A stretch of DNA of 64,000 bases from Patescibacteria group bacterium. GTDB taxonomy: Bacteria > Patescibacteriota > Minisyncoccia > UBA6257 > UBA9933. The notes under the pieces are model-generated. The model searched no databases. It saw only the letters and a program-made list of their open reading frames with translations, and was not told the origin of the DNA. How positions within the stretch are numbered: the stretch's first letter is position 1; the number at the start of each line of letters is the position of its first letter. Below are positions 1-64,000 of the stretch, one piece after another. Location of the stretch: NCBI GenBank assembly GCA_038057075.1, contig JBBUDV010000006.1:2216-66215 (forward strand), read 5' to 3'. Both the position numbers and the translations under genes were made by a program.

Positions 1-397
1 GATTTTGGCGGATGCCGAGTTCGGCTCCGATGCCGCCGAATTCGCCGCTGACTTCCTGGGCAAAACTTTTTGCCTCGGTTGGAGGCATAAAAACCGAATA
101 GGGGTCGCCTGTGGCGCCGAACATGCCGGAAATCGCGCCGTAAACGAGATTTTGATTGTCCAGTTTGTCCGCATCAACGTATTTTTCTTTTAATATATTC
201 CAGGCATCCCAAAATAATTTAAAATCAACGCTTTCTTCTTTGCCTTCTTTCAAATTGGCCAATCCTTTAACAATGGTGATTTTCGGATGTTCAATCCCCT
301 GTTTATATCCGATATAATAAAAGCCCCCGGAAATCGCCAGAATGACGATGAGAGTGATAAAGGAAGCAACGGCGCTGTTTTTAAAAAATTTTAACAT
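1..397 (-). CDS. C-terminal processing (tail-specific) peptidase S41, N-terminal part; 3' end runs off the window
   Basis: Minus-strand translation from ATG at 397 reads MLKFFKNSAVASFITLIVILAISGG...QEVSGEFGGIGAELGIRQN, with an S41/Ctp-type GGIG motif and a signal/TM anchor. It is absent from the ORF track only because no stop lies inside the window. Confidence 0.6.
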   Translation of the reverse strand, partial: MLKFFKNSAVASFITLIVILAISGGFYYIGYKQGIEHPKITIVKGLANLKEGKEESVDFKLFWDAWNILKEKYVDADKLDNQNLVYGAISGMFGATGDPYSVFMPPTEAKSFAQEVSGEFGGIGAELGIRQN

Positions 398-413
398 CTC
401 AAAATTTTATCAG

Positions 414-1199
414 CTATCTAATTTCGTATTTTAATGTCACGTTGATTGTTATTTCTTGAGAGCCGGGTTCAATTGACGGCGAAACCGCTCCTGCTTTAAT
501 TTCAGCCGCGCCCAATCCGTACGCCCGATAAATTCCCTGCGGAGTAAAACCGCTTTCATCAATGGAAAGTAATTGTCCTACTTTAAATCCCGCCGAATCG
601 GCAATCTCTTCAGCTTTTTCTTTCGCCTGTTTTATTGCCTCGGTTCTTGCTTGGTTTTTTATCTTTTCCAGGTCATCCACCTGAAACGAAAGCTGGGAAA
701 CGTTATTGGCTCCTTTTTGGACTACGCCGGAAAGAATATCTCCAATTTTGGAAAAATCCCTGATTTTAACTTGAACTGACTGACTAATGGTATAACCGAC
801 TATATCTGGAGGCAAACATGGCGTAACACTGCTTTCCGGATGCGGACAATTGTAATACTGATATCGCGGTTCTAAATTGTAATTTTGTGTCTTAATGTCT
901 TTTTTATCCACGTTTTGCGATTTTAAAAATTCAATCATCGCGTTTATTTTTTCCGAATTTTCATTTTGTATCGCGCCAATGTTTTTGCCGCCCTGGGTTA
1001 TAAGCCCAAAACTGATTTGCGCCACATCCGGAATCGAAATCACCTTACCTTCTCCTGAAACCGAAAAACTTCTAAACGTCGAAGGCGCGATTGATTTTGA
1101 ATATGAGACGACGTAGGAAACGGAAGTATACGCGGCCGCCATAATTCCCAAAATTATGGCAACATTTAAGATATTTTTTATTTTTTCATTCATATTCAC
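414..1199 (-). CDS. SIMPL/DUF541 (BP26/Omp28-like) periplasmic protein
   Basis: 261 aa with an N-terminal TM/signal and a composition typical of DUF541 proteins. Confidence 0.55.
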   Translation of the reverse strand: MNMNEKIKNILNVAIILGIMAAAYTSVSYVVSYSKSIAPSTFRSFSVSGEGKVISIPDVAQISFGLITQGGKNIGAIQNENSEKINAMIEFLKSQNVDKKDIKTQNYNLEPRYQYYNCPHPESSVTPCLPPDIVGYTISQSVQVKIRDFSKIGDILSGVVQKGANNVSQLSFQVDDLEKIKNQARTEAIKQAKEKAEEIADSAGFKVGQLLSIDESGFTPQGIYRAYGLGAAEIKAGAVSPSIEPGSQEITINVTLKYEIR

Positions 1200-1200
1200 A

Positions 1201-1743
1201 TTATATCACTTTTTTGGATTTTTTGCGAAGCAGCAAAAAAACAATGACAATCGCCGAATAATTTAAAATTATAAACCACGGCGCGCTCCAAGAAAATCCG
1301 TCAAATTCCCATTTTGAAATCGGCCATAAAAAGGGCGTGGGAAAAAATTTATAACTGTGGCTCGGAATGTCAATTAAAATATGGAACAGCCAGCCGCTTA
1401 TTTCCCAAATCGGTTTTTTTCGCCAAAACCAAATAACAAAGAAAATAATTAAAAAAATCGGAATGCTGTGGCTGAAATTGTAAAGAATATGCGTAAAAAG
1501 GAATATTGGGCTGGTATTATTGTTAATGGGCTGGTCGTTGGGAGGTCTGGGAAATAATCCTGACGGTGTTGGGTCGCCGGAGATAACCTTTAAAATTGCC
1601 CAAATAAATGGCACTGAAAACGAAAAAAGGTCGGGGAAAATTCCGTAAAAAGCGGTTAAGCCCACGCTGAGCGGCTTTTTAATTTTACGATTTGCCGTTT
1701 TCGCGGCGGCGTATGTCCAAAAAGCATGCGAAAAAATATCCAT
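1201..1743 (-). CDS. Membrane-bound metal-dependent hydrolase-like protein (DUF457/YdjM-like)
   Basis: 180 aa polytopic membrane protein with conserved His/Asp positions (HAFWTY...IDIPSHS). A paralog lies at 43119-43577. Confidence 0.4.
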   Translation of the reverse strand: MDIFSHAFWTYAAAKTANRKIKKPLSVGLTAFYGIFPDLFSFSVPFIWAILKVISGDPTPSGLFPRPPNDQPINNNTSPIFLFTHILYNFSHSIPIFLIIFFVIWFWRKKPIWEISGWLFHILIDIPSHSYKFFPTPFLWPISKWEFDGFSWSAPWFIILNYSAIVIVFLLLRKKSKKVI

Positions 1744-1839
1744 TTAATTTATTTTATCCATAAACCTTCAAAGCCGCAAGTAGATAATATTGAAATCAAC
1801 AGGTTTAATGTTATAATTTAATAAATAACCTGATTCGTT

Positions 1840-3084
1840 ATGGCTGATAAACTCCAAAAAATAAAAGTAGAAGAAGAACTTAAGCGCGGAGCAGAGGTCT
1901 CAATTATTAGTCTTGTTGATTCATTGATTGAAAACGGCTATCATAGCCGCGCTTCGGATATTCATATAGATCCCGAAGAAAAACGGGTAAGGGTAAGATT
2001 AAGAATAGACGGCATTTTAAATGATGCGTTTATTCTACCTAAAGACATTCAATCCGAGGTTATAACGAGAATTAAGGTGCTTTCCGGACTTAGAACCGAT
2101 GAGCATCAAGCGGCTCAAGACGGCCGTTTTAGAACCGAAATTGAAGGCGGCGGGCCTATTGATCTTCGTGTCTCCATAGCTCCCACTTATTACGGCGAAA
2201 ATGCGGTAATGCGCCTTCTTATGGAAAAAGAAGAAAAATTTACTTTGGAAACATTGGGATACAACGAAAGAGACAGAGGAATAATAATGAAAGCCATTAA
2301 AAATCCTTACGGGATGATTCTGGCAACCGGCCCCACCGGTTCCGGAAAAACAACCACGCTTTACACGATTCTGAAAATTTTAAACACCAAAGAGGTCTCA
2401 ATAATTACGATTGAAGACCCCATAGAATATTCCCTTGAAGGCATTGACCAGATTCAGGCTAATACCAGAACCGGACTGACTTTTGCCACGGGTTTGCGTT
2501 CCATTTTGCGGCAAGACCCCAATATAATTATGGTCGGAGAAATTAGAGACGAAGAAACCGCGAGAATAGCCGTGAATGCGGCTTTGACCGGACATCTTTT
2601 GCTTTCAACTCTGCATACGAACGACGCCCCCACTACCCTGCCTCGTTTACTTGATATGCAGATTGAACCGTTTTTGATTGCTTCCACGGTTAATATCGCC
2701 ATCGGACAACGTTTAGTAAGAAAAATTTGCGAGAATTGCAAAGTTAACAAAGCCATTTCCACGGATGAGTTAAAAACATTATCCGAGTCCGTATCAACTG
2801 AAATTCTTTCTAAATATGAAAAAATCACGAAAAGCAAAAATTTTTCCAAAGGAAGCGGCTGTGAAAAATGTAATGACACCGGTTATCAGGGAAGAATCGG
2901 AATTTATGAAGTTTTGGAAGTTGACGATGATATAAGAAAGGCGGTTATCAGAAAAGCGGATGCCGGCGAAATCAGGGATATCGCCATAAAAAATGGAATG
3001 ACTACAATGATAGGAGACGGATTTAAAAAGGCCTCGGAAGGAATAACAACCATTGAGGAAATATTAAGAGTTATACATGAATAA
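1840..3084 (+). CDS. pilB: Type IV pilus / type II secretion assembly ATPase (PilB/GspE family), short form
   Basis: Walker A GPTGSGKTTTL, Asp/His boxes, and the C-terminal CxxC...CxxC zinc motif of GspE ATPases. Confidence 0.9.
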   Translation: MADKLQKIKVEEELKRGAEVSIISLVDSLIENGYHSRASDIHIDPEEKRVRVRLRIDGILNDAFILPKDIQSEVITRIKVLSGLRTDEHQAAQDGRFRTEIEGGGPIDLRVSIAPTYYGENAVMRLLMEKEEKFTLETLGYNERDRGIIMKAIKNPYGMILATGPTGSGKTTTLYTILKILNTKEVSIITIEDPIEYSLEGIDQIQANTRTGLTFATGLRSILRQDPNIIMVGEIRDEETARIAVNAALTGHLLLSTLHTNDAPTTLPRLLDMQIEPFLIASTVNIAIGQRLVRKICENCKVNKAISTDELKTLSESVSTEILSKYEKITKSKNFSKGSGCEKCNDTGYQGRIGIYEVLEVDDDIRKAVIRKADAGEIRDIAIKNGMTTMIGDGFKKASEGITTIEEILRVIHE

Positions 3085-3126
3085 ATAACCAACAACTAAT
3101 GACTAATAAAAATTGTAAGTTAATTT

Positions 3127-4188
3127 ATGACTAATTTATTTTTAAGAGTTTCCATTCAAGAAAAAATTCTTTTTGTAAAACATCTTGCCATGATGATTAA
3201 GGCCGGAATGTCTATCGTGGACAGTTTGAAAATGCTTAAGAAACAGGCGCGTTCAAAATCAATGGAAAAAATTTATGACCATCTTATTGCCGAAGTTTCA
3301 AACGGACAATTTTTATCAACTGCCTTGGAAAAGTTCAAAAATATTTTCGGCGACTTTGCCATAAACATCATACGAGTCGGAGAAGCCAGCGGAATTCTTT
3401 ATGAAAATTTGAATTATTTGGCGACGGAATTGACGAAAAAGAAAGAATTGCGCAAAAAGGTCGTTGGCGCCATGATTTATCCGATTATCATCATTATCGC
3501 GACTTTCGGCATCACCGGACTTTTAACCGTCTATATTTTTCCAAAAATTTTGCCGATATTTAAAAGTTTAAACGTAAAACTTCCGTTAAGCACCAAAATT
3601 CTCATTTCAGCCAGCGAATTTTTGATAAATTACGGAATTTACGCCATTTTTGGCGTCTTAGGATTGATTATTTTATTCTTTCTGTTTTTAAGAATCAGAT
3701 TAGTCCATTATTTTTTTGACAGATTGCTTTTGATGATTCCCCTTTTCGGCCAAATGTCTATAAATTACAATATGTCCAATTTTTGCCGCACGCTTGGATT
3801 GCTTCTGAAAAGCGACATTAAAGTTGTTGAGGCGGTTTCCATTACTGGAGACACTTTGAAAAATCTTGTTTACAAAAATGAACTGAAAAAAATCGCCGCG
3901 GACGTTACGAAAGGAGAAGAAATTTCCTTGCGGTTGGAGGAAAAGAAAAAATTATTTCCGCCTATGGTTTCGCAAATGGTGTCCATCGGAGAAAATACGG
4001 GCAATTTGAGCGAAACGTTGATTTATATTTCGGAATTTTATGAAAAAGAAGTTGATGATACCGCTAAAAATCTTTCAACTATTTTAGAGCCGCTGCTTAT
4101 GATTTTAATGGGATTAATCGTCGCTTTTATCTCGATTTCCATTATTACGCCAATTTATGAAGTCACTCAAGGACTTAATGTTAAATAA
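3127..4188 (+). CDS. pilC: Type IV pilus platform protein PilC/GspF
   Basis: 353 aa with T2SS-F domain architecture and three TM segments, immediately downstream of pilB. Confidence 0.85.
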   Translation: MTNLFLRVSIQEKILFVKHLAMMIKAGMSIVDSLKMLKKQARSKSMEKIYDHLIAEVSNGQFLSTALEKFKNIFGDFAINIIRVGEASGILYENLNYLATELTKKKELRKKVVGAMIYPIIIIIATFGITGLLTVYIFPKILPIFKSLNVKLPLSTKILISASEFLINYGIYAIFGVLGLIILFFLFLRIRLVHYFFDRLLLMIPLFGQMSINYNMSNFCRTLGLLLKSDIKVVEAVSITGDTLKNLVYKNELKKIAADVTKGEEISLRLEEKKKLFPPMVSQMVSIGENTGNLSETLIYISEFYEKEVDDTAKNLSTILEPLLMILMGLIVAFISISIITPIYEVTQGLNVK

Positions 4189-4624
4189 AAAACTTAGACA
4201 AAAGGGGCTGACACTGATAGAAATATTGATAACGACAACGATTATTGCGGTGATTTTCTCGCTTGGCCTTGTTTTTGGGATAGATTTTTACAGAAACTAC
4301 GCGTTTCATTCCGAAAGAGACGTAATAGTGAGTATTTTGGAAAAAGCCAGAAGTCGGGCCTTAAACAATATCAATCAGGAAGCGCATGGCGTTTATTTTT
4401 CAGGCGCGAATCACGTTATTTTTCAAGGGAATTCTTATGCCGCAAGAAATTCTTTATTTGATTTAATTATTCCAAAATCTTACTCGGCGATTTTAAGCGG
4501 ATTAAATGAAGTCGTTTTTAGCCAACTATCCGGAGAATCCAACGCGTCGGGAACGATTACTATCAGCGAAGACGGCCGGATTTCAGATATTTCAATAAAT
4601 AATGAAGGACGAATTAACTGGTAA
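4178..4624 (+). CDS. Prepilin-type N-terminal cleavage/methylation domain protein (pseudopilin/minor pilin)
   Basis: Class III leader MLNKKLRQKG|LTLIEIL with Glu at +5. The start is chosen at M8 of the ORF-track ORF (4157), which otherwise overlaps pilC by 32 nt. Confidence 0.7.
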   Translation: MLNKKLRQKGLTLIEILITTTIIAVIFSLGLVFGIDFYRNYAFHSERDVIVSILEKARSRALNNINQEAHGVYFSGANHVIFQGNSYAARNSLFDLIIPKSYSAILSGLNEVVFSQLSGESNASGTITISEDGRISDISINNEGRINW

Positions 4625-4760
4625 TCCCTCACCCTTCAAATACCGAAAACCCGAACATTTTACTTAAAAAACAAAGATTTAAAAATAAATGTTGATTTTA
4701 ATTTTGAAACGCAGAACTTGTAAAAGGTTTTATAAAATGCCGTATTTGAAGGGTGAGGGA
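4625..4760. mobile_element. IR-D family element copy 1 (18-bp terminal inverted repeats around ~100 bp AT-rich core)
   Basis: tccctcacccttcaaata (4625-4642) and tatttgaagggtgaggga (4743-4760). The left arm starts right after the upstream pilin stop codon. The right arm encodes YLKGEG of the next gene's prepilin leader, and that gene's ATG (4737) lies inside the element. Confidence 0.55.
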
Positions 4761-6107
4761 GGGCAAAGTATGGTGGAAATTTTGGTTGCTTTGACGATTT
4801 TCGTTTTAACCATCACGGCGGTTATTTTTCTTTCATCAGGAGGTCAATCGGTTTCAATTGATACCGAACTTAATAATCAAACAATTTACAAAGCCAAGGA
4901 GCAATTGGAAAACGCCCGGGCAACGGCAAAAAATAATTTTAGTTCTTTAGTTTCCGCTTCAAGCGCGGATAACGGATTTTTAAAAGAACTTATTGTGGAA
5001 AACCTCGGCGCTTATGAAAAAAAAGTTACAAGCAAAGTAAGTTGGCAAATAACGCCTTCGCGGACTCTTAAAACTGAACTTGCGACTATTATTTCCGATT
5101 GGAAAGGCGCAGTTGCGGTTGGCGGAGACACCGGCGGCGGCGGAATTTCCGGCGATTGGAAAAACCCCAGAACTTTAGGTTCTATTGATTTGGGTCCGGG
5201 AAATTCGGCAACCGGATTGGACGTTATTAATAAAATCGTCTATTTGTCAGCCGAGGCGTCTGACTCTAAAAAGCCGGATTTTTACATCGTTGATGCCACC
5301 GATGGAGAACATCCTTTTATTAAATCCAGTCTTAATACCGGCCCGGGCTTAAAAGCGTTGGACGTTGCCGGACAATACGCTTATCTGGCTAATAATAATG
5401 GAAACGCTCAATTACAAATTGTCAACGTAAGCGATCTTAATAATCCAATTTTGATTAAATCATATAAATTGCCGAATGTTTCTGGCGATGATGGAATCGC
5501 TCTAAGTATTTTTTACGTTGACTCAAAAATTTATCTTGGCATGAAAAAAATTGATGGTCCGGAATTTAATATTATTGATGTTTCTAATCCGAATAATCCA
5601 GTTTTGCTTGGCTCATATGAAATTAATGATAATGTTAATGATATTTATATAAACAGCAATCGCGCCTATCTGGCAACTGATTTAGGAAATGCAGGATTGA
5701 TTATTTTAGATGTTTCTAATTCGGCAAGCGTCAATCTTTTAGGACAAGCTTACTCTACGGATACTAATAGTGTTTTTAGTAATAATCCTTCGCTAACTTT
5801 TTTGAATCCGGGACAGGAATTTCGTATTGCCGACACCACCAATCCCAATTCAATTATTGATATAGGGTCAATCAATGTCGGCGATATAATCAATGATATA
5901 ACAAGCCGCGATTATTTGGCGTTTCTGGCAACTTCAAACAGCAACCGCAATTTCCAGATCGTTAATGTTTCTGATTCCGCTAATCCAACTTTATGGAGTT
6001 TTTTCAAGTTTCCTCAGGTGGCAACCGGCATAGATTTTGAAGATAATATCGTTTACGTTTCCATAAGAAGTAATGACGCGTTAAGAATCATAACGTCTTC
6101 TCTATAA
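4737..6107 (+). CDS. Pilin-like protein with prepilin leader fused to an LVIVD-repeat beta-propeller
   Basis: Leader MPYLKGEGG|QSMVEILVALTIFVL (Glu +5) followed by more than 6 LVIVD-type repeats (IVDATDG..., LQIVNVSDLNNP..., FNIIDVSNPNNP..., LIILDVSNSASV..., FQIVNVSDSANP...). The true start (M17 of the track ORF) lies inside the IR-D element. Confidence 0.6.
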   Translation: MPYLKGEGGQSMVEILVALTIFVLTITAVIFLSSGGQSVSIDTELNNQTIYKAKEQLENARATAKNNFSSLVSASSADNGFLKELIVENLGAYEKKVTSKVSWQITPSRTLKTELATIISDWKGAVAVGGDTGGGGISGDWKNPRTLGSIDLGPGNSATGLDVINKIVYLSAEASDSKKPDFYIVDATDGEHPFIKSSLNTGPGLKALDVAGQYAYLANNNGNAQLQIVNVSDLNNPILIKSYKLPNVSGDDGIALSIFYVDSKIYLGMKKIDGPEFNIIDVSNPNNPVLLGSYEINDNVNDIYINSNRAYLATDLGNAGLIILDVSNSASVNLLGQAYSTDTNSVFSNNPSLTFLNPGQEFRIADTTNPNSIIDIGSINVGDIINDITSRDYLAFLATSNSNRNFQIVNVSDSANPTLWSFFKFPQVATGIDFEDNIVYVSIRSNDALRIITSSL

Positions 6108-6108
6108 T

Positions 6109-6579
6109 ATGAAACAAAATAAAGGATTTACTCTAATAGAAACAATGATTTATTCAGCGTTAATTTCAATGATAATCGGCATGATTTTGGTATCCGTTTA
6201 CCAACTGATTATTGGAAACGAAAGAATAGCCCAAAAAAATATTATTGAAGAAGAAGCTAATTTTCTGCTCAAAAAAATTGAATGGGGATTAAACGGGGTT
6301 TCTTCAATAAACTCCCCCGCCTCGGGCGCGTCAAGCTCCGCGCTTTCAATAAATAAATTAAATTATTCTTATAACCCGGTTGTCTTTGACGCGGATTCGG
6401 GAAATTTGCGCGTAAAAAAAGGAAGCGGCGATCCGGCAATTTTAAACAGCCAAAATGTCTCCATAAACAATGTGGAATTTCAAAGGATTGCCGCAGTCGG
6501 CAACGCGCCTGAAGCCGTAAAAATAATCATTAACGTCAATCAAAGGCCGTATCAAACAACTATTTATTTAAAAAAATGA
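6109..6579 (+). CDS. Minor pilin/pseudopilin
   Basis: Leader MKQNKG|FTLIETMIY, canonical GFTLIE class III signal. Confidence 0.7.
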   Translation: MKQNKGFTLIETMIYSALISMIIGMILVSVYQLIIGNERIAQKNIIEEEANFLLKKIEWGLNGVSSINSPASGASSSALSINKLNYSYNPVVFDADSGNLRVKKGSGDPAILNSQNVSINNVEFQRIAAVGNAPEAVKIIINVNQRPYQTTIYLKK

Positions 6580-6956
6580 GAAACGGTTATCTGGCTTTAA
6601 CTTCAATAATAATAATTTCAATTTTGGTTTTAACCATCTCATTATCGCTTGAATTTTCCGGTTTTTTCGCCAGATTTAACATATTGGATTCGGAATATAA
6701 AGAAAGAAGTTTGGCTTTGACCGATGCTTGCGCTGACAAAGCGCTTTTAAAAATTGTCCAAAATGCTTCTTATCTGGGCAACGAGACAATAATAATCGGC
6801 GATAATTCATGTAATATCTTGCCGATAGAAACACTCGGCAACCAAAAAACAATTAAAACCTCCGCCGTTTATCAAAATGCCGCCTCTAACATCAAAGTAA
6901 TTATAAATATGACTGATTTTTCAATAATTTCATGGGAAGAATTGCCGGAATTCTAA
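6576..6956 (+). CDS. Hypothetical membrane-anchored protein in the pilin operon
   Basis: 126 aa with an N-terminal TM and a 4-nt overlap with the upstream pilin gene. No canonical G/E+5 signal. Confidence 0.35.
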   Translation: MRNGYLALTSIIIISILVLTISLSLEFSGFFARFNILDSEYKERSLALTDACADKALLKIVQNASYLGNETIIIGDNSCNILPIETLGNQKTIKTSAVYQNAASNIKVIINMTDFSIISWEELPEF

Positions 6957-7041
6957 TGTGCCCGGTGTGGATAACTTTAATTATTTCCCGGAAGTTTATG
7001 TTATAATTAAAAAAATTAAAAGGTCGAGGGAAACGAAAAAA

Positions 7042-7075
7042 GGTTTACCCCGTTAGAAATTTTTAAAAACGGGTT
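7042..7075. repeat. IR-C family element, compact hairpin copy, upstream of the pilin gene
   Basis: ggtttaccccgttagaaattttt aaaaacgggttaatcc. Shares the CCCCGTTAGAAAT core with 12000-12086 and 14429-14488. Confidence 0.5.
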
Positions 7076-7123
7076 AATCCTTGATTAAAATCTATCAGTT
7101 AAATCAGGAATTAAATAAAAATT

Positions 7124-7591
7124 ATGATTACTAAAATTTCTAAGCGGGGTTTTACATTAATTGAACTTTTGGTTGTTATCGGAATTATCGCGATTTTAGC
7201 CGCAGTTGTTATTGTCGCTTTAAACCCCGCAAGACAATTCGCGCAAGCCAGAAACACTCAAAGATGGAGTAATGTTAACACTGTTTTAAACGCAGTTGGA
7301 CAAAGAATGGCGGACAATAAAGGCGTTTTTGAAACCGCGTGCGCCGCAGGCGTCATTCCGACAGCTTCAACCACCATGGCAAACGGCGTTGGCAATTACG
7401 ACATAGCTCCTTGCATTATTCCGACTTATGTTTCAACGATGCCGTTTGACCCCAGAGCGACTGGCGCTCATTACACGAGCAACGCAGATTACAACGCCGG
7501 CTATAAAATACAAAGGGATGCGACAACAGGAAGAATAACAATCAGCGCTCCGGAAGCGGAACTTGAAGAACCTATCTCGGTAACCAGATAA
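7124..7591 (+). CDS. Type IV pilin (major pilin candidate)
   Basis: MITKISKRG|FTLIELLVVIGIIAILAA, followed by a strong terminator. Confidence 0.75.
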   Translation: MITKISKRGFTLIELLVVIGIIAILAAVVIVALNPARQFAQARNTQRWSNVNTVLNAVGQRMADNKGVFETACAAGVIPTASTTMANGVGNYDIAPCIIPTYVSTMPFDPRATGAHYTSNADYNAGYKIQRDATTGRITISAPEAELEEPISVTR

Positions 7592-7627
7592 TAAAAAAAA
7601 GAAGCCCTTCAAGGGCTTCTTTTTTAG
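7592..7627 (+). terminator. Rho-independent terminator after the pilin gene
   Basis: Stem gaagccctt/aagggcttc followed by a T-run. Confidence 0.7.
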
Positions 7628-7643
7628 CATTCTAATTATTAAT

Positions 7644-8411
7644 TCATGATTTCTGACTCATAATCGCCGCGCCAAGCGCCGGGCCCAATTCCCCTAACCT
7701 ACTTTTAATAATAAGTGTTTTTTTGGCAAGCGGCGGCGCTATATATTTTTTAGCGACAGATCTTACGGTTTTTAAATCAACTTTTCCGGTTAAAATTCCT
7801 CCGCCGCCCAAAATCACAATATCGGGATTTAAAACGTTTATCAAATTGGCAACTCCAATGCCGATAATTTTGCTCCGGTCGCCGTATTTTTGAAACGCTT
7901 TTTTGGCGGCTGATTCTTCAAAAGTTTTATTGCCGTCAATTATAATATGTCCAACTTCGCCGGCGCTGTTGCTACTTCCTGAATAAATTTCACCGTCTAT
8001 CATTATTCCTGAACCTATGCCCGTGCCAATAGTTATAGCCAAAACATTTTTTTTGTTTTTAGCCGCTCCCAGTGTTGCCTCAGCCCGTAAAAAACAACGG
8101 CAATCGTTATCTATTTTAACTTTAGAATGGAATTTAGCGAAAAATTTTTTAGCATTCCATTTGCCCATAAACGGAAATTTTGATGTTTTTCCTAAAAATC
8201 CATATTCCCCGACCACGCTGGCCAACCCAACGCCAACACCGCTAATTTTATTTTTTCCGACAAGTTTTACGATTTCCGTATCCAAAGTTTTCAAAAAAGC
8301 CGTCTTGCTTTTAGGCGTTAAAACAATAAATTTTGACAAGATTTTTTTTGAGACGGCATCAACCAAAACTCCCCTGATTTTAGTGCCGCCTATATCAAGA
8401 CCGATATACAT
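7644..8411 (-). CDS. ROK family sugar kinase/regulator-like protein
   Basis: N-terminal LDIGGTKIR and the ROK glycine-rich signature GIGSGIMIDGEIYSGSSNSAGEVGH. Confidence 0.75.
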   Translation of the reverse strand: MYIGLDIGGTKIRGVLVDAVSKKILSKFIVLTPKSKTAFLKTLDTEIVKLVGKNKISGVGVGLASVVGEYGFLGKTSKFPFMGKWNAKKFFAKFHSKVKIDNDCRCFLRAEATLGAAKNKKNVLAITIGTGIGSGIMIDGEIYSGSSNSAGEVGHIIIDGNKTFEESAAKKAFQKYGDRSKIIGIGVANLINVLNPDIVILGGGGILTGKVDLKTVRSVAKKYIAPPLAKKTLIIKSRLGELGPALGAAIMSQKS

Positions 8412-8426
8412 AAATTTAACTTATAA

Positions 8427-9410
8427 CTAAAAAAGTTTTTTTGCTTCGTTCCAAAATTCAGGATGGTTTTGTTTAGTCTTCAGCCAATACCACCATTCAA
8501 CACCCCATAAATACGCCTCGGAAAAACCAACATCGCGCGCGTATTTAATATTATCATTAAATTGAACAAAATCCATTGATTTAAATTGGTCTTCAAGCGG
8601 AGTTTCATAAATCATTTTCGGACCCCAAGGTTCGGCTTGGAGTTCGGAAACGATTATCGGCTTTTGGGGATAAAACAATCTCACAATATTGGCTTTTAGC
8701 CAAAAAAATTTCGGCGGCAGCGGATATTTGAAATAACCCGTATATTTATTCCATACGATTTTATACATCGTGGTGCCGAAAACGTCGGCGCGCTTGGCGG
8801 CTCTGACCCAAACGCTCAATTCCCCGCTGTCGGTAATCATAATTTTATGGTTCGGGTCCAATTTCCTGACCAAACTGATTTCTTTATCTAAAAAATCAAC
8901 GTCTAATTTCGGGCACTCGCCAAAAACCAAAAACGGTTCGTTTTCAACCTGCCATAAATAAAGATTCGGAATGTTTTTATATTTTAAAACCGTTTTTTCA
9001 ATGTAGTTTAAAACGCGTTCGTCAACGGCTTTTTTGTCCAAACCATCCGTCCACTTCGGTTCGTTGCATTCGGGCCAGCGCGGAGATTTGCGTCCTATTG
9101 CCAAAATAAGTTTCACGTTTCTTTTGCCTGCTTCATTTATCATCCAATCGTAATCGTCAAAAACATTTTCATCTTCATTGGGCTGAATGTCTCGCCAATA
9201 AACCGGCAAACGCAAAGATTTCGGCTTTAATTCGTCCAGAATCGCCAGATATGCTTTTTTCCAATTCAGTCCCATATCAATGGCAAAAGGTTTTGAAAAA
9301 GCCACTCCCCATTCAATATCTTTTGTTATTTCCGACGGCTGTCGTGTTAAATAAACAAATCCGAAATACAAAACAGCGAACAAGATTATTAAAAATAAAA
9401 TTTTTTTCAT
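8427..9410 (-). CDS. Secreted clan GH-A-like glycoside hydrolase (TIM barrel)
   Basis: Signal/TM anchor; NEP acid/base motif (WQVENEPF); candidate nucleophile in VSELQAEPWG. Confidence 0.5.
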   Translation of the reverse strand: MKKILFLIILFAVLYFGFVYLTRQPSEITKDIEWGVAFSKPFAIDMGLNWKKAYLAILDELKPKSLRLPVYWRDIQPNEDENVFDDYDWMINEAGKRNVKLILAIGRKSPRWPECNEPKWTDGLDKKAVDERVLNYIEKTVLKYKNIPNLYLWQVENEPFLVFGECPKLDVDFLDKEISLVRKLDPNHKIMITDSGELSVWVRAAKRADVFGTTMYKIVWNKYTGYFKYPLPPKFFWLKANIVRLFYPQKPIIVSELQAEPWGPKMIYETPLEDQFKSMDFVQFNDNIKYARDVGFSEAYLWGVEWWYWLKTKQNHPEFWNEAKKLF

Positions 9411-10303
9411 AATTTAATGAATAAAACAACAAATCCCAAGCTTATCAATAAAATGGCGATAATTTTTTGGATTATTACCGGCGTTGATATTTTTTCTTCA
9501 AAAATAGCCGGATATTTTATTGAAAGCGCGGTGACAATTAAAAAAATAAAAGCGTATCGCGTTCCTTCCAGGGCGCTGACCAAAGCCACGCTTCCCAGAT
9601 AAATCGCGTAATTTACGAGAATAAAAGCGATGCCTCCGATAATTTTATTTATTATCACCAAAGCCCCCCATTTGAATTTAAGCCCTCGCGAAGTTTTAAA
9701 AATTAATTCGCGGTTTTTGAAAACAATAAGCAAAAATATCGCTCCTAAAAAGCTCCCCAATCGCTGCCAGATAAAACCGGAAATAAAAGGCTGATTTAAA
9801 AAAATGTATTTTGTCAAAATATAAAAAATGGCAAAAAGAAATGCGGCAAAAATTGATTTTTTAAAATGCCCAAATTTATAATTTTTATCGTTTTTTTCAG
9901 CGGAAATCAAAACGCCGCCGCATACCAATAATCCAAAAGCGATAAATTGAAACAAATTTAAATGCGCGCCGAGAATAAAATAACTTATTATTAAAACAAA
10001 AATCGGAGTAAAACCGCCTATAACCGGAATAATTCGCGATGTCTCCCCTTCTCTTAAAACGCTGTAAAAAACTATTAAAGCGGCAAGAAAAATAATTCCC
10101 GCTAAAATTGAAATTAAAAACTGGCTAAAACCGGGCCAGTTTAAACCGAAAGGCGCAAGAAATAAAACAAAAATGCTTAAAATCCCGCTGTAAAAACCGA
10201 GAACAATTGGATGTTGAATCGGTTTTTTTAAAATAAATTTATCTATTACCGAGCTAAAAGCATTTATAAAATAGGCAACGATTGAAATTAAAACCCAATT
10301 CAT
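9407..10303 (-). CDS. EamA/DMT-family transporter
   Basis: 298 aa with about 10 TM segments in a duplicated 5-TM arrangement. Confidence 0.55.
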   Translation of the reverse strand: MNWVLISIVAYFINAFSSVIDKFILKKPIQHPIVLGFYSGILSIFVLFLAPFGLNWPGFSQFLISILAGIIFLAALIVFYSVLREGETSRIIPVIGGFTPIFVLIISYFILGAHLNLFQFIAFGLLVCGGVLISAEKNDKNYKFGHFKKSIFAAFLFAIFYILTKYIFLNQPFISGFIWQRLGSFLGAIFLLIVFKNRELIFKTSRGLKFKWGALVIINKIIGGIAFILVNYAIYLGSVALVSALEGTRYAFIFLIVTALSIKYPAIFEEKISTPVIIQKIIAILLISLGFVVLFIKL

Positions 10304-10310
10304 AATTCAA

Positions 10311-10400
10311 TTACATTTGGCAGCGAGACCGCAAAAAAAACTTAGTTTTATTTGCGGCGAGCGAACCAAATGAAAAAAATGTTACGCTCCGTAACATTTA
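10311..10400. repeat. Repeat family A copy 1 (~90 bp, two-hairpin intergenic element)
   Basis: ttacatttggcagcgagaccgcaaa...tttgcggcgagcgaaccaaatgaaaaaaatgttacgctccgtaacattt. Lies 8 nt upstream of the DMT gene start. Confidence 0.8.
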
Positions 10401-10425
10401 TTATACCATTATCGCCATTACGCTA

Positions 10426-11685
10426 TTATAATGCTTCTTTTGTATAGATATTTGAAGCATTCCAAAGCATAAATCCGCTATATCTTTGTCCCAAAGAATC
10501 CGAAACTGCCTTTATTTGGGCTTTTACCATTTCAAGCGAGTAAATGGCTCCAAGGTTAAAATCCTGCAACCAAGGCCTTATTTTGGCTGTTATTCGAGGT
10601 TTTACAGCCCCAGAAGGCGTTTCTTTAGTGGAAGTTGCGTTTTTCAGATCTTCTTGAGTTTCAAAATTAATCAATCTTTTAACAGCTTCGTCAATGGAAT
10701 ATTTTACTATCTCGTAAGGATATTTAGCTGGATTGGAAAAATTTAAAGTCCCGGGATAATAATGTGATGGATAAACCATTGGACAGACAAAATCAAAATA
10801 TTTATAAGCGTCTTCCAATATCTGGCCTATGCCTAAATCGTCTTTTTGAATTGTCACCAATCCGAAAATATCCGCTGAAATTTTTGTTTCAGGCAACGAT
10901 TCACGAAGATATTTAAAAAATCCGTTGATTATTTTTTTCTTTGGAGTTTTTTGGTCCCAAAAAGAAAAATACATTGAACTCATGTCGCCGTCGGACGGAA
11001 ATCTGATGTAATCAAAATTTATTTCGTCAAAACCGCGGCTTGCGGCGTCTTTGGCAATGGCAATGTTATAATCCCAAACTTCTTTTGAAGTCGGGTCAGA
11101 CCATGCCAAACCTTTTTTGTCATACCAAGTCGGATACGGCGGCGTTGAAGAAGCGTTGGATTTTTTCTTTACCGCCAAATCGGGTCTGGCTTTAGCCAAA
11201 GCCGGGTCCTGAAAAACAGTGATTCTGGCAATGGCATAGATACCGTTATCGTGGAGTTTTTTGAGCAGAGCGTTTATTTTTTTGATTTTAACCTCTTTCG
11301 CCCCGTATTCGTCAATTTGAGGTAAATTTATTTCGTAAGAAACATAACCGGAATAATCTTTAATATCTATAACAACCGCGTTAAGGCCTGTTGTCTTTTT
11401 CAAATTAATTATTTCATTGATTTTCTTTTCACTGCCCCCTGACCACCCGGTCAGATAAACGGCTTTTATTATTTGCGGCGGGTCAATCAGAGGTTTTTGC
11501 GGCTCAATATCAATATTAAGCGGCTTTTTAATTTTTTCCTCCGCAACGGCATTTTTATCGGATTGTGCTATCTGGCTTGATTCTATTTGAAAATTTGTTT
11601 TCTTTGAAAAAACAAAAAAACCGATCCCGATAACCGGCAAAATTAAAGCAAATGAAATTAAATTTATTTTTTTTGAACGCTTCAA
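10426..11685 (-). CDS. DUF4015-type putative glycoside-hydrolase-like lipoprotein
   Basis: KAVYLTGWSGGSEKKINEIINLKKTTGLNAVVIDIKDYSGY resembles the PF13200 core. N-terminal signal/TM. Confidence 0.5.
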   Translation of the reverse strand: MKRSKKINLISFALILPVIGIGFFVFSKKTNFQIESSQIAQSDKNAVAEEKIKKPLNIDIEPQKPLIDPPQIIKAVYLTGWSGGSEKKINEIINLKKTTGLNAVVIDIKDYSGYVSYEINLPQIDEYGAKEVKIKKINALLKKLHDNGIYAIARITVFQDPALAKARPDLAVKKKSNASSTPPYPTWYDKKGLAWSDPTSKEVWDYNIAIAKDAASRGFDEINFDYIRFPSDGDMSSMYFSFWDQKTPKKKIINGFFKYLRESLPETKISADIFGLVTIQKDDLGIGQILEDAYKYFDFVCPMVYPSHYYPGTLNFSNPAKYPYEIVKYSIDEAVKRLINFETQEDLKNATSTKETPSGAVKPRITAKIRPWLQDFNLGAIYSLEMVKAQIKAVSDSLGQRYSGFMLWNASNIYTKEAL

Positions 11686-11686
11686 A

Positions 11687-12235
11687 TCAATTGATTTTTA
11701 ATAGTTCAACTTCAAAAACAAGCGTGGCGCCGGGCGGTATCGCTCCTGGAACGCCTCTTTCGCCATATCCCAATTCGGACGGAATAGTCAATTTGCGTTT
11801 TTCCCCGACTTTCATGCCCAACAATCCCTGTTCCCATCCTTGGATTACTTGTCCCGCGCCGAGAACAAAAGAAAACGGCTGTCCCCTGTCAATGGAAGAA
11901 TCAAATTTTTCCCCGTCTGTTAATGTACCAATGTAATGGGCAGTAATCTTATCGCCATTTTTGGCGCCTTCACCCTCGCCTTGCTTTAAAATTTCTACAT
12001 TTACCCCGTTAGAAATAATTTGTTTTATATTATTACCTTCGAGATTATTATTGTTGTTTGTATTTGAATTTCTAACGGGGTTTACCATAAGTTTGTTTTG
12101 ATTATTTTCGACTTTTTCAGAGTTAAAATCAATTTTCTTGCTGAAATAATAACCGCCTACAAATACGGCTATTACCAGAATCGCGGTTAAAAATAAATTT
12201 AAAAAATTTTTATTATTCATATAATTTATTGCCAT
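11687..12235 (-). CDS. FKBP-type peptidyl-prolyl cis-trans isomerase, membrane-anchored
   Basis: C-terminal FKBP domain ([15 protein letters not shown]...[20 protein letters not shown]...[11 protein letters not shown]). The N-rich linker carries the IR-C element in frame. Confidence 0.85.
12000..12086. mobile_element. IR-C family element inserted in frame in the FKBP gene
   Basis: Arms tttaccccgttagaaat / atttctaacggggttta flank 52 bp of AT-rich DNA. The element is 87 bp (29 codons) and encodes the low-complexity linker [28 protein letters not shown]. Confidence 0.55.
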
Positions 12236-12543
12236 TCACTGAACCCGTGTTCTAAATTATATACGTCTTGAAATCCCATAGGCGCCATAATTTTTTCCGC
12301 GCAAGCGCGGCTGCGGCCGCCTTTTTCGCAATAAACCAGATATTTTTTATTCTTATCCAATTTGTCAATTTTGTTCTGAAAATCCGGAGAATACATGTCT
12401 AAATTAACCGCATTTTCAAGATGTCCGCTGTCAAATTCTTCTTTCGCGCGTACGTCTAAAATTATAAAATCGGCGTTATTTTTATTTCCCTCAATAAGTT
12501 TTTTTGCCGCTTCAGAAGAAATATTTTTAATTTGTTGTTCCAT
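12226..12543 (-). CDS. Rhodanese-domain sulfurtransferase
   Basis: 105 aa with active-site Cys in YCEKGGRS. Confidence 0.8.
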
Positions 12544-12570
12544 CTCTGGAAAATTATAAATGATTTTCTA

Positions 12571-12610
12571 AAAAATAAAAAGCCCCGCCAGTCCATGAAC
12601 TGGCGGGGCG
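12571..12610 (-). terminator. Rho-independent terminator
   Basis: Stem gccccgccagt/actggcggggc with an A-run on plus, giving a U-run on minus. Confidence 0.5.
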
Positions 12611-12694
12611 AATACTACATCCTTCTTTGCAATAGGTAATTGCTCTCAAAAAATATCGCGGACGCATCATAAGCAATACCTCCTTTCATCTTAA

Positions 12695-12877
12695 TTATTT
12701 TTTCGGTTGGCATTGCAGGCAAACTACAGTTGGACATTTTAATATATTTTCTTCGCTTAAAATACCGATATTAGGTTCCCAAACATCATTAATTTTAATC
12801 GCATTGCAACCCGCGCATTTTATGATATTTTCTGCAATATTATTTATTACTTCAGGTCCGCCTTTTATGGTCCGCAT
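12695..12877 (-). CDS. Small Cys-rich protein (putative zinc ribbon), unknown function
   Basis: MRTIKGG... with CAGC...C...CxxC. A GGAGAGGGAG Shine-Dalgarno precedes the chosen ATG. The ORF-track start is 18 nt further upstream. Confidence 0.4.
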   Translation of the reverse strand: MRTIKGGPEVINNIAENIIKCAGCNAIKINDVWEPNIGILSEENILKCPTVVCLQCQPKK

Positions 12878-12935
12878 AATTTTCTCCCTCTCCAAATTAT
12901 AAATTTGCTAACATAAGAATATCATATTCTAATGT

Positions 12936-13757
12936 TTATGCAATAATTTTGACAAATCTCCACTTTTTATACTGATCTTTGTAAAATATCCATTTTTTAT
13001 ATTTTAATTGCTTTAAAATTTTCCCGATTAATGGTTTTTGAAATGAGTCAAATTCCATCCATATTTGACAGGTTGGTTTAATATATTGAACCGTTTGTTT
13101 TAAGAATTTTTTAATTATTTTAAGTCCGTCTTTTCCCGAGAATAATGCCTTTTTTGGTTCGTATTTTAAAACCTCCTTCTGAACCCTGTTTTTCCGTTTT
13201 AGAGCGACATACGGCGGATTTGCCAAAATAAAATCGTATTTATCTTTCAATAAATTTAAAGAGTGAACGGCTGTATCAATTATATTTTTACCGCTCGGGT
13301 TAACCCGAGCGGTAAAAATATCTGCCCGTATCACGCGATAACGAGATTTGTTGATTCTATTTATTTTCAAATTTAATTTTATCTGCTTTATCAAATTAGA
13401 ATCAATTTCATAAAAATCTACTTTTGAATTTTTTACATTTTTCAGGACAGAAATTCCCACACAGCCGGAACCGGCGAAAACATCCGCTATCTTTAAAGAT
13501 AGCGGCTTAGCATTCACGGAATAATCCAAAATTTTCGCAATTACTTTTTCAACCCAAAATTCCGTTTCCGGACGTGGAATCAACGGCTTAAAAGAAAGGT
13601 CTATTTCACAGTTTAAAAACGGTTTCCATCCTACGATATAATCAACCGGCTCGCCTTTTTTCAACCGTTTTATGTCATTTTCAATTTCCGGTCGGAGTTT
13701 GCCGCCATATTTATCTTTCAAAATCCAACCGATTTCTTTATAAAAATTTTTGGACAT
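12936..13757 (-). CDS. prmC: Release factor glutamine N5-methyltransferase PrmC/HemK
   Basis: SAM motif DVFAGSGCVGISV and the NPPY catalytic motif FILANPPYV. Confidence 0.8.
   Translation of the reverse strand: MSKNFYKEIGWILKDKYGGKLRPEIENDIKRLKKGEPVDYIVGWKPFLNCEIDLSFKPLIPRPETEFWVEKVIAKILDYSVNAKPLSLKIADVFAGSGCVGISVLKNVKNSKVDFYEIDSNLIKQIKLNLKINRINKSRYRVIRADIFTARVNPSGKNIIDTAVHSLNLLKDKYDFILANPPYVALKRKNRVQKEVLKYEPKKALFSGKDGLKIIKKFLKQTVQYIKPTCQIWMEFDSFQKPLIGKILKQLKYKKWIFYKDQYKKWRFVKIIA
13283..13320. mobile_element. Palindrome-B (38-bp perfect palindrome) inside the prmC coding sequence
   Basis: tatttttaccgctcgggttaacccgagcggtaaaaata encodes IFTARVNPSGKNI between the DIF and NPPY motifs, where PrmC normally has a much shorter spacer. 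An identical copy lies at 17863-17900. Confidence 0.6.
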
Positions 13758-13846
13758 TTTACATATTATAAATGCCTTAATGATAATTATTCAACGGCAA
13801 AATAAAAAGCGCCCCAACAAATAGCGGAACGCAGAATTTAAATTAA

Positions 13847-14344
13847 CTAGATAATCACGACGCATTTTTCATTTTTTCTTTTGCTGGCTCCAAATTCGCC
13901 CAAATACGCCATTGGACCGGCAAAATGAGGATAAGAAAATTTTTTGGCGATTTCTCTTAATTCTTCAATGTCGCAGTTATAAACAAACAACCTTAAACGC
14001 CTTAACATTTTTTCCGCGACATATTCCTCTCCGAAAAATCTAATATGGTCCTTTCCCCAATGTTCGCAATAATCGACGTTGTTTTTGTCCAAAGTCTTTA
14101 TTTCAATATCTACTAATTTCCCGTCGATTACCAGCTTATGCCTACATATCCACTGGATTAGATTGCCGTCAGAACCGACATGTTCATAATCGGTAATTCC
14201 GTATTTTTCGGGATTTTCCATCAATGTCTCAAAAAAATTAATAGCAATGGCTAAAATTATTGATTCATCATGGAGCCACTGAACCGTCAAATTTTTAATC
14301 ATTTCTTTCAAATCGCTTTCTTTGAATAAAAATAATTTTTTCAT
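13847..14344 (-). CDS. Hypothetical protein
   Basis: 165 aa ORF with no recognisable motif. Confidence 0.3.
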   Translation of the reverse strand: MKKLFLFKESDLKEMIKNLTVQWLHDESIILAIAINFFETLMENPEKYGITDYEHVGSDGNLIQWICRHKLVIDGKLVDIEIKTLDKNNVDYCEHWGKDHIRFFGEEYVAEKMLRRLRLFVYNCDIEELREIAKKFSYPHFAGPMAYLGEFGASKRKNEKCVVII

Positions 14345-14428
14345 TCTCCTCTCCTTTATAACTGATTTTTTATTTTCAAAGAACCAAACTATTTTAAAAT
14401 ATTAATTTAAAAAATTATAGCTTGTCAA

Positions 14429-14488
14429 TCCCGTTAGAAATACATACAAAATTTAATAAATTTTTACTGCCCTGGATTTCTAACGGGG
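14429..14488. repeat. IR-C family element, intergenic copy
   Basis: tcccgttagaaat - 34 bp - atttctaacgggg. Confidence 0.55.
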
Positions 14489-14492
14489 TTAA

Positions 14493-14532
14493 ATAAAAAA
14501 CAGCCCTTTGATAAACTCGGGGCTGTTTTTTA
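14493..14532 (-). terminator. Bidirectional rho-independent terminator downstream of the RRM gene
   Basis: aaaaaaaacagccc...ggggctgtttttt. Confidence 0.6.
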
Positions 14533-14549
14533 TTTGTTGGTCTATATCT

Positions 14550-14897
14550 TTACCATTCCGCTTTTCTGTGTCCGCCGCCAAATCCTCCTCTGCCTCCACT
14601 GCCTCCGCTACCTCCGCGGAAACCTCCTTCACCTCTCGGTGCTCTGGGTTCCATGGGGCGAGCTTCGTTGACGGTCCAAGTCCTTCCATCAACTTCTTTT
14701 CCGTTGAACATTTCAATAGCTTTATTCGCTTCATCGTCATTGGACATTTCCACAAAACCGAATCCTTTGGAACGGCCTGAAAATTTGTCTTTAATGACGG
14801 TCGCGGATTCAACCGCGCCTGCCTGCGAAAAAGTATTTTTCAAAATGTCTTCTGAAGTGTCATAAGACAAATTGCCAACGTACAATTTCTTTGCCAT
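14550..14897 (-). CDS. RRM-type RNA-binding protein with Gly/Arg-rich tail
   Basis: RNP-2 LYVGNL and RNP-1 KGFGFVEM, with a C-terminal RGG/GGS tail. Confidence 0.85.
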   Translation of the reverse strand: MAKKLYVGNLSYDTSEDILKNTFSQAGAVESATVIKDKFSGRSKGFGFVEMSNDDEANKAIEMFNGKEVDGRTWTVNEARPMEPRAPRGEGGFRGGSGGSGGRGGFGGGHRKAEW

Positions 14898-15065
14898 TTA
14901 TTTGATTATTTCAGTAGGGCGACCCTCTCTAGTTACCCCTTCAAAAGCGCTACTAAACGAGCCCTTGCTAAAAGAAACTAACCGAGAAACCTACCCTCCA
15001 ATTTTTCTTAAATTGGATAAAAATATTATAAATTAAATGTAAATGAAAAGCAACTCTAATGGGGT

Positions 15066-16700
15066 TTACTGACCGAGTAATGATTTAAATAAATTAATCA
15101 CTTTACCCAATAATGACTCGTTTGCCGAAGACGGAGGAGGCAACGTTTCCCCGCTTGGAGGTTGCGCGGGCAACATCATGCCTCCGGGATATTGCTGCGG
15201 CTGTATTTGTATTACTCGCTGTTGTATGTTTTTTAAACATTCCTCGGGATTTTCTGATTTAGAGCAAAATTCTTTACATTCCTCGGGACTACTACAAGGC
15301 GCTTCTGCCGTTCCTTGAGGAAACATTTGAGGCGTTTGCCCCTCTACCTCTACTCCGGGCATCATTATATTTTGAGGGATGCCGGGCATTTGAGGCGCTT
15401 GCATCATATTGCCGGGCTGTTTAGAACCGTATTGTTCAAAACAACTTTTGGCTTTCTGTATAAATTCGCCTTTCTCTTCATCTTTCATAACGCCAGATTG
15501 CAATCTGCCGACGGCATCCTCGCCTAAAGTTGTTCTCAAACATTCCTTCATTTCTTGCGACATTGATTCAAATGAAGGCATACCTGTCGGACGACCGTCG
15601 CCACCGGGGCCCATCTGGCCTCCACCAACGCCTGGCGCGCCCATTACGCTTTCAAAACATGCCCGCATTTTATCTCCAATATCTCTTGGAGGCATAATGG
15701 AACCGCTTTTAAGTTTTTCCATCATTTCCGCGCCGATTGTGGAATTAAGGCATTCAATCACTTTTGGCGGCGCCTGGTTCAATATTTCTTGAAATTTTTG
15801 TTTGCCTCCTTCCATTCTTTGAATATCTTCTTGTTTTATAAAGCCGTATTCTTTCGCAAAATTAAAACAGGATTCTTGGTTTTCGGGACTGCTGCAAAAT
15901 GCCTCGCATTGTTCTTTACCGCGGCAATTGCCCGGACCTTTGCCTCCGGTTTTACGCGCCATTTCAGCTTCTTCAGCAGACATAAATCCGGCCGCCTCGG
16001 CGAATTTCATACATTCTTCAAAATGACTTTCCTCGGAACAATAAACGTCGCATTCCTTCTTGCCGCGGCACTGCGGCGGCTTTGCGCCTTTCTTAATGGC
16101 TTCTAAAACCTTTTGCGATTCTTGCTTTTCGTTTTCATCCATTAATCCGGCCGCCTGCGCGAAAATTATACACTCTTCCATATGGTCAACGCTGCCGCAG
16201 TATAAGTCGCATGATTTTTTATTGCCGCAAGAAGGCGGTTTTACGCCTTGTTTTATAGCAGCTCTCACTTTTTTAGCTTCATCTAATTCTTTTGGAGGCA
16301 ATATGTTGTTTTTTTCGGCAAATGTCACACATTCGTCTATATGGGAAATTTCATCGCAATATTTTTCACAGGAATCCTTTGTCGCGCAATTTCCAGGCCC
16401 TTTGCCGGCTGCTAAAAACTTTCTGGCGACATTAATTTTTTCTTGGCTCATTAAATTGTTCTTTTGGGCGAAATCCAAACACTTTTCCCTGTTTGCCGGC
16501 TTATCGCAATAAGCCCTGCAAGCAATTTCATTTTGGCAATTGCCCAATTCCGTAATAGGATATTGGATATTCGCCGCGACGCTTATGCCTGCGCCGGAAT
16601 CGGTTTGCGCCAGCGCGTTGCCGATTAAAATAACCGAAAATATAATTCCAAAACTTAAAACAATTGCGCTAAGATATTTTGTATTCATAATATTATTCAA
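15066..16700 (-). CDS. Secreted cysteine-rich tandem-repeat protein with Gly/Pro/Met/Gln-rich region
   Basis: Signal peptide, then about 6 copies of a ~45-aa module C-x4-5-C-x3-C-x7-8-C (e.g. GNCATKDSCEKYCDEISHIDECVTFAEKNN). Confidence 0.5.
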   Translation of the reverse strand: MNNIMNTKYLSAIVLSFGIIFSVILIGNALAQTDSGAGISVAANIQYPITELGNCQNEIACRAYCDKPANREKCLDFAQKNNLMSQEKINVARKFLAAGKGPGNCATKDSCEKYCDEISHIDECVTFAEKNNILPPKELDEAKKVRAAIKQGVKPPSCGNKKSCDLYCGSVDHMEECIIFAQAAGLMDENEKQESQKVLEAIKKGAKPPQCRGKKECDVYCSEESHFEECMKFAEAAGFMSAEEAEMARKTGGKGPGNCRGKEQCEAFCSSPENQESCFNFAKEYGFIKQEDIQRMEGGKQKFQEILNQAPPKVIECLNSTIGAEMMEKLKSGSIMPPRDIGDKMRACFESVMGAPGVGGGQMGPGGDGRPTGMPSFESMSQEMKECLRTTLGEDAVGRLQSGVMKDEEKGEFIQKAKSCFEQYGSKQPGNMMQAPQMPGIPQNIMMPGVEVEGQTPQMFPQGTAEAPCSSPEECKEFCSKSENPEECLKNIQQRVIQIQPQQYPGGMMLPAQPPSGETLPPPSSANESLLGKVINLFKSLLGQ

Positions 16701-16977
16701 ATGGATTTGTTTTAATGTCTTTGAACGGATTTGTTTTAGAAATGGGATTTACGTCAGGATTATTAATTGACGGCAAAACGCCTTGCGCCGCGCTTTTTTC
16801 CAATATTTCCCCCGTTTCTCCGATTGTTTGTAAAATTTGTTCCTGCGACGTTGTTTTTGTTTTTTTCCAATAAAAATATCCGCCGACGCCCAACGCGATT
16901 ATAACAACAACGGCGATTATCATAAAAATCGTTTTTTTATTTATGCCGTCTTGATTTAATTTCAATTCGTTCTCCAT
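16693..16977 (-). CDS. Small single-TM protein
   Basis: MENELKLNQDGINKKTIFMIIAVVVIIALGVGGYFYW... overlaps the 544-aa gene's start by 8 nt. The upstream part of the track ORF looks like promoter sequence (tgttataata). Confidence 0.4.
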   Translation of the reverse strand: MENELKLNQDGINKKTIFMIIAVVVIIALGVGGYFYWKKTKTTSQEQILQTIGETGEILEKSAAQGVLPSINNPDVNPISKTNPFKDIKTNPFE

Positions 16978-17088
16978 AAGAAATTTACTTATATTTATTA
17001 TAACATATAGATAATTCGGCAAAATGTGGATAATCCAATTTCTAAAAAAATGCCCTTTGACGTTGCGTCAAAGGGCTCTTTTTTCATG

Positions 17089-17286
17089 TTATCCGACCAC
17101 ATATAAATATCCGGCAATTCTGTTGCGTCGCCTCTTGCCATTAAAACATTTAATAGACATAACAGGAATTTTTTGCCTCTGAAAATTGCCTTTTAGACAT
17201 CTGTATGTGATTGCGACAATAACTCTTTTGCGAACGTCATTTCTATTGCAACGCAAACTTTTACATCCAAAACAGAATAATTGCAT
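17089..17286 (-). CDS. Small basic Cys-rich ORF
   Basis: Strong SD AAAGGAGG 7 nt upstream of ATG, and a hairpin terminator right after the stop. Confidence 0.3.
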   Translation of the reverse strand: MQLFCFGCKSLRCNRNDVRKRVIVAITYRCLKGNFQRQKIPVMSIKCFNGKRRRNRIAGYLYVVG

Positions 17287-17321
17287 TTCATCGCCTCCTT
17301 TTATCCGATTCTTACATTTGG

Positions 17322-17404
17322 CAGCGAGTCCACAAAGGGAACTTTAATTTCATTTGCGGCGAGCGAACCAAATGAAAAAATGTTACGCTCTGTGGCATTT
17401 TTTA
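17322..17404. repeat. Repeat family A copy 2
   Basis: ttacatttggcagcgagtccacaaagg...tttgcggcgagcgaaccaaatgaaaaaatgttacgctctgtggcatttttt. Confidence 0.8.
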
Positions 17405-17547
17405 TTGAATTTTAATTATTGGAACTAAAAATAGAATATCACTTAAATACTATTTTGTAAAGTGTTTTACTTTTTGCGCAAAAAGTTCGGCGCAAAAAAA
17501 GGCCCCGACAAAATGTCAGAGCCAAAGCGTTAAAACCGAAGTCTGGA

Positions 17548-17661
17548 CTACTTGGAGGGACAGCCGTAGTGGCACAGTTCACCGCCTCTGGAGCAGCTAC
17601 CGCAGGAGCTGATTGTCACTGTCTTGTTTGCCGGCTCTTTCTTGCTGTCGCCTTTTTTCAT
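17548..17661 (-). CDS. Small Cys-rich 37-aa ORF (unknown peptide)
   Basis: MKKGDSKKEPANKTVTISSCGSCSRGGELCHYGCPSK. SD GGAGA sits 6 nt upstream; a sigma70-like promoter (TTGACA-17-TATTTT) and a ~90-nt 5' leader precede it. Too short to appear in the ORF track. Confidence 0.35.
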   Translation of the reverse strand: MKKGDSKKEPANKTVTISSCGSCSRGGELCHYGCPSK

Positions 17662-17750
17662 GCCAGATCTCCTTTTTGTCCGGATTCCTACTTATCCGAC
17701 ATCTAGCCGGCTTGTGGATTCCGAACCATCCTTGGTCATGTTCTGATTAA

Positions 17751-17779
17751 AAAATAGCATATTTATATCAGATTGTCAA
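17751..17779 (-). promoter_or_regulatory. Putative sigma70-like promoter for the 37-aa ORF
   Basis: Minus-strand TTGACA - 17 nt - TATTTT. Confidence 0.4.
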
Positions 17780-17862
17780 GTATTTTAAAACATCATTATT
17801 CGCTTTTATGGAACTTTAATAATTATAGCGCAATTTGTCGTTTTGTGAATAACCTTAAATGA

Positions 17863-17900
17863 TATTTTTACCGCTCGGGTTAACCCGAGCGGTAAAAATA
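17863..17900. repeat. Palindrome-B copy 2, intergenic, terminator-like
   Basis: Identical 38-bp palindrome tatttttaccgctcgggttaacccgagcggtaaaaata, 6 nt after the CAP gene stop. Confidence 0.7.
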
Positions 17901-17905
17901 GTTGA

Positions 17906-18787
17906 TTACTGAAGACATTGATTCAATAAAAACACTTGATTGTTATAAGTTTCAATTATTGTCTTTGTTTGATTAATAAGAGTGTTATACCTGTTTACCA
18001 GCTCATTATATTCTTCTATTTTTTGATTTAAGGAAGGATCGCCTCTTTCCATACTTTCAATCTCGGCCTTTTTCGTTTCAAGAATTGCCGCTAATTGTTC
18101 TATCTCTTTTTTATTAGTATTAATCGCTGATTTTAAATTCTGTTCAATTGCCGGACAATCGGAAGTCGGCCGGCCGAATTCCTGAACCGCAATCCAGACT
18201 TCTTTTCCCTGATAAATTCCTTTCAACGCCGCTACTCCTATTTCTTTATATTTAGAATTTAAGATATTAGCGCGATGCCCCGAAGAATTCATCCAACCTT
18301 CTACCACTGCTTTGTCATTTTCAAAATTTCCCAAAATTAAATTCTCGCCAACTTCCAAATAATCATAGCCCGCTTGTTTTGCCAACTCCGCCGGACCAAC
18401 GCCGTCAACGGGTGAGATATGCTCAAAATATTGATTTTTAAACATATCCCGCGCTTTAGCCAAAGCCGCCTTATTTAAATTTTCATTCTCTTTAAGCGTT
18501 GGAAGTACGGCCATTGCTCTTTCAGTATTAGTCCAAATAATTATTCCTAACGAAGTTAAATTTAATTTATGAACTTCAAAAATTTCTTTAACTATCTTAA
18601 GCGGCGGAGCGGAAATATTTTCAGCGGCTGATTGCGGCGCGGTCAAAAATTCGTTGAATTTTTGATTGGGTTTTAAAGGTTCGGAAAGCGGTTTAGTAGC
18701 CGGCAACTGAAAATTTTTTAAATCGTTTTGAAAAACAAACAGCCCGATTAAAATAAATAAAGCGACAATTAATAACCTAAAAGACAT
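17906..18787 (-). CDS. CAP/SCP/YkwD-like domain protein with C-terminal coiled coil
   Basis: SSGHRANILNSKYKEIGVA matches the CAP signature. Carries an N-terminal TM. Confidence 0.7.
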   Translation of the reverse strand: MSFRLLIVALFILIGLFVFQNDLKNFQLPATKPLSEPLKPNQKFNEFLTAPQSAAENISAPPLKIVKEIFEVHKLNLTSLGIIIWTNTERAMAVLPTLKENENLNKAALAKARDMFKNQYFEHISPVDGVGPAELAKQAGYDYLEVGENLILGNFENDKAVVEGWMNSSGHRANILNSKYKEIGVAALKGIYQGKEVWIAVQEFGRPTSDCPAIEQNLKSAINTNKKEIEQLAAILETKKAEIESMERGDPSLNQKIEEYNELVNRYNTLINQTKTIIETYNNQVFLLNQCLQ

Positions 18788-18804
18788 TTCTGTTTTTTAT
18801 TGCC

Positions 18805-20121
18805 TTAAAAACCTCTGCCAAAGCCCGATGATCTTGACGTGAAATGTTTCGTCCGTCCGCCAAATGCGGAACTCACCGCGCTGTCAGACGCTTTTTTGCC
18901 GACAAAAGTAAGCGCTATTCCTTTTTTGTCCGCTCTGCCGGTTCTTCCTATTCTATGAATATAATCCTCATAGGTTTTCGGAATATCGTAATTAATAACA
19001 TGGCTTACTTCCGGAATATCCAGTCCTCTGGCAGCCACATCGGTTGCCACCATTATCTGAATTTTATTTTCTTTAAATAATTTTAAAGCAAATTGACGGT
19101 TTGAATGAGTTTTATCTCCGTGTATTGAAACCGTTTTAAAACCGCGCGCGTTTAAAGAATTAGAAAGCCGCTCAACTCCCATTTTAGTTGTTCCAAAAAT
19201 CAAAACCTTTTTAAAATTTTCCTTAATCAGCAAATCATGCAATATCTCTGTTTTATCATCAGCCATCCCGATTCTTATCACGTCTTGGTCCACATTGGAT
19301 GAAGTGTCTCTGATTTTTGTTTCAATTTTTACCGGATTTTTCAAAAAACTTTGCGACAAATTTTCAATTTCTCGCGACAAAGTGGCGCAAAACAAAAGTG
19401 TCTGTTTTTCTTTGAACATTTGTCCCAATATTAATTTTATATCATTAATAAAACCCATATCAAGCATTCTGTCGGCCTCGTCCAAAACAACATTTTTACA
19501 TTCGTTCAAATTTATAATTTTTCTTTCAATCAAGTCCTTTAATCTTCCGGGAGTTCCTATTAAAACATTGCATCCGCGCCTTAATTGCATAATCTGTTCT
19601 CTCATACTCGCGCCTCCCACAATCGCGACGGAATAAATATTTAATCCTTTTGAAAAGTCCCTAAATTCGCCGTTTATTTGGAGAGCGAGCTCTCTGGTCG
19701 GAGCCATTATCAAGACCCTTTCCCTTTTATTTTTAATGATTTTATCAATAAGCGGAATCAAAAATGCCGCTGTTTTCCCTGTTCCAGTATCCGCCATGCC
19801 GATTATATCCTTCCCTTCTAAAATTTCCGAAATTGCTTTATCCTGAATCGCGGTTGGTTTAATATAACCTTTTTGAGTAATATTGTTTTTTAATTGCTCG
19901 TCAATTTTATAATCGCTGAATTTATTAGTTGAAACATAATCAACAATATTATTATTTACGCTTGCTTTATTGATAAATTTTGATTCATCAATTTTTGAGC
20001 CCGAAAAACCGCGCGCCTTTCCTCCGCCGCGCCCAAAACTGCGCCCGCCAAATCCATGGCCGCCGCCAAAACTGCCCCTTGATCCGCTTCCGGATCTTTT
20101 GTTATTAAAATTTCCTCTCAT
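18805..20121 (-). CDS. DEAD-box ATP-dependent RNA helicase with RGG-rich termini
   Basis: Q motif, AxTGTGKT, PTRELA, DEAD, SAT and HRIGRTGR motifs. Confidence 0.9.
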   Translation of the reverse strand: MRGNFNNKRSGSGSRGSFGGGHGFGGRSFGRGGGKARGFSGSKIDESKFINKASVNNNIVDYVSTNKFSDYKIDEQLKNNITQKGYIKPTAIQDKAISEILEGKDIIGMADTGTGKTAAFLIPLIDKIIKNKRERVLIMAPTRELALQINGEFRDFSKGLNIYSVAIVGGASMREQIMQLRRGCNVLIGTPGRLKDLIERKIINLNECKNVVLDEADRMLDMGFINDIKLILGQMFKEKQTLLFCATLSREIENLSQSFLKNPVKIETKIRDTSSNVDQDVIRIGMADDKTEILHDLLIKENFKKVLIFGTTKMGVERLSNSLNARGFKTVSIHGDKTHSNRQFALKLFKENKIQIMVATDVAARGLDIPEVSHVINYDIPKTYEDYIHRIGRTGRADKKGIALTFVGKKASDSAVSSAFGGRTKHFTSRSSGFGRGF

Positions 20122-20228
20122 CTCAACAAAAAATAGTAATCCGAGATTACTATTGAGAGATCGCTATTTGGAGATCGCCGAATACGAATTAATCTGAGAT
20201 TGCTAAGTATTTAATTTATTATATCAAT

Positions 20229-20255
20229 ATTATAATACTTATCTTTATTTGTCAA
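20229..20255 (-). promoter_or_regulatory. Putative promoter of the DEAD-box helicase gene
   Basis: Minus-strand TTGACA - 15 nt - TATAAT, then a ~120-nt repeat-rich 5' leader. Confidence 0.4.
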
Positions 20256-20305
20256 TAGCTCGCTTTGTCATTTCCGCGAAAACGGAAATCTAATCATAAT
20301 ATTCG

Positions 20306-20725
20306 CTATTTTACTCCGTGTTCATTAAAAAATGCCGAATACTTTTTATCCGCGACAAGTATGTGTTTTAACAGCCAATTACCGGCATATTCGGCAACTT
20401 CTTCGGATAATTTCTCAATATTTTGATCATCTTTCCTGATTCTGCTTATATAACCATTGGCCATTTCCCTGAACTGGTTATGCGCTTCCACATGAGGAAC
20501 CGCATCTGGATAATCTAATTTATCAAAAAGCTCTTCTTCGGTGCCCAAATGGTAAAACGCGTAATTTCCCATTTGGTTGACAATATCAAATAAAACTTCC
20601 TTTTCTGACGCTTTACTGTTTATAAAATCGGCGATTTTATTTACAATATCCAAAAAATGTCGATGTTGCTCGTCAATCATCTCAATACTCACGCTATAAT
20701 CTTTTGTCCAAATAAATTTTTTCAT
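20306..20725 (-). CDS. Hemerythrin-like (bacteriohemerythrin) protein
   Basis: His/Glu ligands spaced in the HHE pattern (H..HF...H...EE...H...H..D). Confidence 0.7.
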   Translation of the reverse strand: MKKFIWTKDYSVSIEMIDEQHRHFLDIVNKIADFINSKASEKEVLFDIVNQMGNYAFYHLGTEEELFDKLDYPDAVPHVEAHNQFREMANGYISRIRKDDQNIEKLSEEVAEYAGNWLLKHILVADKKYSAFFNEHGVK

Positions 20726-21795
20726 AAGTTGTCCTCTTTGTCTTTGTCGTTGTCAATATCACGAAGTTTTTCTTCCGCTCTGCGAGCCGCCTCTTCAATA
20801 TTTTCTCGCTCTTGTTCTAAACTATCGGCTTCTTTTTCAAATTTTTCTTTCGCTTGTTCTTCTTGTTCTTCTTTCAACTCATTTTCCTCTTCTTTTGCTT
20901 CATTCAAATCCTCAATTGCCTCCCCTACTTTATCCAAACTTTTTTCCGCCTGCTTAGCTAATTGTTTCGCGCCAACATAGTTCTCTTTAGCAAAAAGTTC
21001 TTTAGCTTGCGCAAGAAGCTTGTCAAATTTTTCAAACGCTCCGGCAGGAACACTCGCGCCCTCCTCAACGGCTTCGTCTAATACTTCTTGCCTTTCCTCT
21101 TCAGCTTCTTTTATGGCTTTTTCCGCGTCCTCTTTTTTCTCCATCTCTTTCTCAATCTTTTCTTCTTCCTGTTCTAATGCTTCTTCCTGCTCATCTTCTT
21201 TGAGCTCCAAAAGTTCTTTTTGAGCTTTTATTTCGCCGAGTTCCTTTATCAATGCCTCAACTTGGGCAATATCGTTGGCTCGTCTTGCCTCGCGAATTTT
21301 TGCTTTAAGCTCGTCCTCTTTTGCTTCAAGGGAACGCTTTTGATCTTTAAAGGCCTGTTTGAAAGCTTCTTTGTTCGCGTCAAAATCATCGCTAATGCTT
21401 TTTGCGAGCTCGCTCACATCTTTTCCTTTGGATTTTTCGTCTTCAATAATACCGGCGGCTTTGGCAATGTTTGCCTGAAGCCGAGATTGAGCCACTTCCA
21501 ATCCTTTGGCATTCACGCCTTTCGTTTCCAAAATAATTTTAATTTCAGCGATACGCTCGGCGGCAAAAGTAATTTGAAGACGAGCTTTCCCTTCGGGATT
21601 AAAAGTGAAAAATTCTTGCAACGCTTCTCCGAATCTGTCAAAAAAATAAAACGGGCTTTCCGGAGTTAAACCGGCATTCGGCAATACGGCTTGGTTTTGA
21701 GCAAATCCTTCGACTGGGCTCAAAATAAAAGCTAAAACGGGGACAAACAGGAACGAGATAAAAATAACTTTTATAGTTTTCATATATATCATCAT
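20722..21795 (-). CDS. Secreted DUF5667-like protein with long E/K-rich coiled coil
   Basis: Signal peptide, then a PESPFYFFDRFGEALQEFF-type N-domain, then about 200 aa of charged coiled coil. Confidence 0.5.
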   Translation of the reverse strand: MMIYMKTIKVIFISFLFVPVLAFILSPVEGFAQNQAVLPNAGLTPESPFYFFDRFGEALQEFFTFNPEGKARLQITFAAERIAEIKIILETKGVNAKGLEVAQSRLQANIAKAAGIIEDEKSKGKDVSELAKSISDDFDANKEAFKQAFKDQKRSLEAKEDELKAKIREARRANDIAQVEALIKELGEIKAQKELLELKEDEQEEALEQEEEKIEKEMEKKEDAEKAIKEAEEERQEVLDEAVEEGASVPAGAFEKFDKLLAQAKELFAKENYVGAKQLAKQAEKSLDKVGEAIEDLNEAKEEENELKEEQEEQAKEKFEKEADSLEQERENIEEAARRAEEKLRDIDNDKDKEDNL

Positions 21796-21857
21796 ACACC
21801 ATTTGTAGTCCCAATGTCTATACTCCGTGATAGCTAAAAATTATCAAACAGACCGCA

Positions 21858-22700
21858 TTATTTGAATGCTCTTACAAACCTCAACGGATCAACCGAGACG
21901 CTGTTGATTTTGACCGACAAATGCAGATGCGGGCCGCTGGCATAACCGGTCTGGCCGACAAAACCGATAATCTCCCCTTTTTTGACGTTTTTACCTTCGC
22001 TGGCCTTGATAGAATCCAGATGAAGATAGGTGGAAAATATTCCATGGCCATGGTCAATAATAACGGTATTGCCGTAAACCGAATCATTATAGGCCTTTCT
22101 TACAATCCCTTTGTTTATTGCAGCCACAGCCGCCTTCAGCGGCGCTTTCAAATCCATTCCAACATGCCTAATCTCATTTCCGCCAGTCACTCTTATTTCG
22201 CCGAACCGGCTGCCGATTTTCGTATTGTCTTTAAGCGGCAACCCAAACGGCTGGTTAAAAAATATGTCTTCTGATTTCAAATCAAAAACGCTTTCCAGAT
22301 TTTTCTTTTTTTCCTGAAGCTTATTAACCAACCCTTGAGGAGTTAAACCGACTTGTTTTGTAATATCCAAAGCAACCCTAACCGCTTTGCCGCCTTTTAC
22401 GACAAAATCTTTCTCAAACGTTTTGCCGTCTGCGAAAACAATTTTCAAAGGATATGTACCAGGTTTCTTGGCTGCCGCAATTCCGAAAACCGCAACGTAC
22501 TGATTTTTATATTTGAAAAAAGAAACCTGCTGGCCATTGAATTGGGCGGATTTAACGGATAAATTTTCGTCCTTGAAATAAATAATCGCGGTATCCCCTC
22601 TTCGCAAATCAAAACTTGAAACCTCAAAATCAGCCGCGCCTGCCGAAAACGCAAAAAAGACAACCGACAGAATAACTGAAAAACCCGCTATTTTTTTCAT
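21858..22700 (-). CDS. M23 family (LytM-like) metallopeptidase
   Basis: HVGMDL...D and HLHL motifs (GQTGYASGPHLHLSV). Confidence 0.85.
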   Translation of the reverse strand: MKKIAGFSVILSVVFFAFSAGAADFEVSSFDLRRGDTAIIYFKDENLSVKSAQFNGQQVSFFKYKNQYVAVFGIAAAKKPGTYPLKIVFADGKTFEKDFVVKGGKAVRVALDITKQVGLTPQGLVNKLQEKKKNLESVFDLKSEDIFFNQPFGLPLKDNTKIGSRFGEIRVTGGNEIRHVGMDLKAPLKAAVAAINKGIVRKAYNDSVYGNTVIIDHGHGIFSTYLHLDSIKASEGKNVKKGEIIGFVGQTGYASGPHLHLSVKINSVSVDPLRFVRAFK

Positions 22701-22732
22701 ATATTTATTTTATCAAATATTAAAAACCGATT

Positions 22733-23158
22733 CTATTTCAAATTAACTATATAGGTTTTGATAAATTTTTCTATTGCCAATACAGTTTCGGTTTTTAATT
22801 TTGGGTTTGATTCCGCCACCCATTTGGCAAAATTATAAAGTTCTTGATTATCAACTTCCAACCATTTTTTGTTTTTGTGTAAAAAATAAAAAAGTGTCAT
22901 CATGGCAATCCGTTTATTTCCATTTTTAAACGGATGGTTTTTAACCATTAAATAAAATAATACCGACACTTTCCCAATAAATCCTTTATATAACGGCTTG
23001 CCGCCGAAAGTTTGGAATGGCGCGATTAAACAACTTTCTAAAATATTAGGATAACGCGAACTAAAATCAGGAATTGGCTCATCCCATGCCATCATTTCTT
23101 TTGCCAACCAATAAGCGACATATTCAACTTGAATGATTGAAATTATTTTTATTTTCAT
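22733..23158 (-). CDS. Doc/Fic-family toxin, copy 1
   Basis: Doc-type motif HPFKNGNKR. Confidence 0.7.
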   Translation of the reverse strand: MKIKIISIIQVEYVAYWLAKEMMAWDEPIPDFSSRYPNILESCLIAPFQTFGGKPLYKGFIGKVSVLFYLMVKNHPFKNGNKRIAMMTLFYFLHKNKKWLEVDNQELYNFAKWVAESNPKLKTETVLAIEKFIKTYIVNLK

Positions 23159-23338
23159 TATTCTTTTCCTAATAATTTCAAAGTTTCGCCATATTCCTTG
23201 ATGGTTTTTTTAACGGCTTTTTCAATTTCTCGTTTTTTATCTTCAGTTAAAACCTCTCCCAAAACATCCGGCAAATTTTTTTTATTAATCATAAAATTGC
23301 GACCGATTTTTTGGGCCTTAATTTTACCGGACTTGATC
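22755..23338. repeat. Large direct repeat arm 1 (doc + 3' part of the HTH gene)
   Basis: About 584 bp near-identical to 26076-26659; the flanks have diverged. Confidence 0.85.
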
Positions 23339-23412
23339 TTTTTAAACACAGCTACCCGGCTGATACCCAAAAGCTTTGCCACCTCAATTGTGGAAAACAA
23401 TTTTTTATTCAT
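23158..23412 (-). CDS. Excisionase-family HTH DNA-binding protein (putative antitoxin/regulator), copy 1
   Basis: STIEVAKLLGISRVAVFKKIKSGKIKAQKIGRNFMI. Confidence 0.6.
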   Translation of the reverse strand: MNKKLFSTIEVAKLLGISRVAVFKKIKSGKIKAQKIGRNFMINKKNLPDVLGEVLTEDKKREIEKAVKKTIKEYGETLKLLGKE

Positions 23413-23428
23413 ATTTTACAATAATAAT

Positions 23429-23460
23429 CTATGTTAACTGACAAAGCAAGGTTAACATAG
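23429..23460. promoter_or_regulatory. Inverted-repeat operator upstream of HTH-doc copy 1
   Basis: ctatgttaac - N12 - gttaacatag, 17 bp from the HTH start. Confidence 0.4.
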
Positions 23461-23570
23461 CGCTATTAAATGCTTAATTTCAACAATAATATTAATCTAT
23501 TCGCCTATTCACGCTTGCCTTGCCGAAGTTTCAGCACAGGCAGGCAAATTAGACCAATAACAGGCGGCGT

Positions 23571-23903
23571 TTATTTTGAAGATTTGCGCCAACCGGCGGT
23601 CTTGGCTTCCACTTCCGAACAAAACCACTTCTCCCCTTTTGATGTGTTAATAACGGTTCTGTCGTAAAATTGTCCGCCCGGCATATGATAAATTTTCCCG
23701 CCACTGCTTATATTCCCCTTAATAAGGCAGTCCGTGTTTAGAGCTGAATTTTCGCCTGAATTTACAACAGATGGCAATTGGGCCGGCAATTGGGTCGGTT
23801 TGGGCCGCGACCCTACTAAATAAATACCCCCGGCTATAATTACCGCGCCGATAATAATAGCTAAAAATGTTTTATTTTTCTCAAAAAATTCTTTCAAATT
23901 CAT
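23571..23903 (-). CDS. Small secreted/TM-anchored protein with Ada-Zn-binding-like motif lacking most Cys ligands
   Basis: KIYHMPGGQFYDRT...WFCSEVEAKTAGWRKS. Confidence 0.35.
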   Translation of the reverse strand: MNLKEFFEKNKTFLAIIIGAVIIAGGIYLVGSRPKPTQLPAQLPSVVNSGENSALNTDCLIKGNISSGGKIYHMPGGQFYDRTVINTSKGEKWFCSEVEAKTAGWRKSSK

Positions 23904-23961
23904 AAATTTACTTGTAGTGAGTTTATCGAACTATTCTCCTAATTTTTTGCTGGGCAAAACA

Positions 23962-24342
23962 TTATTTTTTTAAAGCAAAGAAACTAATAACTAAAGCAAT
24001 AACGCTCACAATAATGGATAAAATGATAAATAAATTGTGTCTATCATACAAGATAAAACGCCACGCCTTTGTCCAGTAAGAATCAAACTCTTGATGTCCT
24101 CGGGGTGTAAGAATATAAAAAATATCAGGCAATTGGTCTTGTCGTATAACCTTATCTTCTTTCTGCAGCAGATCTAACTGATGTTTAATAATTGTATTAG
24201 ATTCCGCTGGTTGTTTGTTTCTTTCCCAGTAATTCAGTGTTGTTTTATTGACAATGTGTCGCCAAGTGGCGACACCGTTACTAATTTTGATAATTTGCAA
24301 AATCAATTTTTGAAGCTTTTTATCCATAATTTTATTTTTCAA
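23962..24342 (-). CDS. Hypothetical protein with C-terminal TM
   Basis: 126 aa ORF. Confidence 0.3.
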   Translation of the reverse strand: MKNKIMDKKLQKLILQIIKISNGVATWRHIVNKTTLNYWERNKQPAESNTIIKHQLDLLQKEDKVIRQDQLPDIFYILTPRGHQEFDSYWTKAWRFILYDRHNLFIILSIIVSVIALVISFFALKK

Positions 24343-24582
24343 TCATTTTTTGACCTTTTGCTTTTTTAACCATTCCTCCAAAATCTCCTTCGGGTCGCGG
24401 TGGGTTATTTATTCCATTATATCATCAATACCGAAAATTAACCGAAAGTTATCTTTGTGTATATTCTCCCCTATTTCCCGCTTCGGGTCAATTTACCCCC
24501 ACACCAAAAAACACCCTAAAATTTTAAAATAAAAAAGGCGGAAAATCATTTTAGAAATTCCACCCTTGTATTTATTGCTTGA

Positions 24583-24849
24583 CTATTTTTTCCTTCCAAC
24601 CTTAGAAAAAACATCTTTGTATGCCTCTTCAAAAGAAATCCCTGTTCCGACTATTTCGCTGCGTCCGCCAAGAACGTCATGGCTATAAGCTTCCATAAAT
24701 TCATTTAAAATAATTAACCAAAAATAACTCTTATCTTTTTCGGAGTAGGAAATCTTTAATTTAAATCCCATATATTGGGATAAACCGCCTTTTCTTTCCT
24801 CGTTTAAATCCCTTATCAATTGTTCTAATTTTAGCATTTCGGTTTTCAT
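24583..24849 (-). CDS. Hypothetical protein
   Basis: 88 aa ORF. Confidence 0.3.
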   Translation of the reverse strand: MKTEMLKLEQLIRDLNEERKGGLSQYMGFKLKISYSEKDKSYFWLIILNEFMEAYSHDVLGGRSEIVGTGISFEEAYKDVFSKVGRKK

Positions 24850-24989
24850 TTCAGTGCTCCTTTCTGATTTTTATTCCATAATTAGCGAATAATTTTGTTA
24901 ATGTAGCTAAAAATAGAATAACATATTTAAAGCTATTTTGTCAATTACAAAAAGCGCCCTTCTTTAAAAGGCGCTTTGGAGACGTAAAA

Positions 24990-25175
24990 TTACTTTTCAG
25001 GCACAATCATACAGACGATAAAATAAGCAATCAGGCCGGGCGCAATGCCTGTAAAGACAGAAAGAAAAACGTAGCCCACGCGCAAAATCACCGGATCAAC
25101 GCCAAAATACTCCCCAAACCCTCCAATCACTCCGCAAAAAACCTTATTATCCTTGTTTCTATATAAACGTTTCAT
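24990..25175 (-). CDS. PspC-domain small membrane protein
   Basis: MKRLYRNKDNKVFCGVIGGFGEYFGVDPVILRVGYVFL. Confidence 0.6.
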   Translation of the reverse strand: MKRLYRNKDNKVFCGVIGGFGEYFGVDPVILRVGYVFLSVFTGIAPGLIAYFIVCMIVPEK

Positions 25176-25311
25176 AGAGATATTATAACATAAATAATAA
25201 ACTTTACAAAAAACAAAGCCCCGCTTGATTTTGAGCTTTACTATTTATCCATAAATTGTGTATAATGTAATTATATAAAGGTCTAAACTAAATAAATTAA
25301 TAAACAATTTT

Positions 25312-25569
25312 ATGGAACAAAAAGGCAATTCTGCGTTTATGAAGCCGATGAATATCGGCGAGGAGCTGGCGGTAATAGTCGGCAAGGGTCCCATGCCCAG
25401 ATCAGAGGTCGTCAAAAACCTTTGGGTGTATATCAAAAAACACAATCTTCAGGACCCAAAAGATAAGCGGAATATCAACGCTGACGAAAGTTTGAAGAAA
25501 GTATTTGGCGGGAAAGAAGTTGTCAATATGTTTGAAATGACAAAACTTATTTCCAAGCATCTCTCCTAA
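25312..25569 (+). CDS. SWIB/MDM2-domain protein
   Basis: PMPRSEVVKNLWVYIKKHNLQDPKDKRNINADESLKKVFG...MFEMTKLISKHL. Confidence 0.7.
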   Translation: MEQKGNSAFMKPMNIGEELAVIVGKGPMPRSEVVKNLWVYIKKHNLQDPKDKRNINADESLKKVFGGKEVVNMFEMTKLISKHLS

Positions 25570-25582
25570 TAACTTTTAGATA

Positions 25583-25620
25583 AAATAAAACAACCCGCCT
25601 CGGCGGGTTGTTTTATTTTG
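25583..25620. terminator. Bidirectional terminator between convergent SWIB and cspA
   Basis: aaaataaaacaacccgcctcggcgggttgttttatttt. Confidence 0.7.
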
Positions 25621-25649
25621 CTTCGTCTGCAAAAAAACGACAACAATCC

Positions 25650-25847
25650 TTAAATGCGGGTTACGTTTGTTGCGTTTGGTCCTTTGTCAGAGCTGGCTTT
25701 TTCGAAAGATACTTTGTCGCCAACCTTTAGATCTTCAAAGCTTACGCCTTTGAGCTCATTGCCGTGAAAAAATAAATCTTTTTCTTCGCCTTCAACCGTA
25801 ATGAATCCAAATCCTTTATCTGTAAGGGTTTTTATTGTTCCTTCCAT
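25650..25847 (-). CDS. Cold-shock protein (CspA family)
   Basis: KGFGFI RNP-1 and FFHGNEL motifs. Confidence 0.85.
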   Translation of the reverse strand: MEGTIKTLTDKGFGFITVEGEEKDLFFHGNELKGVSFEDLKVGDKVSFEKASSDKGPNATNVTRI

Positions 25848-26056
25848 AGTTATAAAGTTAATTTAATTAATGTTTTAAGGTTTTATCCTAAAGTTTAGTT
25901 TTTTAAAAAACTCGACTAAATTTTATTTAAACAACTATCTTATAAACAATGCTAACATACAAAAACCAAATAGTCAATATAATTCATAAAATACTTTGCT
26001 CCCTCTGTACAACGAAATCCGAACGCATTTTGAAAGCGATTTCATTTGGCATATTT

Positions 26057-26479
26057 TTAAGATTTTACTATGTATGTTTTGATAAATTTTTCTATTGCCA
26101 ATACAGTTTCGGTTTTTAATTTTGGGTTTGATTCCGCCACCCATTTGGCAAAATTATAAAGTTCTTGATTATCAACTTCCAACCATTTTTTGTTTTTGTG
26201 TAAAAAATAAAAAAGTGTCATCATGGCAATCCGTTTATTTCCATTTTTAAACGGATGGTTTTTAACCATTAAATAAAATAATACCGACACTTTCCCAATA
26301 AATCCTTTATATAACGGCTTGCCGCCGAAAGTTTGGAATGGCGCGATTAAACAACTTTCTAAAATATTAGGATAACGCGAACTAAAATCAGGAATTGGCT
26401 CATCCCATGCCATCATTTCTTTTGCCAACCAATAAGCGACATATTCAACTTGAATGATTGAAATTATTTTTATTTTCAT
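26057..26479 (-). CDS. Doc/Fic-family toxin, copy 2
   Basis: Identical over most of its length to copy 1; the C-terminus differs (KTYIVKS). Confidence 0.7.
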   Translation of the reverse strand: MKIKIISIIQVEYVAYWLAKEMMAWDEPIPDFSSRYPNILESCLIAPFQTFGGKPLYKGFIGKVSVLFYLMVKNHPFKNGNKRIAMMTLFYFLHKNKKWLEVDNQELYNFAKWVAESNPKLKTETVLAIEKFIKTYIVKS

Positions 26480-26659
26480 TATTCTTTTCCTAATAATTTC
26501 AAAGTTTCGCCATATTCCTTGATGGTTTTTTTAACGGCTTTTTCAATTTCTCGTTTTTTATCTTCAGTTAAAACCTCTCCCAAAACATCCGGCAAATTTT
26601 TTTTATTAATCATAAAATTGCGACCGATTTTTTGGGCCTTAATTTTACCGGATTTAATA
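26076..26659. repeat. Large direct repeat arm 2
   Basis: Near-identical to 22755-23338, offset 3321 bp. Confidence 0.85.
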
Positions 26660-26736
26660 TTCTTAAATACCGCTACTCGACTAATACCTAACAATTTAGC
26701 GACTTCAATTGTAGATAAAAACTGTTTCCTTATCAT
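26479..26736 (-). CDS. Excisionase-family HTH protein, copy 2
   Basis: N-terminus diverged (MIRKQFLSTIEVAK...); the rest is identical to copy 1. Confidence 0.6.
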   Translation of the reverse strand: MIRKQFLSTIEVAKLLGISRVAVFKNIKSGKIKAQKIGRNFMINKKNLPDVLGEVLTEDKKREIEKAVKKTIKEYGETLKLLGKE

Positions 26737-26752
26737 ATTACCAATATAATTT

Positions 26753-26781
26753 ATGTTAACCTATGAGTCAATGGTTAACAT
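26753..26781. promoter_or_regulatory. Inverted-repeat operator upstream of HTH-doc copy 2
   Basis: atgttaacc - N11 - ggttaacat. Confidence 0.4.
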
Positions 26782-26910
26782 AAGTTAACAAAAAACAGAG
26801 GCATTAACCTCTGTTCGTACACACTGGCTCCGCATCGTGGACGACGTTAGAACTATTTTTGAGAAACAAAATGAGTATATTTATATACTTATTTTAAAAT
26901 AAAAAACCAG

Positions 26911-28212
26911 TTATTTTAAAAATTTAAATGATACGATAATTTGATCGAGAACATTCCCATAATCCTTTTTAGAACCCATGCCTATTAATATTTTATTCTG
27001 CCCAAATGGTAAAATAATTGCATCTGATATTAGATCACCAAATTCATATCTATATCTGATCCCTGGTACACCGGCAATAATCACAGTGGAAGTTGTTCTT
27101 CCAGCCCCAAGAAAAGATTTATCTGAAAATTCCAGAGAAACAACATCGATAACAAATGGATAACTATAATTGTTTTTATTTATAATAGGCCCAACTACAA
27201 GCTCAAACCTAACATCAGACCCTATCCCGCGAGATTTTTCTAAAACAATCCAATCTCTGGGATATTTGAACTCAAAACCATATTTATCATTTTTATAAGT
27301 TAGCCAGGTTAGAGCGGAGTATTGGATTGCTGCTTGATAATTCAAACAATACCAATTCGTATATGCCGCGTCAGCACCACAATTAAATGCTGATATTTGA
27401 GCATCATTGGTACAATTATAACCATAGGTATCGCCATGATAAGAATCTTTTAGAATTGAACTGGTATTAGTAGAAAGGCGAGATCCTAAAATATAACTTT
27501 GTTTATTGTCACTTAGACAATAAACATAACTTTCTCCCAATTTCGGATCACTAGGCATATTAAAATTATTTAAATTTAAATTATTAAATTTTGATTGCAA
27601 ATCACTCCATTTTTCAGCATCTGGATAAGCACTATTATTTACTTTATACATAACTTCTAAATTACTCTGAATTTTTTGCAAATCAGAAATTTTTCTTGAA
27701 TCATAAGCAACAACATATTTATTACTCCTAATAAAAAAAGAAACTCCAAAAATTAGCGCAATAAATGATATACCTAAAGTTATGAATATTAATACTTTGT
27801 ACGTCCAAATTCGATTTTTTAGAATAAAATATATAATCCATATCAAAATCAATGATATTAAAGAAAAAATGAGTGTATATAAGATTATTTGACCGCACCT
27901 TAAATCCTCAGGCACACATAAGCTCGATAAAGAAAATACTATCCCTATAGAATAAAAAAATGAAAATATAATCGCGGTGCTCAAAAGAGCAGTAATTTTC
28001 TTTTGCCGCAATATCATAAAGGAAAAACTGCTAAATAAAATCAGTCCAATTCCGCCCCAAAATAAAAGATTTGTATAGGGATCTGATGGAAAATTAAGGG
28101 CAAAATTTGCCACGCCGGGAATAAATAGAAGTAAAAATGGAAATATTGGTGCAAATGGCAATGCAATTATAAGAGAAAGAATAATCTTCTCGATAAGCTC
28201 TTTTTTAGTCAT
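26911..28212 (-). CDS. Polytopic membrane protein with large extracytoplasmic C-terminal domain
   Basis: 433 aa: about 6 N-terminal TM segments followed by a Cys/Tyr/Asn-rich domain. Confidence 0.4.
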   Translation of the reverse strand: MTKKELIEKIILSLIIALPFAPIFPFLLLFIPGVANFALNFPSDPYTNLLFWGGIGLILFSSFSFMILRQKKITALLSTAIIFSFFYSIGIVFSLSSLCVPEDLRCGQIILYTLIFSLISLILIWIIYFILKNRIWTYKVLIFITLGISFIALIFGVSFFIRSNKYVVAYDSRKISDLQKIQSNLEVMYKVNNSAYPDAEKWSDLQSKFNNLNLNNFNMPSDPKLGESYVYCLSDNKQSYILGSRLSTNTSSILKDSYHGDTYGYNCTNDAQISAFNCGADAAYTNWYCLNYQAAIQYSALTWLTYKNDKYGFEFKYPRDWIVLEKSRGIGSDVRFELVVGPIINKNNYSYPFVIDVVSLEFSDKSFLGAGRTTSTVIIAGVPGIRYRYEFGDLISDAIILPFGQNKILIGMGSKKDYGNVLDQIIVSFKFLK

Positions 28213-28335
28213 TAATTAAATTATAACACAAAAAGTTCAAGTCCAATTCCTCTGTCACTTTTGTAGCAAAATTCATCCAGCAATGATGTGATTTTAAAAG
28301 TTAAAAATCTTGGCTCCTCGGGTAGGTATCCTTCA

Positions 28336-28638
28336 CTAAAGTTTCGGAATACCATTTTCCCCTCTAGAAGAATCTTTCTTTAAAACTTCAGAATTTAATA
28401 ATCGTTTATAGGCAAAAGCTTTTCCTGAACCTGTTTTTAAATATCGCTCAAAATCCTTTGCTAATTTTTGATTCTCAAAAGCGCTATAAAATACTAAATT
28501 CCAAGGTCTATATGGCGAAGTAGATTTTACCAAACCTTTATTATGCTCCAAAAATCTTTTCCGCAAATCTTCAGTATATCCAAAATAAAAATTTTTGGAT
28601 TTTGAGCTCCATAAAATATATGTATAGTGCATAGCCAT
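28336..28638 (-). CDS. GIY-YIG nuclease-domain protein (UPF0213-like)
   Basis: YTYILWSSKSKNFYFGYTEDLRKRFLEHN. Confidence 0.7.
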   Translation of the reverse strand: MAMHYTYILWSSKSKNFYFGYTEDLRKRFLEHNKGLVKSTSPYRPWNLVFYSAFENQKLAKDFERYLKTGSGKAFAYKRLLNSEVLKKDSSRGENGIPKL

Positions 28639-28658
28639 TCTGAAGCTTTAGCGAAAGA

Positions 28659-28733
28659 TGGCTCCGCAGGTAGGATTCGAACCTACGACCAACCGCTTAA
28701 CAGGCGGCCGCTCTACCACTGAGCTACTGCGGA
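28659..28733 (-). tRNA. tRNA-Asn (GTT)
   Basis: Cloverleaf TCCGCAG/CTGCGGA, anticodon loop CTGTTAA, T-loop TTCGAAT, encoded CCA. Confidence 0.85.
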
Positions 28734-28816
28734 ATAGATTAAAATGTGTTCTATTAAATTTTACCAATTTAGTTTACCAGAAGTTTTTTAAATTTTCAAC
28801 TTAATTTATATAACTT

Positions 28817-28873
28817 TTACATTTGACAGCGAGTCCGTAAATAAAAAAAATGTCACGTTTCGTGACATTTTTT
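28817..28873. repeat. Repeat family A copy 3 (internally deleted)
   Basis: ttacatttgacagcgagtccgtaaat...aaaaaatgtcacgtttcgtgacatttttt. Confidence 0.7.
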
Positions 28874-28880
28874 AAGATAA

Positions 28881-29126
28881 TTATCGATTAACAAATCTGT
28901 TATAAAGTTTAGCGAAAATCACGCCAACAATAAACCCTCCGATTAAATGCTCAATAACGATAATTATCAAACCGCCGAAAGAATAACTGAAAAGTGGATG
29001 ATAAGAACCGAGAGCCATAACTGTTCTTTCACCCATGCCGGATAAAAGAGAAAACCCCATCATTAAGAACCAAACCCCTCCGGCAAGAACGCTCAAAGCC
29101 AAACCTAATGCTTTAGAATTTAACAT
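28881..29126 (-). CDS. Small 2-TM membrane protein
   Basis: 81 aa hydrophobic ORF. Confidence 0.35.
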   Translation of the reverse strand: MLNSKALGLALSVLAGGVWFLMMGFSLLSGMGERTVMALGSYHPLFSYSFGGLIIIVIEHLIGGFIVGVIFAKLYNRFVNR

Positions 29127-29177
29127 CGCGTTTTAAAACTATCCTTGCGACCTTTTTCTTTATTATAACTCATTTAA

Positions 29178-30527
29178 CTAACTCGCCAAGTCCGTATCTT
29201 TGCTTCTAACAAAGAAATTGTAAATGCCGTAACCCAAAGCCAACCCTAAAAGCAGGTCAAAAAACAAACTATTAACCAGCGAGCCGATAACGTCCAAAAG
29301 TGAAGCCGTGACACTCGCGCTTTCTTTGATAATCACGGCCAGATAAGAATCAACTGAACGCAAATTGCCGCTTGAATCATTATAATTCAGCGTTGAAGCA
29401 AACATCAGAGCGGAACCGCCTCTTGTCAGATTTTTAATTTTAATTTTAACGTTGATAGTCCCCTGTTCTTGCGGATTTATAGTCCCCAGATTAAAACTCA
29501 AATTATTGCCGATTGAAACGGATTTCAAATTGGAGCTTTGGTATTGAACTTCCCCCGGCAAAACGATTTTAAGCGACGCGTTTTTAACAGAACTTTTGCC
29601 GATATTTTTATAATTCAAAATATAAGTGATTTCCTGTCCTGCGGACGGATTTTGATTGTCAACTGACGGGTCCAAAAAAATAATTTCATTTGTTATTTTT
29701 GGAGCCGATTTTTTAACGGTTGAACCGATGTTAAAAATTGACGGCTGAGTCGGCAAAGTCGGTTGAACAGAAATTGATGCCGCAGGCGGAATTGACGGAA
29801 CTGTTCCTGACGGAATCAGTTGATTTGTAAAAGTTAAAATAGAACCGTATGACATGCCTTGAGAACTTTGAGCAATAATACGGTAATAATAAGTTACGTT
29901 TGGAGAAAGATTTTGCAAATAAGCGTAAACCTTCTGATTGTCTCCCCAGCTCCCGACTCCCTGATAGCCGACAAGATATTCAAGCTGATAACTCGTTCCG
30001 TATTCAAACCACGCGGTTGTGTAATTGTAATTCGGATTTACAGTGCCGCTTAACGTAACCGAATTATTGGTTATTAAAGAAACCGGGTTTGTAAAAACCA
30101 ACGGCGCCATACCCGAAGCCGAACTTTGCGTTTTAAACGACATCGCGCCTCCTTTAACTATCCTATTATCGCAATATGAATTTTGAGCCAATATCCGATA
30201 GTAATAAGTCGTGCTCGGCTGAAGATCTCTTAAATTAGCCGAAACAATTGAAATATTGCTGCGATGGGATTCGTAGCCGATTATTGAAGTGTTGGTAAAT
30301 TGGTCACTCGCGCTGTATTCAAACCAAGACCAATAATCCACAGGCGAATTGACGGAGCCGCTGAAAGTTACCGAATTTTTGGTGATATTCGTCGCGCCGC
30401 CGGTGTAAACCGTGGGAAATAAAGAAGGGTTGCAAACACTCTGGGCGTTTGCAAAATTAGGCGCTAAAAACGCCGACAATATTACGCCAAAATAAAAAAT
30501 CCAAATTGGTTGGATTATTTTTTTCAT
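29178..30527 (-). CDS. Cell-surface protein with two FN3-like domains, DUF11-like domain and C-terminal TM anchor
   Basis: Signal peptide; TTYYYRILAQ and VTYYYRIIAQ FN3 signatures. Confidence 0.55.
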   Translation of the reverse strand: MKKIIQPIWIFYFGVILSAFLAPNFANAQSVCNPSLFPTVYTGGATNITKNSVTFSGSVNSPVDYWSWFEYSASDQFTNTSIIGYESHRSNISIVSANLRDLQPSTTYYYRILAQNSYCDNRIVKGGAMSFKTQSSASGMAPLVFTNPVSLITNNSVTLSGTVNPNYNYTTAWFEYGTSYQLEYLVGYQGVGSWGDNQKVYAYLQNLSPNVTYYYRIIAQSSQGMSYGSILTFTNQLIPSGTVPSIPPAASISVQPTLPTQPSIFNIGSTVKKSAPKITNEIIFLDPSVDNQNPSAGQEITYILNYKNIGKSSVKNASLKIVLPGEVQYQSSNLKSVSIGNNLSFNLGTINPQEQGTINVKIKIKNLTRGGSALMFASTLNYNDSSGNLRSVDSYLAVIIKESASVTASLLDVIGSLVNSLFFDLLLGLALGYGIYNFFVRSKDTDLAS

Positions 30528-30609
30528 GACAAAATGATACGTTATTTACGTTATTTTGTCAAGATAATGTACTGGATGAATATATTAGTAACGCTATATA
30601 TGCACTAAA

Positions 30610-30876
30610 CCCCCGGCTTTTGTACAAAAACACGCGTCGTTTTTCCCAGCGTGAAAAGCGCGCTCGACCTCGTTCTCGCTCGTCCGAGACAATAGATTCT
30701 GAAGAATGTCTCGGAGGCGCAAAAAGATTGGTTCCGCTATTTGGCGGATTTTTGCGCCGAGAGGCAAACTCCCGGCTCTCCGCTGGAGAGAGCCGAGGGG
30801 TGATTCTAAAGAACCTATTGTCTCGGACACCTTGCCCGCTCGAACTCCGTACGGTTTCCTTTACAAAAGCCGGAGG
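30610..30876 (+). ncRNA. Candidate structured ncRNA of unknown class (strand tentative)
   Basis: Locally GC-rich. Two nested perfect long-range helices: 30613-30624 with 30862-30873 (12 bp) and 30682-30695 with 30815-30828 (14 bp), plus several internal hairpins. The overlapping ORFs on both strands look non-coding. Confidence 0.4.
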
Positions 30877-30890
30877 TTAGCAGATAAAAT

Positions 30891-31529
30891 TTATTCTTTT
30901 ATCAGAGGCACGAAGCTGAACCCAAAATAATCTTTTCTAACGTATTTATTTTTGGCAATTTTATCAATAACCACAATGCTGTTTTCAATTGGAGCGACTA
31001 TTCTGCCGTTGATTTTAAGCTGTCTTTTCCAGGCAACGGGTATCTCGTTGGATGCCGCGGCAACAATAATCCTGTCAAAAGGCGCTTCCTTTTTATAACC
31101 TTTGGAGCCGTCGCCTAAAATAATCTCAACGTTTCCTTTTTTTACAAAATCGCATTTTGAAATATTCTTCTCCGCCATATCTTTCAATTCTGCTATTCTC
31201 TCAATCGCAAAAACTTTCCCTGAAGATTCTTTACCGACTATATGCGCGAGCAAGGCGGTTTGCCAGCCGCTTCCCGCGCCGATTTCCAAAATTTTTTCGC
31301 CGCTTCTGGGACGAAGAAGTTCAAGCATAAAAGCAACCGTAAGCGGCTGTGAAATCGTCTGCTCAAAGCCAATCGAAAGCGGCTCATTAATATAAGCCCT
31401 TGTTTTATTTTCTTGCAAAACGAAATCTGCCCTGTCAACGGCCTTAAAGGCCTCAATTATCTCCGAAGTTTTAAGATAACCGTCGTTGATTAACAAATTT
31501 ATAAGATTTTCGTAGTCAGGATTATTCAT
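30891..31529 (-). CDS. pcm: Protein-L-isoaspartate O-methyltransferase
   Basis: SAM motif ILEIGAGSGWQTALLA. Confidence 0.85.
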   Translation of the reverse strand: MNNPDYENLINLLINDGYLKTSEIIEAFKAVDRADFVLQENKTRAYINEPLSIGFEQTISQPLTVAFMLELLRPRSGEKILEIGAGSGWQTALLAHIVGKESSGKVFAIERIAELKDMAEKNISKCDFVKKGNVEIILGDGSKGYKKEAPFDRIIVAAASNEIPVAWKRQLKINGRIVAPIENSIVVIDKIAKNKYVRKDYFGFSFVPLIKE

Positions 31530-31993
31530 TAATTAATTTTACCGAACTTTTTTTCTCCCCAATTTAATCGGGACAAAAAGAAAAATACGGCGCTGCCGAC
31601 AAATGAATTATATAAAACTTCTTGAATAAAAACTCGGGAAATAATCGTGTAAGGAAACAATAAAAGATAAAAGATAAAAGTATAAACAAATATCAAAACC
31701 AAGCAGTTTATAAGCGGCTGCCACGGCAAATATCTGGCAATAATAATCGTTAAAACGCCTATCCCGAAAAAAAGCAAAATGTCTTTATCGGGATGCGGGG
31801 AAAACTTTAAAAATAATGACGCGACTGATAAAAGGAAAACGCTTTCCCAAATCTCCTGAATAAAAAACAAAGCCGCCGCAAAAACCGCCAAAACAAAATT
31901 CGGCTTAACTCCAAAAAACGAAATATTAAGCGATTGAATGAGCGAGAAAAAAATAATGACGGAAATAAGAATTAAAAAATGCCTGATTTTCAT
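31529..31993 (-). CDS. Hypothetical 4-5 TM membrane protein
   Basis: 154 aa. Confidence 0.35.
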   Translation of the reverse strand: MKIRHFLILISVIIFFSLIQSLNISFFGVKPNFVLAVFAAALFFIQEIWESVFLLSVASLFLKFSPHPDKDILLFFGIGVLTIIIARYLPWQPLINCLVLIFVYTFIFYLLLFPYTIISRVFIQEVLYNSFVGSAVFFFLSRLNWGEKKFGKIN

Positions 31994-32023
31994 ATGTTTT
32001 TAAGATTACTTGCCGCTATTTAT

Positions 32024-32113
32024 TACATTTGGCAGCGAGTCCACAAAGAAAACTTTGTTTTATTTGTGGCGAGAGAACCAAATGAAAAAATGTTACGTTT
32101 CGTGACATTTTTT
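32024..32113. repeat. Repeat family A copy 4
   Basis: ttacatttggcagcgagtccacaaagaaaactttgttttatttgtggcgagagaaccaaatgaaaaaatgttacgtttcgtgacatttttt, between the dnaJ stop and the next gene's start. Confidence 0.8.
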
Positions 32114-33254
32114 ATTCTTCTTCTTTTTCCAAATCCTCTAAAAGTTTTTTAGCCGCGCCGCTGATTTTTTTAGGAGTTTTAACTTTAAGTTTAAGCAATA
32201 AATCGCCTCGGCCACTCCGGTTGAAATGAGGCATTCCTTCGCCGGAAATTCTGATAAACCGGTTAATCTCAAAATCCGCCGGTATTTTCACTTTTATTTT
32301 TCCGCCCGAAATAACGGGAATCTCAAATTCTCTGACGCCGGCAAAATAAAGTAAAAGCGCGATTAAACTGATTTCCTTTTCAATTATCAAATCGTCACTT
32401 TGTCTGGAAAAAATTTTATGAAACTTAATCCTGATAATAATAAATAAATCCCCTTCTTCCATTCCTCTTTCTCCGGCTTCTCCGCCGCCTTTGATTTTTA
32501 TTATCTGATTGTCGGACACGCCGGGCAGAATTTTGATTGTCGTTTCCTTTTCTCCTTTCACGGCTCCCCTGCCTTTGCAAGAATCGCAAATTTTATTGGG
32601 CGTCTGACCCGAGCCAAAACAGCCGGAACACATTTTAACCTGCGTAAAACTGCCGAAAAAAGTGTTCCGATTTTCTTTTATTTCGCCTCTGCCCCCGCAA
32701 ACCGAACACGTGGAAAATCCGGATTTCGGTTCATGGCCCAAGCCGCTGCATTTAACGCATCTGACATCAACTTTATATTTGATTTTTTCCTCCGTGCCGG
32801 AAAACGCCTCTTCCAAACTTATTTCTTGAATCAATTGGATATCGGAACCGTGCTTATAAGTCCGCCTTTGCTCCTTTACGCCCAAACCTTCAAAAAACGC
32901 GTCAAAAATATCACCGATATCCGCGGCTCCTCCTCCGCCAAAATCAAAATTAAAACCAGAAGACCCGCCTTGAGCGCCGCCGAAGGGCCCGCCTTGACCG
33001 AAATCCCAGCCGCCGAATGGACTGCCTTGAGCGCCGCCGGAAGACTGTTCCTCAAAGACCCTGCCGAATTGGTCGTACTGATTCCGTTTTTGAGGATTGG
33101 ATAAAATCTGATACGCTTCGCTTAATTCTTTAAATTTTTTCTCGTCGCCGCCCGGTTTGTCAGGATGATATTTATGCGCCAGCTTACGATACGCTTTTTT
33201 TATGTCGTCTTGCGTGGCGTTTTTTTCAATACCTAAAATTTTGTAATAATTCAT
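32112..33254 (-). CDS. dnaJ: Chaperone DnaJ
   Basis: J domain with HPD; G/F-rich region; four CxxCxGxG zinc-finger repeats. Confidence 0.9.
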
Positions 33255-33358
33255 GTTTCAAATTAAAAAGTAAAATATAAAAATTAAAAAGTATTTTGGG
33301 ATTTTCTTATTTTTAACTTTTAATTTTCGTTTTTCATTTTTAGTTTTCTGTTTTTCAT

Positions 33359-34351
33359 TTATACAATTATAGTTTCCTTACTCCGTTGTTCCAAAGAAAT
33401 TCTGGCAAAGCCGATTGCCAACAAAATCTCATAAATCACAAAAGTTAAAATAGATATCACCGATCTTAACGGCCAACTTATCGCTTCAATGGTCAAAAAA
33501 ATCAAAAGCCCAATTATTGCGAAAACAATTTGTTTGCCTCTCTCAGATAAGTTTAAAAATTTTTCTCTGGCAATCTGATAAAGTGAATCTGGAATATTCA
33601 TTTTTGGATTTATTTTAATTCCCAAAAAAGAAGACACTCTGTCGTAAAATTCGGAAGCGCTTTTACCGATTATTTGCTGTTTGGCGGTTTTAGACAAATT
33701 TTCCGCGCCGGGAAGCCGGTTTAAACTTTGTTCTGAAGTTTTTAACGCTATTTCTTCAAGAGTAGAAGATATAGTAAACCCGGGCAAAAATTTATTAATT
33801 ATAAAATCGCCGGACGACATAACTTCACGAAACAAAAAAGGCGAAACCGGAAATCTGTCTTGGTCGGCTACGGCCGAATAAAACGGCATCAGACCGCCGA
33901 ATAAAAGCGCGAAGGCCGCAACTGCTTTGGGCAAAACCGCCCGGCTGGTTTCCCAAAAATTTATTTTCATATTATTTTCAAGAACCTTTCTGCCGCTGTA
34001 GTTGCCCCAATATAAAACCGCAAAAATAATAACGGAAAAGGACAAAATAACCAGCGACTCGGTGATAAAAGTAATAACCATCGCCAAACTTTCAAGAACC
34101 AAAATGAAAGCCGAAGCGCTGTTTTGCCTTGTAAAAAACGTCTGGAGAAGAAAAATTATTGAAAATACCAAACCCAAAACGCTTGCCCAAAAAAGAGCGT
34201 TCCAATCGGTTGTTCTAAAAAAGTCCTTTAAAAACCAGCCGAACGCGAAAGCCGCCGCGATGCCCAAAATCCAAAGAACAATTATTTTAATTGATATAGA
34301 CCCAGGATGTTCAAGAGAAGTTTTTTTGTCAAGAAGCTGGATTTCCGTCAT
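33359..34351 (-). CDS. Hypothetical polytopic membrane protein
   Basis: 330 aa; overlaps the dnaK stop by 23 nt. Confidence 0.35.
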
Positions 34352-36167
34352 TATTTTTATTATACATTGATTGGCCGATTTTTTGAAGCTCGTTTGAAAG
34401 TTCCTGAAGTTTTGATTTTATCGCTTCAATATCTTCGCCGTCCTTCGGCAAGCTCAGGACGGATTTTAACGCTTCTATTTTCGCGTTGACGGATTCTTTT
34501 ATTTCTTGGGAAATTTTGTCTCCTGCGTCTTTTACCGCCTTTTCAGACATATAAATCGTTTGTTCCGCCTGATTTTTTGTTTCAACCAATTCTTTTTTTC
34601 TCTTATCTTCTTCAGAATGCGCCGTCGCCTCGTTTTTTAATTTTTCAATTTCCTCTTTTGAAAGTTGCGTTGACGCCTCAATTCTTATTGACTGACTTTT
34701 ACCGCTCGCTTTATCTTTCGCCGAAACATTCAAAATGCCGTTGGCATCAATGTCAAAAGAAACTTCTACTTGTGGAACCCCTCTCGGCGACGGCGGAATG
34801 CCGTCCAAAATAAATCTTGCCAAAGTCCTGTTATCTTTCGCTATAGGCCTTTCGCCTTGAAGAATATGAATTTCAACCGATGTCTGATTATCCGCGGCCG
34901 TTGAAAACACCTGTGACTTCGTCGCCGGAATAGTCATATTTTTTTCAATAATCGTGGTAAAAATTCCGCCTAATGTCTCAATGCCAAATGAAAGCGGAAT
35001 TACGTCCAAAAGCAAAACGTCTTTAACGTCTCCTTGAAAAATTCCGGCTTGGACGGCCGCGCCGACCGCGACAACCTCGTCGGGATTAATTCCTTTATGC
35101 GGCTCTTTGCCAAAAAGATTTTTTACCGCCTCGTTTATCAAAGGCATTCTTGTCTGACCGCCGACCAAAATCACTTCATCAATGTCAGAAATTTTAAATC
35201 CCGATTCGGAAACCACTTTTTTGACTATCTCTATTGAGCGGTCAACATATTCCCTAATCAAATCCTCCAATTTTGCTCTCGTCATTTTCATTAGAAAATG
35301 TTTCGGTCCCGAAGCGTCTGATGTGACGTAAGGCAAATTTATTTCCGTTTCAACCGCTGTTGAAAGCTCATGTTTGGCGCGCTCGCCCGCTTCTTTAAGC
35401 CGTTGTAAAGCCAACGGGTCCTTGGATAAATCAATACCTTCACGCTTTTTATATTCACTCACTAAAAATTCCATTATTTTTTTGTCAAAATCGTCGCCGC
35501 CCAAATGAGTGTCGCCTCCGGTTGATTTAACCTCAACTACGTCATCGCCAATTTCCAAAACCGAAACGTCAAAAGTACCGCCGCCAAAATCATAAACGGC
35601 TATTTTTTCGTTTTTTTGTTTGTTCAATCCGTAAGCCAAAGCCGCCGCGGTCGGTTCGTTGATTATTCTTTTTACTTTAAGCCCCGCGATTTCTCCGGCG
35701 TTTTTGGTGGCTTGCCTTTGCGAATCGTCAAAATAAGCGGGCACGGTGATTACCGCTTCTTCTATTTTTTCTCCGGTTTTTGCCTCCGCGTCCGCTTTAA
35801 GCTTCGCCAATATCATCGCGGAAATTTCCTCGGGCGTGTGCCACTTATCGCCCATTTTAACTTCAACGCCGCCGGTCGCCGATTTCTGAATATCGTAAGA
35901 AAGCCAGGCCTTGTCGCGCTGAACTTCGGGGTCGTCAAATTTTCTGCCGATTAATCTTTTGACTGAAAAAATCGTGTTTTTGGGATTGACGACGGATTGC
36001 CGCTTCGCCAAAACGCCAACCAATCTTTCATTGGCTTTAGAAATCGCCACGATTGACGGCGTAGTTCTCATTCCCTCGTGGTTTTCCAAAATTTTCGGCT
36101 CGCCTCCTTCAATAACCGCCATCGCCGAATTTGTTGTTCCCAAATCAATGCCTAATATTTTTGCCAT
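34329..36167 (-). CDS. dnaK: Chaperone DnaK (Hsp70)
   Basis: [16 protein letters not shown] and the remaining Hsp70 signatures. Confidence 0.95.
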
Positions 36168-36171
36168 AATT

Positions 36172-36675
36172 TTACTTCGCCACTTTAACCCTCGCGGGCC
36201 TTATTAATTTTCCTCCAAGCGTATATCCTCTTTCCACCTCTTCAATAATAGTATTGGACAATTTGTCGGATTCAATAGTCGCCACCGCTTCGTGAAACGC
36301 GGGGTCAAATACTTGCCCGACGGACACGATTAATTTTTCCAAACCGTAATTTTTGAGCGCGTCTTCAATCTGCGACTTTATCAAATACATCCCTTTTTCC
36401 GCCTTACCCTCTTTTTCCAATGCCACTATCGCAAGGTCAAAACTATCCAAAATCACAATCAAATCCCTGATAATCATTTCATTGGCGAAATTTCTGAATA
36501 TCTCAAACCTTTTCGCCTCGTCTTTTTTATAATTTATAAGCTCCGCCCGCGCTCTTTGCCAGCCGTCCAGATATTCGTCGCGTTCTTTTTTTATTTTGTC
36601 AAAATCCGTTGATTCCTCGGTTTTCCCGGGCTCAACCGGTTCATTTTGACTTGTATTTTTAATTTCATCGCTCAT
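36172..36675 (-). CDS. grpE: Nucleotide exchange factor GrpE
   Basis: 167 aa GrpE-like sequence immediately upstream of dnaK. Confidence 0.8.
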
Positions 36676-36734
36676 AACATATCAATTATATTGATAAAAA
36701 ATAGACAGTCAACCCCGTGCCTTTCAAAGAAAAT

Positions 36735-37424
36735 TTAACGAACCAAATAAACGTTTTCCAGTTCGTTTATATTATAAGACATTTTAATAACGGCTTCTTT
36801 AAAAACTCCTCCTGATTCTTCCCTAATCTGGCTTATATTCCCGATTTTCAGATGCAAAGGAAAATCTTTTGAGGACAAAAAAACGGCGTCTCCTTCCTTT
36901 ACCGGTTTTTCAATTAAGGCGATTTTAGGGTCGTTTCCGCCGTTGAAAAGGCCATTAATCTTGTTTTCGCCTATTTTTACCGGAATCTGCCAATCGGGGT
37001 CAAAAACGGTTCTAACTGAAGCGAAATTTTGCGAAACGTCAATTACCTTTCCAATAAACACTTCGCCGTTTAAAACAACCGGCATTTCTTTTTTAACGCC
37101 GTCTTTCAGACCCTTATCAATCGTTAAAATACTTTTAACGTTAAATGGGTATGTTGAAAAAACTTTTGTGGCTAAATATCTTCCTGTTAAATCATTTTGT
37201 AAATCCGTATTCCCCAATTTAAAAATATGTAACTTCTGCAATTGAGCTTTTAAATTCTCGTTTTCAATTTTTAAGGAGAGATTTTCTTTATATAAATCCG
37301 TTTTGAAATAATCAAACAGAAAATAAACCGTTGCGCTCAAATAATTTTTCTTGACGAAAAAACCGCTGAAAAAAGTCAGGAACAGAAATGCGGCGGCCAC
37401 TCCGATTAAAATCCATTTTTTCAT
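36735..37424 (-). CDS. mreC: Rod shape-determining protein MreC
   Basis: N-terminal TM plus coiled coil and beta domain, downstream of mreB. Confidence 0.65.
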   Translation of the reverse strand: MKKWILIGVAAAFLFLTFFSGFFVKKNYLSATVYFLFDYFKTDLYKENLSLKIENENLKAQLQKLHIFKLGNTDLQNDLTGRYLATKVFSTYPFNVKSILTIDKGLKDGVKKEMPVVLNGEVFIGKVIDVSQNFASVRTVFDPDWQIPVKIGENKINGLFNGGNDPKIALIEKPVKEGDAVFLSSKDFPLHLKIGNISQIREESGGVFKEAVIKMSYNINELENVYLVR

Positions 37425-37509
37425 GCTTCGCTGAATCTACTAATAACCAATCTTTTACTAATTTACGAATCTATTTGTATATTTATACAGATTTGTTATT
37501 TGTAGATTT

Positions 37510-38544
37510 TTAATTAATGTCCAACGGCTTCAATGGCAATGTGAATAAATGGGAATAATTATCAATGTTTTCCGCGATAATGCCCGTGCCCCGCACAACC
37601 GCGGTCAAAGGGTCGTCAACCACCGTCACAGACACCGCAATTTCTTTTTCAATCAACTCGTCAAGCCCCCTAAGCAAACTTCCGCCACCGCAAAGAAAAA
37701 TTCCCTTTTCAAGAATGTCGCCAACCAATTCGGGCGGCGTTTTTTCAATGATTTCCTTTATGGAATCAGTCACTAAACGCAATGATTTTGAAATCGCGGC
37801 TCTCACTTGAGTATTTTTTAAAATAATTTCCTTGGGCAAACCGGTGGTCATTTCCCTGCCTCTGACGGCGATTTCCAGTTTTTCATCAAGCGGAATGGCC
37901 GAACCCACCGCTTTTTTTACTTCTTCGGCGGTCGGTTCGCCAATAACAAGCTTGAATTCGTCTCTCATAAATTTAACGATATCGTCGTTAAATTTGTCGC
38001 CCGCGATTTTCAAACTCTTGGAGATAACGGTTCCGTTCATTGAAATGACGGCTATATCCGTTGTTCCGCCGCCGATGTCAACCAACATCGTCGCTGACGC
38101 TTCTTCAATCGGAAGCCGCGCGCCCAAAGCCGCTGCCAGCGGTTCTTCAATAAGATAGGCCCTGGTTGCTCCCGCGGTTATAACCGCATCCTCAACGGAT
38201 TTTCTTTCCACCTCGGTCAAATTCGGCGGAATGCCGATTACAGCGCGATAATAATTAAAAACGCCTCTGCTGTTTGTTTTTTTTAAAAAATAGCGTATCA
38301 ATTCCTGGGTCATCTCAAAATCCGAAATAACGCCATTGATAAGCGGCTTTATGACGGAAATATGAGCCGGGGTCCTGCCAATCATTTTTTTGGCTTCATG
38401 TCCGATAGCCACAATCTGACCGGTCTTATTATTGATAGCGACGACTGACGGCTCGTCCGCCATAATTCCTTTTTCCTTAATATATAAAAGAGAATTGGCC
38501 GTGCCCAAATCAAGTCCCACGTCTTTTTTGAAATAATTGAACAT
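37510..38544 (-). CDS. mreB: Rod shape-determining protein MreB
   Basis: Actin-fold motifs: VGLDLGTANS..., DIGGGTTD. Confidence 0.9.
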   Translation of the reverse strand: MFNYFKKDVGLDLGTANSLLYIKEKGIMADEPSVVAINNKTGQIVAIGHEAKKMIGRTPAHISVIKPLINGVISDFEMTQELIRYFLKKTNSRGVFNYYRAVIGIPPNLTEVERKSVEDAVITAGATRAYLIEEPLAAALGARLPIEEASATMLVDIGGGTTDIAVISMNGTVISKSLKIAGDKFNDDIVKFMRDEFKLVIGEPTAEEVKKAVGSAIPLDEKLEIAVRGREMTTGLPKEIILKNTQVRAAISKSLRLVTDSIKEIIEKTPPELVGDILEKGIFLCGGGSLLRGLDELIEKEIAVSVTVVDDPLTAVVRGTGIIAENIDNYSHLFTLPLKPLDIN

Positions 38545-38561
38545 AAAATGGTACTTGGTAA

Positions 38562-39809
38562 TTAGAAATTGGTAATTGTTTTAATTAATTCCTTTCCGCT
38601 CACTAATTTAATTTTTTCTTCGTTTCTCTTTTTAATTTCTATTTTCTCTCCGGTTTTTTCGCTGATTACCGCCCTTAACGGAATGCCGATTAAATCGCTG
38701 TCCGCGAATTTTTCGCCCGCGCTCGTTTCCTTTCTGTCATCATATAATACTTCAATTCCCGATTTTTTCAAATCAACATAAACTTCTTCGGCAAACCCCG
38801 AGACCTTTTCATTTTCCGGCTTAAGATTTATAAGATGAATATGAAACGGCGCCACGGACTCGGGCCAAATAACGCCTTTATCGTCATGATAAACCTCGGC
38901 GATGGTTCCCATAATTCGGTTAAGCCCGATGCCGTAACAGCCCATTATAACGTCCTGTTCTTTTCCATCCGCGTCTTTATAAACAAGATTAAACGGTTTT
39001 GAATATTTAGTTTTGAGTTTAAAAATGTTCCCGACTTCAATCGCCCGCTTTTCCTTTAAATTTTTATTGCCGCATTGCGGACAAACATTTTGTTCATTAA
39101 TAATTTCTTTATTAACCGCAACCCCGCATTTTTCGCAAAGATAAATCGTATCTTCTCCGGTTTCCGCCAATGTTTGAAATTCATGAGAATATTTTGAAAA
39201 ACTTCCTCCGGACGCATACGTTAAATGTGTCAAATCGCCCAAACCGAGTTTCTTAAAAATCCTTTCATACGCCTTGCTCGCTCTTTCATAATATTCTTCC
39301 ATATCCTTTTCGTCCCTGTGAAACGAATAAAGGTCTTTCATAAAAAACTCCCTGCCTCTTAAAAGGCCTGATTTTGCCCTTTTTTCGTCCCTAAATTTGT
39401 TCTGAATTTGAAAAACCGCGGTCGGCAAATCCTTATAGGAAAATATGAATTTTTTAAGCAATGGAGCCGCTATTTCTTCATGAGTCGGCCCGAGCGCGTA
39501 ATCAATTTTTGAATAAAAACTGGTGAATTTAAAAAGTGAATCATAGGTTTTCCACCTTTCGGTCTGTTCCCAATTGCTTTTTGGCTGAAGAGACGGCATC
39601 AAAATTTCCTGCGCGCCCAAGTCCGCCATTTCCTCGCGGATGATATTTTCTATTTTTTTAAAAACCCTGAAGCCAAGAGGTAAAAACGTGTAAACGCCGG
39701 CCATTAATTTATCCACAAATCCGCCGCGAATTAAAAGCTGGGCGTTTATTGCCTCCTCGTCTTTCGGCGCCTCGCGTCTGGTTTTAGTAAAAAGTTGTGA
39801 TTGACGCAT
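38562..39809 (-). CDS. proS: Proline--tRNA ligase, short bacterial form lacking the INS editing domain
   Basis: Class II aaRS motifs. 415 aa with a CxxC...CxxC zinc-ribbon insert. Confidence 0.8.
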   Translation of the reverse strand: MRQSQLFTKTRREAPKDEEAINAQLLIRGGFVDKLMAGVYTFLPLGFRVFKKIENIIREEMADLGAQEILMPSLQPKSNWEQTERWKTYDSLFKFTSFYSKIDYALGPTHEEIAAPLLKKFIFSYKDLPTAVFQIQNKFRDEKRAKSGLLRGREFFMKDLYSFHRDEKDMEEYYERASKAYERIFKKLGLGDLTHLTYASGGSFSKYSHEFQTLAETGEDTIYLCEKCGVAVNKEIINEQNVCPQCGNKNLKEKRAIEVGNIFKLKTKYSKPFNLVYKDADGKEQDVIMGCYGIGLNRIMGTIAEVYHDDKGVIWPESVAPFHIHLINLKPENEKVSGFAEEVYVDLKKSGIEVLYDDRKETSAGEKFADSDLIGIPLRAVISEKTGEKIEIKKRNEEKIKLVSGKELIKTITNF

Positions 39810-39833
39810 GTTTAAAAACTAATAATTTTTTTG

Positions 39834-39905
39834 TGCCTCAGAATGGAGTCGAACCATTGTTTGAGCGTTATGAGTGCTCTGTTCTAACCGTTGAACTACA
39901 GAGGC
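39834..39905 (-). tRNA. tRNA-Met (CAT), elongator or Ile2-type
   Basis: Anticodon loop CTCATAA, T-loop TTCGACT. One acceptor-stem mismatch; CCA not encoded. Confidence 0.65.
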
Positions 39906-40013
39906 AGCTACGCCGACTTTCATTTATTAAGTATAACCCAACCTGTTTTGATTTTTCAAGAAAATAAAAAATTAAACTCTTTACTAATAAGTGATTATCA
40001 TTTAATATATACC

Positions 40014-40085
40014 CGCGGGGTAGAGCATCGGTAGCTCGCAAGGCTCATAACCTTGAGGCAGTAGGTTCAATTCCTACCCCCGCAA
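40014..40085 (+). tRNA. Initiator tRNA-fMet (CAT)
   Basis: CGCGGGG...CCCCGCAA closely matches E. coli tRNAfMet, including the C1:A72 mismatch. Confidence 0.8.
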
Positions 40086-40087
40086 CA

Positions 40088-40543
40088 ATGGATAATAGAG
40101 AAAAAATCTCCAAACTCATAGAAATCGCAAAAGGTTTAATCGGAACTCCCTATAAATACGGCGCTTATCTGGAACAAAATAATGGGGCGTTGGCATTTGA
40201 TTGTTCCTCTTTTGTCCAACACGTTTTTAAGCAAATAGAAATTGAACTCCCCCGCTCTTCAGTTCTTCAAGCCGTTGCTCCAGGCCAAGAAATAAAAAAT
40301 TTGGAACTAGCCAAACCGGCTGATTTGATATTTTTTGAAGGAAATCGCGGCCATTACAGACATGATTTATTCCCAAATAGAAAAATTTATATTGGCCATC
40401 TGGGAATTTATCTCGGCAATGACGAAATAATACATGCCACTAATAACAGCAGCGCCTCCGGCGTGGTTATTCAAAAAATTTCAGAGCTTCAAAAAGAATT
40501 CCCCGAAGCGTATAAAATAGTGATGATAAAAAGATTTATATAG
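40088..40543 (+). CDS. NlpC/P60 (C40) family peptidase
   Basis: FDCSSFVQHVF with downstream His residues. The ATG starts 2 nt after the tRNA-fMet 3' end. Confidence 0.7.
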   Translation: MDNREKISKLIEIAKGLIGTPYKYGAYLEQNNGALAFDCSSFVQHVFKQIEIELPRSSVLQAVAPGQEIKNLELAKPADLIFFEGNRGHYRHDLFPNRKIYIGHLGIYLGNDEIIHATNNSSASGVVIQKISELQKEFPEAYKIVMIKRFI

Positions 40544-40548
40544 CAAGC

Positions 40549-40587
40549 AAAACACTGATATACTTAAGTATATCAGTGTTTTTTAAT
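40549..40587 (+). terminator. Rho-independent terminator
   Basis: acactgatatac ttaa gtatatcagtgt followed by tttttt. Confidence 0.7.
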
Positions 40588-40639
40588 ATTTCCCGCGCTA
40601 TCTTTAAAGATAGCAAAGATAATTTGATTCTTTATAAAA

Positions 40640-40966
40640 TAAAAGACCCCTGCCAAACTCCGTTGGCAGGGGTACGCCTTGTGTTCTTCGCGGCCACTGG
40701 CGCTGTAGTGGCCACGTATATCCCTGTTTCTCTATCCCCAAAACCGGGAATCGTTTATGAGGGGACAGCCAGCTGTTAACATACTGCTTCGTTTGGCCCG
40801 CTGTGACGACCATCCAAAATCTTAAAACAATTAATTTTTAAAGTGCTTTATTATCGTCCTGTACCCCGTAGGCTATGAAAGACGACAACCATCAACTCTA
40901 ACCCTTAAGTATCAAACGCTTCTTTTTAAGGGGGCGTTTTTAAGGACTTCATTAGGTGATGTTAAC
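40640..40966 (-). ncRNA. Candidate ~325-nt structured ncRNA of unknown class
   Basis: Minus-strand sigma70-like promoter (TTGACT-17-TATATT around 40970-40998) and a minus-strand intrinsic terminator at 40645-40672 (cccctgcc...ggcagggg + UCUUUUAUUUU) bracket a GC-rich hairpin-dense region. The only ORF here is a dubious 69 aa ORF that reads through the terminator. Confidence 0.35.
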
Positions 40967-41068
40967 AATAATATAACAAACTTCAAATTAAAAGTCAATA
41001 GCTGAAAAACAAGGTAAATTCAGCTTATTTTTCTTGATTTTAAAGGTCTTCTTTGATACCTTTACAAA

Positions 41069-42532
41069 ATGGCGCAAAATCAGGGAAAAAACTTAATAAC
41101 CCGCCCGCCGATTGTCGTTGTAATGGGCCATGTTGACCACGGAAAAACCACTTTATTGGACAACATTAAGAAAACAAATTTGGCCGCTAAAGAAGCCGGC
41201 GGAATTACGCAATCAATCGGAGCTTATGAAATTAAACACGAGGGTAAAAAAATTACCTTTATAGATACTCCCGGACACGAGGCGTTTTCAAAAATGCGAG
41301 CCCGCGGAGCCAAAATCGCGGACTTGGCAATTTTGGTCGTGGCCGCTGATGATAGCGTTCAACCGCAGACAAAAGAATCAATCAATATCTTAAACGAAAC
41401 AAAAACGCCGTTTATCGTTGCAATAAATAAAATAGACAAACCCAACGCCGATATTGAAAAAACCAAAAACGATTTGATGCAAAATAACGTTTTTTTGGAA
41501 GGCGCGGGCGGCAACGTGTCTTGGCATAAAATTTCCGCCAAAAGCGGAGAAGGCATTAACGAACTTTTAGATTTAATTTTATTGGCCGCGGAATTGGAAA
41601 ATTTGACTTACGACCCCGATGTTTCGGCAAAAGGAATTATTATTGAAGCCAAACTGGACAGCCGTAGAGGCATTACCGCCTCGGCGATAATTGAAAACGG
41701 CATTTTAAAAGTCGGAAACCACATTGCGACTAAAACCGCCTGCGGAAAGATAAAGTCCTTGGGAAACTTCATTGGAGAACCGGTAAGCCAGCTTGAACCC
41801 TCGGCTCCGGCCTTGATTTTGGGTTTTGAAACATTGCCCGAAATCGGCGAAGAATTCATGACGGGAGAAATCGCGCTTTCCAAAACTGAAACTAAAAAAG
41901 AAATCACAATCCGGCCCAAAGCCGAAATTAAAACAAAAGAAACCAGGCCTCAATTGAATCTCATTATTAAAGCGGACGTAAGCGGCTCTTTGGAAGCGTT
42001 AAGCGGAATCGTCAAAAACCTTAATCAAGAAAAAATCAAAATTAACGTTCTGGAAGAACAAGTCGGCGAAATCACCGATGGCGACGTAAAATCCGCCGGC
42101 GACAATAACTCCATAATAATCGGCTTTAACGTCAAAACAACCAAAGCCGCTGAAAATCTGGCTCGCGCCCGAGAAATAAAAATCGTCACCAGTAAAATCA
42201 TCTATGAAATTATTCAAATGATTGAAAAAGAAATGGAAGCGATTGAAAAACCGGCGCCTTTGGCCGAGATAGAAATTCTTTCAATTTTCAGCCAAAAAGA
42301 CAAAAAACAATTAGTTGGCGGAAAAGTCGCAAGCGGAACGCTTAAAAAGAACATATCAGTTAAAATTTTAAGGCAGAATGAAGAAATCGGCTCCGGCAAA
42401 ATAACCAGCTTAAAATCGTTTAAGCAGGAAGTTAATCAAATCCTTTCGCCTAACGAAGGCGGCATTATGATTGAATCGGTAACAATAATAATTGTCGGCG
42501 ACCGCTTAATTGTTGAAGCTCCTAAAAAATAA
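41069..42532 (+). CDS. infB: Translation initiation factor IF-2, short form
   Basis: [25 protein letters not shown]-domain motifs. Confidence 0.9.
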
Positions 42533-42535
42533 CCA

Positions 42536-42877
42536 ATGAAGCAACGCAAGGAACGCCTTAACAGTTTAATACGCGAGGAATTGGCGAAAATAATAATAAA
42601 AGAATTGGAATTCCCAAACGCGTTGGTAACCATAACAGAGGTTGAGACCTCAAATGATTTTGAAATCGCCATTGTAAATTTCAGCGTCATCCCCTTTGAA
42701 AAAAGCGAAGAAGTTTTAAAGGAGCTCAACGCCAAGCATAATTATCTTTATCACCTTTTAAGAAAAAAAATTAGAATTAATATGCTCCCGAATATAAGAT
42801 TTAAAATTGATACGGGAATAGCCCAGGCCGCCAAAATAGAAAAGATTTTAATAGAAGAAGAAAACAAACACAAATAA
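42536..42877 (+). CDS. rbfA: Ribosome-binding factor A
   Basis: 113 aa RbfA-like sequence immediately after infB. Confidence 0.75.
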   Translation: MKQRKERLNSLIREELAKIIIKELEFPNALVTITEVETSNDFEIAIVNFSVIPFEKSEEVLKELNAKHNYLYHLLRKKIRINMLPNIRFKIDTGIAQAAKIEKILIEEENKHK

Positions 42878-42908
42878 AAAACATCCTGAAAAGGATGTTT
42901 TTTATTTG
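42878..42908. terminator. Bidirectional terminator
   Basis: aaaaaacatcctgaaaaggatgttttttattt. Confidence 0.7.
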
Positions 42909-42910
42909 TG

Positions 42911-42998
42911 TGGTGCCCGGGGTGGGAGTCGAACCCACATGTCCTTGCGAACAAAGGATTTTAAGTCCTTCGCGTATAACCAGTTCCGCCACCCGGGC
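42911..42998 (-). tRNA. tRNA-Leu (TAA)
   Basis: GCCCGGG acceptor stem, anticodon loop CTTAAAA, long variable arm, encoded CCA. Confidence 0.85.
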
Positions 42999-43007
42999 AA
43001 AAATACG

Positions 43008-43079
43008 AGGCCTGGGGGAGAATCGAACTCCCGCATAAGGGTTTTGCAGACCCTCGCTTTACCACTTAGCAACCAGGCC
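43008..43079 (-). tRNA. tRNA-Cys (GCA)
   Basis: GGCCTGG acceptor stem, anticodon loop CTGCAAA, U73 discriminator. Confidence 0.8.
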
Positions 43080-43118
43080 GATTTAATAAAATATAATAAA
43101 AAATCAATAAAATCGCAA

Positions 43119-43577
43119 CTATTTTATCACCCAAATCGCGGCTAAAACAACCACAATCTGGCTGGCATATCCAATCCATTTATGAATACTCATCTTTCTG
43201 AAAAAATGAAGCGCGGTATGATATTTATAAAGCGTTTTTAAAAATCGGAAATTAAAAACAAAACCCAGAAAACTGAAAATGTCCGGCAAAATCCCAAAAA
43301 ACATTCCAGTCAAAATATAACTCACATCAGTATAATTTTTAGTTAAAAAAATAATCATTAAAAATCCAAGCGAAAAATCAACGCCGATCTTAGCCAAATC
43401 AAAAAACAACTTTCTCCTGCCTTTGATTTTACGCTTTAAAGCCGGAATATCGTATTCCGCGTGAGGAATAACGTCTAAAATAAAATGGCTTATCAAAGCC
43501 AAAACAGCCGCGAGCCAATAATTATCAGTTTGTGAGCCGATTGCGGCTCCGGCCAAAAGATGGGGGGTTATTATCAT
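43119..43577 (-). CDS. Membrane-bound metal-dependent hydrolase-like protein (DUF457-like), paralog of 1201-1743
   Basis: HFILDVIPHAEYD; polytopic. Confidence 0.4.
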   Translation of the reverse strand: MIITPHLLAGAAIGSQTDNYWLAAVLALISHFILDVIPHAEYDIPALKRKIKGRRKLFFDLAKIGVDFSLGFLMIIFLTKNYTDVSYILTGMFFGILPDIFSFLGFVFNFRFLKTLYKYHTALHFFRKMSIHKWIGYASQIVVVLAAIWVIK

Positions 43578-43580
43578 GCC

Positions 43581-43723
43581 AATGTTGTAATAATTTTATG
43601 AAGCTCAATGCTGAAATAAAATTATTTTACAACATTGAGCACCCAGCACCTATTTTATTTAAAATAGGTGCTGGGTTAAGGTTTTGTAGATGAATTTTCT
43701 GCGGCTGTCGCCTTGAAAATTCA
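43581..43723. other. Array of three consecutive hairpins between the pheT stop and the next gene
   Basis: Imperfect palindrome 43581-43637; perfect palindrome cccagcacctattttatttaaaataggtgctggg 43642-43675; atgaattttc...gaaaattcat 43690-43723. Confidence 0.5.
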
Positions 43724-43734
43724 TACAAAGCCCT

Positions 43735-45771
43735 TTATCTGATGTCCGCTCCAAATTCATTTCTCAAAACTGCTTCTATCTTTACCATTTCATTATTAAC
43801 TTCTTTATCCGTCAAAGTTTTGTCCGGCGCCTGAAAAACAATTCTGAAAGTCAAACTCCTTTTATCGTTGATTTTTTCCCCCTCGTATTCGTCCATCAAA
43901 TCAACGTCGTCAATATGTTTCAAATCGGCAGTTTGTATTGATTGAATTATATTCCCCACTTTAGCCGTTTTATCAACCAAAATTGAAATGTCGCGCATCA
44001 TTGAAGGATATTTTGAGAGAGGCAAATACTCATGTTCGCCTTCAACAAGTTTCAGCAACCCTTCCAAATCAAACTCCGCAACCGCGATTTTCCAATCAGC
44101 CAAATCCCCCGATGATTTTAACTTGCCCAAATATCCGATTTGTTTTTCTTTGGATTCAATCTTTAAAATCTCGCCCTGTTTCAAATATCCCTCCGTAAAA
44201 TCCTTTATCCAATCGGAATCACTTATTTCCAAAAAATCAAAATCAACCAAACCGACTCTTTTAAATAATTCCGCGAGAACGCCTTTTAATTCAAATAATT
44301 TTTCTTCCGTCTTTGAAGCCAAAACTATTCCCGCGGAAAAAAGTTCGTTTATCTTGTTTGATTCCCCTGATTTGAAAAATACTTTCCCCAATTCAAAAAT
44401 CCGGATTTCGCCAAAAAATCTGCCGTTATCATCAATGTTTTTAATAAGATTGACTGCCAGATTGGGCCTTAAATACTCATATTCCTTGCTTATCGGATTT
44501 TCCAATTCAACCAGACGATAATTTTTGGCCTTAAAAAAATTATTTGCGGGCGTAAAAGAATGATTATAAACTTCGTTTAATCCCAAACCGGCCAAAACTT
44601 TTCTTATCTTGTCTTTTAAAACAATTTTATCCTCAAAACCGGAAGAAACAATATGGAGGCGCGGCGCTCTGGCTTTTAATTTGTTATACCCGTAAAGACG
44701 GACAACTTCTTCAAATAAATCCTCCGGATTTTTAATATCAGTTCTTACGGCGGGCGCCTTGACCAAAAAATCGGAATTGGCCAATGTCTTAATTATTTTA
44801 AAATCCAAAAGTTCCAAATATTTTCGGATTGTTTTTAAACCAAAATCAGCGCCGATAAATTTGTTGAATTTTTCAACTTCAAATTTCAAAATTTTCGCCG
44901 GCTGTTTTTTGGAATAAACGTCTATTAAAACTCCTTCCGCGGCTCCGCATAATTCTTTAAGCAGTTCCCCTGCTCTGATAAGCCCATTTTTGGCGAGTTC
45001 AGGACTTATCCCTCTGGAAAATCTCATTGAGGCATCGGTTATAAGCCCTAATTTTCTTGAACCTGAATAGATATTGGCGGAATCAAAATTGGCCGATTCC
45101 ACCACAATTCTTTTTGTATTCATTCCGACTTCAGCCAGCTTGCCGCCTTTAATTCCCGCGATCGCCAACGATTTTTTCTCGTCAGCTATCACTAAAATAT
45201 CTTTATTTAGATTAATATGCTGATTGTCCAAAGTCGTGATTTTCTCCCCGCCTTTCGCCTTTCGCGCGACAATTTTCTTTATCCCCGACTTCTTATCTTT
45301 AACGCCTAATTTATCGTAGTCAAACGCGTGTATGGGCTGGCCAGTTTCAAGCATCGCATAATTCATAATATCCACTATCGTATTAATAGGCCGCATTCCG
45401 CAATTAATTAAAATGTTTTTCATCCACACGGGCGTCTTTTTCATCTTGCCCAAATCAAAATATTGAGCCATATATCTGGAACACAATTTTTTGTCTTTAA
45501 TCTCAACTCTGAAATTCGCTTTTGCCCTGGTTTTATGTTTCTGAATTTCCGATAAATTGTATTTGAATTTCCTGCCTAAAGCCGCGGAAATTTCCCGCGC
45601 AAGCCCGATATGGCCGGCGGCGTCATACCTGTTTGGCGGAAGTTTTATATCAATCGCATTGCCCTTAAAACTATCAATTTCAAAAGCGTAAAGAGCCAAC
45701 TTTTCAGAAAGCTCTTTTTTACCTTTTATCTGCGGAACTAATTTTTTTAATAATTTATAGCTGAATTTCAT
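43735..45771 (-). CDS. pheT: Phenylalanine--tRNA ligase beta subunit (short form)
   Basis: B3/B4 and B5 domains, C-terminal FDX-ACB-like region; sits downstream of pheS. Confidence 0.85.
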   Translation of the reverse strand: MKFSYKLLKKLVPQIKGKKELSEKLALYAFEIDSFKGNAIDIKLPPNRYDAAGHIGLAREISAALGRKFKYNLSEIQKHKTRAKANFRVEIKDKKLCSRYMAQYFDLGKMKKTPVWMKNILINCGMRPINTIVDIMNYAMLETGQPIHAFDYDKLGVKDKKSGIKKIVARKAKGGEKITTLDNQHINLNKDILVIADEKKSLAIAGIKGGKLAEVGMNTKRIVVESANFDSANIYSGSRKLGLITDASMRFSRGISPELAKNGLIRAGELLKELCGAAEGVLIDVYSKKQPAKILKFEVEKFNKFIGADFGLKTIRKYLELLDFKIIKTLANSDFLVKAPAVRTDIKNPEDLFEEVVRLYGYNKLKARAPRLHIVSSGFEDKIVLKDKIRKVLAGLGLNEVYNHSFTPANNFFKAKNYRLVELENPISKEYEYLRPNLAVNLIKNIDDNGRFFGEIRIFELGKVFFKSGESNKINELFSAGIVLASKTEEKLFELKGVLAELFKRVGLVDFDFLEISDSDWIKDFTEGYLKQGEILKIESKEKQIGYLGKLKSSGDLADWKIAVAEFDLEGLLKLVEGEHEYLPLSKYPSMMRDISILVDKTAKVGNIIQSIQTADLKHIDDVDLMDEYEGEKINDKRSLTFRIVFQAPDKTLTDKEVNNEMVKIEAVLRNEFGADIR

Positions 45772-45899
45772 CCCTCACCCTTCAAATATTTATTTTATAA
45801 ATTTATTAAAATTTATAAAATGGAATAATTGAAGTTTTAATTTATTATCATTTTTTACCCCCTGCCTTTTAAATTTTTTTATCTTTGAAGGGTGAGGGA
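45771..45899. mobile_element. IR-D family element copy 2, filling the pheS-pheT intergenic gap
   Basis: tccctcacccttcaaata (45771-45788) and tctttgaagggtgaggga (45882-45899), 17 of 18 complementary. The arms abut the pheT start codon and the pheS stop codon. Confidence 0.55.
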
Positions 45900-46895
45900 T
45901 TAAAATTGTTTGATAAATCTTAAATCACCCGAATAAAACAATCTGATGTCCGGAATTTTGTATTTAATCATCGCCAAACGGTCTATGCCCATCCCAAAGG
46001 CAAACCCCTGCCATTCGTTCGAATTGTATCTTACCGCGTCAAAAACGTTTCTATGCACCATGCCCGCTCCCATCACTTCCAGCCAACCGCCTTTATCCAG
46101 TTTAATATCAACCTCAACCCCCGGTTCAACGAATGGAAAATAACTCGGCCTAAACCGAAATTCTATTTTTTGCCCCTTAAAAAACTTTTTGAAAAATTCT
46201 TCAATGACAAATTTGAAATTTGCCAGCGAAACATCTTTGCCAACCATTAAACCCTCCAACTGATAAAAATTTATTTCATGGGAAGCATCAGTCGCTTCAT
46301 ATCTAAAAACCCTTCCCGGCGCGATTATCTGAAAAGGCGGATTATACTTTTCCATATATCTTATTTGAACCGGGCTGGTGTGAGTTCTTAAAAGCAGTCG
46401 GTTTTTGGTTTTCGCCTGCTTAAGCCAAAAAGTATCCCACATTTCCCGCGACGGATGATTTTGCGGAATATTTAACGCGTCAAAATTATATTGCTCATTC
46501 TCAACTTCCGGACCTTCAACAATGGAAAAATTCATTGAAGAAAATATCTGATTCATTTCATCTTCAACTTTCGCCAATATATGAATATGGCCTGATTCAA
46601 TTTTTTTAGCCGGCTTGGTGATATCCAAAACCGGCGCCATTAATGAACGCCTGTAATTAAGGTCGTCAATTTTTTCCTGAACCAAATCCTGAATTTCCTT
46701 TCTTATGGCATTTGCCTTGGCGCCGATTTCGCGGCGCTCTTCAACGGATAAATTCTTGAGCGAGCCCAAAATTTCGGTTAATTCGCTTTTCCTGCCCAGA
46801 TACTTAACGCGAATTTTTCCAAAATCCTTAAAATTTCTGATTTCGTCAATTTCTTTTATAAATTCCTGCCGGATTTTTTGAAGCTTTTCAATCAT
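45900..46895 (-). CDS. pheS: Phenylalanine--tRNA ligase alpha subunit
   Basis: Class II motifs 1-3 (FRYEATDASHE...GMGIDRLAM). Confidence 0.9.
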   Translation of the reverse strand: MIEKLQKIRQEFIKEIDEIRNFKDFGKIRVKYLGRKSELTEILGSLKNLSVEERREIGAKANAIRKEIQDLVQEKIDDLNYRRSLMAPVLDITKPAKKIESGHIHILAKVEDEMNQIFSSMNFSIVEGPEVENEQYNFDALNIPQNHPSREMWDTFWLKQAKTKNRLLLRTHTSPVQIRYMEKYNPPFQIIAPGRVFRYEATDASHEINFYQLEGLMVGKDVSLANFKFVIEEFFKKFFKGQKIEFRFRPSYFPFVEPGVEVDIKLDKGGWLEVMGAGMVHRNVFDAVRYNSNEWQGFAFGMGIDRLAMIKYKIPDIRLFYSGDLRFIKQF

Positions 46896-47017
46896 TAAAT
46901 AAAATTATAATCCATTTATTTTTAATGTTCAATCTTGATAAATTGCCGTAATGCGTTATATTTTAAGAAGTTGATTATAAATTATCTGTTATAGGTTATT
47001 AGTTATTAGTTTATCCT

Positions 47018-47105
47018 GGAGGGTTCGCATAGTGGTCTAGTGCGTCCGCTTGGAAAGCGGATATGCCGAAAGGCATCACAGGTTCAAATCCTGTACCCTC
47101 CGCCA
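47018..47105 (+). tRNA. tRNA-Ser (GGA)
   Basis: GGAGGGT acceptor stem, anticodon loop TTGGAAA, long variable arm, encoded CCA. Confidence 0.85.
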
Positions 47106-47134
47106 ATAAAATCCGCCCATAAGGCGGATTTTAC
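47106..47134. terminator. Terminator hairpin after tRNA-Ser
   Basis: aaatccgcc cataa ggcggatttt. Confidence 0.6.
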
Positions 47135-47144
47135 ATGTTGATTC

Positions 47145-47516
47145 TTAAGCAGCGCGTTTTTCGGGATGCCTCCTAAAATATTCTTCTTCAACCATTTTAT
47201 TTGAAATCATCGCTTCAAAATTGGAACGGGAGTCGTCTTGCGGCTTAAAATTATTGCCTTTTTGATTTTCCTGTTCATTTAAATAATTTTTTATGTGATT
47301 GCGGTATTCCTCAAATTCTTTATTGGTAAGATTATGCTTTTTTAATTTATCAAAAATCATCAAATCGCCGTCAGTTAATTTATCAACGTCAATAAAATCA
47401 AAATGAGGGTCTTTCCTTTTTTCTTTTTGTTCGTACAAAAAATCACGTAATTCTTCCAAATGTTTTACGTCAATTTCTTTTTGTTTTTCCGGTTGGAAAT
47501 TGATAATTTCGCCCAT
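47145..47516 (-). CDS. Hypothetical protein
   Basis: 123 aa charged ORF. Confidence 0.3.
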   Translation of the reverse strand: MGEIINFQPEKQKEIDVKHLEELRDFLYEQKEKRKDPHFDFIDVDKLTDGDLMIFDKLKKHNLTNKEFEEYRNHIKNYLNEQENQKGNNFKPQDDSRSNFEAMISNKMVEEEYFRRHPEKRAA

Positions 47517-47547
47517 ATTTTTTCATTTGGTTCGCTTCGTAATATTT

Positions 47548-48186
47548 TTACAGCGCCATTATAAAATTTTTACCCATGTTTTTCTTGGCTTGATACATCG
47601 CGATGTCCGCTCTTTCAATAAGTTCATATAAATTGAAAATTTCTTCCTTGCGTCTTTTACTAATAGCCGAAATCACGCCGAAACTCGCTGTAAATTTCCT
47701 TTTTTCCTTAACTTCGGGAATCCGCAATCTGGCCAATTTATCTTTCATTTTAGCCGCGACTTTATACGCTTCATTTTCGGAAGCATCCAATAAACCGATA
47801 ATAAATTCATCTCCTCCCCATCGGGCGACAACATCAAATTCCCTGACTGAATTGGAGAATATCTCGGCCGCCGATTTTAATAATTTATCACCCGATTTAT
47901 GGCCGTAAATGTCGTTGACTTTTTTCAGATCGTCTATGTCTATAAAAATCAAAGAAAAATTTTTAATATTAAACCCTTTTCTTTTTTCTTTTTTCGCGTG
48001 GACCGCATGCCCGGCTTCGTTTAAAAATTTCCACGCCTCCCTGACAAAACCCTGACGGTTATAAAGGCCTGTCAAAAAATCACGGTCAGCCGCCATTTGA
48101 AGACGCACAATTTCCTTATCTTTCTTTTCAGTTAAACTGACTAATCGCTTAATTTCGTTTTTTAATTGTTTAATACTTTCCGCCAT
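47548..48186 (-). CDS. GGDEF-domain diguanylate cyclase (coiled-coil N-terminus, no sensor domain)
   Basis: RDFLTGLYNRQGF and RWGGDEFIIGL. Confidence 0.8.
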   Translation of the reverse strand: MAESIKQLKNEIKRLVSLTEKKDKEIVRLQMAADRDFLTGLYNRQGFVREAWKFLNEAGHAVHAKKEKRKGFNIKNFSLIFIDIDDLKKVNDIYGHKSGDKLLKSAAEIFSNSVREFDVVARWGGDEFIIGLLDASENEAYKVAAKMKDKLARLRIPEVKEKRKFTASFGVISAISKRRKEEIFNLYELIERADIAMYQAKKNMGKNFIMAL

Positions 48187-48231
48187 CCGTAAATATTATA
48201 CCACAAAGGACGCGCAATAATGCGCGCTTTT

Positions 48232-49194
48232 TCAAAATTTCAATGCCTCCAAGGCCTTTATCCTTTCTTCAACCGGCGGATGAGTCATAAAAAGCTTGGC
48301 AATGCCGGAAAGTTTAGCCCCCTTAAAGGGGTTGTCCACCCATAGATGCGCGGTGGCGTTATTGGCTATTTTCATCGGAATCGCGCTTGCGGAAATTTTT
48401 TCCAAAGCCGAAGCAAGACCTGAAGGATTTTTGGTCAAAACCGCGCCCGAAGCATCGGCCAAAAATTCCCTTTTTCTTGATATCGCCAATTGGATAAGCA
48501 TGGCCGAAATCGGCGCGACAATCGCCAAAATAATTCCGACAACGGCAAAAATTTGATTGCCTCCCCTTTCATTATCTCTATTTCTAAAGCCGCCGAAAAA
48601 CGCGCTTCTTAAAAAGATATCCGAAACAATTGAAATAAAACCGACCAAAACCACGACAATTGTTGAAATTAGAATGTCGCGATTGGCAATATGAGACAAT
48701 TCATGCGCAAGCACGCCTTCTAATTCTTTTGCGTTCAATCTTTGAAGTAATCCCGTTGTAACCGCAATCGCGGCGTGTTTTGAATTTCTTCCGGTTGCGA
48801 AAGCGTTAGGTTGAGCTTCATCAATAATATAAATTTTAGGCGCGGGCAAAACGGCTTTTTTCGCCAATTCCCCTACAATTTTAAAAAGTTCGGGATAATT
48901 TTTCTTTTCAACCGGTTTGGCTTTTGTCATCGCCAAAACGATTTTATCCGAATACCAAAAAGAAATAACATTCATCAGCAAACTGAAAACAACCGCAAAA
49001 TATAAAATTGACGGATTGCCGTAAATTCTTGAAAAAAGCCAGCCAATTCCGATGACGCCGATTAAAAAAGCCGCAATTAAAATAAACGTCCTTCTAATAT
49101 TGGAATTTTTACATTTGGCAGCGAGACCGCAAAGAAAACTTTGTTTTATTTGCGGCGAGGGAACTAAATGAAAAAATGTTACGCGTTGTGACAT
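48232..49194 (-). CDS. htpX: HtpX-like M48 zinc metalloprotease (true start uncertain)
   Basis: HELSHIANRD HExxH motif and TM segments. The first ~31 codons of the track ORF are read from repeat-A copy 5. Confidence 0.75.
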   Translation of the reverse strand: MSQRVTFFHLVPSPQIKQSFLCGLAAKCKNSNIRRTFILIAAFLIGVIGIGWLFSRIYGNPSILYFAVVFSLLMNVISFWYSDKIVLAMTKAKPVEKKNYPELFKIVGELAKKAVLPAPKIYIIDEAQPNAFATGRNSKHAAIAVTTGLLQRLNAKELEGVLAHELSHIANRDILISTIVVVLVGFISIVSDIFLRSAFFGGFRNRDNERGGNQIFAVVGIILAIVAPISAMLIQLAISRKREFLADASGAVLTKNPSGLASALEKISASAIPMKIANNATAHLWVDNPFKGAKLSGIAKLFMTHPPVEERIKALEALKF

Positions 49195-49199
49195 TTTTT
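49109..49199. repeat. Repeat family A copy 5
   Basis: ttacatttggcagcgagaccgcaaagaaaactttgttttatttgcggcgagggaactaaatgaaaaaatgttacgcgttgtgacatttttt; overlaps the annotated htpX start. Confidence 0.8.
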
Positions 49200-49220
49200 A
49201 TACGAAATGAAATTCATTAT

Positions 49221-49424
49221 TTACCGCCTTACAAAAGGAAGCAGTCCTAAAAATCTGGCCCTTTTTATGGACTGAGCGAGCATTCTTTGATGTTTTGCGC
49301 AAGTGCTCGTGTGTTTCGGATCTATGATTTTCGCCTGCGATGAAACAAACCGTCTAAGCAAGTCGGCTTCTTTATAATCAATATATTTTAAATTTTGCGA
49401 GCAGAAAAAACACTGTTGTGTCAT
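49221..49424 (-). CDS. rpsR: 30S ribosomal protein S18
   Basis: 67 aa; CFFCSQNLKYIDYK...RRFVS pattern. Confidence 0.8.
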   Translation of the reverse strand: MTQQCFFCSQNLKYIDYKEADLLRRFVSSQAKIIDPKHTSTCAKHQRMLAQSIKRARFLGLLPFVRR

Positions 49425-49428
49425 ATTT

Positions 49429-49908
49429 TTAAAACGGCAAATCTTCGGATTTTATTTCTTCTTCGTTAATATCTATTTGCGGAAGGTCTGTTTGCGGCGC
49501 CGCGTCAACCCCCTGCCTGTCGGCAGAAAAACCTTCCTTTTGAGAAACCGGCTGCGCCGCGGCTCCTTTATTAAATCCCGCGCTTCTGGGACCCAATTGT
49601 AATCTGTCGGAAATCACCTCGGTGGTTTTTTGATTTTGGCCTTGCTGGTTCTGCCAAGTTCTGCTCTTGAGCCGTCCTTCAATCATTACCATACTTCCCT
49701 TTGAAAGAAATTGCGAAGCCACTTCTGCCTGCTTTCCCCAAACAACAATATTATGATATTCCACTTCTTCCTGTCTTGCTCCGGCCTTATCTTTCCAAAC
49801 CCGATTAGTCGCCACTGAAAAATTGGCAACCTGCTGGCCGTTCGGAATTGTTCGGAGCTGCGGGTCCGCAGTCAATCTTCCTATGATGAAAACTTTATTT
49901 AAATCCAT
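49429..49908 (-). CDS. ssb: Single-stranded DNA-binding protein
   Basis: OB fold NKVFIIGRLTADPQLR and acidic C-terminal tail EDLPF. Confidence 0.9.
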   Translation of the reverse strand: MDLNKVFIIGRLTADPQLRTIPNGQQVANFSVATNRVWKDKAGARQEEVEYHNIVVWGKQAEVASQFLSKGSMVMIEGRLKSRTWQNQQGQNQKTTEVISDRLQLGPRSAGFNKGAAAQPVSQKEGFSADRQGVDAAPQTDLPQIDINEEEIKSEDLPF

Positions 49909-49996
49909 AATAATTTAACTTACAACCCACAACTTACAACTTACAACAAATTTATTTTTAGTTATTATTTATTAGTTGTTTGTTGTTAGTTATTAG

Positions 49997-50437
49997 TTAT
50001 TTTAATATTTCTTCCAATTTTTTTTCCAATAATTCGTTGTTAATAAAAGCGTCGCTGGACTCCTTTCTTTCTTCTCTAATTTTAACTTTCGGCAAAGCCG
50101 CCTGCTCATTGAAAGACACGGGCTTCTCGGATTGTTCCATTTCCTGCTGTTTTAAAGCGGTATCCGGCAAAACAACCGCTAAAAACCTCAATATCTTTTG
50201 GTTAAATTTGAGTTTTTCCGTTAATGGCTTTATTGAAGCGGCATCAAGCGCGAATTGGACGTAACCGAAAAAAGCTCCTGTTTCTTTTTTAATCGCATAA
50301 GCCAGCCGAATTTTTTTCGGCTTTCCTTCTTTTAAAATATCGGCTTTATGGGCTTTTAGCGCTTTAATTACTTCTTCGGCATCCCCCTCTGAAACCGCCA
50401 AATATCCTATTTCGTAATTTTTTACCAAGTTTTCCAT
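49997..50437 (-). CDS. rpsF: 30S ribosomal protein S6 (extended C-terminus)
   Basis: YEIGYLAV start, and position in the rpsF-ssb-rpsR operon. Confidence 0.7.
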   Translation of the reverse strand: MENLVKNYEIGYLAVSEGDAEEVIKALKAHKADILKEGKPKKIRLAYAIKKETGAFFGYVQFALDAASIKPLTEKLKFNQKILRFLAVVLPDTALKQQEMEQSEKPVSFNEQAALPKVKIREERKESSDAFINNELLEKKLEEILK

Positions 50438-50477
50438 TACTTTAAAATACTAATAAATAATTTTTAATATGTCAAAA

Positions 50478-53400
50478 CTATTCCGCCTCTTTACTTTCTT
50501 TTTCAATAATCGGCTTTACGCGATAGCCGGTGCCTGCGGGAATCAATCTTCCAATAATGACGTTTTCTTTAAGACCCCTTAATTTGTCGGTTTTGCCTTC
50601 CGTCGCGGCTGCGACCAAAATTCTATTGGTTTCCTGGAACGATGCCGATGAAAGGAAGCTCTCGGTTGAAAGAGACGCTCTGGTGATGCCGACTAAAAGC
50701 TGTTTCGCTTTTGCCGGACTTTTACCTTTAGCTTTTATTTCTCGGTTAACCTCCAAAAATCTCGATTTTTCTACAATGTCGCCAAGAACGAATTCGGTAT
50801 CGCCCGGTTCTTTTATCATCACTCTTGAAAACATCTGTTTAACGATAATTTCAATGTGTTTGTCGTTTACCGCGTTTCCTTCCGGAACGTAAATCTTCTG
50901 AACTTCGTTTATGGCGTATCTTTCAACAGCGTCCTTATCCTTATGATTAAACAATTCTTTTAAATCCAAACTGCCTTCGCAAAGCTGGTCGCCTTTGGAA
51001 ATCTTGTCTTTGGCTTTAACGAAAACCTTAATGCTTCTCGGTATTAAATACTCGATAACTTTTGATTTTTTGTTTTTGGAAACCTTAAGCAATATCGCCT
51101 TCATGCTGTCGCGTTCTTCAATATCTTCAATCACCCCGTCGCTTTCCGCCAAAATCGCTTTGCCTTTTGGCAAACGAACCTCAAATATTTCTTCAACTCT
51201 CGGCAAACCGTGCGTGATGTCAACTCCGGCAATGCCACCCGTATGAAAAGTCCTTAGAGTAAGCTGGGTTCCCGGTTCGCCGATTGATTGAGCGGCGATA
51301 ACCCCCATCGCTTCGCCAATCTGCGCCAAACCTCCGCGTCCCAAATCAAGGCCGTAACACTTGGAACAAACGCCGTATAAAGTTTTACACCTGAGCGGAG
51401 AGCGCACTTTAACTGCGACAATTGACGATTCTTTTCCGATTTTTTCCGCTTTCTCTTTGTCAATTATTTCTCCCGCTCTGGCCAGAATTTTATTGCCGAC
51501 TTTGACGTCATTAAGCAAAGTTCTGCTGAAAATTCTTTGGCCGAAATTATAACCGTATTCATCTCCGTCAGCCCTGAAAAGTTCAATGCCTTCGGTTGTC
51601 CGACAGTCGTTCTCGCGAATAATTATGTCCTGCGCCACATCAACCAATCTTCTAGTAAGATAGCCGGCAGACGCCGTTTTAAGCGCGGTGTCGGTCAACC
51701 CTTTTCTGGAACCGTGAGTGTTGATAAAAAATTCCAAAACATTCAACCCTTCTTTATAAGACGACTTGACGGGCAATTCAATTGTTTCGCCTCTCGGATT
51801 TTGCACTAAGCCCTTCATACCAAGCATCTGCACCGCTTGAGCCCAGGAACCTCTGGCTCCAGAATCAACAATATAATGAACCGCGTTGAGTTTCTTGGTA
51901 GCGCTCAAAACTTTCGGCACGATGACCGCAATTTTATCCTTGGTTTTTTCCCAAACCGCGATAATTCTTTGGCGGCGTTCTGAATCGGTAAGCAAACCAT
52001 CGTCATATTGTTTTTCAACCACTAATATTTCTTTTTCCGCTTCTTCAATAATTTTGCCTTTTTCCGCGGGAACAAGCAGGTCTTCCATACCCCAGCTGAT
52101 TCCCGAAGCGGTGGCGTATCTAAACCCTATTGTTTTGATTTTATCTAATATCTTCCAAGTGTTTTCAATGCCGTATTTGGTAATAACCGCGGCGACAATT
52201 CTCTGTAATTCTTTTTTATTCATAATTTCATTTATAAATCCGAAGTCCTTCGGCAAAACGCCGTTAAAAATCACTCTCCCGACAGAGGTCTCCAAATACT
52301 TATTTTTAGCAACCCAAATTTTAACCAAAGCGTTGATGTCAACGTTGCCGAATTCGTAAGCTAAAACCGCTTCATCAAACGAAGAAAAAACTTTACCCGT
52401 TCCTTTGGCTCCTTCTATTATTTTAGTAAGATAATAACAACCTAAAATAATATCTTGAGAAGGCGAAGCTATCGGGTCTCCCGTTGACGGCTTTAAAATA
52501 TTTCTGCTTGAAAGCATTAATTTTTCGCATTCGTCCTGCGCCTCTTTTGAAAGCGGAACGTGAACGGCCATCTGGTCGCCGTCAAAGTCGGCGTTAAACG
52601 CGGAACAAACCATAGGCGGTATTTTAATCGCCAAATCCTCTACAAGAACCGGTTTAAACGCCTGAATGCCCAAACGATGTAAAGTAGGAGCGCGATTTAA
52701 AAGAACTTTTTTATCTTTAATCACTTCTTCTAAAATAGCCCAGACCTCGGCCGGCGCCTGTTCTATAAGACGCGTGGCGTTTTTAATGGTAAAAGCGAGA
52801 CCTTCTTTGATAATTTTTGAAATAACGAACGGCTTGAATAATTCCAAAGCCATTTTTTTCGGCAAACCGCAAGTATCAAGCGGCAATTCCGGACCGACAA
52901 CAATAACGGAACGGCCGGAATAGTCCACGCGTTTACCCAAAAGATTCTGCCTGAAACGGCCTTGCTTTCCTTTTAAAATGTCCGCCAAAGACCGAAGCGG
53001 CCTTCTTTGCGCCGACATCTGCGGCGAAGCCGTGCCCCTCGCGGTATTGTCAATCAAAGCGTCAACCGCTTCTTGAAGCATTCTTTTTTCGTTGATAATG
53101 ATTATTTCCGGCGCTTTTAATTCTATGAGTTTCTTTAATCGATTATTGCGATTGATGACACGCCTGTACAAATCGTTTAAATCCGAAGTGGCGTAACGGC
53201 CGCCGTCAAGCGGAACCATGGGCCGAAGTTCCGGAGGCAAAACCGGAAGTATGCTTATAATCAGCCATTCCGGCTTCATTTTATTTTTCATGAACGAATG
53301 CGCGAGTTTGAGCCGAGTCATAAGCTTTTTGACTCTTCCTTCTTCGCGGGTATACTCCAATTCTTTTTCGGTTTCTTGATACATCTTTTTTAAATCAATA

Positions 53401-54062
53401 TTCTCCAAAATTTTTCTGATGGCCTCCGCGCCGCTCTGCGACTGAAACACATCGCCGAATCTTCGCGACAAATTAAAATATTCCGTCTCGGAAAGAATCT
53501 GGCCGGCTTTAAGCGAAACCAATTGATCTTTGGTCTCTTCCATTTTCGCTTCCAACTCCTTTAACGCCGCTTTTGTCTCGGTTCCTTTTTTCTTTGATTT
53601 GAATTCTTCTCCAAGTTCTTTTAAAACCCTTTTTCTGGCGTCTTCATTGACCAAAGTCACGATATAAGCCATGTAATAAATAACTTTTTCAAGTTTCTGC
53701 ACCGGAATATCCAAGAATAAAGAAATTCTTGAGGGGATAACTTTCAAAAACCATATGTGCGAAACCGGAGCCGCAAGTTTAATATGCCCCATTCTTTCTC
53801 TCCTGACGCTTGAATGAGTCACTTCAACGCCGCATTTGTCGCAAATTATTCCCTTATAACGGATTCTTCTGTACTTGCCGCAATAACATTCATAATCCTT
53901 AGTGGGCCCGAAAATCCGCTCGGAAAACAGACCGTCTTTTTCCGGCCTTTGAGTCCTGTAATTTATGGTTTCCGGTTTAACCACCTCGCCATGGGACCAA
54001 CTCAATATTTCTTCGGGCGAAGCGACTTTAAGTTTTAATCCGCTAAAATCTTTATATTCCAT
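50478..54062 (-). CDS. rpoC: DNA-directed RNA polymerase subunit beta'
   Basis: Zn-finger Cxx[10 protein letters not shown] catalytic motif, and other conserved regions. Confidence 0.95.
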
Positions 54063-54111
54063 AATTTATGCTTCGGCTCTGCTCAGCATAACACTGAGCT
54101 TGCCGAATGTA

Positions 54112-57100
54112 TTATTTTTTCTCTTCCTCATTATTAACCACCTCAATGCTTAATCCCATTGCCTTTATTTCACTCACTAAAACGTTAAAAGCTGACGGGA
54201 TGTTCGGACTCTTAATGTCTTCTCCTCTGATTATATTTTCAAACGTTGCCGCCCTTCCGAAAATGTCATCGGATTTTATGGTGAGCATTTCCTGTAAAGT
54301 ATGCGCGGCGCCGTAACCTTCAAGAGCCCATACCTCCATTTCTCCAAACCTCTGGCCGCCAAATTGAGCTTTTCCGCCGAGCGGCTGTTGGGTAATAAGA
54401 GAATAAGGGCCGGTGGCTCTCATGTGGATTTTGTCTTCAACAAGATGGTTAAGCTTTAATATATATATGTATCCCACGGTGACCGGCTGCGGGAATTTTT
54501 TTCCCGTCCGTCCGTCATAAAGAGTTAATTTTCCGTTTTCGGGGTAGCCGGCTTTTTTAAGTTCTTCTTTTATCATTTCTTCGGTTGCTCCGACAAACAC
54601 GGGAGTAGCGGCTCGATAACCCAATTTCTTGGCGGCCAAGCCCAAATGGGTTTCCAAAATCTGCCCCAAATTCATACGTGAAGCCACACCCAAAGGATTT
54701 AAAATAATATCCACCGGCGTTCCGTCTTCAAGATACGGCATGTCTTCAGCCGGCCTGATTTGGGAGATAACGCCTTTATTTCCATGCCGTCCGGCAAGTT
54801 TGTCGCCGGCTCTTATTTTTCTCATTTGAGCAATATCAATCTGGATTCTTTTAATAACGCCTACTTCCAATTTATCTCCTCTTTCGCGCGAAAAAATCTT
54901 TACGCCGATGACGCGTCCTGTTTCACCGTGCGGCAAAATAAGCGAAGAATCCTTGATGTCTCTGGCTTTTTCCTCAAAAATCGCGCGGAGCAGTTTTTCT
55001 TCAGCGGTAAGTTCGGTTTCGCCCTTGGGAGAAACCTTGCCGACTAAAATATCGCCGGAACGAACCTCGGCGCCAATTCTAATAATTCCTTCCTCGTCCA
55101 AATTTCTGAGTTTTTCCTCGGAAACATTGGGAATGTCGTTTGTAGTTATCTCAGGCCCGAGTTTAGTTTCTCTCACATCGCAATAAAAATCTTTAATGTG
55201 AATTGACGAAAAAATATCTTCTTTAACGGCGCGCTCGGAAAGAATAATGGCGTCTTCAAAATTGGCTCCCTCCCAAGAAATAAACGCCACTAATAAGTTT
55301 TGCCCCAAAGCCAAAACGCCGTTATCCATAGAAGGACCATCGGCTAAAACATCTCCTTTTTTTATTTTGTCGCCTTTTCTCGCTAAAAGTTTATGGGAAA
55401 TGCAAGTATATTGATTGGAACGTTGAAATTTTTGAAGTGTATATTCTTTAAGTCCGGATTTGGTTTTTAAAACGACACGGTCCGCATCTGCTTCAATAAT
55501 TTCTCCGTCTTCGTCCGCGATAATGGCGCGCAAAGAATCTTTGGCAAGTTTTTCTTCAATACCCGTTCCCACCAAAGGCGCCTGCGGTTTAACGGTCGGT
55601 ACCGCCTGTCTTTGCATGTTTGAACCCATTAAAGCCCTATTGGCGTCATCGTGTTCCAAAAATGGAATAAGCGAAGTGGCGACGCTGATTGATTGATTGT
55701 TTGTAACGTCAATGAAGTCAACTTCTTCTCTCTCTATAGTTCTGGGTTCTCCCTTGATTCTCGCTTCAACAACTTTATCAATAATTTTTTTCTGGTCGTC
55801 CAATTTGACGCCTCCATGGGCGATTTTATATTTTTCTTCCTCAATCGCGTTCATCCACACGATTTCATTAATTACTTTTCCGTTTTTAACTTTAGCGTAC
55901 GGCGTTTCCAAAAAACCGAATTCATTGATACGAGTGTAACTTGCGAAATGATTGACTAAACCGATTGATTGGCCTTCCGGCGTTTCAATCGGACAAATTC
56001 TTCCATAATGCGAAGGATGGACATCGCGAACCTCAAAGCCGGCATGTTCGCGCGTGAGACCTCCGGGGCCTAAAAGAGACAGTCGCCTCTTGTTCTCAAT
56101 TTCCGACAACGGATTTGTTTGGTCCATAAATTGCGAAAGCTGGGAAGAAGATAAAAATTCCTTCATTACCGCCACGAGCGGCCGGCCGTTAATAAGCTGA
56201 ACCGGCGCCAAACCGGCGATGTCCGAAGTTGAAATTCTATCTTGAATATTTCTTCTCATTCGGGCAAAACCGACATAAAGCCGCGTCTGAAGCAATTCCC
56301 CCACGGCTCTCACCCTGCGATTACCCAGATGGTCAATATCATCGGGCTCGGCGGCTGGATTATTATTTAATGTGATAATTTCTTTCACTATTGAAACCAA
56401 ATCCTCTAAATCCAAAAGAGTGGAATTTTTATTCTTAAGTCCCAGACGCTGATTGAGTTTGAATCTGCCCACCGCCGACAAACTATAGCGGTCCGCTCTG
56501 CCGAACATGGCGTCAATCAAACTCTTGGCGTTTTCCGGAGTCGCCAAATCGCCGGGCCTGAGCCGCTTATAAATTTCAGAGTAGGATTCCATCGAAGTTT
56601 TTGCCGCGTCCTTTTTTAATGTTGCTTCAATATATTTAACACTGCTCGTGTCAACGTCGGCGAAAACCTTTTTTATTTTTTCAGCGGTATCTAAATTTCC
56701 GATGCCCTTTGCGGTGAAAATTCTTAAAAGGTCTGTAACCGGCGCTTTTCTATGACGGTCTATTTTGACCCCGATAAAGCCGTCTTGTTCAGTTTCAAAT
56801 TCCAACCAGCTCCCGCGATTGGGAATAATTTTTGCGCCGAAAAGTTTTTTGCCGCGGGAAACAGCCGCGTTGAAATAAACGCCGCTTGAACGAATAAGCT
56901 GAGACACCATCACGCGCTCCACTCCGTTTAAAATAAAAGTATAACAACTCGTTATTATCGGAAAATCGCCGAGATAAACTTCTTGTTCTTTTGTTTCTTT
57001 GGTTTTATGATTAACCAACTTGACTTTGACTCTAAGCGGCGCTTCGTAAGTGAGGCCTTTAAGCCGCGTTGTCTCTTCGTCATATCGGGGCTCGTCAAAA

Positions 57101-57294
57101 TAATAATCAAGGAAATAAATTTCAACTTCCGCTCCGGTATAATCCTTGATGGGAGAAATCTCGTCAAAAAGTTCTCTCAATCCTTTTTTCACGAACCAAT
57201 CCCAGGAATCTTTTTGAATTTCCGCCAAAAACGGCTGTTTGACGAAAGCGCCCGGATGAGATGAAAAAATTTTAACGGGGGTTTTTTTAACCAT
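54112..57294 (-). CDS. rpoB: DNA-directed RNA polymerase subunit beta
   Basis: Conserved beta-subunit blocks (GRHGNKGV, rifampicin cluster). Confidence 0.95.
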   Translation of the reverse strand: MVKKTPVKIFSSHPGAFVKQPFLAEIQKDSWDWFVKKGLRELFDEISPIKDYTGAEVEIYFLDYYFDEPRYDEETTRLKGLTYEAPLRVKVKLVNHKTKETKEQEVYLGDFPIITSCYTFILNGVERVMVSQLIRSSGVYFNAAVSRGKKLFGAKIIPNRGSWLEFETEQDGFIGVKIDRHRKAPVTDLLRIFTAKGIGNLDTAEKIKKVFADVDTSSVKYIEATLKKDAAKTSMESYSEIYKRLRPGDLATPENAKSLIDAMFGRADRYSLSAVGRFKLNQRLGLKNKNSTLLDLEDLVSIVKEIITLNNNPAAEPDDIDHLGNRRVRAVGELLQTRLYVGFARMRRNIQDRISTSDIAGLAPVQLINGRPLVAVMKEFLSSSQLSQFMDQTNPLSEIENKRRLSLLGPGGLTREHAGFEVRDVHPSHYGRICPIETPEGQSIGLVNHFASYTRINEFGFLETPYAKVKNGKVINEIVWMNAIEEEKYKIAHGGVKLDDQKKIIDKVVEARIKGEPRTIEREEVDFIDVTNNQSISVATSLIPFLEHDDANRALMGSNMQRQAVPTVKPQAPLVGTGIEEKLAKDSLRAIIADEDGEIIEADADRVVLKTKSGLKEYTLQKFQRSNQYTCISHKLLARKGDKIKKGDVLADGPSMDNGVLALGQNLLVAFISWEGANFEDAIILSERAVKEDIFSSIHIKDFYCDVRETKLGPEITTNDIPNVSEEKLRNLDEEGIIRIGAEVRSGDILVGKVSPKGETELTAEEKLLRAIFEEKARDIKDSSLILPHGETGRVIGVKIFSRERGDKLEVGVIKRIQIDIAQMRKIRAGDKLAGRHGNKGVISQIRPAEDMPYLEDGTPVDIILNPLGVASRMNLGQILETHLGLAAKKLGYRAATPVFVGATEEMIKEELKKAGYPENGKLTLYDGRTGKKFPQPVTVGYIYILKLNHLVEDKIHMRATGPYSLITQQPLGGKAQFGGQRFGEMEVWALEGYGAAHTLQEMLTIKSDDIFGRAATFENIIRGEDIKSPNIPSAFNVLVSEIKAMGLSIEVVNNEEEKK

Positions 57295-57416
57295 AAAATA
57301 ACCTTCCGCGATAAGCGGCTATTTATATTAGTTTGTATTTTAACAATTAACCGGATTAATAGGATTAATTATTATTATATTTAACACGATTTGATATGTG
57401 TTCGTCAAGTCCCCCC

Positions 57417-58415
57417 TTAATCTAACAGATATTTTTCTCTATTTTTGGCATGCTCGTCCAATGTTTTTGAAAATATCGTCTTTTTTGTTACAGGGTCTGA
57501 CAGATAATACCAGTATTCGGATTTTATCGGCTCTATCGCCGCTTTTATGGATTCTAAAGCGGGATTGCTTATCGGCATCGGCGGATATCCCAGATATATA
57601 TAGGTATTGAAAGTAGAATTAATTTTAAAATCCGCTTGGTTTAATCCGCAACCGGAAAATCTTCCGCCGCATTTCGCGTAAATCACAGTCGCGTCAATCT
57701 GGATAGGCATTCCGTTTCTTATTCTTTTTTCCAAAATTCCCGCGGCTATCTGACGTTCGCGATAATCGGGAATTTCTTTTTCCAAAAGAGAGGCCAGGAT
57801 TAATTTATTAAAAATATCATCATTTTCCAAAATACGCAAGTCCTTTCCGAAAACCAACGCCGTTTTCTCGCTAAAATTATCCAAAATTTTCTCCACAACA
57901 TCTTTGGGCTCGGAACCGACAAAAAATAAATAAGTGTCCGGAAATAAAAATCCTTCCAATGACTTTACTTTCGCCAAAAAAGAATACCGCTCTTTGAGCG
58001 TTTTGAAATCAAAATGGCTCAATTCTCCTTTTTTTAAAATTTTCAAATCGGCCATTTTGTCGTCAATCTCGTTGAGCGTCATTCCCGGAATCACTGTTAC
58101 GGAAACGATTTTAGGCCCGGCTGTCAAAATATCCACGATTTCCGGAATTGACTGCGAAAAATTAAGTTTATACGCCCCCGGTTTAAACCGAAACGATTTT
58201 CCGTTTAAAAAAGAAAAAAATTTAAAAACCCATTCCGATCTAATGAGATTTTTTGAATAAAGTTCGCCGGCTATTTCTTCCGCTCCCATACCTTGTTCAA
58301 TTTTTAAATCAATATGTTTTGCATTTCCCGTAATTGAAATTGGTTTTAATAATTGGATAAACACAATATTTACAATCACAAAAAATAAAATAACCCCTCC
58401 AAAAATAACCAACAT
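57417..58415 (-). CDS. mltG: Endolytic murein transglycosylase MltG/YceG-like
   Basis: YceG fold with N-terminal TM. The start is taken at M24 (MLVIFGG...) of the track ORF, because two stable hairpins sit in the upstream 69 nt. Confidence 0.65.
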   Translation of the reverse strand: MLVIFGGVILFFVIVNIVFIQLLKPISITGNAKHIDLKIEQGMGAEEIAGELYSKNLIRSEWVFKFFSFLNGKSFRFKPGAYKLNFSQSIPEIVDILTAGPKIVSVTVIPGMTLNEIDDKMADLKILKKGELSHFDFKTLKERYSFLAKVKSLEGFLFPDTYLFFVGSEPKDVVEKILDNFSEKTALVFGKDLRILENDDIFNKLILASLLEKEIPDYRERQIAAGILEKRIRNGMPIQIDATVIYAKCGGRFSGCGLNQADFKINSTFNTYIYLGYPPMPISNPALESIKAAIEPIKSEYWYYLSDPVTKKTIFSKTLDEHAKNREKYLLD

Positions 58416-58513
58416 TTTTTTATTCAATTGGAAATTGTCTCCCTGCGGGAGATGTCCCTTCGGGACAAAAATTGAAAAATTCATTGAAAATTAAAAATTT
58501 TAAATTAAAAATT

Positions 58514-59578
58514 CTATACTCTCCTAATCCTAATTGATTGAACCATCCCGATTAAAACAAATTCCGCTAAAATATGCGAACCGCCGTAGCTTAAAAACGG
58601 AAACGGCACTCCTATTACGGGCAGGAGACCTATATTTGAACCTGTATTAAAAATAAAATTAGCGAGAAAATAAATGGCTGCGCCCAAACATACAAACCTG
58701 TTAAAGTTATTTTTTTCGTCCATGCCGATAAAAACAATCCGAAAAACAGCGGCAATAAAAGCCGCTATTAAAAGAAAACCGGTTATTAAACCCCATTCTT
58801 CTATAACGGCGGCAAAAATAAAATCGGTCTGGGCTTCGGGCAAAAATCCAAGCTGAACCTGAGTCCCCTGCTTAAACCCTTTACCCAAAAACCCGGCTGA
58901 ACCAATCGCTATTTTTGACTGAATAACATTGTAGTTTATGCCCAAAACGTCGCGATTCGGGAAAAATAATCCCAAAATCCTTTCCTTTTGATAATTCTTC
59001 AAAACGCCATACCACATTGCCACGCCGAGAACCGCAAAAATAATCACGGCAATTGAAAGGTGACGCCAAGAAATTCCCGATACCAGCACAAATCCGAACC
59101 AGATAAAAAACAATAATAATATTGAACCCATATCCGGCTGAAGCGCGACAAGTCCGGCAGGGAGCGAGAAATAAACAAATGACTTCAATATCTTGGAAAC
59201 GCGCGCGATACTTTTATGTTCTTTCTTAAAAAAATTCGCCAAAATAATTATTAAAGCCAGGGCGGCGAATACCGATGTCTGAAAATGGAACGGCCCGATG
59301 GGAATCCAACTTTTGGCCCCCCTCACTTTCGGAGCCAAAATTAAAGTCAAAATCAAAAAGAAAATGGACAGCCAGTAAATTCCCCAAATTACCCATTTAT
59401 TATTAATGAACGAACGCCAGTCAAAATTAATAATCAAAGCCGCCAGAAAAATCCCCAAAACAAGCCAGATTAATTGTTTCCAAAACAAATCTATTCTCGC
59501 GCCCAGCAAACTTACCAGCCCAATCGCAACCAAAAATAAAACCGCAAAATTAAGTTTCCAATCGAGGTTACGAATCAT
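58514..59578 (-). CDS. SEDS-family peptidoglycan glycosyltransferase (FtsW/RodA)
   Basis: 354 aa with 10 TM segments and conserved SEDS loops. Confidence 0.85.
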   Translation of the reverse strand: MIRNLDWKLNFAVLFLVAIGLVSLLGARIDLFWKQLIWLVLGIFLAALIINFDWRSFINNKWVIWGIYWLSIFFLILTLILAPKVRGAKSWIPIGPFHFQTSVFAALALIIILANFFKKEHKSIARVSKILKSFVYFSLPAGLVALQPDMGSILLLFFIWFGFVLVSGISWRHLSIAVIIFAVLGVAMWYGVLKNYQKERILGLFFPNRDVLGINYNVIQSKIAIGSAGFLGKGFKQGTQVQLGFLPEAQTDFIFAAVIEEWGLITGFLLIAAFIAAVFRIVFIGMDEKNNFNRFVCLGAAIYFLANFIFNTGSNIGLLPVIGVPFPFLSYGGSHILAEFVLIGMVQSIRIRRV

Positions 59579-59604
59579 GAATTAAGAATAATGAATAATG
59601 AAGA

Positions 59605-59660
59605 TAAAATCAAAATACCCGCTGGTATAGCATACTATACCGGTGAAAAATTTTTATTAT
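59605..59660. terminator. Terminator hairpin(s) downstream of tsaD
   Basis: cccgctggtatag catac tataccggtg flanked by A/T runs; a second palindrome tgctatgtttaaacatagca at 59665-59682. Confidence 0.5.
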
Positions 59661-59712
59661 TTTTGCTATGTTTAAACATAGCAAAATGCCAAAACAAAAA
59701 CTTTTTTAAAAT

Positions 59713-60861
59713 TTATCCTATATTAAGATTTCCATTGGCAACTAATTTATATTTCTTCTTTCTCAAATGATTCACGTAAGCCGCAACGGCAATCATAGCG
59801 GCATTGTCTGTCGTAAATTTTTTTGACGGAGCAAAAAAATTAACTTTTAACTTTTCACTTTTAACTTTTAACTTAAAATAATTCCTCAAAGAATTATTTG
59901 AGGCTACTCCGCCGGAAATCATAATTGATTTTGCTTTATATTGTTCCGCGGCTCGCAATGTCTTTTTAATCAAAACATCAAAAGCCGCTCTCTGAAAACT
60001 GGCAGCGATATCAGCTCGCAACCGATCCGAAACTACAAATTTATCCGAATGCCCCAAATTTTCATTTAGAGTATTATGATATATTCGTAATTTAGAATCA
60101 CGTATATAATACAGAACCGATGTTTTTAATCCGGAAAAACTGAAATCAAAATTTTTCTGGTCCAGCATTGGGCGCGGAAATTTTATCGCGTCGGGATTGC
60201 CAAGCTTAGCAAGTTTTTCAATTTCCGGCCCTCCGGGATACGGCAAATTCAGAAGCCGCGCGACTTTATCAAATGCTTCGCCGACAGCGTCATCACGCGT
60301 TTCCCCGATTTTTTTTATTTTAGTCAGCGAATCCATTTTAACTAAAATCGTATGACCGCCGGAAATAATTAAGGCAATAGCAGGAAAATAATTGGTAATT
60401 TTATTTTTTTGATTAAGGAAAAAGGAATATAGGTGTCCGTCAAGGTGACTAACGCCTTGTAATTTAACTTTTAACTTTTCATTTTTAACTTTTAACTTTT
60501 TGCAAAGTTCCTTTGCAAAGCCGATTCCTGTCCAAAGAGCTGGCTCTAAACCAGGTCCAACGGTAACGGCGATTACGTCTGGAATTATGAATTTTGAATT
60601 ATGAATTATGGTTTTTTTATTCTTAATTTTTAATTCATGATTCATGATTCTTTTAAGAAGAATTGGTAAATTCTTTAGATGCTCTCGTTTGGCCAAATTA
60701 GGAACCACGCCGCCAAAAGGCGCATGAATCTTAATCTGCGACGCCACAAAATTCTTTAAAATTTTGAATTGTGGATTTCTCAAACCGCCTTTTGCTTCAA
60801 CTAACGCTATTGCCGTTTCGTCGCAACTCGTTTCAATAGCCAAAATTTTCATATTCTTCAT
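59713..60861 (-). CDS. tsaD: tRNA N6-adenosine threonylcarbamoyltransferase TsaD, with in-frame low-complexity insertions
   Basis: Kae1/TsaD motifs (ILAIETSCDETA, His-His metal site). Two extra LKVKxEKLKV segments. Confidence 0.85.
   Translation of the reverse strand: MKNMKILAIETSCDETAIALVEAKGGLRNPQFKILKNFVASQIKIHAPFGGVVPNLAKREHLKNLPILLKRIMNHELKIKNKKTIIHNSKFIIPDVIAVTVGPGLEPALWTGIGFAKELCKKLKVKNEKLKVKLQGVSHLDGHLYSFFLNQKNKITNYFPAIALIISGGHTILVKMDSLTKIKKIGETRDDAVGEAFDKVARLLNLPYPGGPEIEKLAKLGNPDAIKFPRPMLDQKNFDFSFSGLKTSVLYYIRDSKLRIYHNTLNENLGHSDKFVVSDRLRADIAASFQRAAFDVLIKKTLRAAEQYKAKSIMISGGVASNNSLRNYFKLKVKSEKLKVNFFAPSKKFTTDNAAMIAVAAYVNHLRKKKYKLVANGNLNIG
59842..59874. repeat. 33-bp repeat inside tsaD (copy 1)
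   Basis: aacttttaacttttcacttttaacttttaactt. Confidence 0.7.
60466..60498. repeat. 33-bp repeat inside tsaD (copy 2)
   Basis: aacttttaacttttcatttttaacttttaactt, 32 of 33 identical to copy 1. Confidence 0.7.
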
Positions 60862-60915
60862 TTTAAAATCTTACAGATAATTTTAATTTTTAAAAAGCCC
60901 ATTTTTTATTACATT

Positions 60916-61677
60916 TTAATTTTCGGCATTCTCCATCCCTTCTTCTTTTACTTTATTATTTTTTCTGTTTTCAAAACCATTTATACTCTTTGAATTTTCA
61001 TCAAAATTTTCTTTGTTTTCTTCCCTGTTTTCAACGCCTTTGATTTGTTTTTCTTTAATAACGTCACATTCTTTCTTAAATTCCGCTAACTTTTTTGAAC
61101 GTTTCCAAAACGTTTCCCCATCGCCGTTTGCTACGCTTCCCAATTCCAATTTACACAAACCGGAATAAACCTCTCCGTCTTCCATCTTTTCAATTTTATC
61201 CCTGAAATCTTCTTTTAATTTATCTTTTATTTTTTCCGCTTCTTCTTTTTCTCTGTCGGACTTTCCAACCGCCGATATCTTAATTTTCTCAATTTCCTTC
61301 ACCCGCCTTTCCGCGAATTTTTCATATAAAACAACCTTATTTTCATCAGAAGACAACGTTAATCTGACATTCTCGCTCAGTTTTTTAAACGGATACAGCG
61401 CGCTTTCCGGACCGACATTGTTTTGGTCGGCGTAAGCGGCGACTCCGCTTGTCGCAAACATCAAAGACGCGACAACGCCGCCCGCATATCTCAAAATCGG
61501 CCGATAAAACCCAATTTTAACTGCTTCTTTGGCCGGTGCCGTTTGAGCCCGCTCCACAACCGCGCTTAAAAACACGCCGCGGCTTTTATTCAAAAATTCT
61601 TTCTTCGGATTAAAAAATTTCCTTAGAAATTTTTTATAACCTCTATCTATTAATTTTTGTTTTATAAAATTAATCAT
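60916..61677 (-). CDS. Putative anti-sigma-factor-like membrane protein with DUF5667-like domain
   Basis: Single TM (GGVVASLMFATSGVAAYA), a GPESALYPFKKLSE motif shared with the 20722-21795 protein, and start/stop overlap with the ECF sigma gene. Confidence 0.45.
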   Translation of the reverse strand: MINFIKQKLIDRGYKKFLRKFFNPKKEFLNKSRGVFLSAVVERAQTAPAKEAVKIGFYRPILRYAGGVVASLMFATSGVAAYADQNNVGPESALYPFKKLSENVRLTLSSDENKVVLYEKFAERRVKEIEKIKISAVGKSDREKEEAEKIKDKLKEDFRDKIEKMEDGEVYSGLCKLELGSVANGDGETFWKRSKKLAEFKKECDVIKEKQIKGVENREENKENFDENSKSINGFENRKNNKVKEEGMENAEN

Positions 61678-62272
61678 GAATAGTGCTTCTGATTTTTTTA
61701 TTTAATCTATGGACGGCTACTCTTAAAGCTCCTTCGGATTTCCCCGCAATTTTACTCATTTCTTTATAGGATAAATCCGAAAGGTAATGAAGCGCGAAAA
61801 CCTCCTGTTCGTCTTCTCTAAAATTTTTAACCACTTCAAAAATTTCTTTCGCCGCCATTTTCACATGCGTTATATCTTTCGCTTTATGCAAATTTTCAAA
61901 TCCTTCGGGCATATCCGCGAAAACAACTTCTTTTTTATCTCTGTAATAATCAATCAAAGAATTTCTGGCAACCTGCCAAATCCATCCCGAAAAATTTCCC
62001 AATCCCTCGTCAAAAGTGTCAATTCTGGCCACGACTTTTAAAAAAACACCTTGAACCAAATCTTCGGCGCACGCCCGATTAAGAATTCTCGCCATAAAAA
62101 ATCTATATATCAAAGGACTGAAATAATTGAAAATTTTCTCTCCGGCTTTCTTGTCGCCTCTTTTCAATAAATCAGCCAGTTTGTTAAATTTATCTTTTTC
62201 AATATTTTTTTCTTTCATAAATAAATACGCAATAAAGATAAATATGTTACCAAAAAAGTCAACGCGCCGCAA
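61670..62272 (-). CDS. ECF-type RNA polymerase sigma factor (start possibly at M19, about 62218)
   Basis: Region 2 EDLVQGVFLKV...WIWQVARNSLIDYYR and region 4 HTH SYKEMSKIAGKSEGALRVAVHRL. Confidence 0.7.
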   Translation of the reverse strand: MRRVDFFGNIFIFIAYLFMKEKNIEKDKFNKLADLLKRGDKKAGEKIFNYFSPLIYRFFMARILNRACAEDLVQGVFLKVVARIDTFDEGLGNFSGWIWQVARNSLIDYYRDKKEVVFADMPEGFENLHKAKDITHVKMAAKEIFEVVKNFREDEQEVFALHYLSDLSYKEMSKIAGKSEGALRVAVHRLNKKIRSTIHD

Positions 62273-62280
62273 AAAATGAG

Positions 62281-62916
62281 CTAAATAATCTTATTTTTTA
62301 ACAAGGAATTCTTGATAATTTCAAAAATTTTTTGATGCCCGTTAGAATTTGGATGAAGTCCGTCTCCATCCAATAATTTTTTATGATTCCCCTTCTTAAA
62401 CTCGTTTAAAACGTCAATAAAAATCAAATCATTCTTTTCACAAACTGATTTAATTATTTTGTCATATTCTTCTATATATTCATTTTTATAACAAACAACT
62501 CCTTCTTTTGAATTGGTAATTTTTTCATCAACAGGCGTAAGCCCTATAAAAACAATTCTTTCGGAATATTTTTTCGCCAAAGTGATTATATATTGAAGAT
62601 TTTCCTTAAATTGGATTCTGGGAATAAAATTCTCGTCTTGATTCTTTAAAAATGCCGAGTCATTAACGCCAATGGCAATCAAGAAAATATCGCATTGTTC
62701 CGGAATTGTCCTTTGATATGTCTCAAATTCAAATCTGTTTAATAAGTTTTCCGAAGTATCGCCGTCAACGCCAAGATTATAAACTTCAATAAAATTATTA
62801 TCGCTTAAAAAATTCTGTTTCAAATAAACATCTAATCTATTGACCCACCCGCCCATCTCATCATCCCAAATTCCGTGTACAACACTATCTCCAAAAACAA
62901 ATAATTTTTTAGACAT
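62281..62916 (-). CDS. SGNH/GDSL-family hydrolase
   Basis: FGDSVVHG block I and DGLHPN block V. Confidence 0.7.
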   Translation of the reverse strand: MSKKLFVFGDSVVHGIWDDEMGGWVNRLDVYLKQNFLSDNNFIEVYNLGVDGDTSENLLNRFEFETYQRTIPEQCDIFLIAIGVNDSAFLKNQDENFIPRIQFKENLQYIITLAKKYSERIVFIGLTPVDEKITNSKEGVVCYKNEYIEEYDKIIKSVCEKNDLIFIDVLNEFKKGNHKKLLDGDGLHPNSNGHQKIFEIIKNSLLKNKII

Positions 62917-62935
62917 TGATTTATCCCGAATTCAT

Positions 62936-64000
62936 TTATTTGAGTTCTTTTTCCTTTTCAACAACCACCAAAGTAGTTTTTACGATAGTGTCCGGGTTTA
63001 AAGACATACTCTCAATTCCCTGTTCCACCAAAAACTCGGCGAATTCCGGATAATCCGAAGGCGCCTGACCGCAAATTCCGATATATTTTCCGCGAGATTT
63101 ACAAACTTTAATGACACTGGAAACCAAATCTTTAACCGATTGGTCTTTTTCATTGGCGATGCTTCTGATTTTTTCATTGCCATCCCTGTCTATGCCAACG
63201 GTTAATTGAGTCAAATCATTGGAACCGATGCTCATGCCGTCAAAAACATCCAAAAATTTATCCGCCAAAATTATATTTGAAGGGATTTCACACATAACCA
63301 TAATTTTCAAAGGATTTAATTTTTTATCGTTTTTTCGCAACCCGAATTTATCAATGATTTCAACAACTTTTTTCCCTTCTTCCGTTGTTCTACAAAACGG
63401 CACCATTACTTCAATATTATCAATTCCCATTTCTTCGCGGACTTTTTGAATTGCCCATAATTCCAAAATAAAAGCGTCTTTAAAATCGGGATGATAGTAT
63501 CTTGACGCGCCGCGCCAGCCGATCATCGGATTTTCTTCCTGTGGCTCATAAAGTTCCCCTCCAATCAAAGTTCTGTATTCATTTGTTTTAAAATCGGAAA
63601 ATCTTACAATTACCGGGTTTGGATAAAATGCCGCGCCGATTTTAGCGATTCCATAAGCAAGCTTATCAATATAAAATTGAATCTTGTCCGGATAACCGGC
63701 TGTTTTTTTATCTATTTCAGAAACAATATGTTTTTCTATTTTTGAATTTTTAGCTTTTAGCTTTTTATAGTTAATAAGCGCGTTCGGATGAATTCCGATA
63801 TTTCCGGCAATAATAAATTCCTCTCTCGCCAAACCGACTCCGTCATTTGGCAAAAATGATTTCTCAAATGCAGTGTCAGGCGTGGCGATATTCATCATTA
63901 TTTTTGTCTTTGGTTTGCCGATTTTTTTAATGTCATGTTCAATAACTTTAAACGATAAGGAATTTTCATAAATAATTCCCTCCGCTCCCGTAGTGTCAAC
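62936..64000 (-). CDS. ppsA: Phosphoenolpyruvate synthase / PEP-utilizing enzyme, C-terminal part; 5' end beyond window
   Basis: PEP-utilizers TIM-barrel motifs (DGVGLAREEF...). The reading frame stays open to the window edge (...VDTTGAEGIIYENS...). Confidence 0.65.
   Translation of the reverse strand, partial: VDTTGAEGIIYENSLSFKVIEHDIKKIGKPKTKIMMNIATPDTAFEKSFLPNDGVGLAREEFIIAGNIGIHPNALINYKKLKAKNSKIEKHIVSEIDKKTAGYPDKIQFYIDKLAYGIAKIGAAFYPNPVIVRFSDFKTNEYRTLIGGELYEPQEENPMIGWRGASRYYHPDFKDAFILELWAIQKVREEMGIDNIEVMVPFCRTTEEGKKVVEIIDKFGLRKNDKKLNPLKIMVMCEIPSNIILADKFLDVFDGMSIGSNDLTQLTVGIDRDGNEKIRSIANEKDQSVKDLVSSVIKVCKSRGKYIGICGQAPSDYPEFAEFLVEQGIESMSLNPDTIVKTTLVVVEKEKELK

Follow-up and report, generated by a model that had tools for sequence, protein, structure and literature searches.

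The closest analogue in architecture to the locus described here is SR1 of Bacillus, a dual-function RNA of 205 nt that has a promoter and a terminator to itself and contains a Cys-rich ORF of 39 aa (PMC3526287). The encoded peptide, SR1P, carries the conserved motifs MGTIVCQ, FEDEK, and VTTLY and conserved cysteines at positions 9, 28, and 33 (PMC3526287). Precursors of SCIFF/ranthipeptides, sactipeptides, and lanthipeptides are ~35 to 50 aa long, with C-terminal cores rich in Cys, Ser, and Thr, and have a neighboring maturase (radical SAM/SPASM or Lan) as their defining feature. Leader peptides of the trpL/hisL type are encoded by a short ORF that is followed by an intrinsic terminator and stands ahead of genes on the same strand. 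Zinc-knuckle and zinc-ribbon micro-proteins include the Cys4 ribosomal proteins bL36 and bL32 and the haloarchaeal CPxCG micro-proteins.

Here, we analyzed a small Cys-rich ORF in a stretch of 64,000 nucleotides of DNA (the window) which, by its neighboring genes, comes from the genome of an uncultured member of the Patescibacteria (Parcubacteria-type) in Hainich groundwater. The original prediction had described a 37-aa Cys-rich ORF with the arrangement CxxC-x6-CxxxC next to a CAP-domain gene and had offered three functions for it: a metal-binding micro-protein, a RiPP-like precursor, or a regulatory leader peptide. The ORF is present as described and encodes MKKGDSKKEPANKTVTISSCGSCSRGGELCHYGCPSK, and its upstream neighbor matches PF00188 (E = 1.6e-14). 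From its sequence features, we judge that the locus may be a self-contained unit producing a lineage-specific, monocistronic micro-protein mRNA with a 37-residue product, and we place the probability of this reading at about 50%.

TABLE 1 Coordinates of the small-ORF unit and of adjoining features, as window positions
Feature	Position	Strand	Remarks
37-codon ORF plus TAG stop	17661..17548	minus	translates to MKKGDSKKEPANKTVTISSCGSCSRGGELCHYGCPSK; GC 0.54, GC3 0.70
Shine-Dalgarno (SD) sequence AAGGAGA	17674..17668	minus	GGAG-to-ATG spacing of 7 nt
Promoter-like site P2, TTGACA-17-TATTTT, TG extended -10	17779..17751	minus	10/12 match; proximal to the small ORF
Promoter-like site P1, TTCACA-16-TATAAT	17849..17822	minus	11/12 match; upstream of P2
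5' leader, ~83 nt, 50% GC	17744..17662	minus	
Leader hairpin, three-tier, stable	17726..17678	minus	fold tested against shuffles
Intrinsic terminator, 10-bp stem (6 G-C pairs) then T7	stem 17523..17501; whole 17523..17494	minus	
Segment absent from the next relative (L082)	17797..17315	minus	P2, small ORF, terminator, AT-rich spacer, and one ~95-nt repeat copy; present in the window and in the strains from wells H51/H52
Repeat-family copy, ~95 to 125 nt	17418..17294	minus	downstream of the small-ORF terminator and ahead of the 65-aa gene's SD
Stop of the CAP-domain gene	17906	minus	upstream neighbor of the small-ORF unit
Perfect 19-bp palindromic terminator	17900-17863	minus	between the CAP gene stop and P1

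The small-ORF unit is compact, measuring ~250 nt, and has a GC content of 50 to 57% compared with 23 to 33% in its flanks (Table 1). Both the TTGACA-17-TATTTT promoter and the GGAGA Shine-Dalgarno sequence at good spacing, which the original prediction had named, were found on the minus strand. The predicted transcription start from P2 lies at ~17744, and the leader counted from there is ~83 nt rather than the ~90 nt first given, although its structured character holds. Reading back from the ATG, an in-frame TAA stands ten codons away, and no other start codon lies between the two. Beginning 25 nt past the stop codon is an intrinsic terminator that did not figure in the original prediction and that rounds off the unit. 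Promoter and terminator signals alike lie on the minus strand, with no plus-strand counterparts across the locus. Promoter-like matches are not locally enriched (6 seen versus 6.5 expected), and P1 could also read into the unit. As sequence, the unit is real; its expression is plausible.

Set beside SR1/SR1P, the locus shares the form of a stand-alone unit of ~200 to 250 nt that has a promoter and an intrinsic terminator to itself, as well as a single ORF of 37 to 39 codons that specifies a small, non-hydrophobic, Cys-rich peptide, a kind of ORF commonly missed by annotation. The likeness does not extend to sequence or distribution. All three SR1P motifs are absent from MKKGDSKKEPANKTVTISSCGSCSRGGELCHYGCPSK, the unit has no Rfam match, and it lacks a known base-pairing target or a GapA-type partner. 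It also belongs to another phylum and occurs in one species-level population, whereas SR1 is conserved across Bacillales with synteny. With zinc-knuckle and zinc-ribbon micro-proteins, the peptide has in common a very small size, a basic character, four cysteines within ~15 residues that include a CxxC knuckle, and the lack of a hydrophobic core, so that folding is expected to be metal dependent. However, its second pair is CxxxC(P) rather than CxxC or CPxCG, and no match to a family of this kind was found for the peptide in Pfam, NCBIfam, or PDB.

The original prediction had noted direct GGAATCC repeats and a CCGG stem in the leader and had proposed folding it and searching Rfam. The fold bears these elements out: the two GGAAUCC copies are the two strands of a stem that closes around an inner GCCGG/UCGGC-type hairpin. 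This structure is far more stable than chance, with a minimum free energy (MFE) of -23.0 kcal/mol versus -10.7 ± 2.5 for dinucleotide shuffles (z = -4.9) and with 0 of 150 shuffles as stable. The leader hairpin and the terminator are the only genuine structure in the transcript. RNA of the ORF segment is at the level of dinucleotide shuffles (z = 0.04), so the GC-richness of the unit does not reflect unusually stable RNA, and the full-length fold has a z of -1.9 on the minus strand and 0.1 on the plus strand. Pairing of the SD with sequence after the stop codon, as in the closed mRNAs of type I toxins, does appear in the MFE fold, but this rod does not exceed shuffles (z = -0.37). Type I toxin-antitoxin systems combine a small hydrophobic (transmembrane) toxin with an overlapping antisense RNA. 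We rejected such an mRNA on the ground of the rod and because the peptide is hydrophilic and basic and the plus strand has no promoter or terminator signals across the locus. A CsrA-type leader was set aside by eye, given that the GGA motifs lie in the GGAAUCC stem and not in loops. The Rfam search returned no family for the leader or the transcript on either strand. Across the whole window, matches at the gathering threshold were limited to six tRNAs, and a permissive scan of 17350-17950 gave sub-threshold, chance-level matches, none of them over the transcript body. Known noncoding RNAs (6S, SRP, tmRNA, RNase P, riboswitches, and SR1) were accordingly discarded as candidates, having no match at either stringency. 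The transcript shows no complementarity of >13 nt to the rest of the window.

Whether the ORF is coding was assessed from intrinsic evidence. A codon log-odds score trained on the long genes of the window puts the annotated frame ahead of the other five (+0.07; the others range from -0.05 to -0.61). Such a value would rank among the highest 3.5% of non-coding frames but only at the 7.7th percentile when set against real gene windows of 37 codons. Among 67 intergenic ATG-ORF entries of 30 to 70 aa in the window, five carry an SD core of 5 nt or more. These five represent three distinct loci, the small ORF included; another of the three is the 65-aa ORF, whose substitution pattern is coding. An SD-like motif precedes only about one-third of the long genes in the window, which indicates that the motif is not ubiquitous background. 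The conjunction of a strong SD with a small intergenic ORF is therefore unusual, but a 37-codon ORF by itself is nothing special where GC is so high: ORFs of 40 to 47 aa occur in four other frames of the same stretch. Composition speaks against coding: the GC3 of 0.70 lies above both the mean (0.39 ± 0.09) and the maximum (0.65) of 362 gene windows of 37 codons each, and synonymous codon choice falls in the bottom 0.3%. This objection is softened because Gly/Cys-rich coding segments of the genome reach 0.55 to 0.61 GC (0.61 in the DnaJ zinc-finger region), and a GC content of 52% or more is common over stretches of such coding sequence. The same native segments weaken the case for a foreign origin based on GC alone. 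Gene callers left the small ORF uncalled on every one of the many assemblies of the Hainich population. Overall, the intrinsic evidence leans to coding, and these sequence signals make it somewhat better than an even bet that the small ORF would be coding, whether or not the transcript also acts as an RNA.

No database searched holds a relative of the peptide, which is thus an orphan. A phmmer search against 1.84 billion cluster representatives gave no matches at E ≤ 0.001, and a word-index search of 5.8 billion clusters, for which a 40-aa padded version of the peptide served as the query, gave no candidates. No family was matched in Pfam (E ≤ 1) or NCBIfam (E ≤ 10), and PHROGs, PADLOC, and PDB sequences likewise held no match. 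An exact-sequence look-up did not find the peptide recorded as a called gene, even though its contigs are in the collection. Scanning metagenome contigs with the degenerate motif C-G-x-C-x2-G-G-x2-C-x-Y-G-C yielded 41 matches, of which one was the same Hainich population and 40 were unrelated, nearly all of them in low-complexity DNA coding for Cys and Gly; the same motif was not found in viral contigs. Plasmid and phage DNA showed no similarity to the small-ORF unit, and a plasmid or phage origin was dismissed for that reason.

Comparison among relatives places the unit in a single species-level population. The CAP protein occurs at 100% identity on 21 European Nucleotide Archive (ENA) contigs from wells H41 and H43, and the six of these that were compared show 100% identity over 17400-17905. 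The strains from wells H51/H52 (L078-L081 and L095) form a second cluster, which is likewise identical over 17950..17484. From 17400 to 21264, ~22 of ~3,870 columns (~0.6%) distinguish the two strains. At this divergence, ~1.4 differences would be expected in 250 nt and none would be seen with a probability of ~0.24; none was observed across the strains, so the conspecific identity of the unit is uninformative about selection.

The next relative, L082 (Logan SRR12113407), has flanking genes at 83 to 89% nucleotide identity and entirely lacks the block listed in Table 1 at the syntenic site. There, the homologue of 17842-17798, with the P1 TATAAT inside it, runs directly into the leader of the 65-aa gene; the P1 -10 element and 45 nt downstream are conserved. 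L082 lacks the DEAD-box and CAP genes as well, between hemerythrin and the junction with the 65-aa gene, and keeps the downstream genes (65, 96, and 556 aa) without the small-ORF unit. Farther afield, a synteny walk based on the CAP gene gave 65 GTDB loci, the best at 49% identity. Further CAP relatives were found at 94% (SRR4188643) and at 59 to 64% identity, the latter with different downstream genes. More distant relatives retain a cluster of 9x-aa, 5xx-aa, and RRM genes, and their upstream genes are unrelated. A second synteny walk went through the 94-aa downstream neighbor. In 130 loci outside the Hainich population, neither the peptide nor the DNA of the unit was present. The search of related genomes proposed in the original prediction thus came back empty beyond this population.

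Downstream of the unit in the window are genes of 65, 94, and 544 aa. The protein of 544 aa is very Cys-rich and holds six Cys modules. The gap of ~210 nt between the small-ORF terminator and the first of these genes contains another promoter-like site and a copy of a repeat element. This repeat family (~95 to 125 nt) is species specific and is represented in the window by four full copies and one partial copy, each of them on the minus strand; the copy beside the unit is context and lies outside the small-ORF transcript. No inverted terminal repeats were found for the ~480-bp block, and the sole flanking direct repeat is 11 nt, which gives no clear sign of mobility. Genes annotated in window positions 1-34351 include type IV pilus/T2SS, ROK kinase, GH5-like, EamA, DUF4015, FKBP, rhodanese, and methyltransferase genes, together with genes for an RRM protein, hemerythrin, DEAD helicase, CAP, M23 peptidase, Fic, GIY-YIG, DnaJ, and PCMT. 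Among these annotated genes (Pfam, ORFs of ≥100 aa), there is no RiPP maturase, protease, or exporter, and the annotation of the same interval has no radical-SAM/SPASM, Lan, or YcaO-type gene.

The four cysteines of MKKGDSKKEPANKTVTISSCGSCSRGGELCHYGCPSK are at positions 20, 23, 30, and 34, and the last is followed by P. The N-terminal half is lysine-rich, and the whole is hydrophilic and basic, without a hydrophobic stretch. Unless the four cysteines chelate a metal, such a peptide would be expected to be disordered. AlphaFold2 run on the single 37-aa sequence gave a pLDDT of 57, with no secondary structure and no confident fold; low confidence is expected for a metal-dependent peptide lacking an alignment and hence does not count as support. 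The C-terminal CxxxCP is similar to the end of ferredoxin-type cluster motifs, which we take as a lead only, but the spacing of x2, x6, and x3 fits no tested family. We rejected the idea that the peptide arose as a duplicate of the DnaJ zinc finger or of the Cys modules of the 544-aa protein (BLASTP E values of 0.3 to 0.6). An HMM of the modules scores it at -1.8, below many shuffled peptides.

Of the three functions first offered, a metal-binding micro-protein appears the most plausible, on the basis of the SD/ATG geometry, the codon score, and the unexceptional structure of the ORF RNA. The unit would then be transcribed from a sigma-70-type promoter starting near 17744, and possibly from the upstream promoter-like site too. 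The stable leader hairpin would probably stabilize the mRNA or modulate initiation, the transcript would present the AAGGAG Shine-Dalgarno sequence 7 nt ahead of the ATG, and transcription would be expected to end at the strong intrinsic terminator 25 nt past the stop codon. In the product, a lysine-rich and probably disordered N-terminal half would precede what is most economically seen as a small metal-binding knuckle, holding Zn(II) or possibly an Fe-S center. The basic tail could touch nucleic acid or another protein, and its lysine richness suggests an electrostatic partner. The unit as a whole is an accessory element of no known family; close relatives differ by its gain or loss as a block of ~480 bp.

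Several features of the locus might instead be those of a noncoding small RNA, in which the ~250-nt transcript itself would be the product (trans-acting or protein-binding) and the ORF and its SD-like purine tract would be fortuitous. In an AT-rich genome, a transcript that is GC-rich throughout, leader included, within AT-rich flanks is a classic mark of an sRNA. The dedicated promoter, strong terminator, and length of ~250 nt fit as well, as do the atypical codon usage (GC3 and synonymous choice), the ORFs of 40 to 47 aa in other frames, the fact that the small ORF was never called as a gene, and the z of -1.9 for the full-length fold. Yet structure outside the leader hairpin and terminator equals that of shuffles (ORF z of 0.0, rod z of -0.4), no Rfam family was matched, complementarity elsewhere in the window does not exceed 13 nt, and high GC occurs also in the Gly/Cys-rich coding regions of the genome. 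A purely RNA-based account also has no explanation for the geometry of SD and ATG or for a codon score that is best in the annotated frame. We regard it as unlikely, though worth serious consideration. By analogy with SR1/SR1P of B. subtilis, the RNA might both encode the Cys-rich peptide and act by base-pairing. The combination of a ~250-nt transcript and a 37-aa Cys4 ORF does closely parallel SR1, but the lack of SR1 homology, of an Rfam match, of the SR1P motifs, and of a candidate base-pairing target within the window makes a dual role improbable. A still more specific combination, a Patescibacteria-specific dual-function RNA encoding a basic Cys4 metal-binding micro-protein and recently gained as a ~480-bp cassette with the species-specific ~95-nt repeat, would be a long shot on these sequence features. 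Similarly improbable is that the ~480-bp block is a recent, nonfunctional insertion, possibly gained with the adjacent repeat, whose features have no selected function. Its presence or absence between close relatives (it is missing from L082), its position beside a species-specific repeat family, its orphan status in all databases searched, and its atypical composition would fit such an origin. Chance alone, however, is unlikely to bring together a perfect -35, an extended -10, an SD at 7 nt, and a prompt strong terminator, and the block shows no plasmid or phage similarity, no inverted terminal repeats, and a direct repeat of just 11 nt.

The two other functions that the original prediction had offered fared poorly. 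As the leader peptide of an attenuator for the 65-aa, 94-aa, and Cys-rich 544-aa genes, possibly sensing cysteine supply, the ORF would have four Cys codons, a terminator downstream, and a very Cys-rich protein among the regulated products, and a 6-nt AGAGCC within the ORF could pair with the 5' arm of the terminator. The differences from trpL/hisL-type leaders are nevertheless substantial, because the ORF has no run of regulatory codons, its Cys codons being dispersed and not in tandem, and overlaps neither the terminator nor an anti-terminator. With the stop codon 25 nt ahead of the terminator stem, a terminating ribosome would not reach the stem, and no alternative helix attained significance (rod z = -0.37). 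The unit ends in its own strong terminator, ~210 nt before the next gene, and that gene has separate promoter-like signals with a repeat element in between; in L082, the same downstream genes are present without the unit. We therefore hold attenuation to be very improbable. Least credible is a precursor of a modified peptide (lanthipeptide, sactipeptide, or ranthipeptide-like), to which we assign almost no weight. Ser, Thr, and Cys are indeed abundant in the C-terminal half (TVTISSCGSCS...C...C), which follows a short, charged N-terminal part. Set against this, none of the maturases that define such precursors, and no protease or exporter gene, is annotated in window positions 1-34351, precursor-family HMMs of NCBIfam and Pfam gave no matches, no leader or cleavage motif is recognizable (a leader of 13 to 19 aa would be unusually short), and the peptide has no homologues anywhere searched. 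The micro-protein mRNA remains the reading that we prefer.

In the Candidate Phyla Radiation (CPR), small genes systematically escape notice, and to our knowledge, nothing is known of regulation by sRNAs or micro-proteins in these organisms. Within that setting, the locus is a family-less small Cys-rich ORF or sRNA unit, which is unsurprising in an unannotated CPR genome, and this species-restricted orphan opens no long-standing question. Its practical value is as a defined target for existing Hainich metatranscriptomes and metaproteomes, in which the ~250-nt transcript and the tryptic peptides TVTISSCGSCSR and GGELCHYGCPSK could be sought. Should the dual-function cassette be real, it would represent de novo or cassette-borne birth of a small gene in an ultra-reduced genome. 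If the small ORF is translated, it would add one more unannotated micro-protein of the CPR and would be a clear instance of close relatives that differ by the gain or loss of an entire unit, from promoter to terminator.

The 65-aa basic ORF encoded on the minus strand is conserved at the amino acid level at 95% in strain H52, from the second strain cluster of the Hainich groundwater population, and at 79% in L082, the nearest different relative (Logan SRR12113407). Because numerous synonymous and conservative changes accompany this conservation, the ORF is, judging from sequence comparison, very probably a real gene that is unannotated or rarely called. Its initial ~95 nt, including the Shine-Dalgarno (SD) sequence, are almost invariant, L082 included. 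Searches of Pfam and NCBIfam returned only a sub-threshold S17e-like match.

Just upstream of this ORF lies one copy of a repeat family of ~95 to 125 nt, with about 80% column identity; GTAACATTTTTTCATTTGGTTC and CTCGCTGCCAAATGTAA are examples of its long blocks without variation. The genes just downstream of the copies are unrelated to one another: the 65-aa ORF, an EamA transporter, a 154-aa/PCMT pair after dnaJ, and an M48 peptidase. The predicted fold comprises two domains with two compensatory pairs. The family had no match in Rfam and was not found in L082 or any other fetched locus; it could be a species-specific 5′-UTR/promoter module or a MITE-like element.

Positions of small ORFs, repeats, terminators, and neighboring genes (window coordinates unless a locus is named)
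Feature	Position	Strand	Remarks
Repeat family, full copies	17294-17418, 10295-10421, 32005-32132, 49091-49216	-	
Repeat family, partial copy	28808-28874	-	
65-aa basic ORF (MQLFCFGCKSLRC...)	17089-17286	-	Cys-x2-Cys motif
SD of 65-aa ORF, AAGGAGG	about 17293-17299	-	7 nt upstream
Terminator of 65-aa ORF itself	17052-17076	-	
Two small intergenic ORFs	12554-12670, 12695-12877	-	38 and 60 aa
Two Fic/DOC-domain ORFs (141 and 140 aa)	22733-23158, 26057-26479	-	identical Pfam scores
544-aa predicted secreted protein	15066-16700	-	
Perfect 19-bp palindromic terminator (TATTTTTACCGCTCGGGTT/AACCCGAGCGGTAAAAATA)	17863-17900		after CAP gene
Near-identical second copy	about 13278-13322		after another gene, ~4.5 kb off
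Copies in L079 (H51/H52 strain cluster)	L079 3368-3410, 7395-7439		

Two further intergenic ORFs, of 38 and 60 aa, may be unannotated genes, and strain H52 has called genes of 48 to 53 aa at the equivalent place. The 38-aa ORF has a 7-nt SD core and sits directly upstream of the rhodanese gene; the 60-aa ORF carries a zinc-ribbon-like CxxC...CxxC arrangement. Separately, about 35 unrelated metagenome contigs (L087 to L127) have in common a near-identical short low-complexity stretch that translates to FCCGYCCCGG(I/T)GC*YGCCGY. This stretch is unrelated to the 37-aa Cys-rich peptide, and its retrieval reflects nothing more than a fit to the degenerate Cys/Gly motif used in the scan.

The 544-aa protein, which had no match in Pfam, consists of six C-x5-C-x3-C-x9-C modules. 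No other gene differs nearly as much as this one between the H41/H43 and H52 strains: differing columns reach 20 to 45% per 200 nt, versus about 0.6% upstream. Homologues in relatives span 533 to 644 aa and are always downstream of a 9x-aa membrane protein.

The identical Pfam scores of the two Fic/DOC ORFs suggest a recent local duplication, with a spacing of about 3.3 kb. In the window lineage, the interval between the hemerythrin and 65-aa genes holds genes for a DEAD-box helicase and a CAP protein (17906-20121; about 2.4 kb); L082, compared at 845-890, lacks both there. This difference in gene content marks the locus as a hotspot where genes are gained or lost.

Follow-up and report, generated by a model that had tools for sequence, protein, structure and literature searches.

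Evidence for repeated gene conversion between two paralogous HTH-Doc toxin-antitoxin modules of groundwater Patescibacteria

The window, which is the whole 64-kb stretch of DNA analysed here, contains two two-gene modules (A and B) on the minus strand, 3.3 kb apart (Table 1). In each of them an HTH gene is followed by a doc gene, and the HTH stop codon and the doc start codon overlap by 1 nt (TAATG). HTH-A is mis-called as a 70-aa protein starting at an internal TTG in several assemblies. ORF coordinates and domain models place the two HTH-Doc pairs where the preliminary description had put them, and domain models and upstream repeats agree with its view that these are toxin-antitoxin-like gene pairs and that an inverted-repeat operator precedes each. 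The two-module order is the same in three independent assemblies from Hainich groundwater (L001, L002 and L003), which derive from different filters and replicates and each span both modules, so the arrangement is not an artefact of a single assembly. The window stems from a Patescibacteria (CPR) genome of the Hainich groundwater, and its modules are paralogues that represent a single, widespread kind of predicted type II toxin-antitoxin (TA) module.

Table 1. Coordinates of the two modules, the tract of identity and the neighbouring features in the window
Feature	Position	Strand	Remarks
Module A	22733-23412	minus	
Doc-A	22733-23158	minus	141 aa, Doc-family toxin; differs from Doc-B in last residues only (NLK* vs KS*)
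HTH-A	23158-23412	minus	84 aa, antitoxin candidate; codons 1-27 A-native, remainder overwritten by B
Tract, recipient copy	22755-23331		577 bp; HTH-A codons 28-84 and Doc-A codons 1-134
Polymorphic 3' tract end, copy A	22755-22861		window to 22755; common allele to 22782; H51 strain near 22862
Module A -10 box TATTAT	23421-23426	minus	ends 8 nt before ATG
Module A promoter/operator	23421-23457	minus	TGTTAAC-N12-GTTAACA (23432-23457); -35 TTGCTT (23444-23449) degenerate
Sunset-domain protein	23571-23903	minus	GC 0.42; NCBIfam 'sunset domain' NF051437, E 2.7e-13
Hypothetical	23962-24342	minus	GC 0.31
Hypothetical	24583-24849	minus	GC 0.33
PspC	24990-25175	minus	GC 0.42
SWIB	25312-25569	plus	GC 0.42
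Cold-shock protein (Csp)	25650-25847	minus	GC 0.39
Module B	26057-26736	minus	
Doc-B	26057-26479	minus	140 aa, Doc-family toxin, motif H75-P-F-K-N-G-N-K-R83
Tract, donor copy	26076-26652		native to B lineage
HTH-B	26479-26736	minus	85 aa, antitoxin candidate; MerR/Xis-type winged HTH and two C-terminal helices
Module B promoter/operator	26743-26780	minus	TGTTAAC-N13-GTTAACA (26754-26780) brackets -35 TTGACT; -10 TATATT ends 6 nt before ATG
Terminator-like hairpin	26793-26816	minus	directly upstream of module B

The Doc proteins score above the cut-offs of PF02661 (Fic/DOC; 35.9 bits, cut-off 24) and TIGR01550 (46.5 bits, cut-off 38.65), and match the PHROG 'Doc-like toxin' at E 1.8e-16. Within their HPFKNGNKR motif, which is followed by I-A-M and has no second Arg, 20 family members all share the residues H, P, F, N, G, N, K and R. 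The Doc-type active site is HxFx(D/N)(A/G)NKR, while the AMPylating Fic motif is HxFx(D/E)GNGRxxR. Using a family profile search, the closest PDB relative is 9vzc ('Death-on-curing family protein', E 3.4e-7). Structure prediction for Doc reached a pLDDT of 42, and the Doc fold is therefore assigned purely from sequence models. By these matches, the proteins are Doc-family type II toxins with predicted toxicity.

The HTH proteins match HTH_17 (PF12728) and TIGR01764 ('excise') with scores above the cut-offs, and Pfam and NCBIfam profile searches found no Phd/YefM domain in them; the fold is not that of Phd either. In the AlphaFold model of HTH-B (pLDDT 80), a winged HTH at about residues 6-44 is followed by C-terminal helices at 45-55 and 58-82. 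Superposition of its first ~49 residues gives 1.3-1.9 A with BldC, RacA, Pukovnik Xis and RdfS, the values for the last two being 1.3-1.6 A over about 48 residues. No solved antitoxin detectably resembles the C-terminal helices in sequence; these helices would be the part that binds and blocks the toxin.

Upstream of each module lies a GTTAAC-type inverted repeat whose arms stand on either side of the -35 box in the module's own predicted promoter. The 64-kb window holds just two occurrences of this operator pattern, one ahead of HTH-A and one ahead of HTH-B, against 0.01 expected. Across the family, GTTAAC reaches a density of 28/kb upstream of HTH genes, compared with 0.35/kb for background sequence, and 63 of 78 loci have a perfect inverted repeat of 7 nt (6.3 expected). 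Moreover, the palindrome is a different one at all five loci whose HTH residue 24 is L or A rather than F/Y (Fisher p = 3.8e-5). The conserved GTTAAC inverted repeat lies across the promoter and varies in step with a residue of the recognition helix; the HTH protein probably represses its own operon through this predicted operator. The -35 box of module A is below the scan threshold, so the reading of its promoter rests on inspection of the sequence, and with such a degenerate box expression of module A may be poor. At 47 of 78 loci, a -10-like box is located 3-11 nt from the ATG, which gives moderate support to a leaderless mRNA and leaderless translation. The hairpin stem upstream of module B is also found, in a different genome context, at module C, a sister module from the same aquifer.

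Relatives of the HTH-Doc pair fall into more than 4200 protein clusters and at least 578 species-level genomes. At 78 of 80 loci, the gene directly upstream of doc is an HTH homologue, at a distance of -10 to +7 nt, and these 80 loci have no shared synteny. The pair is very common in ultra-small groundwater bacteria, in a family centred on Patescibacteria, and the pairing, which had been called uncommon, is instead the rule for a very large family.

Six genes lie between the modules. The PspC, SWIB and cold-shock (CSD) domain calls held in profile searches, while the supposed 'Ada-Zn-like' protein gave no Ada-type match at E <= 0.01 in Pfam/NCBIfam and carries a sunset domain instead. The backbone genes M23 and DUF5667 have a GC of 0.41-0.42. 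Low GC (0.30-0.33) is confined to the TA modules and the two hypotheticals, and the other four genes are at backbone level (0.39-0.42). A tRNA-Asn gene is found 1.9 kb away. No integrase or transposase was found within +-10 kb and no att-like repeat was detected, nor is any part of the tRNA repeated elsewhere in the window. The label 'accessory islet' is borne out in part only, and the segment is better described as a patchwork than as a mobile islet.

At an offset of 3321 nt, the two tracts are identical over 577 bp with 0 mismatches. The repeats had been given as 584 bp; long direct repeats they are, but the extra 7 nt already hold mismatches. The copies differ at 76 of ~740 aligned positions; under random placement, all of these differences would miss a given 577-nt block with a probability of ~1e-50. 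Outside the block, A and B are still homologous and their synonymous sites are saturated: 15 codons differ among HTH codons 7-27, 14 of them silently, and the third-position identity over codons 8-28 is 0.24. The 5' segments (operator and HTH codons 1-27) are about 70% identical and belong to different lineages. The 5' edge of the tract is pinned at HTH codon 27/28, where homology falls sharply.

Comparison with module C gives the direction of the transfer. Over three segments, the identity between B and C is 0.86/0.89/0.91, uniformly about 0.9, while that between A and C is 0.68/0.89/0.91. In control pairs identity is uniform along the module, and A-B and A-C are the two most extreme among 1176 pairs. 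The first ~70 nt of A are 0.84-0.87 identical to L014 and the remainder about 0.6-0.7; A's 5' end is thus closer to this other lineage (0.84) than to B (0.73). As B-C is uniform and A-C is low at the 5' end only, B is the donor and A the recipient of the converted cassette. The modules show an identical block within diverged homologues, with phylogenetic incongruence between block and flank, which is the pattern of gene conversion.

The 3' end of the tract varies among close strains. L001 differs from L002 and L003 at 6 positions in 10 kb, all of them clustered at 22763-22781, and 10 of 11 contigs typed carry the shorter-tract (L002-type) allele. The H51 strain (L132) has nine further differences at 22802-22861 and so keeps 15 A-native differences over 107 nt, where its identity to B is 86% and no identical run exceeds 35 nt. 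Its tract would be about 470 bp, a length read from contig end points rather than from a contig spanning both copies; B-side contigs from H51 and H52 end at 26183, the position equivalent to the H51 tract end. These strains are metagenome consensus sequences, and phasing across the 550-577-bp repeat depends on the assembler. Related genomes in a less-converted state thus exist, both the L002-type allele and L132, and three successive tract ends (about 22862, 22782 and 22755) indicate that conversion from B to A occurred more than once and recently.

As had been suggested, loss of the intervening 2.7 kb through direct repeats of 550-577 bp is plausible. One contig (L120; 856 bp, 3x coverage) has exactly the predicted deletion junction. 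It is the sole contig of the deletion type and could be an assembly chimera, and the middle segment is as abundant as the flanks in the same well (H43).

Taken together, we consider it probable (roughly 0.8) that these are old paralogous type II TA modules, in which B's cassette was repeatedly converted into A. The N-terminal MerR/Xis-type winged HTH of the antitoxin would bind the inverted repeat and repress the operon, its two C-terminal helices would bind and block the toxin, and the translationally coupled Doc-family toxin, a putative kinase, would phosphorylate EF-Tu and stop translation. Before conversion, the neutraliser-plus-toxin cassettes of the two old copies would have been ~86% identical, sufficient for recombination of the RecA type. 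B's cassette would then have been copied into A by non-reciprocal homologous recombination, with the 3' tract edge moving outward stepwise from about 22862 to 22782 and then to 22755.

The preliminary description had left open recent duplication or gene conversion, and the evidence favours the latter. A recent duplication of one module or of the whole 3.3-kb unit, after which the ends alone diverged, would explain the identical interiors and the direct orientation of the copies. However, no clock yields both synonymously saturated ends and 0/577 differences inside; besides, modules of other lineages are closer to A's 5' end than B is, related strains hold less-converted A copies, and the rest of the 3.3-kb unit is not duplicated, which makes duplication highly improbable. 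It is unlikely, though less so, that an outside donor supplied the same cassette to each copy separately, through horizontal transfer followed by homologous replacement, with no conversion inside the genome. The family is clearly mobile, as its loci lack shared synteny, and other modules too are mosaics that break at about the same codon (e.g. D in L088). But B shows no sign of replacement along its whole length relative to C, the nested endpoints always make A more B-like, and a donor in the same genome 3.3 kb off is the simpler source.

To a false block produced by collapse or cross-threading of diverged paralogues during assembly we give very little credence. The repeat exceeds short-read length, many contigs break at its edges and L120 may be such a product, but three independent assemblies agree on the module order, and diverged paralogues are not homogenised by De Bruijn assemblers. 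The contigs break exactly at the identity boundaries with a k-mer-sized overlap, as for a true exact repeat. Just as scant is the probability that the HTH proteins act as genuine excisionases, with the repeats as the limits of an excisable or composite mobile islet. The 'excise' match with the Xis-like fold, the nearby tRNA-Asn and the low GC of the modules and several neighbour genes fit such an islet. On the other side, mobility genes and tRNA-derived repeats were not found in the ranges searched, 4 of 6 cargo genes are at backbone GC, and the middle segment has flank-level coverage (H43); moreover, the conserved partner of the HTH gene in 78 of 80 unrelated contexts is doc, and the 'repeat' is internal to the modules rather than at the edges of any element.

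Like Phd-Doc of phage P1 and of chromosomes, the modules encode a small Doc-type Fic-fold toxin with the HxFx(D/N)(A/G)NKR motif, an antitoxin gene upstream and translationally coupled, a predicted operator that overlaps the promoter, and a modular candidate antitoxin with a DNA-binding N-terminus and a helical C-terminal element. Unlike in Phd-Doc, the DNA-binding domain of the antitoxin is a MerR/Xis-type winged HTH (HTH_17) instead of the Phd/YefM fold, the antitoxin has no detectable similarity to Phd, and the toxin is distant from solved Doc (best profile E 3.4e-7). Other Doc partners than Phd are known, including AbrB/MazE-Doc (TasA-TasB), Xre-Doc and YhfG-Fic (Makarova et al. 2009, PMC2701414), and PanA with a Phd-C element is paired with Doc (Ernits et al. 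2023, PMC10440598), where the C-terminal helical 'Phd-C' on a non-Phd antitoxin domain neutralises a Doc toxin. As in these cases, 'mix and match' would pair one toxin family with varied DNA-binding or accessory domains, each fitted with a short neutralising stretch. HTH_17, however, is not listed among the Doc partners of these two surveys; in the 2009 survey, a truncated MerR-like HTH was a predicted partner of PIN toxins only (PMC2701414). The pairing of HTH_17 and Doc was not found in the TA literature searched, and HTH-Doc is apparently an undescribed but widespread antitoxin variant of a known TA kind.

With regard to the conversion, the case is a clean natural example of a well-documented process and not a new kind of system. 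In M. tuberculosis, gene conversion was reported between the TA paralogues vapBC25/vapBC31, and also between PE/PPE and esx paralogues (PMC13061034). In both organisms the process is non-reciprocal and acts between dispersed paralogues, leaving a sharp identical block whose ends vary by strain. The tract here is 470-577 bp, in contrast to a median of 101 bp there (PMC13061034); it was observed in an uncultivated CPR population from metagenome assemblies, and it spans both the predicted neutralising domain and the toxin.

Two paralogous HTH-Doc modules, A and B, lie in the window as direct repeats at an offset of 3321 nt (repeat finder and pairwise alignment), and in both the HTH stop and doc start overlap by 1 base (TAATG). 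This confirms the overall observation of the preliminary description, whose interpretation is partly supported by what follows. The Doc/Fic and excisionase-type HTH calls agree with the domain searches (PF02661 and TIGR01550 DOC_P1 above cut-offs for the toxins; PF12728 and TIGR01764 "excise" matched for the HTH proteins), and so do the PspC, SWIB and cold-shock calls for genes between the modules. A near-identical repeat of 584 bp had been described; the repeat itself is there, but base-by-base comparison limits the exact run to 577 bp (22755-23331 = 26076-26652), and the extra 7 nt already contain mismatches. Over 10 kb the window matches a contig from Hainich groundwater (L001; well H41, 0.1 µm filter) without a single difference, and two contigs from other filters and replicates (L002 and L003) span both modules in unchanged order. 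Numerous other assemblies end at the repeat edges, as expected of a true exact repeat.

Coordinates of the modules and neighbouring features in the window
Feature	Position	Strand	Details
DUF5667 protein	20722-21795	-	long repetitive Glu/Lys-rich C-terminal half
Doc-A	22733-23158	-	141 aa (ORF list)
HTH-A	23158-23412	-	84 aa (ORF list)
Sunset-domain protein	23571-23903	-	110 aa; N-terminal hydrophobic segment, C-terminal NF051437
Hypothetical protein	23962-24342	-	126 aa; hydrophobic C-terminal tail
SWIB/MDM2-domain protein, free-standing	25312-25569	+	85 aa; GC 0.42; the segment's only plus-strand gene
Doc-B	26057-26479	-	140 aa (ORF list)
HTH-B	26479-26736	-	85 aa (ORF list)
Terminator-like hairpin	26793-26816	-	just upstream of module B
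Orphan protein	26911-28212	-	433 aa; GC 0.30; N-terminal half strongly hydrophobic by eye
GIY-YIG nuclease-domain ORF, free-standing	within 28336-28733	-	100 aa; PF01541, E 8e-16; GC 0.30
tRNA-Asn	28659-28733	-	20 nt from GIY-YIG ORF

We favour, with a probability of about 80%, the reading that both copies descend from an old duplication of an HTH_17-Doc toxin-antitoxin (TA) module widespread in Patescibacteria, as paralogs, and that the cassette of B (the C-terminal, putatively neutralising part of the HTH plus Doc) has recurrently converted that of A. Recent duplication had been proposed, with gene conversion as the alternative, and the sequence on either side of the block decides between them. 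Outside the block the copies are still homologous yet heavily diverged: 15 codons are changed within HTH codons 7-27, of which 14 are silent and one is K25N, third-position identity over HTH codons 8-28 is 0.24, and the last seven doc codons carry mostly silent differences, with C-termini NLK in A and KS in B. The probability that all 76 differences, over ~740 alignable positions, miss one given 577-nt block is ~1e-50. Recent duplication is thus contradicted by the synonymous saturation that flanks a block with 0 of 577 differences, and an identical block inside diverged homologs is what gene conversion between old paralogs predicts. Purifying selection on codons 7-27 also argues for the full-length HTH-A ORF. 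In several public assemblies HTH-A is called at 70 aa from an internal TTG, with loss of HTH helix 1, and this truncation by gene callers explains why the 84-aa product is, in its exact form, "not on record".

The direction of conversion was read from module C, a sister of B found on short contigs (L107-L112) from wells H51 and H52 plus other sequencing runs, in a context unlike that of B, where the downstream gene resembles a DNA methyltransferase. Identity between B and C is 0.86 over HTH codons 8-28, 0.89 over codons 29-85 and 0.91 over Doc codons 3-134, with 0.91 in the operator region, whereas A and C share 0.68, 0.89 and 0.91 over the same three segments, and their third-position identity in the first is only 0.14. 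In a baseline of 51 modules, identity of the first segment tracks the rest of the module when there is no recombination (control pairs 0.94/0.93/0.91, 0.92/0.95/0.92 and 0.87/0.82/0.90), and A-B (-0.27) and A-C (-0.22) are the two most extreme among 1176 pairs (mean +0.02, sd 0.06). The first ~70 nt of A are nearest to a Wolfebacteria module (L014; 0.84-0.87), to which the rest of A is about 0.6-0.7 identical. The uniform B/C identity and the odd first segment of A indicate that the block is native to the B/C lineage and that A is a mosaic; judged from these comparisons, the donor is B and the recipient A. Module C was also considered as the ancestral single-copy locus, and this was rejected: its A-like downstream flank is spurious, the gene there being the methyltransferase-like ORF.

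Conversion tracts of different length are found in the same population. L002 and L003 have just six differences from the window in 10 kb, all at 22763-22781 inside doc-A, where they read GTT CAA GCG…TTC (Doc-A L127Q) and B reads GTA TTG GCA…TTT. In this shorter-tract allele, identity reaches 22782 (550 bp); of the 11 contigs typed, 10 carry it, and these come from wells H41, H43 and H51 and from three further runs. Among contigs typed the 577-bp version comes only from the high-coverage H41 assembly of the 0.1 µm filter. In H51, one strain (contig L132; 98.8% identity with the window across 5.7 kb of flanking sequence) retains nine further A-native differences at 22802-22861, and B-side contigs from H51 and H52 end exactly at the equivalent position, 26183. 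There are therefore three nested 3' endpoints (about 22862, 22782 and 22755), every one making A more B-like, and their difference between strains indicates that conversion is recurrent and recent. Over the 107 nt left unconverted in H51, A and B are 86% identical with identical runs up to 35 nt, so the cassettes before conversion were similar enough for homologous recombination, while the 5' segments (operator plus HTH codons 1-27) are only ~70-73% identical. Similar cassettes next to poorly matching 5' segments account for a 5' edge fixed at HTH codon 27/28. An H43 contig (L143) ends about 54 nt beyond this edge, consistent with the same 5' boundary in H43. Two H51 contigs (L105 and L106) have one SNP in the module B tract (HTH-B N44D), their sole difference in 2.1 kb.

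Deletion between the repeats, also proposed in the preliminary description, has one contig in its favour. L120 (856 bp, 3× coverage; well H43, 0.2 µm filter) has the B terminator, the B operator and the 5' end of HTH-B on one side of the shared block and, on the other, an A-type doc 3' end and the M23 start, which is exactly the junction predicted for such a deletion; compared with the dominant strain, its M23 flank has 1 nt inserted and one or more substitutions (MKKIAGF to MKKMAGF), a slight difference. Against this, the middle segment (L143) has a coverage of 20 in H43 and the flanks 18-20, so the dominant H43 haplotype keeps both modules, and no reciprocal junction was seen among the contigs searched. 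We regard it as possible, if doubtful, that L120 is a real minor haplotype rather than a low-coverage chimera.

The segment between the modules had been called an accessory islet. Low GC (0.30-0.33) is found in both TA modules, the two hypotheticals, the orphan and the GIY-YIG ORF, but GC in the sunset, PspC, SWIB and Csp genes (0.39-0.42) is like that of the backbone M23 and DUF5667 genes (0.41-0.42), and no integrase or transposase lies within ±10 kb. The tRNA-Asn was rejected as an integration site, with no partial tRNA repeat found elsewhere in the window. On these grounds, the region is not a discrete mobile islet but a patchwork, made up in part of small native genes and in part of low-GC insertions, and the HTH proteins are not acting as excisionases. 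The synteny comparison with relatives is silent on whether the segment is accessory: the orphan has no homolog outside the Hainich population among 5.8 billion protein clusters, the M23 peptidase relatives (51-57% identity) are without any of the neighbouring genes, and the closest Doc relative (92% identity) belongs to a single module in an unrelated context. The protein described as Ada-Zn-like matches instead the NCBIfam "sunset domain" (NF051437, E 2.7e-13), a domain that NCBIfam records on ribosomal proteins L17, L20 and L4 too, where it is an extension. Two proteins vary in length among assemblies of one population, the hypothetical downstream of it in the table (126, 124 or 121 aa) and the DUF5667 protein (357 vs 353 aa). 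SWIB genes are reported to be enriched among horizontally transferred genes in a study of groundwater Patescibacteria (PMC12455944); the SWIB gene here has backbone GC despite this.

Pairing of Doc with an Xis-like HTH had been thought uncommon, which the family survey contradicts. Doc relatives form >4200 clusters at E <= 1e-5, at least 578 species-level genomes carry one, and the top 120 clusters (70-92% identity) include Giovannoni-, Moran-, Wolfe-, Yanofsky-, Lipton- and Kerfeldbacteria. Of the 80 best loci, 78 have an HTH homolog immediately before doc (gap -10 to +7 nt), the two exceptions being a doc at a contig edge (L072) and a partial doc match (L036). At these 80 loci the window's other genes are nearly absent (one sunset match, one Csp match) and no second doc was found within ±6 kb, so the module moves alone and the paired layout is particular to the window's lineage. 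Module D, the closest foreign module (L088 9747-10423, Doc 92%), is likewise mosaic when compared with B and C, with identity of 0.64-0.76 in the first ~45-60 nt of the aligned HTH region and >=0.84 in the rest, and its breakpoint is close to the HTH codon at which module A breaks.

The motif H-P-F-K-N-G-N-K-R is invariant in the toxins of this module family, and we take it to be of the Doc type, not the AMPylating Fic type. By family profile, the nearest solved structure is 9vzc ("Death-on-curing family protein", E 3.4e-7); the predicted Doc structure has pLDDT 42 with a shallow alignment. A PADLOC defence-system reading was rejected, the matches being domain-level Doc matches to the C-terminus of candidates PDC-S23 and PDC-S05. 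Doc-B matches the C-terminal ~100 residues of PDC-S23 (E 3e-18) and of PDC-S05, both ~300-aa single-gene candidates with an additional N-terminal region. The HTH protein is conserved along its entire length, with an almost invariant C-terminal EYGETLKLLGKE, and is modelled (pLDDT 80) as a winged HTH (residues 6-44) followed by helices 45-55 and 58-82; BldC, RacA, Pukovnik Xis and RdfS can be superposed on its N-terminal ~49 residues to 1.3-1.9 Å. We infer that the two C-terminal helices may neutralise Doc, by analogy with Phd and with a PanA antitoxin whose "Phd-C" element has been tested by experiment (PMC10440598).

The 64-kb window contains exactly two instances of TGTTAAC-N9-15-GTTAACA, each upstream of a different one of the two HTH genes, where 0.01 would be expected. 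In module B the half-sites flank the -35 box TTGACT, followed by a 17-nt spacer and a -10 box TATATT ending 6 nt from the ATG; the layout of module A, read by eye, is alike (degenerate -35 TTGCTT; TATTAT ending 8 nt from the ATG). Across the family, the 80 nt that precede the HTH start are enriched 80-fold in GTTAAC (28/kb vs 0.35/kb), and a perfect 7-nt inverted repeat is found there in 63 of 78 loci, compared with 6.3 in random windows. GTTAAC is present in 66 of 73 loci with F or Y at HTH residue 24 (second helix) and missing from 5 of 5 loci with L or A, whose palindromes are GATAAC/GTTATC, GACAAC/GTTGTC or GTCAAG/CTTGAC. This co-variation (Fisher p = 3.8e-5, with the F+Y grouping picked after data inspection) involves at least three independent switches; F against non-F is not significant (p = 0.06), and the signal appears only with Y grouped with F. 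The conserved operator and the co-variation are good comparative evidence that the HTH protein recognises the predicted GTTAAC operator. In 47 of 78 loci a -10-like box is found at a distance of 3-11 nt from the ATG, and few loci have SD-like motifs (7 of 78); this suggests, only moderately, a leaderless antitoxin mRNA. The hairpin upstream of B has a counterpart upstream of C (L107 about 270-295), with the same stem ACAGAG/CTCTGT and unlike loops; as the contexts are unrelated, the mobile unit may have an upstream insulator terminator of its own.

The breakpoints of two independent mosaics (A in the window, D in L088) nearly coincide, and the three nested conversion events in the window's population have a common 5' edge. 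These hint at a speculative reading, which we consider unlikely, that the module evolves as two recombination units meeting near HTH codon 27/28: an "address" (operator plus recognition helix), and a neutraliser-plus-toxin cassette that would be swapped or homogenised whole. Since such a swap would carry both interacting surfaces, it would never create a mismatched, lethal toxin/antitoxin pair, and resident paralogs could thus collapse into a single immunity group. If true, it would be a built-in route to TA turnover and conflict resolution in streamlined genomes.

If our other inferences hold, this is a very abundant, highly conserved CPR TA family with an antitoxin type not found in the TA surveys searched; it combines a MerR/Xis-like winged HTH and a helical tail, and public annotation names it only as a "helix-turn-helix" or "excisionase family" protein. 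CPR genomes may then hold more TA systems than assumed for streamlined genomes; the view that reduced genomes are largely without them is repeated in a study of groundwater Patescibacteria (PMC12455944). Likewise, F/Y24 with GTTAAC and L24 with GATAAC or GACAAC would be a testable DNA-recognition code, and the nested tract ends in one natural population would be a clear record of recurrent TA-paralog conversion in an uncultivated organism.

Reported partners of Doc are Phd, AbrB/MazE, Xre and YhfG (PMC2701414) and PanA with a Phd-C element (PMC10440598), and the 2009 survey predicted a truncated MerR-like HTH as partner of PIN toxins only (PMC2701414). A full-text literature search found no description of the HTH_17-Doc pair or of its family in Patescibacteria. 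The toxin thus belongs to a known family, and the antitoxin architecture is apparently an undescribed variant. A precedent for conversion between TA paralogs is vapBC25/vapBC31 of M. tuberculosis (PMC13061034), and the process seen here is a known one with an unusually good record; TA domain mix-and-match and paralog conversion are both established, and current ideas are not overturned.

Follow-up and report, generated by a model that had tools for sequence, protein, structure and literature searches.

What is the strongly folded, GC-rich block that separates pcm from a surface-protein gene in a groundwater Patescibacteria genome, and why has it stayed folded? The window (the whole 64-kb stretch of DNA analysed here) comes from a Patescibacteria (Paceibacteria/Wolfebacteria-like) bacterium of Hainich groundwater, and to our knowledge almost no non-coding elements have been characterised in Patescibacteria. 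A preliminary description had drawn attention to the block, proposing either an uncharacterised structured RNA or a divergent 6S-like RNA. The inversion of the element between two sister lineages (A and B), its narrow distribution and the measured constraint on its base pairing are new here.

Anatomy, folding and searches for known families

The element occupies window positions 30608-30878 (271 nt) and is a GC-rich block of nested palindromes. Its GC content is 54%, compared with 38% in the genome, and the 30600-30799 region reaches 0.545 against 0.381 for the whole 64-kb window, in line with the enrichment over its surroundings reported previously. The 12-bp outer pairing already recognised between CCGGCTTTTGTA (30613-30624) and TACAAAAGCCGG (30865-30876) extends to 17 nt with 94% complementarity and one mismatch (30608-30624/30862-30878), and the 14-bp inner pairing between GTCCGAGACAATAG (30682-30695) and CTATTGTCTCGGAC (30815-30828) extends to 26 nt with 88% complementarity (30682-30707/30803-30828). 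In addition, the CACGC/GCGTG hairpin is present at 30631-30653, the GGCGCAAAAA/TTTTTGCGCC hairpin at 30716-30758, the CCGC/GCGG hairpin at 30733-30748, where it is nested in the preceding one, and the GGCTCTCC/GGAGAGCC hairpin inside 30768-30801. All of these sequence features of the preliminary description were confirmed at their positions, far beyond chance expectation.

The left terminal inverted repeat AACCCCCGGCTTTTGTA (30608-30624) serves on the + strand as 5' arm of the closing helix and delimits, on one side, the segment inverted in lineage B. In the interval from the outer to the inner helix, the minimum free energy (MFE) fold places two small hairpins (30631-30653 and 30657-30680; together 30631-30680), and three CGCTCG motifs can be read there, one of them within the first copy of a 14-nt direct repeat (GCGCGCTCGACCTC, 30658-30671) detected by repeat search. 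The inner inverted repeat, with its left arm GTCCGAGACAATAGATTCTGAAGAAT at 30682-30707 pairing with its right arm ATTCTAAAGAACCTATTGTCTCGGAC at 30803-30828, encloses a core (30708-30802) for which the MFE fold and the RNAalifold consensus agree on a three-way junction, composed of a helix (30708-30712/30761-30765), the hairpin at 30716-30758 with its nested stem at 30733-30748, and the hairpin at 30768-30801. On the + strand the nested stem is followed by TTTTT, which fits a terminator-like pattern. A mostly unpaired stretch (30829-30861) follows and holds the second copy of the direct repeat (GCCCGCTCGAACTC, 30834-30847), the two copies flanking the inner domain. The right terminal inverted repeat TACAAAAGCCGGAGGTT (30862-30878) lies 12 nt from the pcm stop codon.

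Folding analysis revealed an exceptionally stable structure in every form. The + strand RNA folds at -128.7 kcal/mol (z = -8.65), with 0/200 shuffles as good, and the - strand RNA at -133.4 kcal/mol (z = -8.41); folded as DNA, the element has a z of -7.97, and no shuffle equalled the real fold in either of the latter two cases. In both lineages, the window + strand gives the inner domain an advantage in stability of 7.5-9 kcal/mol, and the full element of lineage A is slightly more stable on the - strand.

Consistent with their earlier assessment as non-coding, the overlapping 86-aa and 78-aa ORFs had no Pfam match, no codon periodicity, and no homologue among 5.8 billion or 1.84 billion proteins. 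The substitutions between lineages A and B fall on the three codon positions 9, 7 and 8 times (hand count), without three-base periodicity.

An Rfam search, which the preliminary description had suggested as a check, was run with Rfam 15. At gathering thresholds, only six tRNAs were found in the whole window and the element was unmatched; at E <= 10, nothing within 30450-30950 overlapped 30608-30878. Weak matches to SpF43 and TtnuCD25 lie in the AT-rich flank of the element and were regarded as noise. The earlier statement that RNase P, tmRNA and SRP signatures are not recognisable likewise stands, with no model match at E <= 10 and no tmRNA found by ARAGORN. Among the tRNAs, tRNA-Asn (28659-28733) adjoins a gene for a 100-aa GIY-YIG domain protein (28336-28733).

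Several RNA types that depend on partner genes were also considered and rejected. A Pfam scan of the 64-kb window, covering its 66 other ORFs of 80 aa or more, detected no recombinase, integrase, resolvase/invertase, transposase or reverse transcriptase. A retron msr-msd, an omega or bridge RNA and a DGR template were rejected because the 64 kb encode no reverse transcriptase, TnpB/IscB or IS110 protein; a DGR template is further opposed by the lack of sequence similarity between the element and the FN3 gene or the remainder of the window. Group II intron domain V, SRP domain IV and RNase P P4 were rejected for want of a partner gene, repeat or model match. Elsewhere in the window, a toxin-antitoxin-like HTH_17 and Fic/Doc gene pair occurs in two copies 3 kb apart (22733-23412 and 26057-26736), whose two Fic/Doc proteins have equal Pfam scores.

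Distribution, inversion and constraint on base pairing

The element was found in the two sister lineages A and B only. In lineage A, an identical element was recovered on 11 distinct contigs from 11 samples and a variant with four SNPs (A') on three further contigs; all 14 distinct contigs (14 samples) carry it in one orientation and run straight through it. Lineage B, recovered as the NCBI MAG GCA_016219675.1 and as Logan contigs of SRR12113407, has a pcm gene 93% and an FN3 gene 83-84% identical to those of lineage A, and its copy of the element is diverged by ~13% and bounded by terminal repeats of 21 nt with one mismatch. A more distant relative (L093; pcm 67% and FN3 55% identical, same gene order) has no element, and its 66-nt pcm-FN3 spacer consists of the short spacer and the FN3 promoter; this relative might have lost the element rather than never carried it. 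Another relative (L087), whose pcm gene is 94% identical, also lacks any remnant of the element, although another gene lies downstream of pcm there.

Searches beyond these lineages returned no further copy. With nhmmer and a covariance model (R1), no element was detected beside pcm in 80 GTDB-genome pcm loci or in extra pcm loci; a weak R1 match (L008 1715-1839, 11.8 bits) appears to combine the 3' end of a small ORF with an ordinary terminator hairpin and was discarded. No second copy exists in the 64-kb window, four exact patterns retrieved no related sequence from IMG/VR, one terminal-repeat pattern retrieved none from JGI metagenomes, and blastn against phage and plasmid records gave no match to the element. 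A 20-mer match in IMG/VR (L094) was dismissed as chance, since those 20 bases alone align on a GC-rich contig, as were three JGI matches (L095-L097) that share only the 12-nt ends around unrelated interiors, two of them inside ORFs. One of these JGI contigs (Ga0179591_1072907) carries at L096 1729-2005 an unrelated intergenic sequence of ~277 nt that is apparently a long palindrome with the 12-nt ends of the element by chance.

Lineage B carries everything between the 17-21-nt terminal inverted repeats in the reverse orientation with respect to pcm and to the FN3 gene alike. The pcm stop codon is followed by the terminal repeat and then by '...TAAAAACACGCGTC', which is the FN3-proximal end in the window, and the pcm-proximal end of the window stands ahead of the FN3 promoter. 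Judged from this arrangement, the flip and the terminal repeats point either to an invertible segment or to an insertion of the foldback type. The two independent assemblies of lineage B are each interrupted within the element, at differing positions (L088 at its end, 1719; L091 and L092 at their start, 1), and all lineage-A assemblies span it.

The helices survived this inversion. In a comparison of three distinct sequences, with the reference structure derived from one of them and with lineage-B sequence lacking for 30648-30670, lineages A and B differ by 31 substitutions over 244 comparable positions, affecting 14/154 paired sites (9%) and 17/90 unpaired sites (19%); the divergence at four-fold degenerate sites is 24% for pcm and 34% for FN3. 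The substitutions disrupt only 2 pairs, compared with 11.4 +/- 2.4 for random placement of the same substitutions (P about 1.5e-4; at most two broken pairs in 0.015% of 20,000 trials). Moreover, 98.8% of cells are paired, a share that falls to 36-49% once the partners are displaced by one to three columns. In four internal pairs both members were substituted, always from G-C to A-U; three of them (30686/30824, 30688/30822 and 30704/30806) lie within the inner inverted repeat, and the fourth, the hairpin pair 30780/30788, went from C-G to U-A in lineage B. Four more pairs show a one-sided change via G-U. The pairing of the element is therefore actively kept, and the conservation and covariation among homologues that the preliminary description had named for examination were both found in lineage B. 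A local attenuator-like pairing (30683-30691/30707-30715) was rejected because it is not conserved in lineage B, and the long-range partner covaries. An 18-nt stretch (30829-30846) that is mostly unpaired in the fold is identical in A and B.

Compensatory change of this kind could be mimicked by arm-to-arm correction at the DNA level, and the element could thus be a functionless DNA palindrome whose arms are kept complementary by template switching (quasi-palindrome correction) and arm-to-arm conversion. Such a palindrome would account for a structure that is equally strong on both strands and as DNA, for near-perfect helices whose mismatches show no strand bias in our own tally, and for an element that is absent from relatives and flipped as expected for repeat-repeat recombination. 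The explanation nevertheless appears rather improbable, as the overall divergence of ~13% is well below that at four-fold sites, the invariant 18-nt stretch lies mostly outside the helices, and the four internal double changes are uniformly G-C to A-U transitions, for which a G-U wobble intermediate is possible. We know of no demonstration that template switching maintains several separate hairpins and two long-range helices together.

The strand on which selection may act was sought in the transition-type non-Watson-Crick pairs. By our own tally, these read as G-U on the pcm-sense strand three times and on the other strand zero times in lineage B, and 3 to 3 in A/A'. The pattern is compatible with selection on the strand of the pcm transcript with relics from before the flip, or equally with no strand preference, and a strand assignment by G-U versus A-C pairs was abandoned because these counts give no consistent bias.

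Transcriptional context and alternative functions

All genes around the element are encoded on the - strand, in the order dnaK, a gene for a 330-aa protein, dnaJ, a gene for a 154-aa protein, pcm, the element and the FN3/DUF11 gene. The pcm gene (30891-31529, - strand), encoding protein-L-isoaspartate O-methyltransferase (PF01135, E = 2.8e-58), is the last gene of the dnaK-dnaJ-pcm string, and the closing helix of the element begins 12 nt past its stop codon (30891-30893). Downstream of the element lies the gene for a 449-aa FN3/DUF11 surface protein (29178-30527, - strand), recognised by Pfam matches and homologues. Between A and A', the FN3 gene contains a hypervariable stretch (window 29600-30400) with 21 mismatches in 30200-30399 and 42 in 30000-30199, and most bins around it have 0-3 mismatches per 200 nt; the FN3 ORF of L006 is 503 aa long, compared with 449 aa.

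A sigma-70-type promoter of the FN3 gene (TTGACA, 17-nt spacer, TATCAT; 11/12 consensus matches) was identified at 30534-30562 on the - strand, outside the element, which lies upstream of it. This promoter is kept in lineage B and in the element-free relative L093, and since its layout is the same with and without the element, the element is not the FN3 leader. The -10 box ends 6 nt ahead of the ATG at 30527 and no Shine-Dalgarno sequence was seen for the gene, a layout kept in three lineages (30527-30562; L091 226-260; L093 2968-3002). This conserved arrangement suggests, on sequence grounds, that the mRNA of the FN3 surface protein is leaderless.

No sigma-70-like promoter within the element or directed into it was found in lineage A or B, and no terminator of its own is recognisable on either strand. 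The closing stem is followed by UUUAGUG in lineage A and by AUUUUGGUGU in lineage B, neither of which is a clean U-tract, and a terminator role is thus not evident. Canonical terminators of the hairpin-plus-T-run type are readable elsewhere in the genome, and none follows pcm. Apparent bidirectional terminators of this type stand near 17050-17085 and 17866-17900, at a region without any ORF of at least 80 aa (17022-17906, 880 nt), whose GC-rich part (17480-17720) folds weakly (z = -2.2).

These observations bear on the possibility that the element is a gene in its own right, encoding a new structured RNA that acts in trans and is restricted to this lineage, with the terminal repeats serving as its closing helix. 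The GC content of the element is similar to that of the tRNAs of the genome (54% versus 57-60%); its fold is branched around a three-way junction, with compensatory transitions both in its long-range helices and in local hairpins; the invariant, mostly unpaired 18 nt stand beside variable loops; the inner domain is more stable on the same window strand in both lineages; and no known family matches. Such a gene is nonetheless unlikely, because neither a promoter nor a terminator was found on either strand, the distribution is very narrow, the non-Watson-Crick pairs show no consistent strand bias, and the long near-perfect helices have few of the bulges and conserved junction bases typical of functional RNAs. 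A flip between the arms of the closing helix exposes the opposite strand to any outside promoter, making an ordinary RNA gene with a fixed outside promoter hard to reconcile with the inversion. As such, the earlier proposal of an uncharacterised structured RNA holds in part: the element is structured, belongs to no Rfam family and has helices conserved with compensatory changes, but an ordinary RNA gene fits it poorly.

The other earlier option, a divergent 6S-like RNA, found no support, and a divergent 6S or other housekeeping RNA (RNase P, SRP or tmRNA) missed by the Rfam models is highly improbable. Divergent RNAs are frequent in CPR bacteria, and the element resembles 6S RNA (Rfam RF00013 and relatives) in being non-coding and highly paired and in its general shape, with a closing stem, a partly open middle and an internal stem. 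6S RNA is a rod of ~180-200 nt with a single central bubble. The element, by comparison, is ~90 nt longer and branched, has neither promoter nor terminator and gives no match at E <= 10 to the models of 6S, RNase P, SRP or tmRNA; furthermore, relatives lack it in their orthologous spacer, the search around pcm in 80 genomes did not detect it, and the sister lineage carries it inverted relative to any outside promoter. A separate region of the window, 40625-40900 on the - strand, lies in a gene-free gap between an NlpC/P60 gene and infB (40543-41069, 530 nt), folds well (z = -4.3), has no Rfam match and ends in what appears to be a clean intrinsic terminator (ACCCCUGCCAA...UUGGCAGGGGUCUUUUAUUUU). 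This region may encode an unannotated small RNA and is a more promising place for a 6S-type search than the pcm-FN3 element.

The occurrence of both orientations also raises the possibility of an inverton, in which a site-specific recombinase would flip the 237-bp segment and thereby change how much transcription of the pcm operon runs on toward the surface-protein gene, for instance through the terminator-like hairpin at 30733-30748, whose T-run is confined to one strand. In known invertons there is a promoter, and a dedicated recombinase flips them within one population. The element shares several properties with systems such as fimS of E. coli and the capsule and surface-protein promoters of Bacteroides, including a segment of a few hundred bp, short inverted repeats (17-21 bp, typical of invertons, as is the segment size), a position directly upstream of a fast-evolving surface-protein gene and the existence of both orientations in nature, although between lineages only. 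The breaks of both lineage-B assemblies within the element and the conservation in lineage B of the small hairpin with T5 on one strand only would also agree with active flipping. Even so, this explanation is quite unlikely: the two orientations are fixed in different lineages, with 14/14 lineage-A contigs from 14 samples in one orientation; the segment has no internal promoter, and the FN3 promoter lies outside and downstream of it, apparently driving a leaderless mRNA; no recombinase or invertase is encoded in the 64 kb; and the GC-rich, highly self-paired interior is unlike known invertons. No paper was found in the literature on invertons or comparable structured elements in Patescibacteria.

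A further possibility, in which the element would be a new, self-contained structured RNA module of CPR bacteria whose closing helix doubles as recombination sites and which the cell can flip, is considered decidedly unlikely. If true, it would amount to an invertible terminator or insulator gating read-through from the chaperone-pcm genes into a variable surface-protein locus, or to a gene that produces two complementary structured RNAs. Active flipping beside a hypervariable surface-protein gene, or a discrete transcript, would represent a new regulatory or RNA class in Patescibacteria.

Proposed foldback/MITE-like insertion and comparison with known systems

Taken together, the flip, the insertion-like distribution, the lack of an own promoter or terminator and the retention of pairing are best fitted by a lineage-specific foldback/MITE-like insertion whose structure has been retained, irrespective of orientation, at the 3' end of the pcm transcript, a reading that is favoured here tentatively and that we regard as plausible rather than probable. 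On this proposal, an insertion of ~270 bp, with terminal inverted repeats of 17-21 bp, nested and local GC-rich palindromes and no gene, would have landed in the short spacer between pcm and the FN3 gene and would afterwards have been kept for its base pairing, with neither its sequence nor its orientation mattering. One lineage would then have flipped the element through exchange between the terminal repeats, with the helices still preserved. Its action would most likely be as RNA, and the tail of the dnaK-dnaJ-pcm message is the only transcript that would obviously cross it. In either orientation, that message would fold, 12 nt past the pcm stop, into a highly stable block of several helices, which may hinder 3'-to-5' exonucleases and may also stop read-through into the separate, apparently leaderless FN3 promoter. 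A mobile or foreign origin, transcription from pcm and a stabiliser or insulator role are thus the inferred parts of this proposal.

Several findings stand against this reading. One copy of the element was seen in the 64-kb window and in the part of other sequence that was searched, no target-site duplication is visible, the 64 kb encode no transposase, and the several independent hairpins and the three-way junction are more elaborate than most MITEs. The high GC content would be expected equally from selection for RNA helices and from a foreign origin.

If the insertion reading is true, the locus would provide a small and clean natural experiment in an ultra-small CPR genome, with pairing kept through ~25-35% silent-site divergence and a complete inversion, implying that the value of the element lies in its structure alone. 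It would also advise caution in scans of AT-rich genomes, where well-folding GC-rich regions with compensatory changes may not be classical RNA genes.

Among known systems, REPs are units of 20-40 bp that occur in hundreds of copies and are mobilised by RAYT transposases. The element resembles the REP/BIME sequences of enterobacteria and pseudomonads as a GC-rich extragenic palindrome that lies behind a stop codon between genes and is found in either orientation, but it is 271 bp long, was found in one copy and without a RAYT, and is not built of 20-40-bp high-copy palindromic units. According to published reports, REP/BIME sequences protect the mRNA upstream of them from 3' exonucleases and are targeted by RNase R and PNPase, and an action on the 3' tail of transcripts is reported for some MITEs as well (PMC3184786, PMC12320835).

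The closest likeness is to MITEs and foldback elements such as Correia/NEMIS, ERIC, Nezha and Chunjie (PMC3184786, PMC2229807), which are likewise gene-free, shorter than 400 bp, bounded by terminal inverted repeats and intergenic, with filled and empty sites in relatives, either orientation and very stable RNA folds. Published bacterial MITEs are below ~400 bp and gene-free, with terminal repeats and very stable RNA stem-loops (PMC3184786); the element has terminal repeats (17 nt in A, 21 nt in B), a gene-free core and a length of 271 bp, and the relative L093 retains the pcm-FN3 order with an empty site. Chunjie folds at about -98 to -130 kcal/mol (PMC3184786), comparable to -127 to -133 kcal/mol for the element. 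Membership of a MITE family is not established. No target-site duplication is visible, the outside bases instead continuing the inverted repeat (CTAA.../...TTAG) in both lineages; neither a parent IS nor a transposase is known; and the sequence searched, which included the 64-kb window, yielded a single copy. Furthermore, the element is GC-rich in an AT-rich genome, and its interior is not a simple long hairpin but a set of nested and local helices kept by compensatory change.

Follow-up and report, generated by a model that had tools for sequence, protein, structure and literature searches.

Several described kinds of bacterial RNA invite comparison with the locus reported here. The raiA motif RNA (Rfam RF03072), an orphan structured non-coding RNA type of Bacillota and Actinomycetota, is about 200 nt long and independently terminated. 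It combines conserved unpaired nucleotides with covarying stems and pseudoknots, stands out by its GC content from the AT-rich intergenic sequence around it and is without a known biochemical function. In tmRNA, the PK2-PK4 string places hairpin-type pseudoknots one after another within a small stable RNA. The UCCC-motif small RNAs (sRNAs) such as RsaE/RoxS have their own promoter and terminator, expose a C-rich motif in a hairpin loop and pair with G-rich or Shine-Dalgarno-like mRNA sites in Firmicutes, and the HDV-like, twister and glmS ribozymes unite a pseudoknotted core and invariant junction nucleotides with a patchy distribution and varied genomic context. Patescibacteria have tiny genomes with little non-coding DNA, and to our knowledge almost nothing is known of their regulatory or structural RNAs; full-text searches of the literature on structured or non-coding RNAs of Patescibacteria, the Candidate Phyla Radiation and Parcubacteria returned nothing relevant.

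Here we analyse an RNA gene in a 64,000-nt stretch of a Patescibacteria/Parcubacteria contig (the whole stretch is termed the window below). This RNA resembles each of the above in part. It shares with the raiA motif RNA all the features just listed; however, it matches it in neither sequence nor structure, is known from a handful of representatives within Patescibacteria, is lacking in close relatives and, in one lineage, is joined to another RNA. Unlike tmRNA, it is without a tRNA-like domain, a tag frame or a model match and ends in an intrinsic terminator instead of a processed CCA end. Compared with RsaE/RoxS it has a far more elaborate scaffold, a single C-rich loop and no targets in the window, and in contrast to the small self-cleaving ribozymes it matches no family and strings together three tandem loop-to-tail pseudoknots (the third of them putative) where those have a nested double pseudoknot. 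We consider it very probable that this is a real new family of structured non-coding RNA; in kind it falls among the stand-alone structured bacterial sRNAs and is thus a new family within a known general kind. Our favoured reading, to which we assign a probability of about 0.55, is that the locus is a stand-alone gene for an undescribed structured non-coding RNA family that would act in trans as a recognition module.

The locus and its boundary signals

A preliminary description of the window had pointed to a near-consensus promoter on the minus strand about 325 nt upstream of a textbook intrinsic terminator. Both signals stand: they bracket a region of about 330 nt (Table 1), the promoter having 10 of 12 consensus matches in addition to a TG extension and being the top promoter-like site in 39500-42000. 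As the eight promoter-like sites in this interval are no enrichment over shuffled sequence (5.3 +/- 2.3), the call rests on the quality of this promoter and on its conservation. With 7 G-C pairs among the 11 of its stem, and CTTTTATTTT after it, the terminator ranks first among 10 terminator-like sites recovered in a scan of the region, where 3.7 +/- 1.8 were expected. Opposite it, in the convergent arrangement already proposed, lies the terminator of NlpC/P60, a plus-strand gene. The 3' part, described earlier as GC-rich and hairpin-forming, indeed has a GC content of 0.53 where the window as a whole has 0.38, a value that only the top 1.9% of 150-nt windows reach, and the predicted 331-nt transcript folds better than 100 of 100 shuffles (z = -3.69).

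On one flank lie infB, coding for a short IF2 of 487 aa, and then rbfA; on the other are NlpC/P60, two tRNA-Met genes and a class II aminoacyl-tRNA synthetase. Transcription of the RNA is predicted to run away from infB. The IF2 is identical to that from Hainich groundwater assemblies, the nearest named relatives being Wolfebacteria and Paceibacterota.

Table 1. Coordinates of the RNA gene, its structural elements and neighbouring features in the window
Feature	Position	Strand	Remarks
Promoter, sigma-70-type	40998..40970	-	TTGACT (40998-40993), 17-nt spacer with TG, TATATT (40975-40970)
Predicted transcription start	~40963	-	
Lineage-specific 5' extension	40963..40823	-	about 140 nt, GC 0.36; absent from L002 and L031
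Conserved 3' core	40822..40674	-	~150 nt
P0/P1 stacked hairpin	40819..40787	-	P0 40819-40814 with 40792-40787; P1 40812-40808 with 40798-40794; P1 loop holds PK1 5' strand (40804-40800)
PK1 3' strand GCUGG	40773..40769	-	pairs with P1 loop
P3 hairpin, 8 bp	40768..40732	-	40768-40761 with 40739-40732; apical loop AACGAUUCCCGGUU (40755-40742) includes UCCC (40749-40746)
Single-stranded block AGGGAUAU	40725..40718	-	identical in the window and the independently found L002; includes GGGA (40724-40721), putative PK3 3' strand
P4 hairpin, 9 bp	40715..40690	-	40715-40707 with 40698-40690; loop holds PK2 5' strand GCGCC (40703-40699)
PK2 3' strand GGCGU	40678..40674	-	just upstream of the terminator
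Intrinsic terminator	40673..40636	-	11-bp G+C-rich stem (40673-40646), 6-nt loop, then UCUUUUAUUUU
69-aa ORF, judged not a gene	40604..40813	-	no Pfam match, reads through the terminator, not conserved
NlpC/P60 gene	40088..40543	+	
Terminator of NlpC/P60	40549..40582	+	faces the RNA terminator

Comparison with known RNA families and coding capacity

At gathering thresholds, Rfam 15 detects six tRNAs and nothing else in the whole window, and ARAGORN likewise reports six tRNAs and no tmRNA. With permissive filters at E <= 10, a search of both strands of 40450-41150 places nothing on the core; the matches in this interval are at chance level and centre on the two terminators. The homologous locus L029, searched at E <= 1, gave no match either. 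The RNA matches no described family, nothing in Rfam 15 corresponding to it. This agrees with the preliminary description, which had seen no evident sign of the motifs universal to RNase P RNA, tmRNA and SRP RNA and had named the Rfam models of RNase P RNA, tmRNA, 6S RNA and SRP RNA as the check; these yield no family assignment, even at E <= 10. Its suggestion, made from size, of an RNase P RNA or a tmRNA is rejected for want of any model match.

The individual housekeeping RNAs were each considered. Bacterial RNase P RNA builds its P4 helix from CR-I (GAGGAAAGUCC...) and CR-V (ACAGAA..CGGCUUA). Neither motif is found on direct reading of the RNA sequence, and neither type A nor type B (RF00010/RF00011) matches at gathering thresholds in the window or at E <= 10 in 40450-41150. 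The P3 loop is no CR-V, being a local hairpin loop and not part of a long-range helix, and despite its CGAUUCC look-alike it is no tRNA T-arm, since the surrounding structure does not fit. A tmRNA is rejected by the absence of a tRNA-like domain, of a tag ORF and of any ARAGORN or Rfam tmRNA match. SRP RNA is marked by a GNAR tetraloop on helix 8 and by conserved internal loops that contain AGCA; here RF00169 and RF01854 do not match, no tetraloop hairpin precedes GAAGCAG, and L029 reads GAAACAA at this place. In 6S RNA the two ends come together to close a long rod that has a bubble at its centre, whereas our RNA matches no 6S model and folds into multiple hairpins with local helices.

A highly divergent housekeeping RNA (RNase P RNA, tmRNA, SRP RNA or 6S RNA) missed by the standard models would fit the size of the transcript, its apparently strong expression, the translation genes and tRNAs nearby and the tRNA-Ser gene that holds the same slot in relatives. 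Such an identity is nonetheless scarcely credible, given the silence of the models even at E <= 10, the missing tRNA-like domain, tag ORF and CR-I/CR-V, the replacement of the SRP-like AGCA by AACA in L029, three tandem hairpin pseudoknots in place of the 6S rod, and a clean deletion in a relative with 91% identical IF2 (see below).

Nor does the region code for protein. The 69-aa ORF, discounted from the outset as reading through the terminator, has no counterpart in the three homologous loci L002, L031 and L029, where the longest sense ORFs (25-43 aa) lie in other frames and positions, and on long contigs the gene callers made no call in the RNA region.

Homologs delimit a conserved 3' core

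A genome scan based on IF2 provided an independent homolog, L002, in a Wolfebacteria MAG with the same NlpC/P60-RNA-infB order; by infB synteny the RNA is present in 1 of 5 genome loci and in 0 of 7 further lineages. When the window and L002 are aligned, only the 3' part is common: the blocks CGGGC, G(A/G)AGCAGU, ACAG(C/U)UGG, AACGAUU(C/U)CCGGUU and AGGGAUAUA are shared, and the stems between them differ in a compensatory manner. Two of the shared blocks, the P3 loop and AGGGATAT, were made obligatory in a pattern with which we scanned metagenomes. The scan returned 20 stretches, four of them real (L016, L031, L029 and L033) and the rest chance matches in coding DNA. L016 is identical to the window, and L029 and L033 represent the same RNA at one locus in two samples; the homologs beyond the window thus comprise three distinct versions, L002, L031 and L029. 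Because the pattern required two blocks, their conservation in L031 and L029 is by construction, and the remaining features of both loci are independent.

In L031 the RNA is again divergent from infB, as in L002. In L029, from a Yanofskybacteria-like Parcubacterium, the neighbours of the RNA are ComEC on one side and, on the other, a 200-aa ORF with GatA after it. The downstream neighbour is convergent in the window (NlpC/P60), L002 and L029; in L031 the contig ends at this point. The carriers of the RNA are a few ultra-small groundwater and soil bacteria.

The boundary signals recur along with the RNA. The block AGCTATTGAC of the promoter is common to the window, L002 and L031. L002 keeps the -35 box and a AGCTATTGACT block before the RNA, and the promoter of L031, TTGACT-17-TATAAA (TTGACTTTTAAT...TATAAA), is homologous to that of the window and lies about 30 nt from the core. 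A MITE-like insertion is seen within this L031 promoter. L029 has a promoter of its own, TTGACA-18-TATACT, which agrees with the consensus at 11 of 12 positions and precedes the core by about 200 nt. The RNA ends in an equivalent hairpin and U-run in L002 and, as read by eye, in L031 and L029. The RNA therefore has its own promoter and terminator, like a stand-alone structured non-coding RNA, the signals of L031 having been read directly from the sequence.

The conserved unit is the 3' core together with the terminator and not the whole 325 nt. Of the earlier proposal of a structured RNA gene of about 325 nt, the stand-alone RNA is upheld and the full length as the conserved unit is not; likewise, the comparison upstream of infB that had been suggested supports the 3' core through L002 and reveals the 5' part to be lineage-specific. 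Since the promoter lies about 30 nt from the core in L031 and the 5' extension is absent from both L002 and L031, these approximately 140 nt are a lineage-specific insertion into the transcript, whose predicted length is about 330 nt in the window against about 210 nt in the relatives without the extension. The extension holds a strong hairpin (GGUUGUCGUC...GGACGAUAAU), seen in the centroid fold, and a possible H-type pseudoknot of AAACGC/GCGUUU with CCCUUAA/UUAAGGG. No second copy of it was found in the window or in any of the loci compared. A relationship to RNA-A, the 5' portion of the longer L029 transcript (see below), was rejected: a covariance model of RNA-A (R2) scores 117-136 bits on the RNA-A copies, all of which it recovers, and has no hit in the window.

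A covarying fold with loop-to-tail pseudoknots

The core forms the helices P0, P1, P3 and P4, arranged as three consecutive hairpins (P0/P1, P3 and P4), and the same fold is obtained in 4/4 homologs. The hairpin loops are complementary to the strand that follows, giving two well-supported pseudoknots, PK1 and PK2, and a possible third, PK3. Three unpaired blocks, GAAGCAG, AACGAUUYCCGGUU and AGGGAUAU, are described as invariant, with the reservation that L029 reads GAAACAA for the first.

Pairing was assessed on a hand-made, segment-wise structural alignment of four distinct sequences (window, L002, L031 and L029), two of which came from the pattern-biased search; N padding and artificial anchors were confined to unpaired columns. 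The alignment was made by hand because MAFFT-only alignments, which were discarded, put P3 in the wrong register. In it, 97.5% of 161 cells form a standard pair, compared with 76% in column shuffles and 35-58% when the partners are slid by 1-3 columns. Changes on both sides affect 23 of 44 pairs, against 10.7 in column shuffles and 1-6 on sliding by 1-3 columns. Neither observed value was reached by any of 500 shuffles (0/500 for each measure). Across these four hand-aligned sequences the structure is thus kept by compensatory change between lineages. Several of the G-U pairs would be A-C mismatches on the opposite strand, which assigns the structure to the minus strand, in agreement with the orientation of promoter and terminator.

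Helices P0 and P1 are recovered both in single-sequence minimum free energy (MFE) folds (4/4) and by RNAalifold on a sequence-only alignment, with 90-96% of their cells paired, the covariation of P0 depending on the register chosen for L029. The 3' strand of P0 falls within the GAAGCAG block. PK1 pairs as CAGC/GCUG in the window, CAAC/GUUG in L002 and L031 and CUGAC/GUCAG in L029, two pairs being changed on both sides. P3 offers the cleanest covariation, since its invariant flanks fix the register: both partners have changed in 6 of its 8 pairs, 100% of its cells pair with none broken, and it appears in the MFE folds of all four sequences. No element is more conserved than its 14-nt loop, which has a single occurrence in the window. 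Inside the loop, AAC and GUU can pair, and UCCC can pair with the downstream GGGA as PK3; RNAalifold on the sequence-only alignment also pairs UYCC/GGGA. As the sole change in PK3 is one-sided (C to U, giving G-U), this pseudoknot is only a proposal.

A P4-position hairpin is present in 4/4 homologs, and MFE folds recover it in 3/4; its sequence is not alignable, so that covariation at P4/PK2 means only that each sequence has a helix at the same place. PK2 was for this reason tested by shuffling loop and tail separately. The complementarity of loop and tail is found in all four (GCGCC/GGCGU, GUGCCC/GGGCAC, GUACGC/GCGUAC and GGUGC/GCACC), with per-sequence p = 0.010, 0.015, 0.012 and 0.052.

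The position of PK2 bears on whether the RNA could be a ligand-sensing, riboswitch-like aptamer with the terminator as its expression platform. The architecture is aptamer-like, and a pseudoknot sits directly upstream of an intrinsic terminator; however, the 3' strand of PK2 lies outside the terminator stem, at a distance of anything from 1 to 14 nt, and hence no switching mechanism is evident. No co-oriented gene follows in the window, L002 or L029, on which ground a cis-regulatory leader was rejected. We regard a riboswitch as improbable.

The conserved P3 loop, for its part, raises the possibility of a base-pairing regulatory sRNA in which the C-rich apical loop GAUUCCCG, of UCCC type, would be the seed for G-rich or Shine-Dalgarno-like mRNA sites, and AGGGAUAU its self-complementary mask. 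The prominence of this most conserved 14-nt element on a long stem, the complementarity of UYCC to the internal GGGA and the RNA's own promoter and terminator, as in classic sRNAs, would all suit such a role. Yet a covarying fold with at least two pseudoknots and further invariant blocks is superfluous for seed pairing, and sites complementary to the loop are no more frequent in the 64-kb window than expected (8 at <= 3 mismatches versus 8.6), the sole match with fewer than 3 mismatches being the RNA's own loop. We deem a seed-pairing sRNA unlikely, though the least unlikely of the alternatives.

Proposed mode of action

Invariant loops displayed on a covarying, pseudoknotted scaffold are seen in aptamers, ribozymes and RNP scaffolds and are atypical of simple antisense regulators. 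Given invariant loops and junctions on such a scaffold, we favour a trans-acting, partner-binding module. Transcription would start from the TTGACT-17-TATATT promoter on the minus strand and proceed to the intrinsic terminator. Within the transcript, the 3' core of about 150 nt would be the functional part, and the loop-to-tail pairings PK1, PK2 and possibly PK3 would create a scaffold holding the three invariant blocks in fixed positions. The RNA may then serve in trans as a pre-organised recognition module whose invariant loops bind a partner, most likely a protein; it would neither encode a peptide nor control a downstream gene in cis, and would have no known housekeeping role. That it works by binding a partner we put forward tentatively, at clearly worse than even odds, from the arrangement of its conserved elements. 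The neighbours differ between the two genomic contexts (NlpC/P60-infB and ComEC-GatCAB), and gene neighbourhood links no partner protein to the RNA.

Distribution and modularity

The relatives of the window indicate how the gene comes and goes. In L013, whose IF2 is 91% identical, a block of about 365 nt from promoter to terminator is absent while both flanks align with the window. The cassette is also absent from L011 and L014 (IF2 75% and 67% identical), which have 58-64 nt between NlpC/P60 and infB. Elsewhere, the slot upstream of infB is occupied by a tRNA-Ser gene (L003, L035, L036 and L038), a 63-aa zinc-ribbon ORF (L037) or other sequence (L039). The gene is dispensable at the syntenic site, and an RNA that close relatives lack at this position is unlikely to have an essential housekeeping role.

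The L029 lineage carries the core as the 3' end of a longer transcript whose 5' 190 nt constitute RNA-A, a different, unassigned RNA. Searched with a covariance model of the core (R1), the window yields a single copy, and 335 kb of other Parcubacteria loci yield none. A candidate second copy at L029 3070-3279 was rejected, its score dropping from 21.6 to 6.4 bits without filters and P3 being missing. Absence from the same site in close relatives, together with fusion behind another RNA in one lineage, marks the core as a portable accessory module, and it may be gained or lost as a whole promoter-to-terminator cassette or through fusion to other RNAs.

Two further explanations must be weighed against this distribution. 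One is that the locus is a mobile or repeat (MITE-like) remnant, or a small protein gene, with no function at the RNA level; presence and absence do differ between close relatives at two sites, the L031 promoter has its MITE-like insertion, and the 69-aa ORF exists. However, the window contains one copy of the element, and no terminal inverted repeats border the cassette, by which a MITE or dispersed repeat was rejected, the ORF is not conserved, and compensatory changes keep four helices and the pseudoknots across lineages with IF2 only ~65-75% identical. Two scans of viral contigs and BLAST found no homologs in viral contigs, phages or plasmids and so give no evidence of an origin from a mobile element or phage. 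This explanation is very improbable.

The other is a self-cleaving or otherwise catalytic module that processes its own transcript, for example by cutting at the 5' border of the core and releasing the variable upstream RNA. The compact pseudoknotted core with invariant junction nucleotides, its occurrence behind three different upstream sequences (a short leader, the 140-nt extension and the 190-nt RNA-A) and the patchy distribution among close relatives, typical for small ribozymes, are what such a module would show. Against it, no known self-cleaving ribozyme family in Rfam matches, in three lineages a dedicated promoter leaves almost nothing to process, and about 150 nt exceeds the length of most small self-cleavers. 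We rate a ribozyme as unlikely, a shade below a seed-pairing sRNA.

A pseudoknot-rich RNA with its own strong promoter, kept by compensatory evolution and yet dispensable in sister lineages, provides an entry point to the RNA biology of Patescibacteria, and it lends itself to structure probing, to mining with a covariance model and to screens for ribozyme activity or ligands. Should it prove only a rare accessory sRNA, the impact would be limited to annotation.

The fusion to a second RNA hints at modular RNA evolution. As a long shot, the core might be a new functional RNA class, catalytic or devoted to ligand or protein recognition, that Patescibacteria shift between transcription units, where it would be driven by its own promoter or joined to other structured RNAs as in L029, and the ComEC-GatCAB locus of Yanofskybacteria-like genomes a hotspot at which composite RNAs are assembled from the interchangeable modules RNA-A, the core and RNA-C. 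RNA-A itself is also conserved in L046, L047 and L048, where it follows the promoter seen in L029 and lacks the core; downstream of it comes a terminator in L046 and L048, and a different GC-rich module in L047.

Variable content upstream of infB

The stretch upstream of infB acts as a slot with varying small-gene content, occupied in relatives by a tRNA-Ser gene, by a 63-aa zinc-ribbon ORF preceded by a strong ribosome-binding site, or by nothing. Several assemblies end 200-330 nt upstream of infB, and ORFs for GIY-YIG and LAGLIDADG homing endonucleases are found within a few genes of the slot in loci L012, L014 and L037. The close relative L013 retains the 18-nt palindrome that separates the convergent terminators, though it is without the RNA gene.

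The promoter of the studied RNA in L031, another locus carrying its conserved 3' core, contains an insertion bounded by 11-bp terminal inverted repeats without mismatches (CCCCGTTAGAA / TTCTAACGGGG), with a TTGAC direct repeat on both flanks. Given its location in the promoter and its regeneration of the -35 box, the insertion looks MITE-like.

Candidate docking of the 5' extension

The predicted 5' end of the transcript is perfectly complementary to a segment of the core, and, judged from this complementarity, the pairing might anchor the lineage-specific 5' extension to the core. It is not kept in L002 or L031, two core-bearing loci without this extension, and the complementarity could also be due to chance.

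RNA modules at the ComEC-GatCAB locus

A second structured RNA distinct from the core, RNA-A, was observed in Yanofskybacteria-like Parcubacteria; it was not found in the window and has no match in Rfam. It lies with ComEC on one side and a 200-aa ORF followed by GatCAB on the other. Its copies share a TTGACA-18-TATACT promoter and combine a variable 5' hairpin (60-250 nt) with a 3' domain of 113 nt, in which conservation stands at 87% and the hairpins covary. Depending on the locus, RNA-A is followed by a terminator, the studied core or another module. In L047 the core's place is taken by RNA-C, fused behind RNA-A; RNA-C has no Rfam match at E <= 1, and CAGUAAGGGUAAGGGGUGAAACUCCCC within it bears a vague likeness to RNase P J11/12.

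Adjoining the ComEC start is a stretch of ~200 nt enclosed by a long inverted repeat. This enclosed stretch differs between L029 and L033, though these loci, which carry the same RNA, are otherwise 99.6-99.8% identical.

Coordinates of the features discussed
Feature	Locus and position	Strand	Remarks
infB-upstream region	window 41000-41068		short; also L003, L035, L036, L037, L038, L039
Palindrome GCTATCTTTAAAGATAGC	window 40597-40614		perfect, 18 nt; between both convergent terminators
Insertion	L031 455-600	-	~135 nt; inside RNA promoter
Transcript 5' end UGUUAACAU	window 40959-40967		predicted first nucleotides
Core segment AUGUUAACA	window 40774-40782		between P0 and PK1
RNA-A	L029 3508-3695	+	
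RNA-A	L046 about 8130-8378	-	
RNA-A	L047 8727-8920	-	
RNA-A	L048 7302-7690	-	
RNA-C	L047 8490-8745	-	GC-rich, ~250 nt
Long inverted repeat	L029 3040-3330		GCAACCCCTCCCCAATTTCCCCT ... AGGGGAAATTGGGGAGGGGTTGC
Same repeat	L046 8480-8720; L048 8486-8743; L050 6290-6470
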